A model generated the notes under the pieces. The model was not told where the DNA came from, searched no databases, and saw only the letters and a list, made by a program, of their open reading frames with translations. A program made the position numbers and the translations under genes. A DNA stretch of 20,000 nucleotides. Source: an uncultured virus (IMG/VR IMGVR_UViG_3300008624_000002) (lineage: Duplodnaviria; Heunggongvirae; Uroviricota; Caudoviricetes). The first letter of the stretch is position 1; every line of letters starts with the position of its first letter. The stretch is taken from the IMG/VR virus record IMGVR_UViG_3300008624_000002; one strand, given 5' to 3'. Below, one piece after another: positions 1 through 20,000 of this stretch.

Positions 1-2
1 AC

Positions 3-191
3 ATGTCAAACTTGCAGACAGATGTTGATGATGCATCGGCATCTGCCCAAACACCAGGTGGTTCGAGCTCCAACACAGCTATGAATATTGATTCATCATC
101 ACATACAGATGTCCGCTATGAAAAGACTCCGGATATGATTGATAGAGGCCTTGAGTTTGCAACAGCAACTCCTTCTGGTAAACTTGGTTAA
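3..191 (+). CDS. 3' end of a gene entering from the left (Ser/Thr/Asn-rich C-terminus; possibly a late structural/tail protein)
   Basis: Frame is open from the window edge to TAA 189-191 and converges on the minus-strand block. Product is a guess from context only. Confidence 0.4.
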   Translation: MSNLQTDVDDASASAQTPGGSSSNTAMNIDSSSHTDVRYEKTPDMIDRGLEFATATPSGKLG

Positions 192-313
192 CTCTTATAC
201 TTTCTCTTTCGAGGAATAACTTTCGTTTTATCTTTATGCACCTGAGTAGATGCATGTGAAGGTGTTTCTTTACGAGACTTTAGTTCACGCTTTGTAGTTC
301 TTATTAATTTCAT
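188..313 (-). CDS. 41-aa basic peptide, ArfA-like ([41 protein letters not shown])
   Basis: Translated by hand. ATG at 313 overlaps the bS21 stop (TAATG); stop at 188-190. The C-terminal HKDKTKxxxRKRKYK resembles the ArfA basic motif. Confidence 0.65.
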   Translation of the reverse strand: MKLIRTTKRELKSRKETPSHASTQVHKDKTKVIPRKRKYKS

Positions 314-558
314 TAATACATCCAGCGTTGTCTAGGACGACTTTCTTTTTCTCGTTTGATGGCATCAAGCTTCTTCTTTCTTTTGAGTGCTTGATTCTTT
401 TGATTCTTTACGACATTTGGTTTAGTGTAGTATTGTCTATCTCTACATTCTTGAACTATACCTTTTCTCTCACAGGCCTTTTTAAACCTACGAAGAAGCT
501 GGTCGAAGTTTTCGACCCTTTTCGATTTTGGATGTCTTCTTGGCGAAACACTTGTCAT
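313..558 (-). CDS. rpsU: 30S ribosomal protein bS21 (phage-encoded)
   Basis: [12 protein letters not shown]...[15 protein letters not shown] is the bS21 signature; basic C-terminal helix ending RQRWMY. Confidence 0.93.
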
Positions 559-575
559 AATTCATTTTCTTAAAT

Positions 576-730
576 GGTGTGAAGTCGCCCCAACGCTTAC
601 AGCAACCCGCTCTTCACCGATTATCCCGCTTGATTTTGCCGATAATCTTTCCCCTACTTCGATACCCCCATATCCACGGCCGAAGTCTGTAGTTGCAATC
701 AAAGGACACATTATAAACACAACTACACCC
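576..730 (-). ncRNA. Putative structured RNA/leader of four abutting stem-loops between gp32 and bS21
   Basis: Inverted repeats 688-695/720-727, 656-661/681-686, 619-625/641-647 and 579-584/612-617; GC-richer than the flanks; no long ORF. Confidence 0.6.
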
Positions 731-738
731 TATAGAAA

Positions 739-1644
739 TTAGCTTTCTGTAGCTAACTTCTTAAAGTAATCCATCGCATTATCTTCATCTGAATCACCTA
801 CCGATGTAGATTCCGCTGATGAGATTACAGGTTCTTCTGCTACTGTTTCAGTATTCACGCCAGACCATGGCACTTCTTCCATGTCTTCAGCAACTGATTC
901 AGCAGTAGAGTTTGCAACGCCACCTGATAGTCCAAGAACTCTATCGAGTTTTGTTTTCAAGTCTTCATATGACTTGAACTGGTCAGGTGAAATTATATCC
1001 GTTAATGAATGAGTTGAATTATTTATATCATTCAACTGATTTTCATCATCAAAAAGTGGTGCTTGGGCATCGAATTCTGACTTGTCATAGTTCCAATAAC
1101 CATCTACTTTTCTGATTTTGATTTTGAAGTTCGCACCTTCTTCTCTTAAGTCGAAAGGATTGATAGCACTCTCATCTTCAAATGCAGGAGAGATTGCCTC
1201 TTTTAGCATTTCAAAGATTTTTTTACCATAACGGTACATGAACACTTTACCTTCATTATCAGGATTTTTAGGGTCAGAAACAACATAGATGTTTGACACA
1301 TAATGAAGTCTACGCTTCTGTTTACGAGCCAATTCTCTGTTTGCTTCTATTCCAGTGTTCCACAACGAGGTGTTGTAGTCACTTACAGGGTCTTTCTTAC
1401 CAATGGTAGTCAAAGACTTTTCAATATACCATCCACCTGGACCTTGAAATCCATGGTCGAAGTAAGATACCCATGGCATCTCTTCGTCATTTGGTGTTGG
1501 TAAGAAACGAACTACTGCGTATCCGTTACCACTCTTATCGAGTTCTGGTTTCCAGTAGTTATCATCGTTGTAGGATTTTTTATCACCTTGAGCTGGTGAT
1601 GCAGACTCCATGGCCTGTCTAAGCTTATCTAAAGATGTTGACAT
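739..1644 (-). CDS. 32: T4-like single-stranded DNA-binding protein gp32
   Basis: WKPELDKSGNGYAVVRFLP, HGFQGPGGWYIE, GKVFMYRYGKKIF, GANFKIKIRKVDGYWNYDKSEF; acidic tail ending YFKKLA. Confidence 0.97.
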   Translation of the reverse strand: MSTSLDKLRQAMESASPAQGDKKSYNDDNYWKPELDKSGNGYAVVRFLPTPNDEEMPWVSYFDHGFQGPGGWYIEKSLTTIGKKDPVSDYNTSLWNTGIEANRELARKQKRRLHYVSNIYVVSDPKNPDNEGKVFMYRYGKKIFEMLKEAISPAFEDESAINPFDLREEGANFKIKIRKVDGYWNYDKSEFDAQAPLFDDENQLNDINNSTHSLTDIISPDQFKSYEDLKTKLDRVLGLSGGVANSTAESVAEDMEEVPWSGVNTETVAEEPVISSAESTSVGDSDEDNAMDYFKKLATES

Positions 1645-1690
1645 TGTATTCTCCTTGTATTAACAATTGTATTGCATCGTATCGCATCTT
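1644..1690 (-). promoter_or_regulatory. gp32 leader with tandem AATACAA repeats flanking the SD (AAGGAG); probable translational autoregulation operator
   Basis: AATACAA at 1644-1650, 1655-1661 and 1667-1673, plus variant GATACGA at 1677-1683 (minus strand). Confidence 0.6.
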
Positions 1691-1691
1691 A

Positions 1692-2438
1692 TTATAACTC
1701 GGATTCAAAGCACGCCGTGCCGAGAATCCACCTATCATCGATATTAAATCGAGATATAATTCCATTATACTCAATCTTATCGAATCCGTCAATGGGGTTT
1801 TTGAAAAATAACTCCACATCTGGATACTCCTTATTTATGTGTTCCAACAACGCAATAAATTGTGCTTGTTGCGGTCTTCCCACACCTGAGTTCTCTTCTG
1901 TATAGACTGTATTGTATGTATAACAATCATCTGGTCCATATATGTTTTGTAAATCTCCGAACTGTAATGAATCATATCCTAATAAACATATCTTATTATG
2001 TCCATGGTGGACAGCATATCCTAATGCATATATTCCAGCAAAGGTGTTCTTGAGGAGTTCATTTGTATATATAACTATGTTGTTGACATAGGAAAAAGAA
2101 TATCCAATCATATAACTCCTCTGTCCTTCTCCCCTATAATTCTCTCCTTGGACTACAAATCTATCATCGTCTGGCAATCGATTCTCTACTACTTCTCCTG
2201 GCAATCCGTGTTTCATCATGTCCCACATCTCCATAGGAATCTCATTCCACTCGCCTACGCAGACTCTATGTTTCTTATACCATTGGTCTGTAATCATTTC
2301 ATTCTGAGGTGCAACATCTTGAACAAACAATAAGTCTGGTGTGTAGTCACGATATATCATATTCATTCCCCACCAATTGTCTAATTCGTTTAAATCGACA
2401 TTCTTTCTTGATGGTCCATTTCCGACTAGGTAGAGCAT
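1692..2438 (-). CDS. Hypothetical protein with N-terminal VGNGPSR Rossmann-like motif (MptE/Maf/glycosyltransferase-like)
   Basis: LVGNGPSR...WGMNMIYRD..PDLLF..D and ICLLGYD motifs, typical of this phage family. Confidence 0.6.
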   Translation of the reverse strand: MLYLVGNGPSRKNVDLNELDNWWGMNMIYRDYTPDLLFVQDVAPQNEMITDQWYKKHRVCVGEWNEIPMEMWDMMKHGLPGEVVENRLPDDDRFVVQGENYRGEGQRSYMIGYSFSYVNNIVIYTNELLKNTFAGIYALGYAVHHGHNKICLLGYDSLQFGDLQNIYGPDDCYTYNTVYTEENSGVGRPQQAQFIALLEHINKEYPDVELFFKNPIDGFDKIEYNGIISRFNIDDRWILGTACFESEL

Positions 2439-3019
2439 AGTTTTATTAGTTTCTGTTTGTAAGTATTCTTGTTATAAGATATAAATGATTTATACTTATT
2501 AATTTTGTTTATCGTTTCTGGATATATCAATGTTTCGGTAATCAGTGTGTTCCACTTCTTACTGTATTCTGTTATATCATCTAGAATACACATTGTTTCT
2601 AAAGATATCTTCTTACCTAAGAACTGTTTCAAGAGATAAGGGTGTTGTCCCTTATTGACTGTTAGTACCTCTTGTATAGTTTTCTTCTCTAATAGTTTTG
2701 TGACATCTTGTTCGAACTGATAAGTGAGTCGTTGGTTTCTTTTCTTCCATTCTAAGTATACTTTCTTAGATTCGTTATCAAGTAAATCTCCCACCCACTT
2801 ATCCTTTAATGATAAGTTTGCAACATAGAAATTTAGTAGTTCACTCTTGTATAATCTTGAGAGTTTACCAAAGTGAAATCTGTCATTGCGTTTCAGGAAG
2901 GAGGGTAAGTCTGCTTTGACTTTACCGTTATACTTTATAAAGTCATATGACTCAGAATGAAAATGTAATTTTATTCCGAGATATAACTGATAACTATCAA
3001 ATCCTTCCCGACTTGACAT
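2426..3019 (-). CDS. 59: T4-like helicase loader gp59
   Basis: YLGIKLHF..SYDFIKYNGK, FLKRNDRFHF.KL, ISLETMCILD; located between 33 and 32. Confidence 0.93.
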   Translation of the reverse strand: MSSREGFDSYQLYLGIKLHFHSESYDFIKYNGKVKADLPSFLKRNDRFHFGKLSRLYKSELLNFYVANLSLKDKWVGDLLDNESKKVYLEWKKRNQRLTYQFEQDVTKLLEKKTIQEVLTVNKGQHPYLLKQFLGKKISLETMCILDDITEYSKKWNTLITETLIYPETINKINKYKSFISYNKNTYKQKLIKLCST

Positions 3020-3324
3020 TACTTATCTACTATAATGTTCTTTGGTGCTACTTTTATTTTTGATACAGCAGTTCTATAAGCTTCTTGAACTTGTTCATTC
3101 GTTTCTGTGGTAAACACAAAGTTTTCGATGAGCATCCAGGTTGGGTCTTTAACACCGGTAACTGCTACACCTTGAGCAAAACCCATTCCGCCGCCTTCTG
3201 GCATCTGAACTATCATTCTTGGGTCTTGTAGTTTTATACAGTTATGTGCTTGTGGACTATCTGTATACACACCAATATATTCACCACTTACGGTGACTAC
3301 TGTTATGATATCGCCTTCTTTCAT
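3019..3324 (-). CDS. Hypothetical protein, Sm/LSm-like fold predicted
   Basis: GDIITVVTVSGEYIG...IKLQDPR beta pattern; coupled to gp59 by TAATG. Confidence 0.55.
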   Translation of the reverse strand: MKEGDIITVVTVSGEYIGVYTDSPQAHNCIKLQDPRMIVQMPEGGGMGFAQGVAVTGVKDPTWMLIENFVFTTETNEQVQEAYRTAVSKIKVAPKNIIVDK

Positions 3325-3334
3325 AATCTATCCT

Positions 3335-3571
3335 TTATTTTGAGATAAAACTTTCTAATGAACCACGACTTGCTTTATCTCTATTGATAAGTTTAAGTCT
3401 TTCTGCTTCCGCAGTCAACTTCTCTTTCAATGGGACTGAAAGTAATCGTTTTGCACCTTCCGGTTCTACTCCGTTTTTTTCACACACCAAGAGTATTGCA
3501 CTCATGATATCCGTCCTACTACCAACAAGTAATTTCTCCACTTGTTCTGTAAATTCTTTTCTACTAATCAT
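3335..3571 (-). CDS. 33: Late-transcription coactivator gp33
   Basis: F...VEKL...IMSAIL.VCEKNGVE.E...RLLS.PLKEKL..EAERLKLI; start set at MISRKEF. Confidence 0.9.
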   Translation of the reverse strand: MISRKEFTEQVEKLLVGSRTDIMSAILLVCEKNGVEPEGAKRLLSVPLKEKLTAEAERLKLINRDKASRGSLESFISK

Positions 3572-4172
3572 TCTTAAATTTTCCTTCACGGAACCAAAGA
3601 TTAAATGCGTATTTCTCTCCTATAATTACAGGTAATCCTGCGTGTTGAGACATATCATCTCTCTCATTCGTTTCCATGTTTACATTATACCACGAGACAA
3701 CTGTTCCTGCTCTAGGGTGAACACTAAGTCCATGGTGACAAAATCCTGTTTCACCACCTTGAGGTACATCTCGTAAGTAACCTAAAACGGTCAATATTCT
3801 TTGACCTCCTGTTTTCACATAGTCTTTATTATATGATTCATCACTTTCATGGAAACTATCATGATGATAATCATATAATTGACCTTCTTCATAATGTACC
3901 ACTTGAAAGGGTTCGGCATTTTCTAAAGGCATACGAACCATTTGTGAAATTCTGTTTGCGACATTCTCAATCAAAGGAGATGCATCGTGTTCTAACCATG
4001 TGTTTGAACCTGTTCTTCCTTTGTGTTTCTGTCCTTTACCATCTGAACTAATTACATCAGCTGGTTTTAAATTCTGCCATGTATGTGCGAGTATTTCTTC
4101 ACACTCCTCTATAGATATAAAGTTGTGGACAACTGAGAAGGCTAACTTCTCATTGTTGTATACATTTATCAT
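3564..4172 (-). CDS. 2OG-Fe(II) oxygenase, prolyl 4-hydroxylase-like
   Basis: EPFQVVHY..GQ.YDYHHD, GGQRILTVLGYL.DV..GGETGF, HAGLPV..GEKY.FNLW. Confidence 0.9.
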   Translation of the reverse strand: MINVYNNEKLAFSVVHNFISIEECEEILAHTWQNLKPADVISSDGKGQKHKGRTGSNTWLEHDASPLIENVANRISQMVRMPLENAEPFQVVHYEEGQLYDYHHDSFHESDESYNKDYVKTGGQRILTVLGYLRDVPQGGETGFCHHGLSVHPRAGTVVSWYNVNMETNERDDMSQHAGLPVIIGEKYAFNLWFREGKFKND

Positions 4173-4852
4173 AAACCGTAGAGATTTCTATACTGTTCTC
4201 TCAATTGCATCAAGTCTTCTATATGGTCACTTGGTTTAGATATGAAGATTTGAAATGTATTCATACCTTCTACACCAACTATTGCAATTAAATCTTCTAT
4301 AGGTTTACCAGTTAATTCTTCTACCATGATTGCATATGCAGTCATTTGAATATACCACTGTTTCGCCATATAGTCTTCTTTTGGTTTAGAGGAAGATTTA
4401 AAATCTATAATCGCTAACTTATTATTAAACAAACCAACGCAGTCAACTCGACCTGCCATCTGTAATTCATTTGAAAATAGTGGTGCTTCTAAAGATATTG
4501 GAATGATTTCATCGAGAACTGGTTGAACTGCTCTGAACATTCCTTCTTGAATAACATTTTGGAACTCTATAAACTCTTTTTCTTTTCTAAGATAGTCTTC
4601 AATATTTTGGTGAAAGATAGTGCCTCTCTTCGTGGCTTGTGAAGTGATTTTATTTGCCTCTTCTTCGCCTACTCGTTCTCTCCATAACTTGATATGTTTT
4701 CGACTATGTAAACCTGTCACGGTTGTGACACTAGGATATTTTATTGTCTTGGTTGAATCGGTGTAGTATCTCTGACCATTCTCTGAGATAGTATCTAATT
4801 GTAAATCTTCCAATTCATGTAATTCTAATAGAGTGGTTTTCAATTTTGTCAT
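4169..4852 (-). CDS. PD-(D/E)XK (Cas4/RecB-like) exonuclease of T4-like phages
   Basis: YPSVTTV, WRERVGEEEAN, RGT.FH, AGRVDC, IIDFKSS, YIQMTAYA.M. Confidence 0.88.
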   Translation of the reverse strand: MTKLKTTLLELHELEDLQLDTISENGQRYYTDSTKTIKYPSVTTVTGLHSRKHIKLWRERVGEEEANKITSQATKRGTIFHQNIEDYLRKEKEFIEFQNVIQEGMFRAVQPVLDEIIPISLEAPLFSNELQMAGRVDCVGLFNNKLAIIDFKSSSKPKEDYMAKQWYIQMTAYAIMVEELTGKPIEDLIAIVGVEGMNTFQIFISKPSDHIEDLMQLREQYRNLYGL

Positions 4853-4858
4853 AGGTCC

Positions 4859-4887
4859 ATGGTACTATGTTTTACTCTGAATGTCTA
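4859..4887 (-). promoter_or_regulatory. Sigma70-type promoter TAGACA-N17-TACCAT, ATG 6 nt downstream
   Basis: -35 at 4882-4887 and -10 at 4859-4864; the same tagTACCATgg core occurs at 7502 and 13291. Confidence 0.65.
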
Positions 4888-5170
4888 CATGCTTTTTGAT
4901 AGTCTTTACCGATTTTTCTCTTTTGATATCTTTCGAACCATGTTTTGCATGAAGTTCAGAGCCTGGGTGTGAATCACCAATCTTGTTTAGAACATCTTTA
5001 AACCCACCATCAAGTTTGACACGGTCACCATGACCACCTACGATACTAGGTGCAGTTATCTGTTGTTGAAGATGAGGACATTCTTCTTTAAATTCATCTA
5101 GGTCTTTATAACTCATAAAGTGTTCTTCCACTTCACCAGTTATAGTATTCAAAAACTCATATGTTGGCAT
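4865..5170 (-). CDS. FmdB-like small protein (zinc-ribbon Cys largely lost)
   Basis: MPTYEF.N..TGEV.E.FMS...; GFKDVL.KI...HPGS. Confidence 0.7.
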   Translation of the reverse strand: MPTYEFLNTITGEVEEHFMSYKDLDEFKEECPHLQQQITAPSIVGGHGDRVKLDGGFKDVLNKIGDSHPGSELHAKHGSKDIKREKSVKTIKKHVDIQSKT

Positions 5171-5361
5171 TAATCTTCTATCACTTTTCTTTCTGGTAGA
5201 TTATCTTCAACCATCTGTATAACATCGTCTTTAGAGTACCAAAGACTACTATACATTTGTTTACTACCATCAAATTTCCATTCAACATGATATCTTTTAT
5301 AACCGAAAGGTCTATCTGAATAGATTTGAACATCTCCGTAGTTTGCTACTAATAATCTCAT
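5170..5361 (-). CDS. Hypothetical protein (63 aa)
   Basis: Start moved to MRLLVANYG (5361), 5 nt after ATAAATA; this removes the overlap with the upstream gene. Confidence 0.65.
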   Translation of the reverse strand: MRLLVANYGDVQIYSDRPFGYKRYHVEWKFDGSKQMYSSLWYSKDDVIQMVEDNLPERKVIED

Positions 5362-5369
5362 AGTATTAT

Positions 5370-5657
5370 TTATGGTGTTTGTAAATCTTGTATTTCTTGT
5401 AAATACTTCTCTACATTCTTCCAAGAAAGATAACCAATAACATCTTGTGTTATAGGTGTATGATAAGTTATCTCTTCTTCTGCATCTAGAACTGCAAGTT
5501 CCCAAAGACCATCTTTACCACCATAACTATAATCGTGTTTGACTACACTCGCACCATAACCATTAGGGAATGAATACTTGTGTTGTAAACCACCAAGGAA
5601 ATAATTTGTATTCTTTAGATGTTCTCTAAATTTATTTTTCTCTAAGTTCTCTTTCAT
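5370..5657 (-). CDS. Conserved phage hypothetical protein (FPNGYGASV family)
   Basis: [26 protein letters not shown] motif. Confidence 0.75.
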
Positions 5658-5763
5658 ACTTTATATTACCGTCTCTATTCCATTCAATCTTTTCTTTAAA
5701 GAGTCTTATTTCTTCCTTGATTAACGACTCGTTCATATTTTCTTTTGATAATTCTTTTCTCAT
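5632..5763 (-). CDS. 43-aa charged hypothetical peptide
   Basis: [47 protein letters not shown] overlap with the SleB gene stop. Confidence 0.5.
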
Positions 5764-6272
5764 TTGTAAAATTTATGTTCGTTAATAACTACAGTTTCAT
5801 TTAATGAATCTGCCCAATAAGGGTTCACACGAGTAGCATGATAATGAGTTGCACCTTCTGTAATGTCGGCCCAAGCACCATCTTGTATATCTCTTGCAAT
5901 CCTTAAAACTTCTAACCAGGTCTTCGTGTCTAATGGTACATCTGACTTACCATCACAAAACCAACTGAACTGACATTGATTGCGAACTGGTATCATTTCG
6001 CCTTGCCAACTCTCTCTCATTTTCGCCTGATAAACAACACCACAAATATTGTTTGGATAAGACCTGTGTTCTAATCTATTCAATACAACATGTGCTACTG
6101 CAATCTTACCAGCGAGTGGTTGATTACCTGCCTCAAAATAAATGTTTTGTGCAAGGCAGAATGTATCACCATTTTCATCAGACGCCTTAACTGTAGACGG
6201 AAATAATAATAAGAACATCAATAATGCTCCGAAACCCATTCCATATAGGAATGCTTTATATGCTTTAGTCAT
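5760..6272 (-). CDS. Cell wall hydrolase, SleB/Hydrolase_2 family, with N-terminal signal/TM segment
   Basis: CLAQNIYFEA.NQ...G..AVAHVVLNR, CQFSWFCDGKSD, GATHYHA..V.P.WA, H.FY. Confidence 0.92.
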   Translation of the reverse strand: MTKAYKAFLYGMGFGALLMFLLLFPSTVKASDENGDTFCLAQNIYFEAGNQPLAGKIAVAHVVLNRLEHRSYPNNICGVVYQAKMRESWQGEMIPVRNQCQFSWFCDGKSDVPLDTKTWLEVLRIARDIQDGAWADITEGATHYHATRVNPYWADSLNETVVINEHKFYK

Positions 6273-6273
6273 A

Positions 6274-6495
6274 CTACGCCTCTATAGTTTTTGTCCACTG
6301 AACAAAGACATGTTTTGCTTCATCTTTATTCAAGTCATAGTTATCTTGTAACCAACGAGGAGCGCCAAACATATTCATTGTAGCACTTTCTCGTAAGTAA
6401 TCTAACTCTTGAAAGAAGATTTCCATATCGTCTATTAAGTGGTTAAAATTATTTATCATCATATTACCATCCTGATGTCCAATGGACATATTCAT
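6274..6495 (-). CDS. Hypothetical protein (LD.LRES...NMFGA family); true start may be ~6463
   Basis: ORF in the gene chain; motif common in phage small proteins. Confidence 0.65.
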   Translation of the reverse strand: MNMSIGHQDGNMMINNFNHLIDDMEIFFQELDYLRESATMNMFGAPRWLQDNYDLNKDEAKHVFVQWTKTIEA

Positions 6496-6682
6496 CTTTA
6501 CAGTTTAATTCACCACAAATACATTCACCGTCTTGTAGTTCAATTTCTTCTATCGCAAACTCACTTGGATGTTTTACACCATATTTCTCTAAGTTGTAAA
6601 CTTCTTCTGGTGTGAGTTTATCATCACTAGTATCTGATAAGATTCTGTGATGTGTTTCTAAAAAAGGTTTATTTACACTCAT
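6464..6682 (-). CDS. Hypothetical protein with C-terminal CxC...C...H motif
   Basis: ATGA coupling to the upstream gene; CICGELNCKDEYVHW. Confidence 0.65.
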   Translation of the reverse strand: MSVNKPFLETHHRILSDTSDDKLTPEEVYNLEKYGVKHPSEFAIEEIELQDGECICGELNCKDEYVHWTSGW

Positions 6683-7074
6683 AAGAACAACTCGTCTTCT
6701 TCTGGAACATCATGCCATTTTGCATACACAAGACTTTCTCCAGATTTAGCGAAAAGTTTTAATGCCAAATCAGCAGCAAGAGAATCGTTGTAATTCTTCC
6801 CGCCAACATTCCATGTTATCTTTTCGTAATCATCACCAAAGTTTCTTGCGTAATGCCAGTCATAAAGAGCGAATGTGCCAGTGTCCCAACCTTCTTCATC
6901 GTCATTGACTTCGTAATCAATGCAGAACTCAGTTGTGATTTTATCGCCGTTTCCGCAAAAGGCAGGTTCACCGAACATTGTTTCTAACTCATTGTAAGTA
7001 GCAAAGATATTTCCTTTTAATGAACCGCCTGCACTTGTCTCAGTGCAAGGTATAAATTGTATTGTTTGTGCCAT
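6679..7074 (-). CDS. Hypothetical protein (131 aa)
   Basis: Start at MAQTIQF via TAATG overlap; SLKG...ATY.EL...FGEP...DK...E...F.LYDW...WNVGG phage motif. Confidence 0.75.
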   Translation of the reverse strand: MAQTIQFIPCTETSAGGSLKGNIFATYNELETMFGEPAFCGNGDKITTEFCIDYEVNDDEEGWDTGTFALYDWHYARNFGDDYEKITWNVGGKNYNDSLAADLALKLFAKSGESLVYAKWHDVPEEDELFL

Positions 7075-7463
7075 TACACGAACCTCCCATTTCTTTTTCC
7101 ACCTGCTGAATATCCTGAAATGTAACCAGGACCGTACATGGTTCTTCTGGTAACAGTGAAACCATCGAAGAGATTTCCTCTTGGTCTGTTTAGGGCGGGT
7201 GCCCTCCATCCACTAGCTTTTAGAACATCACCTTCTTTGAAAGTGATTCCGCAAAGGCCTTTTTTGAATTCGGCAATGTTAATGAAACCCCATACAGAAC
7301 CCCCACCTTTGTGAGCGTTGTCGTATGAGACGATTTTGATGTATTTTTTACCGACTTTTGGTGCGTAGTGAGCACCATTGTCCATGCAATGTTTGTATTC
7401 ACCGCAAAGAGTATTTGTGAGGTCTTCACAAAGTTTGTCGACTAGAACATTTAAGTCTTTCAT
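7074..7463 (-). CDS. Conserved phage early hypothetical protein
   Basis: SD AAGGAG before MKDLNV; GKKYIKIV...SVWGFI...GDVLKA.GW.APA..RPRGN motif. Confidence 0.8.
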   Translation of the reverse strand: MKDLNVLVDKLCEDLTNTLCGEYKHCMDNGAHYAPKVGKKYIKIVSYDNAHKGGGSVWGFINIAEFKKGLCGITFKEGDVLKASGWRAPALNRPRGNLFDGFTVTRRTMYGPGYISGYSAGGKRNGRFV

Positions 7464-7501
7464 ATTTTGTCTCCTTTTAGTATTATTCTCATCATGTATC
7501 C

Positions 7502-7534
7502 ATGGTACTAAAAAGTGAGGCCCATTGTCAACCC
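7502..7534 (-). promoter_or_regulatory. Early promoter TTGACA-N18-TACCAT
   Basis: -35 at 7526-7531 and -10 at 7502-7507; 24/25-nt identity with 19161-19185. Confidence 0.8.
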
Positions 7535-7785
7535 TTTTGTTCAAGATAACCGAGAACTGCTTTGCGTTCTAAGTCCGTGAAACTACTAACATCTTTGAAT
7601 CTTGCCCATGGTGTTCCGAATGTAACCATCTTATTACCTGCTGTCACAGCGGCGTTCCATAACAAATCATCCTTTGGATATAACTCATTCTTCTCGCATA
7701 AAGTTATTAATTCTCTACCCATATCGACTATTTTCTTTGTTGCTGGGCTATCTCCATAATAAGAAAACTGCTTAATTTTTTGCAC
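7528..7785 (-). CDS. Hypothetical protein
   Basis: GTG start with AAGGAG SD, downstream of the promoter at 7818-7847. Confidence 0.7.
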   Translation of the reverse strand: MQKIKQFSYYGDSPATKKIVDMGRELITLCEKNELYPKDDLLWNAAVTAGNKMVTFGTPWARFKDVSSFTDLERKAVLGYLEQKG

Positions 7786-7817
7786 TTTTGTACTCCTTGT
7801 ATAATATATTAGATACT

Positions 7818-7855
7818 ATTGTATCAAAAAATTGTACCTGGACTCAAGTGGTTTT
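7818..7855 (-). promoter_or_regulatory. Promoter AAAACCAC-TTGAGT-N18-TACAAT
   Basis: -35-like at 7842-7847 and -10 at 7818-7823; upstream CCAC shared with other promoters here. Confidence 0.55.
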
Positions 7856-8105
7856 ATAAGTTTTTCTGTAGTTCGTCTAATTCTTTTAGTTTCTTGGTGA
7901 GAATATCTAATCTGTTAGGCCAGTAGATATAATCTTTGTCTGAATCTTTAGCAAGATTCTCTAAAAGGGGTCTGATAAAGTTATCTAGTTTAGTGATAAC
8001 TTCTGTTGCGGTTGTTGTCTTTTCTACAATCTTTGTATCTACAGATGCAAGTTCATCTGCATCCATAGCTGTAAAACCGAAGTCGTTGTATTCTATATCT
8101 GCCAT
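7854..8105 (-). CDS. Conserved hypothetical protein of marine T4-like phages
   Basis: DFGFTA...PLL.NL......DYIYWPNR motif; preceded by CTAAATA-N5-ATG. Confidence 0.75.
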   Translation of the reverse strand: MADIEYNDFGFTAMDADELASVDTKIVEKTTTATEVITKLDNFIRPLLENLAKDSDKDYIYWPNRLDILTKKLKELDELQKNL

Positions 8106-8109
8106 AGGA

Positions 8110-8262
8110 CTATTTAGTTAATCTAGGGAAGTTATCCCACCGATAGAATTCTTTTGTTAAATGGTCCCAATACCAACCTCTATACTTCTGTTCTGCTTGA
8201 GGTAGCAAAGACTCGTTGTATATGTGTTCTCTTTGATAGGGGTGTTTTATTTCCTTTTCCAT
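8110..8262 (-). CDS. 50-aa aromatic-rich hypothetical protein
   Basis: Start MEKEIK 5 nt after CTAAATA; contains YRGWYWDHLTKEFYRW. Confidence 0.6.
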   Translation of the reverse strand: MEKEIKHPYQREHIYNESLLPQAEQKYRGWYWDHLTKEFYRWDNFPRLTK

Positions 8263-8270
8263 ATTTTTAT

Positions 8271-8459
8271 TTAGTGTGTTATGTTCCAGTTTTCTTTGAA
8301 TAAGCAATATCTTGTTTGACCATCTTCTGTTTCATATACAAATTGAGATGATAATAACTCTACAACTTTACCTTTAGACTCTCTCTCGAAATAGGGTTCG
8401 TAATGAATTATCTCGTCACCTATTTTCGGTGGTTTAACTTTCTTCAATCCAATATTCAT
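8271..8459 (-). CDS. Small hypothetical protein (SH3-like beta pattern)
   Basis: KIGDEI...GKVVELLSSQFVY.TEDG; lies in the gene chain. Confidence 0.6.
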   Translation of the reverse strand: MNIGLKKVKPPKIGDEIIHYEPYFERESKGKVVELLSSQFVYETEDGQTRYCLFKENWNITH

Positions 8460-9057
8460 ATTCGTCTTTAACTTCTTTTTTTAGATTTCTATTCTCTCTG
8501 TATTTAAGAACTTGTTTATGGTTTTGAACTCTCTGATAATTAGCATGTTGTTGTATAGTTATCTCTGGTATTTCTATCTTAGGAAGAGCTGTAATTAGAT
8601 AATGTATTAAACGACAAACATCTAACCAAGCAACACTCGGCAATTCATTATGATTTAACAAGCCTAGGTTGATTGTGGTGAGTTTATATTTCTTATCTGA
8701 GTTGTATGTTAAGTTATTACTGAGATGATTTAGAGATGCCTTCTGAGATGCGTAAAGATATCCTTTAGATATGTTTGGTTGAGATGCACGAGATGAAAAG
8801 TTAATAACGAATTTACTATCATCATCTTCCCATACACGATGAATTATATCTAGAATTTTAATTTGGTCGAAGTCTCTGTGTGCAAAGTTAATAAAAACAT
8901 CAACCTCTTCGAAAGGTTTCCAATCAGTGTTGTGAGATAAGATGTCGTCTATTCTAGGAGTTATAACTTCAATCCAGTTGTCTTCATGTCGAGTACCCTC
9001 CAACATATTTGCAATCTCTTTTGCTAGACCACTACTTCCTGTTATCGCTACTTTCAT
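8434..9057 (-). CDS. Short-chain dehydrogenase/reductase-like NAD(P)-binding protein
   Basis: KVAITGSSGLA glycine loop, DVFINFA, VINFSS, catalytic YxxxK (YASQK). Confidence 0.8.
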   Translation of the reverse strand: MKVAITGSSGLAKEIANMLEGTRHEDNWIEVITPRIDDILSHNTDWKPFEEVDVFINFAHRDFDQIKILDIIHRVWEDDDSKFVINFSSRASQPNISKGYLYASQKASLNHLSNNLTYNSDKKYKLTTINLGLLNHNELPSVAWLDVCRLIHYLITALPKIEIPEITIQQHANYQRVQNHKQVLKYRENRNLKKEVKDEYEYWIEES

Positions 9058-9952
9058 AATATTCTTTGATTAAATCAAACGATGGTTTACCAAACAGTGA
9101 ACCATCTACACTACATTTATTACAAGGTGAATGTGAACGGTCACCTTTCATCAATCTCGCTCTAATCTTATTCATTGGTTTACTAAACCATACATCATGC
9201 AAACTCTGTTGTAAGAGATTACCCACAACATGTTCTTTACCCCAATCGTTAGAACAGAACAACACATCTCCATTCCAATCGATAAACATTTTGTAGAAAG
9301 GATAATGACATGGTTTACCTTGTAGAGCTTTGATATCAGATTCTTCTATACCAACCCAATCTATCACACCACTTCTATTGTTTAATATTAAACCATGTTT
9401 CTCAAAGTCACCCCAATGCATACGAAACTTATATTGTTCTTCTCTTATACTAGTTAGCATACTTTCAAAGTGTTGCATCTGTTCTATTCCATCATATAGA
9501 TTAATATAAAGCAAGTCTAATCCTGCTTTGAACAACGACTGTATATACATTTCATTTAGTTTATCACCATTCGTATTACACTCTATCGTTGCTTGTGGGC
9601 AATTAAATCTAAACTCTTTTATTATAGGTATGAATTGTGGATTAAGTAAGTTCTCTCCGAAACCACTAAACGATATCTTGCCAATATAAGAATTTCTTCC
9701 TAACTCTTCTGCGATTATCGTTGCACCCTTAACAGTTAAATGCAAGTTTCTATTTGGATAAACTTTAGGGTCATGTCTCGGACAAAACACACAAGTTCTA
9801 TTGCACAACTCTGTGGTGTTAATCTCAACTGTAAGAATAGAGTCTAAGGGATTTAATAGGTTCTTCTTAGCCCAATGTTTCTTCTCTTGTTCTTTTCTAT
9901 GTTCTAGAAAATCAAATTGGTCAACTGCTGTGACTGGAATATTAGACGGCAT
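9032..9952 (-). CDS. Radical SAM enzyme with C-terminal SPASM/Twitch domain
   Basis: CNRTCVFC (CxxxCxxC), GFGENLLN, NTNG; auxiliary Cys in PCHYPF, GDVLFC.ND, PCNKC. Start uncertain (9952 or 9976). Confidence 0.92.
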   Translation of the reverse strand: MPSNIPVTAVDQFDFLEHRKEQEKKHWAKKNLLNPLDSILTVEINTTELCNRTCVFCPRHDPKVYPNRNLHLTVKGATIIAEELGRNSYIGKISFSGFGENLLNPQFIPIIKEFRFNCPQATIECNTNGDKLNEMYIQSLFKAGLDLLYINLYDGIEQMQHFESMLTSIREEQYKFRMHWGDFEKHGLILNNRSGVIDWVGIEESDIKALQGKPCHYPFYKMFIDWNGDVLFCSNDWGKEHVVGNLLQQSLHDVWFSKPMNKIRARLMKGDRSHSPCNKCSVDGSLFGKPSFDLIKEYYESSDNRK

Positions 9953-10460
9953 TACAAACCAGGTGTCTTGGAACATCGCCGTTATCTAGTACCACAGTAG
10001 CTTCGTATTCTCCCAATTCGAAGTCGTCTTCTGGTACCATGAACCATTGTGCATCTTCGTCATGATTGAACTCTGTTGACTTAGGGTTCTGCCCTATCTT
10101 TCTCCAATAAACATCGGAAGAATAACTTTTTATTTCTTCTAGTTCTAATTGCATTGGTGCTAATGATAATATGAAACCGTAAGGTCTAACTCGCAGACCC
10201 ATACCATTTGATATTCCGGCTGTATAAATTTTGATTGTCTTGTGTGGTTGGTCTTCTAAGTATCTTGTTCCTAGAATGGTCGACAGTTCTGGACTTAAGT
10301 CGACACGATGATAATCCTTATCAAGAATCCATCCGTATATTGGACTTAAATTATCTTTATAAAGTTCTGATATGGTTACCTTAGAAGTAACCGCCGTCTT
10401 GGATATTATCGGTATCGCCATCATCATCATCAGAATCCTTAGTGTCTGTTGTCTCAGCAC
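9942..10460 (-). CDS. Hypothetical protein; start probably at the Met run ~10421-10430
   Basis: Long ORF filling the gap between neighbours; no family recognised. Confidence 0.65.
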   Translation of the reverse strand: MLRQQTLRILMMMMAIPIISKTAVTSKVTISELYKDNLSPIYGWILDKDYHRVDLSPELSTILGTRYLEDQPHKTIKIYTAGISNGMGLRVRPYGFILSLAPMQLELEEIKSYSSDVYWRKIGQNPKSTEFNHDEDAQWFMVPEDDFELGEYEATVVLDNGDVPRHLVCNAV

Positions 10461-11823
10461 TTACGAATTCACCACTTTCTTGGAGACTAGAAATCAAATC
10501 TTCTGTCTGCTGTTTGAAACTCTCAATCATTTTTGTTTTAGTTAATGATGTAGGAACATCAAAGTTTAATGTTTCTGCTTCAGCATGAATTGTTTTCTTT
10601 GTCATACCCTTCAACTCAGATTCAGTAGGTATGGTTACTTCGTCATACTCTTCTTCTGTCTCACCTGGATAGTCTTCCGTTTCAGCGAAAGTCTTGACAT
10701 CTCCTGGCAATTGACTAGCAGTAATAACTGGTGCAGAAGGTGAAGGTGTTTCTTCAACTTCTCTTTCTTCTATGTAAACACCATCTGCAAGTTCAGTTCT
10801 ATTAGAAGTCTTCTCTACTTCTTCAACAGTTTTCAAAAACTCTTCTGTGCCTTTAGCATCTTCTGGAACATCTAGAACATGTTCTCTTTCTTCGACTTGT
10901 TGTGCTTGTTCTTCGTTCCATTCTTCAAAAGTTTTTCTTTCTTTATCTTCATTGTCGGCCCAATCGTGAGTTTCTTGAAACAGTTGTGTAGTTTCAGATT
11001 GTGATGCTTCTATACGAGGAGACTCAGTTGTTGGAGAACCATTTGCATCATATCCGTAGTCTTCTTGATATTCGTGAGACCAATCAGTTTCTTCAAGTTC
11101 TTCAATCATTTCTTGTGCGGCTGCCATCTGCTCATCTGTTGGAGTAGGTGGTTCTTCTGTTTCTGCTTCAGGAACTTCTGGTTCTGGATTTAACATTCTT
11201 GCCATTTGAAATGCACGAGAAGGTTCTTTTGGTTCTACTGGTTCTACTGGTTGTGCAAGTGCTGTTTGTTGTATCTCAGCAATATTATCTTTCTCTACTG
11301 AAACAATGTTATCAACTTGTTCTTGTTCTTCAGCAGTAAGTTCATCTGCGACTTGTCCTTCTGCAAGACCAATAACACCATCTGCATTTAAGTCCATAGA
11401 TATACCATGTGATACAAGAACAGCTTCAACTTGTGCAAGTCTACTCTCTGCATCTTTTCTTCTTTGTCTTTCGGTATCTCTAGCATCAACGATTGCCGTT
11501 ATTTTTGCTTCTTCTAGAGCAATTTTCTCGGCAGCATCTTGTTCTGCGAGTTCAGCTAATCTGCGTTGTGCGTTTTCTAATTGCGTTCTATATTCAATGC
11601 TTGATTTGTTTATATCGTCTCTTAATAAAATAAGAGCGTCTAGGTCGCCTGGTTTGGTTTGACCACTAGCGAGTTGTTGGTTCAACATGACCTCTATAAC
11701 TCCTAATGATTGTGGATTAAGTTGTGCTTTGTAATCCGTTATGCGTTTACGGATTCTATCGGATTCAGATAGGACTTCTTCCGTCACCCTTTGTTCTGCG
11801 AATGTTTTAGGTTCGTCTGCCAT
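10381..11823 (-). CDS. 480-aa acidic protein: N-terminal coiled coil, disordered acidic linker, C-terminal Rho_N/HeH-like helical motif
   Basis: SELKGMTKKTIHAEAETLNFDVPTSLTKTKMIESF fits the L..MTK..L...A......LTK..MI pattern; DLNADGVIG is a Ca-loop-like motif; GGAG SD. Confidence 0.75.
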   Translation of the reverse strand: MADEPKTFAEQRVTEEVLSESDRIRKRITDYKAQLNPQSLGVIEVMLNQQLASGQTKPGDLDALILLRDDINKSSIEYRTQLENAQRRLAELAEQDAAEKIALEEAKITAIVDARDTERQRRKDAESRLAQVEAVLVSHGISMDLNADGVIGLAEGQVADELTAEEQEQVDNIVSVEKDNIAEIQQTALAQPVEPVEPKEPSRAFQMARMLNPEPEVPEAETEEPPTPTDEQMAAAQEMIEELEETDWSHEYQEDYGYDANGSPTTESPRIEASQSETTQLFQETHDWADNEDKERKTFEEWNEEQAQQVEEREHVLDVPEDAKGTEEFLKTVEEVEKTSNRTELADGVYIEEREVEETPSPSAPVITASQLPGDVKTFAETEDYPGETEEEYDEVTIPTESELKGMTKKTIHAEAETLNFDVPTSLTKTKMIESFKQQTEDLISSLQESGEFVSAETTDTKDSDDDDGDTDNIQDGGYF

Positions 11824-11915
11824 AATTAAACTCCATGGAGTCCGACTCGACTAGAAGTATGTATATCGGAAGTCTCATACTTCCCTAAATCTATATCTAT
11901 AGTCTCTGCGGACAT
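11824..11915 (-). promoter_or_regulatory. Structured leader (three-way junction) containing a 29-codon uORF, downstream of late-type promoter ATAAATA (11920-11926)
   Basis: Pairings GTCCG/CGGAC, GACTA/TAGTC, GAAGTATG/CATACTTC; alternative GACTC/GAGTT hairpin over the SD. Confidence 0.55.
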
Positions 11916-11926
11916 ATTATATTTAT

Positions 11927-12445
11927 CTAAAAGTTCACATTAGGAAAGGCCTTTTTAGCAATTTCCTTTGTGATGTTTTTGAACGGCCAAACTTTATCTT
12001 TGACTAGTTCCATTAATTCTGCTTCTTTAGCAGGGATACCTTCCAACAATTCGATCCACATTGTTTCTCTTCTCAATGCAGGAATCTCATTAGTACAAAA
12101 GTATTTAAACTTCCTATGTTCAAACCTTAATGCACTTTCTGACAAGTCACTTGCAGGTGCATCGTTAGGTTTGTAAGGCGTTTTGCCTTTTGGTAGTTTA
12201 GAAGTTATTCTGTCGCTGAATGCCCACATCAATACTTTCTCAACAGCGCCATTAGTTTGAGCAAATGTCATAAGTCCATTAACGGCATTATCTTCATTCT
12301 CTTGTGCAACTAAATCTGCTTGGCAAAGTATCTCATAGACATCTGCGTTTTTAGGAAGTCTTACTCTTTCTTGAATAAGTTCCATCTTAGGTTTATTTGG
12401 GGCGCCCTTTGGACGACCTCTTCCCCTTTTTGTTTCATCGTTCAT
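11927..12445 (-). CDS. Conserved T4-like phage protein following rnh (DUF6433-like) with N-terminal AT-hook
   Basis: LP.G.TPY.PN.AP, RRE.MWIELLE......EAEL...VKDK; KRGRGRPKG. Confidence 0.75.
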   Translation of the reverse strand: MNDETKRGRGRPKGAPNKPKMELIQERVRLPKNADVYEILCQADLVAQENEDNAVNGLMTFAQTNGAVEKVLMWAFSDRITSKLPKGKTPYKPNDAPASDLSESALRFEHRKFKYFCTNEIPALRRETMWIELLEGIPAKEAELMELVKDKVWPFKNITKEIAKKAFPNVNF

Positions 12446-13284
12446 AACGAAAAATCTCCAATGTTATCCATCAACTGATTAAGTCTTTGGTTGCGTAAGT
12501 AGTCAAAGACTTTACCTCTGACTGGTTCGACTTGTTGATATTCACTAAGAATTGCATCATTTATTCTTTCTGGTATCATTTCAAAATCAATTAATGTTTG
12601 ATTTCTTAAATAGTTTCTATAGTATTTATCATCGTTTTCAATAGTAATCCTGAGATACTTCTCTAGAATTTGTTTACGCATCGGCGTCTGTCTAATGCCT
12701 GCATCTAAACAATCATCATTAGATAATATATTAGGTATGCCATCCGACTTATCTCCTTTGAGTATATGTTCTTTTAAAAACATTTCAGCATCCGGACAAT
12801 CAACAATCTTATTCAAATTAGGAGACCATTGTCTAACATAATCATACTTATGCAACTGTTGAAAGTCTTTGTCACCAGATACGATTAATACATCTTCACC
12901 TTCTGGTGCGTGTTTAACTAACACTGCAATGATATCATCTGCCTCACATTCATTAACATACATATATTTATAGGGGAAATTTTCTTTGATTTCCATTTTA
13001 ACTTTATGCAATGTATCGAATATTAATTGCCAATCTTTATCGTCTGCTTCTCTAGCTTTCTTTCTATTTGCCTTATACAATGGAAAGAATTGTTTACGCC
13101 AAGAGTTAGCCGCATCTGTGCAAAGAACTATCTGACCATAATCTGGTCCATATCTTCTCTGATAGTTTCTTATTGAATTTAGAATCATATGCCTAAGCAT
13201 ATTTTCATTTATCTCACCATCATTATGTTTAAGTTGGGCCATAAGACCTGCAATGACAGTTTGTGTGAAATCTATTAAAATCAT
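12442..13284 (-). CDS. rnh: T4-like RNase H / 5'-3' exonuclease
   Basis: MILIDF.Q, WRK.FFP.YKANR, EADDIIA, IVSGDKDFQQL, HILKGDKSDGIPN, RNQ.LID. Confidence 0.96.
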   Translation of the reverse strand: MILIDFTQTVIAGLMAQLKHNDGEINENMLRHMILNSIRNYQRRYGPDYGQIVLCTDAANSWRKQFFPLYKANRKKAREADDKDWQLIFDTLHKVKMEIKENFPYKYMYVNECEADDIIAVLVKHAPEGEDVLIVSGDKDFQQLHKYDYVRQWSPNLNKIVDCPDAEMFLKEHILKGDKSDGIPNILSNDDCLDAGIRQTPMRKQILEKYLRITIENDDKYYRNYLRNQTLIDFEMIPERINDAILSEYQQVEPVRGKVFDYLRNQRLNQLMDNIGDFSL

Positions 13285-13290
13285 GTTACC

Positions 13291-13328
13291 ATGGTACTAT
13301 ATAACTGTTTAAAAGTCTAGGTGGTTTT
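13291..13328 (-). promoter_or_regulatory. Promoter AAAACCACC-TAGACT-N17-TACCAT, rnh ATG 6 nt downstream
   Basis: -35 at 13314-13319 and -10 at 13291-13296. Confidence 0.7.
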
Positions 13329-14001
13329 ATTCTCCAACTATACTTACATTACCTGCGACACTCACTCGAACACAATTTGGCATGTAGTGTGCATACACCG
13401 TATGTCTTAACCAAGAAGGAAATATAATAATATCTCTTCTGTTCGGAACAAATAGATAGTTGTTCCAATTCATCCAATTGGGTTCACCGTATTGCAATTC
13501 TATTAGGCCTGCAAGTTTTCTATTCTCCTGAAGCGCCTGATGATTGTTGTGAGGCGAATCGTATTCGTTATCTTGTATCTCTTCTAAACTATATTTAGCC
13601 AAATCATTTCTACAATAAACTACGAAAGAAAAATGACCAGTGTGTTGGTGTGGTGGATTATATTCTCTTGGTTCTTGAATGTTAGACCAGATAGCATCTA
13701 ATGTCATACTAGGAGATTTAATCATATCGCCACCCAAATTACGACCTCCTATTGCGTGTTCATGGTATCGCATACAATGTTTTATAATATGATATTCTAA
13801 ATCATCGGAGATAAGTGTTTCTAAACTACTCTGTTTCGCAATTCTTCCTGCAAGTAAACCACTCGCATCAAATTCTATTTTACCACCAGCCTCTTCAATA
13901 AGTTTATCGAGTTCGTCTACTGCTTCTTCTGAAACCTGATCCATATAGACTGGAGGTCCAAAAGGATACATGACTGGATATTCATTCAGATATTCCATCA
14001 A
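13327..14001 (-). CDS. Putative 2OG-Fe(II) oxygenase (TIGR02466-like phage family)
   Basis: W.N.Q...EYNPPH.H.G.FSFVVY, IIIFPSWLRHTV, RVSVAGN. Confidence 0.85.
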   Translation of the reverse strand: MMEYLNEYPVMYPFGPPVYMDQVSEEAVDELDKLIEEAGGKIEFDASGLLAGRIAKQSSLETLISDDLEYHIIKHCMRYHEHAIGGRNLGGDMIKSPSMTLDAIWSNIQEPREYNPPHQHTGHFSFVVYCRNDLAKYSLEEIQDNEYDSPHNNHQALQENRKLAGLIELQYGEPNWMNWNNYLFVPNRRDIIIFPSWLRHTVYAHYMPNCVRVSVAGNVSIVGE

Positions 14002-14107
14002 ATTTCTCCTTCGCTTCTTTCTTAAGTCTCTCGGTGTGAATATGTCGAGAGTGTTGTATTCTTTTCTTCTTAAAATCTTTGTTGAATCTTTTATTTGTTA
14101 TAGCCAT
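13982..14107 (-). CDS. 41-aa basic peptide
   Basis: MAITNKRFNKDFKKKRIQHSRHIHTERLKKEAKEKFDGISE; TAATG coupling. Confidence 0.55.
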   Translation of the reverse strand: MAITNKRFNKDFKKKRIQHSRHIHTERLKKEAKEKFDGISE

Positions 14108-14199
14108 TATTTTTTTCTTTCATGCCAACGACCAATATAGTATGAAACTATACTCACTACTACAAAGTTCATTAACATATAAATTGTATACCATTCCAT
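14107..14199 (-). CDS. 30-aa single-TM peptide
   Basis: MEWYTIYMLMNFVVVSIVSYYIGRWHERKK; TAATG coupling at both ends. Confidence 0.6.
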   Translation of the reverse strand: MEWYTIYMLMNFVVVSIVSYYIGRWHERKK

Positions 14200-14603
14200 T
14201 ATTTTTTCTCCCAAACTGTACCTATTCTCCAATCACCTTCAACCCATTCTCCAACACTATCAACCTCCCGAACAAAGCCATGCAACTTAATAAAGTAATC
14301 TGCATCGACTACGACTAAAGGTTTCTTGTGATTCTTTTTGATTACGACTAAAGGTTCATGTTTGCCACAGTTTGCCTCCGATTGTTCGTATGCGGCCCAC
14401 ACATTAACCTTCTCTTGATTTTTACATTCGACTGAATAGGGAAAGACTTCCCTTGATTGAACACCCATGATAACATCTTCACCAGATGAACCCATAGGTC
14501 TGGATTCTAAGTCGTCTGGATTTAAGTCCAGATGTTCTACTAATTTAGAAACAACCCACTTCTGGAGATTTCTTCCTTTAGCTTTCGCTGACGATGTCTT
14601 CAT
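14199..14603 (-). CDS. PD-(D/E)XK nuclease, Holliday-junction-resolvase-like, conserved in marine T4-like phages
   Basis: SAKAKGR.LQ.WV, SRPMG..GED, FPYSVECKNQE, EPLVVIKKN. Confidence 0.8.
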   Translation of the reverse strand: MKTSSAKAKGRNLQKWVVSKLVEHLDLNPDDLESRPMGSSGEDVIMGVQSREVFPYSVECKNQEKVNVWAAYEQSEANCGKHEPLVVIKKNHKKPLVVVDADYFIKLHGFVREVDSVGEWVEGDWRIGTVWEKK

Positions 14604-14904
14604 TAAAATTCACACTCACTCCACAGCCACATGCTGTAGTTTCATTTGGATTAAGTATTTTAAAAAACTCATTTAATCCTTCTTTAACATAATCTACTGT
14701 CACATCTTTTAAGTAAGGTTGAGATATCTTATCTACGAGAAACGAGAATCGACCATAGTCAAATACTTCGTCACCTGGTCTTAATATATCTTCTGCAAAG
14801 ATGTATTCATATCCTGCACACCCACCACCTGTGACACCCAATCTTATCTTGTCAACATTTCTTTCTATTAGTTTTGTAATTGCGTTGTCTGTGACTTCTA
14901 CCAT
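14578..14904 (-). CDS. iscA: IscA/HesB/ErpA-family Fe-S cluster carrier
   Basis: IRLGVTGGGCAGYEY, NPN....CGCG.S; start MVEVTD 5 nt after ATAAATA. Confidence 0.9.
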   Translation of the reverse strand: MVEVTDNAITKLIERNVDKIRLGVTGGGCAGYEYIFAEDILRPGDEVFDYGRFSFLVDKISQPYLKDVTVDYVKEGLNEFFKILNPNETTACGCGVSVNFNEDIVSES

Positions 14905-14908
14905 ATGG

Positions 14909-15514
14909 TTATTTATCATGCAAAAGTTTTGATTTATCTCTTATACAGTCATAAGGGATTGCAAACTCTTGGTCTTCTGGAACATATAGGTAATTAATAT
15001 GAGAACGATTACAAGTATCAATCGCATCAAATATATTCTCGACAATGGCTTCACCACCTAAATTAAAAGATGTGTTGAATAATATGGGAACGCCAGTGCG
15101 TTCATAGAACCCTTTAATTAAATTATAATAGTTCTTGTTCTGTTCTTCTGTCACTGTCTGCATACGACAGGTGTTGTCTGCATGAACTAATGCAGGTATG
15201 TCTTTGTGTGCTTTCTCTTTACATTGAATTGCAAATGACATCCAAGGTGATTCTGGTAATTGCAACATCTCAAAATATTCGTGTGCATGTTCTAACATTA
15301 CAGTACAGGCGAAAGGTCGATAAGACTCTCTCATCTTAACTGAATTGACTATAGACTTGGCACCTGGATTTCTAGGGTCAAATAATATAGAACGATTCCC
15401 TAATGCTCTTGGTCCCCATTCGGAATGATTTTGAAAGATTGCAACAATCTGTTCGTTGTCAATGAGTTGGTCGAGACATTCATCCTGTTCTCTTATTATT
15501 TCACTAACTTTCAT
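14909..15514 (-). CDS. Carbamoyltransferase, C-terminal domain (NodU/CmcH family)
   Basis: SEWGPRALGNRSILFDP, K.RE.YRPFA, VH.D.TCR.QTV, PILFNTSFNLGGE. Confidence 0.93.
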   Translation of the reverse strand: MKVSEIIREQDECLDQLIDNEQIVAIFQNHSEWGPRALGNRSILFDPRNPGAKSIVNSVKMRESYRPFACTVMLEHAHEYFEMLQLPESPWMSFAIQCKEKAHKDIPALVHADNTCRMQTVTEEQNKNYYNLIKGFYERTGVPILFNTSFNLGGEAIVENIFDAIDTCNRSHINYLYVPEDQEFAIPYDCIRDKSKLLHDK

Positions 15515-16691
15515 TTTGAATATTTCTCCAATAGTCTAATGCACACCCGACTGCTGTACCACCATCGTGTGGTATAGGGTCAACAAAGAATTGATGTTCA
15601 GGAAATGCTTGTAGATATTTGTAGTTGTTCGTACAGTTTAAAGAATACCCTCCAGATAGAACAATGTTCTTGCAATCTGGAATCATATCGACTGCCTTCT
15701 GTATGACCTGCGTTGCGTGGAACAATGAATCGTGTTCGAGACGATTGGCTGTTGTGTGTTTAGACCAGACATTCTGTACGACTTTACCGTAAGACGCCAT
15801 ACCCATAACCTTACCTGCAGCTCTGCCTTGGTCATCACACCCGAGTGCGTAAGACATATTACTAAAGTTCATACCCATACTAGGCATAGAAGTAAACACT
15901 GACTCGACACCATCGATGATATGTGTTTCGTCTTCATAACAAACACAAGAGTCTTCACCCCAATTCTCAAAGAGGCGCATCGACAAGTCATTGACCAATC
16001 GATGATTTGAATAGCGTTTGTATAATGGGCGAATCGGTGTCGCATCGTCTTTCTTATAATGCCAGATACATTCTATTTCTTGATAGTTAGGCCACTCATC
16101 AAAGTGACTCATGAACCCTCCACCATCCCATGTAATCACAATGGCTTCGTCATAAGGGCTTAAGTGTGAACCACACACTGCATGGAAGTAATGGTGTTCT
16201 TGTTTAAAGTCATACTTTTCAACTTGACATTGTTCGGCCAGTGCCTGATTAATCAAGTCGTCTTCATTCCTGTGTTCACTATTCGCAAGCGATGTGATGA
16301 TGTCGAAGTCTTTTATGTCGTTTGGATATTTGTCTCTGATTTCTAGAAGTCTCGCCATACTCAATTGTTGTGCTGAGAAGTCTTTAATCATCTCTCCTTG
16401 CAAGATACGATCCTTATAGACTCTCTTACTCACATTAATATTAAACGCTCTCCTATCGAAACTGGCGAATGCCAGATAGTCAGGTTTGTGGAGTTGTTTG
16501 TGGTCGATACACAATAGACCGAAAGAATCCCACTCTTCTTCCACCGATGTGACTCTATCGGAGGGTGACCAGTATTTACTTCTGCGACTGCGTTCTTCTT
16601 CGAAGACATCAACGAGTTCTCCGTCTTCTAAGACGGCGACTGCTGTGTCGTGAGATGTGTTGATTCCGAGGACTGTTTTCACTTCACTCAT
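15504..16691 (-). CDS. Carbamoyltransferase, N-terminal Kae1-like domain
   Basis: LGIN.SHD, EEER..R.K, HHYFHA, TWDGGG, GKVMGMASYG, LSGG..LNC..N, P..HDGG.A.G.A. Confidence 0.92.
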   Translation of the reverse strand: MSEVKTVLGINTSHDTAVAVLEDGELVDVFEEERSRRSKYWSPSDRVTSVEEEWDSFGLLCIDHKQLHKPDYLAFASFDRRAFNINVSKRVYKDRILQGEMIKDFSAQQLSMARLLEIRDKYPNDIKDFDIITSLANSEHRNEDDLINQALAEQCQVEKYDFKQEHHYFHAVCGSHLSPYDEAIVITWDGGGFMSHFDEWPNYQEIECIWHYKKDDATPIRPLYKRYSNHRLVNDLSMRLFENWGEDSCVCYEDETHIIDGVESVFTSMPSMGMNFSNMSYALGCDDQGRAAGKVMGMASYGKVVQNVWSKHTTANRLEHDSLFHATQVIQKAVDMIPDCKNIVLSGGYSLNCTNNYKYLQAFPEHQFFVDPIPHDGGTAVGCALDYWRNIQNES

Positions 16692-16705
16692 AATATAATT
16701 TTACC

Positions 16706-16879
16706 TCATGGATTTATATATTCTTTTTCCAGTTGTTCAGTCGTCACCAGTTTACGCTCTAACATATCGAACACCATATCTCGTTGTCCTTTTTCTCTGC
16801 CGTCTTTCTGGCCCCATAAGAATGAAACTGTTGACATGACTGTGATGAACACCACATGTATTAATAGTAATGTTTCCAT
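16706..16879 (-). CDS. 57-aa membrane-anchored protein
   Basis: METLLLIHVVFITVMSTVSFLWGQKDGREKG...; preceded by CTAAATA-N5-ATG. Confidence 0.65.
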   Translation of the reverse strand: METLLLIHVVFITVMSTVSFLWGQKDGREKGQRDMVFDMLERKLVTTEQLEKEYINP

Positions 16880-16887
16880 GTTAGTAT

Positions 16888-17070
16888 TTAGTCACGATAA
16901 AAAGGCCAGCGAATTTTAAATGGAAGTTTCCAATTCACATTGTAGCGAATCTTCTCTGTCCAGAACCAATGTATGGTCATCGCTAAGACGAACCACATAC
17001 CGATACTGAATAACCATTTGAATGTCCAGCCTAATACTGTGTAGGGTAATAAAATAAAATCTTCAATCAT
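16888..17070 (-). CDS. 60-aa Trp-rich membrane protein
   Basis: Hydrophobic stretch followed by a basic tail; AAGGA SD-like sequence upstream. Confidence 0.6.
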   Translation of the reverse strand: MIEDFILLPYTVLGWTFKWLFSIGMWFVLAMTIHWFWTEKIRYNVNWKLPFKIRWPFYRD

Positions 17071-17134
17071 AAGTCTTTGGGTCAGTCCTTAAATAAGAAC
17101 CGATGTATAAAAATAATTCGTGTAATGATAACAT
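17063..17134 (-). CDS. 23-aa micro-ORF
   Basis: MLSLHELFLYIGSYLRTDPKTYD; ATAAATA-N5-ATG; stop overlaps the next gene start. Confidence 0.4.
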   Translation of the reverse strand: MLSLHELFLYIGSYLRTDPKTYD

Positions 17135-17256
17135 AATAATATTTATCTGGCGGGAGGGATTGCACACAACTATCGTGTTATAAAATTGTGGATTTTGTGA
17201 TATTTAATCCCTTTGCCCCTAGCCCGAGTTCTTTTCCAAACCCCTATTATTAGTCC

Positions 17257-17295
17257 AGTATACACTAGGTCGGTCCTTTTCGTCTAGTGGTTTTT
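17257..17295 (-). promoter_or_regulatory. Promoter AAAAACCAC-TAGACG-N18-TATACT
   Basis: -35 at 17281-17286 and -10 at 17257-17262. Confidence 0.65.
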
Positions 17296-17319
17296 GTGAA
17301 TATATGTAATGTGAAAAGA

Positions 17320-17385
17320 TTATTTCGTACTGCATTTAATATAATATAATCCGATGTGATACCAGAATGTACTTAGATAAGACAT
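17320..17385 (-). CDS. 21-aa micro-ORF
   Basis: MSYLSTFWYHIGLYYIKCSTK; TAATG coupling with the upstream gene. Confidence 0.35.
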   Translation of the reverse strand: MSYLSTFWYHIGLYYIKCSTK

Positions 17386-17840
17386 TAATTTTGCCTCTGT
17401 GACTTAAGAACTCCATATCCAGAAGTCGATTCAATTTCTTTAACTCTCTGTTGTGCTTGTCGCTTGAGTCTGTTGCGTTGCCGTGCAGCCTTGTTCGCTG
17501 CTGTCCATTCTGCTTGATGTTTCTCAATGTATTTGTCGCAACCGTCACGCAACGATTCCAAAAATTTAATATAGCGCTTCTTCTGAGGCTTCGTCATGAA
17601 TGAGTACCCTTCAAGATAATCTGGCTCATCGGAACAAACTTCTGCTAACAGACCATCCCAAGAAGGTCGCATCAGAACAACAAGTTTCTTTTTCATCTTC
17701 AATTGTTCCAAATAATTCTCAATCTTGAAATTAGACTTATAGTTATTATCCATAAACAAGTCTAACTGATACTCAACTTCACCTAAGGCCTCATTCACCT
17801 TATTGTGCATTGCCAGTTGTATTTTATTCATAATAAACAT
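17385..17840 (-). CDS. Conserved T4-like phage hypothetical protein (helical, basic C-terminus)
   Basis: D.DYLEGYSFMTK.QKK.Y..FL motif. Confidence 0.7.
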   Translation of the reverse strand: MFIMNKIQLAMHNKVNEALGEVEYQLDLFMDNNYKSNFKIENYLEQLKMKKKLVVLMRPSWDGLLAEVCSDEPDYLEGYSFMTKPQKKRYIKFLESLRDGCDKYIEKHQAEWTAANKAARQRNRLKRQAQQRVKEIESTSGYGVLKSQRQN

Positions 17841-17846
17841 TATATA

Positions 17847-18143
17847 TCATAAAAAAGATTTAAACAGACCAGACAAGAGTATCATACCACCCACTGCATT
17901 GAGTAGAATAAGGGCTCTGTCCTTCCATAAGAGAGACACTCCCAACCATCCGAAGACCCCAATCGTGCTGAACCATAAGTCATATATCTGATACTGAACC
18001 TCTCCTGTCGCTCGCATCGCCATCGCAATGACTATAACCAGTGAAGAGAACCACTTTAAGTACCACGCAATAGACTCCTTAAGCCTATTCTTCTTCTCCT
18101 TATCTGTTTCAAAGACTGTGTAAGGGGGATAATCCTCATCCAT
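17847..18143 (-). CDS. Three-TM membrane protein (DUF6552-like)
   Basis: WYLKW.SS...., DLW.S.IG..GWL.VSLLW.DRALI.LN; GGAG SD before MDEDY. Confidence 0.75.
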   Translation of the reverse strand: MDEDYPPYTVFETDKEKKNRLKESIAWYLKWFSSLVIVIAMAMRATGEVQYQIYDLWFSTIGVFGWLGVSLLWKDRALILLNAVGGMILLSGLFKSFL

Positions 18144-18276
18144 CAATATCTTTCTCCCAAAATAGGGGAATATATTTGTTTGCTCTGCGTTCAGCCACCA
18201 TATTTGCAGTGACATACGCAAATAAACCTGCGAATACAGTAAAAAATACCATAAAAAAAGTTTCTAACCCGCTCAT
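18136..18276 (-). CDS. 46-aa single-TM protein
   Basis: MSGLETFFMVFFTVFAGLFAYVTANMVAERRANKYIPLFWEKDIDG; ATGA coupling. Confidence 0.65.
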   Translation of the reverse strand: MSGLETFFMVFFTVFAGLFAYVTANMVAERRANKYIPLFWEKDIDG

Positions 18277-18356
18277 AGTACGCCTAAAGCGACCAAGCCA
18301 ACAAGAACAAACTCATCAAGTATCATAATACCTACTAATATTTTCGTCATACTCAT
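18273..18356 (-). CDS. 27-aa hydrophobic peptide
   Basis: MSMTKILVGIMILDEFVLVGLVALGVL; GGAG SD 7 nt upstream. Confidence 0.6.
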   Translation of the reverse strand: MSMTKILVGIMILDEFVLVGLVALGVL

Positions 18357-18384
18357 TATATTTCTCCAAAAAAAATTTTTATCT

Positions 18385-18676
18385 CATCTCTATGGACATC
18401 CCGATGCCTTAACATCAGTGGACCAACGCTCAAATTCTCAGCTGGACTGTTTGCTTCGCCCACATAGAGCGCCAGACTATCGCTTAGAGCGAATCCTAGC
18501 GCTTCTAAGACGCTTTGATACTCTTAGAGACCATCTATGTCTTATGCGAGCATCTCAGCAGCGCAGAGTGGCGCCGGCGTTTTCATTCCGGCGCATGGAT
18601 GTTCGGACATCAACCTCTGATACTTTCACATATGCATGATATACTATAAGGCCCTATCAGATGACCCCTTTAACAT
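18385..18676 (-). ncRNA. Putative ~290-nt highly structured ncRNA or long 5' leader
   Basis: Starts just after promoter 18682-18711; GC-rich; no credible minus-strand ORF; at least 8 nested/adjacent stems with G-U pairs favouring the minus strand; followed by A5/U9. Confidence 0.65.
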
Positions 18677-18681
18677 ACTCC

Positions 18682-18715
18682 ATTATACTACAATGGACGC
18701 ACTTTTGTCTAGTGG
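18682..18715 (-). promoter_or_regulatory. Promoter CCAC-TAGACA-N18-TATAAT
   Basis: -35 at 18706-18711; consensus -10 at 18682-18687. Confidence 0.8.
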
Positions 18716-19044
18716 AAAACATTCACTTCGCCTTCAATCACTATGTAATCTATCTCTATGTTGCCTTCGATGAGGTCTCTTCCTGCCTCACCCCTACTCT
18801 CAAGGCTCTCGCACATATACTCCCAACACCTATTGATATAAGGCCCCTTGACGGTGGCCAACTGCATCTCTTTCGCATTGAGTGTTATCTCTATAGGGTA
18901 ACCAGTGGCGATGTGCGTACCTAACAACTGGTTCTGCCTAAAGTGAATGTCTAAACCACTAGTAGGAGAACTGGCTGTTAAACGATTACGCTGTCTTACT
19001 CCTACTGGTGGAAGCTCACTTTTGACTGGTGGCCCACTACTCAT
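18709..19044 (-). CDS. Hypothetical early protein
   Basis: Start reassigned to MSSGPP (ATGA overlap with the upstream peptide). Confidence 0.6.
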   Translation of the reverse strand: MSSGPPVKSELPPVGVRQRNRLTASSPTSGLDIHFRQNQLLGTHIATGYPIEITLNAKEMQLATVKGPYINRCWEYMCESLESRGEAGRDLIEGNIEIDYIVIEGEVNVFH

Positions 19045-19145
19045 GCTACCAACCCCACGAGCATTGGGAGGCCAATACATACTGCAACTATTGGTAGTAG
19101 TACATTGACGACTGGCCCTTGGCTGTTTAAAATTCTATTCATCAT
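19041..19145 (-). CDS. 34-aa single-TM peptide, probably leaderless
   Basis: MMNRILNSQGPVVNVLLPIVAVCIGLPMLVGLVA; ATG 7 nt after the -10 box. Confidence 0.55.
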   Translation of the reverse strand: MMNRILNSQGPVVNVLLPIVAVCIGLPMLVGLVA

Positions 19146-19152
19146 GGTGGCC

Positions 19153-19185
19153 AGCTTAACAAAAAGTGAGACCCATTGTCAACCC
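19153..19185 (-). promoter_or_regulatory. Early promoter TTGACA-N18-TAAGCT
   Basis: -35 at 19177-19182 and -10 at 19153-19158; near-identical to 7510-7534. Confidence 0.75.
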
Positions 19186-19518
19186 CTATGAGACGACTTC
19201 TTCCTCCGCCTGAGATGGACCTGGATGAACCCTAGTCATCATTGGCGCATCCTCTCACCCCTTTCGCCACACCCTGGCCTCTGAAACCCTTATAGGTAGT
19301 GGGTCGCTTCGAAAACCCTTGACAAACTCTCTCAATTTATACATAGTCCTGGATCTCTCAACACACTCACGCTTCATCAAAATATTCAGCGCTCCTCTCT
19401 CAGACATAAATATGATTATTATATCACACTATGTCACACAATTACACACAATATATTAACATGCCACATAGACATACTCACAATATATTCGAAACCCTTA
19501 TGGATAGGGGGTTTTAGA
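19186..19518. other. Non-coding strand-switch region with GAAACCCTT repeats and AC-rich tract
   Basis: GAAACCCTTAT at 19283 and 19491, GAAAACCCTT at 19311; CACACAAT repeats ~19435-19452; flanking genes diverge. Confidence 0.5.
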
Positions 19519-20000
19519 GTGGGTGAGAGACAAACTATACACAACATAGGTGGTATCACCCTACATGAAGCATCCTTTAGTGGTTCTCTATACGGTAAAC
19601 TATACACAATTGATGACTATCTTACAGACGCTGAGATGGAACAATTAGCGCCTAAGGTGTCTATGGACCACATATATGATAAGAGTGATATCTACCCTAA
19701 TGTACGGTTGTGGGAGAATCAGGTATGGGATTGTGCGTTTGATAAGACTAAGGTGTTGTGGGACCATTGGGATAGGATAGCGCAAGTGTCTTCGGATGCA
19801 GATATACCTTACCCTTCTCATACTCGTTATGAGTATAATATAGCGGAACCAGCGTATCTTCGGGAGCGTTTGCAGGCGTCTCCGGCCCATATGAAGTTAT
19901 ATGAACCTCATACGGATTATGGTGGGAAGGCGTTGACGATTATAGTCCCTATAGCACCAGGTGTCTGCGAACCAACTCGTTTTCATGGTCTAAATGGAAC
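19519..20000 (+). CDS. 2OG-Fe(II) oxygenase-like protein, truncated by window end
   Basis: Translated by hand: frame open to the edge from GTG 19519 (AGGGGG upstream); YTIDDYL...YEPHTD..GKALTIIV (HxD motif). Absent from the ORF track because it has no stop. Confidence 0.7.
   Translation, partial: MGERQTIHNIGGITLHEASFSGSLYGKLYTIDDYLTDAEMEQLAPKVSMDHIYDKSDIYPNVRLWENQVWDCAFDKTKVLWDHWDRIAQVSSDADIPYPSHTRYEYNIAEPAYLRERLQASPAHMKLYEPHTDYGGKALTIIVPIAPGVCEPTRFHGLNG

What the first reader, a model, noticed from the sequence alone, without database searches (positions are those of the whole stretch)
188..558. Phage ribosome module: bS21 translationally coupled to an unannotated ArfA-like 41-aa peptide
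Seen: the bS21 stop overlaps the ATG (TAATG) of a 41-aa very basic ORF ending VHKDKTKVIPRKRKYKS. Known: phages carry bS21, and bacterial ArfA uses a basic KKGKGSYxRKxKH segment to occupy the empty mRNA channel and recruit RF2. Inference: this is a two-gene cassette that remodels host ribosomes (bS21 swap plus rescue, release or mRNA-channel blocking). The canonical KGKGS is absent, so the peptide may be a divergent rescue factor or an inhibitor.
Basis: partly seen in the sequence, partly recalled or inferred. Interest (0 to 1): 0.8.

Follow-up and report, generated by a model that had tools for sequence, protein, structure and literature searches.

The report
Phage bS21 plus truncated ArfA-like peptide
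Right behind its own ribosomal protein S21 gene, a marine T4-like phage carries a real 41-residue gene that is a stripped-down, very distant relative of the bacterial ribosome-rescue factor ArfA, and an uncatalogued folded RNA sits in front of the pair, which together look like a small kit for handling host ribosomes.

Summary
bS21 lies at 313..558(-) (Pfam 1.6e-13). Its stop overlaps, in TAATG, the ATG of a 41-aa ORF at 188..313(-) with pI 11.2.

The ORF is a real gene under purifying selection. It is a rare N-terminally truncated form of a ~65-aa family found only in viral DNA here (867 clusters). That family follows bS21 in 70 of 80 loci.

No direct test links the peptide to ArfA: Pfam ArfA gives 0 of 197 relatives, BLASTP gives nothing, and hhalign gives 0.4%. 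A chain of intermediates does link it:
- Long form vs the pelagiphage HTVC027P gp30 family, which carries an ArfA domain: hhalign 93.5%.
- gp30 family vs ArfA: 97.2%.
- Two single proteins bridge the tail types: J2-1 passes both Pfam ArfA and DUF7230, and L132 scores 27.5 bits on the peptide-core profile.

Chained alignments place the peptide opposite ArfA's A-site and mRNA-tunnel segment. KGKGS and the N-terminal part that activates RF2 are missing. Ribosome binding is inferred, not shown.

The "cassette" is lineage-specific synteny. The family also occurs without bS21, and stop/start overlaps are common in this genome.

A ~150-nt structured RNA (579..726, strong covariation, no Rfam match) precedes bS21 and co-occurs with it. 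I rate this a new variant of a known kind, interest about 0.6.

The parts
313..558 (-). Phage ribosomal protein bS21, 81 aa
   Evidence: PF01165 50.6 bits, E 1.6e-13; phrog_21469; best solved relative E 2e-10
188..313 (-). 41-aa basic ORF. It is the N-terminally truncated ('short') form of a ~65-aa phage family. Its core RKETPSHASTQVHKDKTKVIPRK is DUF7230-like and stands opposite the ArfA domain.
   Evidence: ORF; family alignments A1/A2/A4; purifying selection; 66.2 bits on the core HMM, to which it contributed a row; exact sequence on 21 contigs
311..315 (-). TAATG stop/start overlap between bS21 and the 41-aa ORF
   Evidence: Among 48 unique bS21-to-family arrangements, 26 have the family start overlapping the bS21 stop. 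In 19 of the 21 with a gap over 30 nt, an ATG overlaps the bS21 stop. In the loci whose ORFs I listed, that ATG opens a small TM ORF.
579..726 (-). Structured RNA core of four stems. The conserved block is about 559..738, between the gp32 stop and the bS21 start.
   Evidence: Alignment A6 of 28 sequences; RNAalifold gives 32 pairs, 20 with double changes; controls; stem coordinates; no Rfam family; no tRNA or tmRNA
739..1644 (-). gp32 single-stranded-DNA-binding protein, the upstream gene of the same strand block
   Evidence: PF08804 E 2.2e-38; phrog_224 E 4e-105. The only sigma-70-like site upstream on this strand is at 1792..1764, 11 of 12 matches.
3..191 (+). End of a convergent ORF (62 aa as listed) whose stop overlaps the stop of the 41-aa ORF by 4 nt
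   Evidence: no Pfam or PHROG match

Best explanation
The 41-aa ORF is an expressed phage gene. It is a minimal, N-terminally truncated member of a viral small-protein family whose conserved core descends from the ArfA domain, with a DKTK-type tail in place of KGKGS.

By chained alignments (inference), its residues about 13-26 (SRKETPSHASTQVH) stand opposite ArfA His21-Glu30, which lies in the ribosomal A site. Residues 27-41 (KDKTKVIPRKRKYKS) stand opposite ArfA 31-48, which fills the empty mRNA tunnel.

Most likely mechanism (inferred, not shown): the peptide binds host ribosomes whose mRNA tunnel is vacant, such as non-stop complexes or idle subunits, which should be plentiful once a lytic phage degrades host mRNA. 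It would act there as a sensor or rescue-type factor, made together with phage bS21 from one transcript by termination-reinitiation at TAATG.

The short form lacks both ArfA's hydrophobic N-terminal part and the N-module of its long relatives, so RF2 activation by this form is doubtful.

Shown here: it is a gene, the family and its synteny, and the remote homology chain. Inferred: ribosome binding, the site of binding, and any release activity.
For: Gene and family:
- Third-position variation and pN/pS 0.20 over the core.
- 867 clusters at E<=0.01 among 1929 candidates; 975 representatives at E<=1e-3.
- Short forms recur as separate variants next to bS21 genes 83-88% identical to the window's.

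Homology chain:
- Long form A2 vs gp30 family: 93.5%, 47 columns. gp30 family vs 11 ArfAs: 97.2%, 34 columns.
- HTVC027P gp30 has the same two-part build, W-G-S-R...Y...W-RIF followed by an ArfA domain. The paper says it carries PF03889 and is highly expressed early and late (PMC12753301, passages).
- Domain-only steps: core vs DUF7230-like 84.4%; DUF7230-like vs Y-tail ArfA domains 88.4%; Y-tail vs ArfA 72.3%; Y-tail vs KGKGS-type 98.8%.
- Bridging proteins: J2-1 passes ArfA (41.3 bits) and DUF7230 (28.6 bits) and scores 20.2 bits on the core HMM, with 0 of 1000 shuffles reaching it. L132 scores 27.5 bits, 0 of 1000. Six of 6 DUF7230-like viral ORFs score 16.7-20.7 bits on the core HMM; the four I scanned score 46.2-63.9 bits on Pfam DUF7230.
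- The family's invariant residues (R38 K39 T41 P42 H44 Q48 H50 D52 T54 K55 of L009) lie mostly in the stretch opposite ArfA 21-35.

Context:
- bS21 lies directly upstream in 70 of 80 loci, and the bS21 stop is overlapped by an ATG in 45 of 48 unique arrangements.
- No promoter-like or terminator-like site on the minus strand between 188 and 739.

ArfA roles are taken from PMC5378476 (passages).
Against: - Every direct test fails. Pfam ArfA gives 0 of 48, 0 of 149 and none for the peptide. The PDB profile search finds no ArfA. BLASTP gives none. Core vs ArfA gives 0.3-0.4%. Core vs the whole gp30 family gives 0.7%.
- The 93.5% long-form link is carried largely by the N-module, which the window peptide lacks.
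- Core vs Y-tail ArfA domains drops from 49% to 2.4% when L132 is left out.
- The window peptide does not hit Pfam DUF7230, and my own small DUF7230-like HMM gives it only 5.3 bits.
- The shared stretch is short and basic, so convergence is possible.
- KGKGS and ArfA's hydrophobic N-terminal region are absent.
- AlphaFold gives no fold: pLDDT 66, pTM 0.24, one helix, and that helix is in the N-module.
- The family occurs without an adjacent bS21 in 10 of 80 loci.
- Among short forms alone dN/dS is 0.57-0.74, on 9-10 substitutions.
Confidence: 0.45

Rival explanations
1. Tunnel plug rather than rescue factor. The short peptide keeps only the ribosome-binding part of an ArfA-type protein. It occupies vacant mRNA tunnels without recruiting RF2. 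That would either block host rescue or initiation, or park idle ribosomes for later phage use.
For: The short form lacks the N-module present in 46 of 49 unique variants, and it lacks ArfA's N-terminal region, whose folding is coupled to RF2 opening (PMC5378476, passages). The stretch opposite ArfA's hydrophobic NAIEALL is charged (ELKSRKE). Ribosomes carrying a viral bS21 were about 5% active in vitro (PMC6375957, passages), so inhibitory remodelling has precedent.
Against: There are no binding data. The segment opposite ArfA 25-29, the strand that pairs with RF2, is the best conserved part of the family, which fits a specific partner rather than a plain plug. A plug would hit phage translation as well.
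Confidence: 0.2
2. This is a small basic phage protein with a role unrelated to ribosomes, such as nucleic-acid binding or a virion or replication accessory. Its place behind bS21 is inherited gene order at the end of the gp32 block, and the ArfA likeness is convergence of short lysine-rich motifs.
For: The family sits after gp32, or after other genes, without bS21 in 10 of 80 loci. Stop/start overlaps are common in this genome. All direct ArfA tests are negative. [quoted passage not shown]
Against: Long form and gp30 family share architecture in register over the full length (93.5%). Two proteins bridge the tail types with order-specific scores. From the RNA side, 60 of 61 loci carry bS21 and 61 of 61 carry the family.
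Confidence: 0.25
3. The window's short form is a decaying remnant of the ~65-aa gene and no longer functions.
For: Only 3 of 49 unique variants are short. Short-vs-short dN/dS is 0.57-0.74. The new N-terminal 12 codons evolve fast (pN/pS 0.65).
Against: The frame, the start overlap and the core are intact in three separate short variants. The exact protein lies on 21 contigs, and its cluster has 16 members of 41-47 aa. Atlas clusters of 42-44 aa with 134, 68 and 201 members rank first; this is a lead only.
Confidence: 0.08
4. This is a chance ORF and not a gene.
For: It is short, and the window peptide matches no Pfam family by itself.
Against: Codon-position pattern and pN/pS; hundreds of homologous clusters.
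Confidence: 0.02

Closest known systems
ArfA (alternative ribosome-rescue factor A, Pfam PF03889; E. coli ArfA read from NC_000913.3)
   Same: Both are small and very basic. By chained alignments the peptide's TP-H...QVHKDKTK...RKRKYK stands opposite ArfA P23-K44, the A-site mid-region plus the mRNA-tunnel tail. The phage protein J2-1 joins both motif types in one chain.
   Different: There is no KGKGS and no hydrophobic N-terminal part. No member of the family reaches, or even appears for, the Pfam ArfA model. Direct profile comparison gives 0.3-0.4%. No function has been tested.
Phage ArfA-domain proteins: Pelagibacter phage HTVC027P gp30 (PMC12753301), Citromicrobium phage RXM g10 (PMC8953757), Pseudoalteromonas phage J2-1 ATN93434
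   Same: The long relatives share gp30's two-part build and align with the gp30 family at 93.5%. In the gp30 family, 10 of 45 unique members carry Y-type tails in place of KG[KR]GS.
   Different: gp30 is not next to a bS21 gene; it lies beside the small terminase subunit. The window form lacks the N-module. The mid-region differs (RKETPSH vs NPVAKEVRTPKY). These phage proteins are annotated and, for gp30, transcript-profiled, but not biochemically tested according to the passages I read.
Pfam DUF7230 (PF23876), family of unknown function
   Same: The DKTKY-RK core. 8 of 48 relatives at E<=10 and 8 of 149 at E<=0.1 hit the model, all the located matches in the C-module, and one (P0198, 27.3 bits) is over the cut-off. 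Profile comparison gives 84-88%. The Atlas ranks a 40%-DUF7230 cluster 18th for the window peptide at 0.89, a lead only.
   Different: The window peptide itself gives no DUF7230 hit. Bona fide members start with a KKNPV-type hydrophobic stretch that the peptide lacks. No paper mentions DUF7230.
Phage-encoded bS21 of marine myoviruses (HTVC008M: Mizuno et al. 2019, PMC6375957; pelagimyophages: PMC7029224)
   Same: A phage copy of bS21 in a T4-like marine genome. The literature asks what extra viral factors it needs.
   Different: Here bS21 has constant neighbours, a structured RNA upstream and an ArfA-derived gene downstream. tblastn of the long form against GenBank phages found no relative at E<=1. 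That search has a low-complexity filter and may leave out near-identical records.
OLE RNA, which binds bS21 through an SD/anti-SD mimic (PMC12054373) - relevant to the upstream RNA only
   Same: It is a precedent for a structured non-coding RNA that binds free bS21.
   Different: I saw no CCUCC-type mimic in the phage RNA (my reading of alignment A6). There is no similarity to 16S rRNA. The RNA is about 150 nt, against more than 600 for OLE. Binding is untested.

Membership tests
bS21 (PF01165) - for ORF 313..558 | Match to the family model above the curated cut-off | tested here: met
   50.6 bits vs 27, residues 15-62 on model positions 7-54 of 55; 27 solved bS21 chains at E<=1e-3
ArfA (PF03889) | Match to the Pfam ArfA model above 25.5 bits | tested here: not met
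   Window peptide: no family at E<=10. ArfA appears for 0 of 48 relatives at E<=10 and 0 of 149 at E<=0.1. The six-frame search of the nearest virus record gives 0 matches. Positive controls: 8 of 8 phage ArfA-likes pass at 25.7-72.5 bits.
ArfA (PF03889) | KGKGS motif ahead of the basic tail | tested here: not met
   The peptide has KDKTK at the equivalent place. Long relatives carry GGKGS, but in the N-module, at a different position.
ArfA (PF03889) | Positively charged C-terminal segment of about 18 residues (ArfA 31-48) that fills the mRNA tunnel | tested here: inconclusive
   The composition fits: by my count of the translation, 8 K/R in the last 15 residues (whole peptide pI 11.2). Placement in the tunnel cannot be tested here.
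ArfA (PF03889) | Hydrophobic N-terminal region that folds on RF2 and activates it (aa 2-16 and onward) | tested here: not met
   The 12 residues ahead of the core are KLIRTTKRELKS, and the stretch opposite NAIEALL is charged. ArfA roles are from PMC5378476.
ArfA superfamily (remote homology) | Significant profile-profile links through intermediate families, in register | tested here: inconclusive
   Long form vs gp30 family 93.5%, and gp30 family vs ArfA 97.2%. Domain-only steps give 84.4%, 88.4% and 72.3%. But the core against ArfA, or against the whole gp30 family, gives 0.4-0.7%, and 49% falls to 2.4% without L132.
ArfA (function) | Binds non-stop 70S and recruits RF2 for stop-independent release | not testable with these tools
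   This needs biochemistry or cryo-EM.
DUF7230 (PF23876) | Match to the model above 27 bits | tested here: not met
   Window peptide: none. Relatives: 8 of 48 and 8 of 149 are weak hits, and only P0198 passes, at 27.3 bits.
gp30-type phage ArfA-domain proteins (N-module + ArfA domain) | Two-part architecture: W-G-(K)S-R...Y...W-x-IF, followed by the ArfA-type domain | tested here: not met
   The long relatives meet it. The window form has lost the N-module, and no separate copy lies in the 20-kb window (best E 0.92) or in the 59.7-kb nearest record (one match only, profile positions 26-65).

The most novel reading that the evidence does not exclude
Abundant marine T4-like phages keep a three-part ribosome-takeover block:
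- A roughly 150-nt structured RNA that binds or regulates phage bS21.
- The phage bS21 itself.
- An ArfA-derived protein with no KGKGS.

Under this reading the 41-aa form is a natural minimal ArfA core. It senses or plugs the empty mRNA tunnel without the RF2-activating part. Together with the bS21 swap it would decide which host ribosomes are freed for, or withheld from, translation during infection. It would also be a candidate for the 'additional viral factor' that Mizuno et al. suggested phage bS21 may need.
Probability: 0.15. Interest if true: 0.85.

Novelty: new variant of a known kind. Interest (0 to 1): 0.62.

Why it matters
Phage bS21 is the commonest virus-encoded ribosomal protein, and its role is open. 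In vitro, E. coli ribosomes carrying a viral bS21 were about 5% active, and the authors suggested that extra viral or host factors may be needed (PMC6375957, passages). A later survey stated that S21 is not part of any gene cluster (PMC7029224, passages).

In this lineage bS21 has constant neighbours: a covarying RNA upstream and an ArfA-derived small protein downstream. That gives two concrete candidates to test. It also extends the ArfA superfamily to a large viral branch without KGKGS that current models miss, and it gives Pfam DUF7230 a working hypothesis. The 41-aa form is a natural truncation that could separate ribosome binding from RF2 activation.

My searches found no paper describing this linkage. 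They cover only the held open-access library.

Tried and rejected
- Direct ArfA tests, all negative: PDB profile search (one de novo protein at E 0.7); hhalign of the family against a single ArfA and against ArfA alignments (0.1-2.5%); BLASTP.
- GKGS...NWE in the N-module against ArfA KGKGS...NWE: 20 columns, 40% identity, but only 0.7% probability. I keep it as a curiosity only.
- A recalled idea that the GKGS start might resemble ribosomal protein Thx: no such family appeared in any Pfam scan.
- Atlas: a viral cluster that is 88% PF03889 ranks 15th at 0.84. I used this as a lead only.
- Cultured phages: tblastn of the peptide and of the long form (only a Bacillus phage at E 0.6), and blastn of the RNA, found nothing.
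- Prokaryote genomes: 19 stretches matched the pattern and 1 was a relative. It is a 121-kb contig binned as Sphingobacteriales that carries gp32, a methylase, bS21, a TM ORF and the family, so it is a phage contig.
- RF-1 domain in the nearest virus record: none, but the record is only 33% complete.
- Expression: contigs of four RNA libraries (four studies) cover gp32 and the RNA element, starting between 577 and 642 and running upward. Nothing lay on 1..570. From contigs this says nothing about bS21 or the peptide.
- RNA as a 16S mimic: local alignment score 18 against a shuffle mean of 19.9; 275 of 300 shuffles reach it.
- Rfam: only noise. ARAGORN: none.
- Single-sequence fold of the RNA: z = -0.96. 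The support for the RNA comes from covariation.
- The 295-aa gene between the RNA and bS21 in some loci is a DNA methylase (PF01555, E 3.7e-23), not an rRNA enzyme.
- The third homologue search, with the core alone, listed only family members without Pfam.
- Complex prediction: not used, because I do not claim that the peptide binds bS21.
- Failed calls: own assembly not held; alignment A4 too loose for a genome scan (repeated with A1); script bug (fixed).
Full report
**1. What is there**

The window is a T4-like marine phage. gp32 lies at 739..1644(-) (PF08804, E 2.2e-38) and a gp59-type helicase loader at 2426..3019(-).

On the same strand, ORF 313..558 is ribosomal protein bS21 (PF01165, 50.6 bits). 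Its TAA shares TAATG with the ATG of a 41-aa ORF at 188..313. That ORF is very basic: 15 K/R, pI 11.2.

The scan finds no sigma-70-like promoter or intrinsic-terminator-like site on the minus strand between 188 and 739. The one good promoter-like site lies upstream of gp32 at 1792..1764.

The 27 bases before the ATG hold no GGAG, GAGG or AGGA (my reading). Reinitiation at the overlap is therefore the plausible way the ORF is translated. This is inference.

Such overlaps are frequent in this genome, so the overlap alone is not evidence of a functional pair.

**2. It is a gene, and a truncated one**

A scan of viral contigs with bS21 gave 17 loci.
- Fifteen of them show a homologous ORF after bS21.
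- The other two are cut at the locus end. The same contigs show the ORF in loci L018 and L094.

In most relatives the ORF is about 65-70 aa. It has an N-module (W-H-G-G-K-G-S-K-R-R ... Y-x-D-N-W-E-K-I-F-G-K) followed by the core R-K-E-T-P-S-H-x-x-T-Q-V-H-K-D-K-T-K.

The window form keeps only the core, behind a new 12-residue start. Of 49 unique DNA variants recovered from 84 of 98 sources, 3 are short and 46 are long.

Selection is purifying:

| Measure | Value |
|---|---|
| Summed entropy, codon positions 1/2/3 | 29.3 / 19.6 / 64.0 |
| pN/pS, core (window vs 48 variants) | 0.20 |
| pN/pS, N-module (45 long forms) | 0.18 |
| pN/pS, new start of the short form | 0.65 |

The three short variants are almost identical in nucleotide sequence across the core: none or one of the 23 core codons is changed in protein. 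Yet their bS21 genes are only 83-88% identical to the window's. This points to recent mosaic exchange.

The family is large and was found only in viral DNA here:
- 867 clusters at 90% identity.
- 975 representatives at 50% identity. Many carry only the N-module or only the core, so these are two separable modules.
- 248 relatives in viral contigs.
- One hit among 185,579 species genomes, and that is a phage contig.
- No relative in GenBank phages.

The exact 41-aa protein is in public gene calls on 21 contigs, named only 'hypothetical protein'.

**3. Link to bS21**

- bS21 lies directly upstream on the same strand in 70 of the 80 best loci. One locus has it 2.5 kb away and nine have none within 3 kb.
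- In those ten loci the gene follows gp32, or a 64-aa ORF plus a small membrane ORF.
- Among 48 unique bS21-to-family arrangements, the family start overlaps the bS21 stop in 26. One has a 1-nt gap.
- In the 21 arrangements with a gap over 30 nt, an ATG overlaps the bS21 stop in 19. In the loci whose ORFs I listed, the gap holds a roughly 39-aa membrane ORF.

The adjacency is strongly conserved in this lineage but is not obligatory.

**4. Is it ArfA-like?**

Directly, no:
- Pfam ArfA does not appear for the peptide or for any of 48 + 149 relatives.
- A profile search of solved structures finds no ArfA.
- BLASTP against E. coli ArfA finds nothing.
- Core profile vs ArfA profiles gives 0.3-0.4%.

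Indirectly, yes.

(a) Weak DUF7230 (PF23876) hits fall on the core in 8 of 48 and 8 of 149 relatives, and one passes the cut-off.

(b) tblastn with E. coli ArfA finds 12 records in the phage collection. Eight ArfA-like ORFs read from them all pass Pfam ArfA. One of them, from Pseudoalteromonas phage J2-1, ends in R-V-E-R-D-K-T-K-Y-R-R-K instead of KGKGS.
- It passes both ArfA (41.3 bits) and DUF7230 (28.6 bits) on overlapping residues.
- It scores 20.2 bits on my core HMM; no shuffle of 1000 reaches that.
- The other 11 ArfAs score 4 bits or less.

(c) Six DUF7230-like viral ORFs score 16.7-20.7 bits on the core HMM. The four I scanned score 46-64 bits on Pfam DUF7230.

(d) Pelagibacter phage HTVC027P gp30 is said by its authors to carry an ArfA domain and to be highly expressed early and late (PMC12753301, passages). 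It has the same two-part build as the long form: an N-module-like start (K-W-D-G-R-S-R-P ... Y-K-E-E-W-N-R-I-F) followed by the ArfA domain.

(e) The gp30 family has 229 relatives in viral contigs. I kept 80 loci, which gave 45 unique proteins. The profile comparisons:

| Comparison | hhalign probability |
|---|---|
| Long-form family vs gp30 family (47 columns, E 2.3e-7) | 93.5% |
| gp30 family vs 11 ArfAs (34 columns, E 3.8e-11) | 97.2% |
| Core vs DUF7230-like | 84.4% |
| DUF7230-like vs Y-tail ArfA domains | 88.4% |
| Y-tail ArfA domains vs ArfA | 72.3% |
| Y-tail vs KGKGS-type ArfA domains | 98.8% |
| Core vs Y-tail ArfA domains | 49% |
| Core vs Y-tail ArfA domains, without L132 | 2.4% |

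(f) Inside the gp30 family the tail varies: KG[KR]GS in 32, KKxY[ND]RK in 9, DKTKY in 1 (L132), other in 3. L132 scores 27.5 bits on the core HMM, and 0 of 1000 shuffles reach that.

I read this as probable remote homology, about three in four. The caveats are that the strongest link rests on the N-module, which the window form lacks, and on a few bridging sequences.

**5. What the homology implies**

Chaining the two alignments puts window P18 opposite ArfA P23, H20 opposite F25, Q24-H26 opposite R28-E30, and K27-S41 opposite K31 onward.

In the E. coli structures (PMC5378476, passages):
- His21-Glu30 lies in the A site.
- Residues 25-29 pair with an RF2 strand.
- Residues 31-48 fill the vacant mRNA tunnel.
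- The N-terminal residues 2-16 fold only when RF2 opens.
- Truncation after Met40 abolishes activity.

The family's invariant residues cluster in the part opposite ArfA 21-35. The peptive therefore looks like the ribosome-contacting half of an ArfA-type factor without the activating half.

AlphaFold gives no fold for the long form (pLDDT 66). It predicts one helix in the N-module and a disordered core, as expected for a peptide that folds only on RNA.

My best explanation, at 0.45, is that it binds ribosomes whose tunnel is vacant. Whether it still triggers RF2 or merely occupies the site is open. The rivals are a plug (0.2), an unrelated basic protein whose position is just synteny (0.25), and a remnant (0.08).

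**6. The neighbour nobody asked about**

The stretch 559..738, listed mechanically as a 52-aa ORF, is a structured RNA.
- It is conserved at 70-97% identity across loci.
- An alignment of 28 sequences folds into four stems with 32 pairs, 20 of them with compensatory double changes.
- 98.3% of cells pair, against 30-49% when partners are slid by 1-3 columns.
- 20 pairs show double changes, against 3-6 in the slid controls.
- 0 of 500 shuffles reach the observed score.
- G-U pairs fit the gene strand.
- The stems span 726..579.

No Rfam family, tRNA or tmRNA matches it.

Co-occurrence with bS21:
- The RNA is present in 87 of 100 sources.
- It is absent from all 10 loci that lack an adjacent bS21. 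Three further loci lack the upstream DNA needed to tell.
- In 17 of the 60 the RNA is more than 150 nt from bS21. In the loci I looked at, a DNA methylase gene fills that gap.

Contigs from RNA libraries of four studies join the end of gp32 to this element. One of them stops at 579, the last paired base. This is a weak hint about the 3' end, and DNA carry-over is possible.

I found no 16S likeness. Binding to bS21 remains a hypothesis.

**7. Verdict**

- Known already: phage bS21, and ArfA-domain genes annotated in phages.
- New here:
  - A large viral ArfA-derived branch without KGKGS that current models miss.
  - Its conserved place behind bS21.
  - A natural 41-aa minimal form.
  - A covarying RNA in front of bS21.

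Searches for prior description found none in the held library. Subscription journals and the papers' supplements were not seen.

Noticed in passing
window 559..738 (-), stems 726..579: An uncatalogued structured RNA lies between gp32 and bS21. It has four stems, and 20 of its 32 pairs show compensatory changes. It co-occurs with bS21: 60 of 61 loci from the RNA side, and it is absent from all 10 family loci without an adjacent bS21. The 52-aa 'ORF' 562..720 listed by the ORF finder is this RNA.
   Followed up: yes
L007:2734-2853, L009:2734-2853, L108:2879-2998; L064:2841-2996: In the loci whose ORFs I listed, a 39-aa single-pass membrane ORF sits between bS21 and the ArfA-like gene. 21 of 48 unique arrangements have a gap of over 30 nt at that place, and in 19 of them an ATG overlaps the bS21 stop. 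A similar 51-aa membrane ORF precedes the family in loci without bS21. Its function is unknown.
   Followed up: partly
P0186, P0172, P0230, P0263, P0143, P0144: The N-module (WHGGKGS...NWEKIFGK) is a promiscuous module. It occurs alone (31-60 aa) or ahead of other parts: a glutaredoxin domain in P0186 and more weakly in P0172, and long cysteine-rich C-terminal parts in P0230 and P0263. The core also occurs behind other N-terminal parts, some of which may be gene-call fusions (P0143, P0144).
   Followed up: partly
L104 (Salmonella phage Arash), L103 (Roseobacter phage CRP-212), L102 (Pseudomonas phage pf16), L106 (Ralstonia phage RsoM2USA): ORFs that pass Pfam ArfA are misnamed or missing in the deposited records. 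Arash gp99c is called 'ribosomal protein L2'. The CRP-212 ORF lies within the span of a large annotated CDS. The pf16 and RsoM2USA ORFs have no same-strand CDS of their own, only opposite-strand 'hypothetical' genes that overlap them.
   Followed up: partly
L013:1612-2499 and like loci: In the loci I listed, a 295-aa N6/N4 DNA methylase (PF01555, E 3.7e-23) lies between the RNA and bS21. In 17 of 60 RNA-retrieved loci the RNA and bS21 are more than 150 nt apart.
   Followed up: partly
L017:2739-2921: Here the family ORF has no ATG. It seems to start at a TTG 7 nt inside the end of bS21, giving M-G-K-G-S-K-R-R.
   Followed up: no
window 188..313 vs L003, L005, L006: The core of the short form is nearly identical in nucleotide sequence between phages whose bS21 proteins are only 83-88% identical to the window's, and the C-terminal tails of those bS21 proteins differ. 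This suggests recent recombination of this small gene.
   Followed up: partly
window 579 (table 8): One RNA-library contig (X15, 640 nt) runs from inside gp32 and stops exactly at the last paired base of the RNA's fourth stem. This could be a 3' end or terminator, but it is a single contig, so the hint is weak.
   Followed up: no
L064:2666-2860: In loci without bS21, a conserved 64-aa basic ORF with no Pfam match occupies the place of bS21 ahead of the membrane ORF and the family.
   Followed up: no

Follow-up and report, generated by a model that had tools for sequence, protein, structure and literature searches.

T4-like marine phages are among the most abundant viruses of the sea, and the control of their early genes is poorly understood; to our knowledge, very few structured regulatory RNAs have come from them. 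Marine bacteria and phages carry orphan motifs that include the glnA and Downstream-peptide glutamine riboswitches, manA, wcaG, and PhotoRC. The put RNA of phage HK022 is a cis-acting antiterminator made of tandem hairpins behind a strong early promoter, hok and tisB are type I toxin mRNAs with structured 5' leaders, and the intergenic DNA of phages often harbours known small ribozymes. One paper (PMC2864571) deals with structured orphan RNA motifs and candidate riboswitches from marine bacteria and phages; another (PMC9004378) reports that pelagimyophage-like phages have, behind an early promoter, a two-piece tmRNA together with a glnA-like element. A two-piece tmRNA is annotated in phage Mosig.

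Here we analyse a 20,000-nt stretch of DNA (the window) from IMG/VR record IMGVR_UViG_3300008624_000002. Its source is an uncultured marine T4-like myovirus; gp32 of the window is 52-54% identical to that of cyanophages, OM43 phage Melnitz, and Pelagibacter phage Mosig, and a second viral record (G001) is 99% identical to the window from position 19070 downwards. The minus strand encodes nearly all genes and also, at 18569..18663, a conserved three-hairpin RNA module. We give about an even chance to the reading of this module as a structured leader element, new and acting in cis, that belongs to an early operon in uncultured marine T4-like phages.

A sigma-70-type promoter, TAGACA-N18-TATAAT (18682..18711, minus strand), precedes the module; it has 11/12 matches and ranks best of 16 promoter-like sites in 16500-20000. 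It is kept in relatives, the -35 box being unchanged in 10/10 aligned relatives and the -10 box reading TATAAT in 8/10. A transcript initiated there would start near 18675. Minus-strand ORFs between 18675 and 18368 do not exceed 35 aa, and the GC content of the region is 0.44-0.45 versus 0.34-0.43 nearby. An earlier note on this DNA, made from the letters alone, had reported this promoter and an ORF-free region behind it, both of which hold, and had called the region GC-rich, which is true only mildly. The ORF-free stretch runs to an A5U8 tract (18380-18368; previously read as A5U9), and the tract together with the following GGAG, the ribosome binding site of the next ORF, occupies 18364..18380; a Shine-Dalgarno sequence and a 27-aa ORF (18356-18273) thus follow the tract, as had been claimed. 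The A/T tract is kept in all window-type relatives and also in L011 and L206. No terminator-like site was found in a scan of the minus strand from 18700 to 16500, and no G+C-rich hairpin lies on the minus strand near 18368-18400 that could make an intrinsic terminator of A5U8; in all window-type sequences, the nearest hairpin is at least 20 nt ahead of the tract. Public sequencing runs gave one 151-nt contig over 18468-18618, probably from a DNA run, and three RNA runs had no match.

The upstream gene encodes protein A, with 72 codons conserved in alignments and a TAG stop (18709..18927, minus strand); 38 loci carry a related gene, and its stop codon shares bases with the -35 box. The open frame continues to 19080, and conservation is confined to 18709..18927; the conserved ORF ending at 18709 is, on this evidence from alignments, a real gene. 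The 51 further upstream codons (18928-19080, minus strand) exceed those of all relatives and encode a P/G/S-rich, unconserved extension; translation probably begins at TTG 18927, and the DNA ahead of it would be untranslated. Protein A has no Pfam or PHROG family, and neither does ORF B, the small protein introduced below. As a candidate RNA-binding partner of the module, protein A gave no lead: its predicted structure (pLDDT 79.8) had no PDB match with E <3.7.

Some other features of the window may be recorded here. A 30-nt repeat, 90% alike between its copies at 19161-19190 and 7510-7539 (minus strand), contains GGTTGACAATGGG-N-CTCACTTTTT and recurs one to two times in the related loci L007, L008, L010, and L012; in this phage group it is probably an early-promoter region that has been conserved. 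The stretch 19278-19587, a divergent region at the gene strand switch with ORFs of 50 and 57 aa only, has conserved DNA counterparts in L007, L008, and L010 (nhmmer E 1e-13 to 3e-21). The carbamoyltransferase at 14909-16691 (minus strand) consists of two overlapping ORFs of 395 and 201 aa, compared with a single 481-aa gene in HTVC008M, and may be a split gene or a frameshift. Finally, a 314-aa ORF at 9032-9976 (minus strand) adjoins a 207-aa ORF resembling a short-chain dehydrogenase and contains a CxxxCxxC motif of the kind typical of radical SAM enzymes.

The module occurs once in the window, where covariance model R1 gives it 106 bits. Its first hairpin, P1 (18616..18661, minus strand), pairs 18655-18661 with 18616-18622; 14 distinct complementary strand pairs were seen in 29 sequences, 98% of cells are paired, and compensatory changes occur in 6/7 pairs. 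The apical loop of P1 (18623-18654) contains conserved GCCU and GAAAG together with an optional AU-rich hairpin. P2 (18598..18611, minus strand) is a GAUG/CAUC stem of 18598-18601 with 18608-18611 around the loop UCCGAA; it is 98% paired with compensatory changes in three of its four pairs, and 24/24 sequences have the loop N-C-C/G/U-G-A-A. P3 (18571..18594, minus strand) is a 7-bp G+C-rich stem of 18571-18577 with 18588-18594 that carries the conserved 10-nt loop AAUGAAAACG; it is 91% paired, and all seven pairs have undergone compensatory changes. Conserved unpaired positions are found as (A/G)CCU and GAAAG in the P1 loop, as AGGUU after P1, as N-C-C-G-A-A in the P2 loop, and as AAUGAAAACG in the P3 loop.

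Model R1 was built from the 18 base pairs of P1, P2, and P3 and has at least 25 matches, 24 of which are distinct. In the model-fitted alignment of these 24 sequences, which is biased toward the model, 95.4% of cells are paired and both-sided changes occur in 16/18 pairs; the covariation score is 0.532, compared with 0.143 for shuffles (0/500 reach the observed score) and at most 0.198 for slid partners. When 14 window-type RNAs were aligned independently with MAFFT, row L252 being incomplete, pairing came to 99% for P1, 96% for P2, and 88% for P3. Folding of the module alone is not significant (z -1.52). The G-U pairs in the stems are compatible with the minus strand alone, and at 18525 a natural change from A to G likewise preserves its pair, as G-U, on that strand only, in line with the strand that the G-U pairs had previously been said to favour. 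All stems listed in the earlier note can be drawn at their coordinates and are contained in minimum-energy folds; two of them, 18616-18622/18655-18661 and 18571-18577/18588-18594, covary strongly and are our P1 and P3, and of a third, 18598-18602/18607-18611, the part 18598-18601/18608-18611 covaries as P2. The search for covariation among relatives that had been suggested as a check is therefore positive for P1-P3, with 16/18 pairs and none of 500 shuffles.

The (A/G)CCU of the P1 loop may pair with AGGU, which directly follows P1, to give a pseudoknot of 3-4 bp, and at least three of its pairs are possible in 23/24 sequences when the alignment is read by eye. Because both partners are nearly invariant, we put this probable pairing forward as a proposal and not as a finding. 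The module as a whole combines covarying stems with conserved unpaired nucleotides around which they are arranged, which is what distinguishes a riboswitch aptamer. It is possible, if well short of an even chance, that the module serves as sensor in a phage regulatory RNA of a new class, whether a riboswitch-like aptamer or a specific site for a phage protein, and that the ~310-nt RNA of the window, with its invariant 3' block, became a functional ncRNA after the loss of an ORF.

No known RNA family accounts for the element. The Rfam 15 cmscan that had been proposed returned 0 matches at the gathering threshold over the whole window, and at E up to 10 over 18100-18900 and 18600-19700 it returned noise only, the best E being 0.85 for a microRNA model; on ten related loci, Rfam found one unrelated tRNA only. 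ARAGORN found 0 tRNA or tmRNA genes in the window, which together with Rfam bears out the opinion that the RNA is neither. A literature search, with limited coverage of subscription journals, gave no description of the element. Of the proposal that this is an undescribed phage RNA, what stands is a covarying element without an Rfam, ARAGORN, or isolate match; the large sponge or scaffold form that had been envisaged is less favoured. The compactness of the module, its many conserved unpaired nucleotides, and its intergenic place in phage DNA would suit a ribozyme, of a class not yet described, whose self-cleavage cuts polycistronic phage transcripts, but no Rfam 15 ribozyme matches at E up to 10 and three separate hairpins are unlike any known class; we hold this reading to be very unlikely.

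Relatives were gathered via the DUF6552 protein encoded downstream, via conserved DNA patterns, and via the protein A gene. Conservation at the DNA level covers 18336-18922 in marine viral contigs, and the promoter and the three 5' stems are kept in about 35 related marine viral and metagenomic loci among the matches listed. The model matches 8/80 DUF6552 loci, 12/38 protein-A loci, and, among the matches listed, 18/119 metagenome candidates and 0/120 candidate stretches from bacterial and archaeal genomes. Divergent members are under-sampled because the search patterns demanded the conserved letters of the P2 and P3 loops. Five viral records of 53-140 kb each hold one strong copy. Isolate phages gave no DNA match to the window stretch, to a window-type RNA, or to a minimal form, and the cultured relatives that carry DUF6552 (HTVC008M, Mosig, and C48C1) have no leader at that gene. 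The module is missing from 26/38 protein-A loci, where a gene comes directly after the promoter. Likewise, the model has no match in 72/80 DUF6552 loci, which makes the module dispensable; one of these loci, L013, has the module by eye and is missed by the model on account of a 68-nt insertion in the P1 loop. The 3' block of L013, described below for the window, is of the L199 type, and the locus has no ORF B.

Three arrangements were seen. Window-type RNAs are 250-311 nt long; the leader RNA of the window itself, taken from the presumed start near 18675 to the A/U tract, is ~310 nt. A minimal form of ~75 nt, which has no AU-rich hairpin in the P1 loop, occurs in two further gene contexts, one represented by L029, L034, L249, L220, L321, and L327 and the other by L333, L250, L259, L344, L317, and L275. 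Minimal forms start 10-15 nt after the stop codon of the upstream gene with no promoter between, and they end 10-20 nt, mostly U-rich, before the GGAG and AUG of a small ORF. Their P3 has 6-7 G-C pairs with U-rich sequence within 0-4 nt after it, and a possible pairing with the Shine-Dalgarno sequence (UCCAU/AUGGA) appears in the minimum-energy fold of 1/6 minimal forms, with nothing comparable in the window. In the third arrangement, L199, L011, and L206 have ORF B (63-65 aa) after the module, which lies ~25-30 nt ahead of the ORF B ribosome site, and then the 3' block and A/T tract; a distant ORF B relative of 59 aa is present in L192 and L189 (E ~1e-5). Proteins of this 59-65 aa family end in ...VVELRRVT, and the gene is present or absent in otherwise similar loci. 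In L012 and L011, we also observed an extra segment between P2 and P3, UUCUGAUAG, which resembles the 5' strand of P1 in the window and pairs with a conserved CU(G/A)UUAGA after P3, enclosing P3 in a longer helix.

The minimal forms bear on two further readings. That the element governs RNA processing, stability, or termination, by 5'-end protection, as a cleavage mark, or through P3 as a weak terminator or insulator, would accord with tandem hairpins, which are typical of such elements, with a location close to the promoter in most loci, and with the U-rich sequence within 0-4 nt of P3 in the minimal form. Window-type and ORF-B loci, however, have no U tract after P3, a 10-nt P3 loop is long for a terminator, and the conservation of the P1, P2, and P3 loops exceeds what a stabiliser or terminator needs; we regard this reading as distinctly improbable. 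The other is that the RNA, as an R-loop transcript, primes a T4-style replication origin in which the A/T tract is the unwinding element. A strong promoter followed by untranslated DNA and an A5T8 tract, with a gene strand switch ~800 bp upstream, near 19500, is the arrangement that such a primer would have, but an R-loop primer has no need of stem covariation, the minimal forms have no promoter, and the cumulative GC skew makes no turn at the element. Originally suggested in the earlier note, this origin gained nothing in support, and it is extremely improbable.

Beyond P3, the relatives share no common fold. The whole 321 nt folds barely better than shuffles (z -1.56 for the minus strand and -2.04 for the plus strand), and RNAalifold finds almost nothing in the way of a common fold. 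The variable middle region (18458..18568, minus strand) holds a long arm (18462-18540) and the invariant AGCGUCUUAGAA (18503-18514). The arm, taken with its flanks (18458-18545), reaches z -2.94, a value attained by 1/200 shuffles, and is missing from all 13 other window-type relatives; to judge from these alignments, it is an insertion of the window lineage. The previously described ~290-nt multibranch RNA, with its arm closed by 18462-18468/18534-18540, therefore does not survive as the conserved unit, which is a 5' module of 75-95 nt with no global fold kept around it.

The 3' block, GCAAACAGUCC ... GGUCCACUGAUGUUAAGGCAUCGGGAU (18398..18454, minus strand), is a second element beside the module. 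It is near-invariant in 13 window-type sequences and shows little covariation; 27 nt of it hardly vary among sequences that diverge by 25-35% elsewhere. A hairpin of 18413-18418 with 18401-18406, which had been listed among the stems, can be drawn with the loop UUAAGG, presenting UAAGG. Its outer part shows no variation in the MAFFT alignment, and pairing in its inner part (18413-18416/18403-18406) is 79%; L244 alone is doubly compensated there, and about half of the sequences have a mismatch or a broken helix. A hairpin around CUUAGA is 81% paired with zero compensatory changes. An AUG follows the UAAGG loop by 7 nt in 9/13 window-type sequences and opens mini-ORFs of 2-16 codons that are unconserved, and the spacing from the 3' block to the T tract varies by 20-23 nt. 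A helix closing the 5' end on the 3' block was considered, but the RNAalifold versions were weak, differed between two alignments, and fit some sequences only; pairing of the block with the P2 or P3 loops (CCGA/UCGG, AACG/CGUU) was also considered and dropped. Long-range pairings of the 3' block are not claimed because all partners are invariant and L008 shows no covariation.

The RNA could also be non-functional, as decaying untranslated remains of the ORF B gene, or it could be protein-coding. Five relatives have ORF B in exactly the gap that separates module and 3' block, plus-strand stop-free runs of 72-90 codons occur in 7/13 sequences, and most window-type sequences leave a minus-strand frame, GCA AAC AGU ..., open across the 3' block. 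Compensatory changes in 16/18 pairs are, however, unexpected for such DNA, and the window-type RNAs, at 250-311 nt, differ by indels that are not multiples of three. The peptide of the 3' block is not conserved, being interrupted by an in-frame stop in L173 and radically altered in L244 and L301, and the longest antisense ORF is 21-47 aa in 8/13 relatives. Codon conservation of the plus-strand ORF 18418-18639, which had been named in advance as evidence against a structured RNA, was accordingly not found. Nor is there a trace of ORF B in the window-type RNAs (the window and 13 others), where the best tblastn E is 0.69, while these RNAs retain the flanks of its place, including the invariant AGCGUCUUAGAA. 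Decay or coding is thus a highly doubtful explanation.

The same data make a better case for a stand-alone or processed trans-acting ncRNA (a sponge, decoy, anti-defence RNA, or guide), of which the ~310-nt product would be cleaved in the A/U tract. Such an RNA would have its own strong promoter and a single copy per genome record, ~310 nt would pass without an ORF, the 27-nt 3' block would stay near-invariant amid 25-35% divergence, and both RNA parts would be retained when ORF B is lost, all of which is observed. The absence of an ORF and the conservation of the 3' block make this a serious rival for the window-type form. Overall, we hold it to be unlikely; it has no terminator of its own, no global fold is kept beyond P1-P3, no target has been identified, and the minimal forms lie between cistrons with neither a promoter nor a 3' block. 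A cis-acting leader is favoured over a stand-alone sponge or scaffold by the intergenic position directly upstream of a ribosome binding site.

No coherent association of the module with particular genes emerges. The downstream operon of the window (17847..18356, minus strand) comprises the 27-aa ORF (18273-18356), a 46-aa ORF (18136-18276), and a DUF6552 membrane protein (17847-18143; Pfam E 7e-17), the ATG of which overlaps the preceding stop codon (ATGA). As called mechanically, the DUF6552 ORF begins at TTG 18221; relatives and the Pfam match fit ATG 18143. In all window-type loci, the next ORF lies 10-45 nt past the A/T tract on the same strand, and some 200 nt separate the window's module from the next ribosome site. 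The 27-aa peptide, however, follows the RNA in only 2/14 window-type loci (the window and L008), with acidic 80-aa proteins or different small ORFs in its place elsewhere. Since the next ORFs differ between loci, the module is not a dedicated partner of the 27-aa peptide; the idea of a leader controlling the hydrophobic peptides is therefore upheld as to a leader in general and not as to those peptides. In 13 loci, DUF6552 is encoded on the strand of the module, 0.3-1.3 kb downstream; three of these loci (L276, L180, and L317) were found independently of DUF6552. The downstream ORFs are diverse, fall into no family except DUF6552, and point to no shared pathway. The promoter scan revealed no antisense RNA gene or notable antisense promoter.

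We return to the cis-acting leader as the preferred reading. A leader or intercistronic element acting in cis is indicated because the module has no terminator of its own and, in the minimal and ORF-B forms, lies directly upstream of a ribosome binding site; one copy per genome record argues in the same direction, and the conserved loops point to specific recognition. The module would begin ~12 nt after the presumed start of a near-consensus early promoter and form the 5' end of an untranslated leader of ~310 nt, which would read without a terminator into the operon of small membrane proteins (27 aa, 46 aa, and DUF6552). The folded module may be recognised by a factor (a phage protein, a host protein, or a small ligand), and this recognition would set the translation, stability, or read-through of the ORF or ORFs behind it. 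We infer transcription from TAGACA-N18-TATAAT, action in cis, and the nature of the factor. Against a cis-acting leader are the lack of a coherent gene association and of a clear expression platform, the dispensability of the module in many loci, and the weak folding of the single sequence; a long RNA without an ORF but with a conserved 3' block would equally suit an RNA acting on its own.

The comparative support for the element is strong and its boundaries are clear, and the 75-nt minimal form suits direct biochemistry; nature also supplies variants that either have or lack an embedded small ORF, ready to be compared. Were the module a sensor for a ligand or a phage protein, it would provide a handle on the timing of small membrane proteins including DUF6552. 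Were it merely a stabilising structure, it would still be a new family for RNA databases and would end the mis-calling of ORFs here.

Set against the described systems, the window resembles hok and tisB in having a long folded leader before tiny hydrophobic peptides and differs from them in that the 27-aa peptide occurs in 2/14 window-type loci and that no antisense RNA gene or promoter was seen. Like the HK022 put RNA, the module may be read as tandem hairpins behind an early promoter that act in cis in a small phage group; unlike put, it has three hairpins with conserved loops, and its minimal forms lie far from promoters. As no downstream terminators are predicted in the window, put-type antitermination would share with it only the position behind the promoter. 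With the pelagimyophage tmRNA reported in PMC9004378, the window RNA shares a length of ~300 nt, a place directly behind an early promoter, and related marine myoviruses as hosts of the gene, but it has no ARAGORN or Rfam match to tmRNA or glnA, it occupies another place in the genome, and comparison with the Mosig tmRNA locus showed no nucleotide likeness. The marine orphan motifs differ from the module in that the latter is three separate hairpins and not a junction, has no Rfam 15 match, and precedes genes with no common function; no ligand can be proposed for it. The module is like these motifs in being short and marine-only, in its covarying stems and conserved loops, and in its place in 5' leaders that often precede small ORFs, and among structured cis-regulatory or orphan RNA motifs we place it as a new family.
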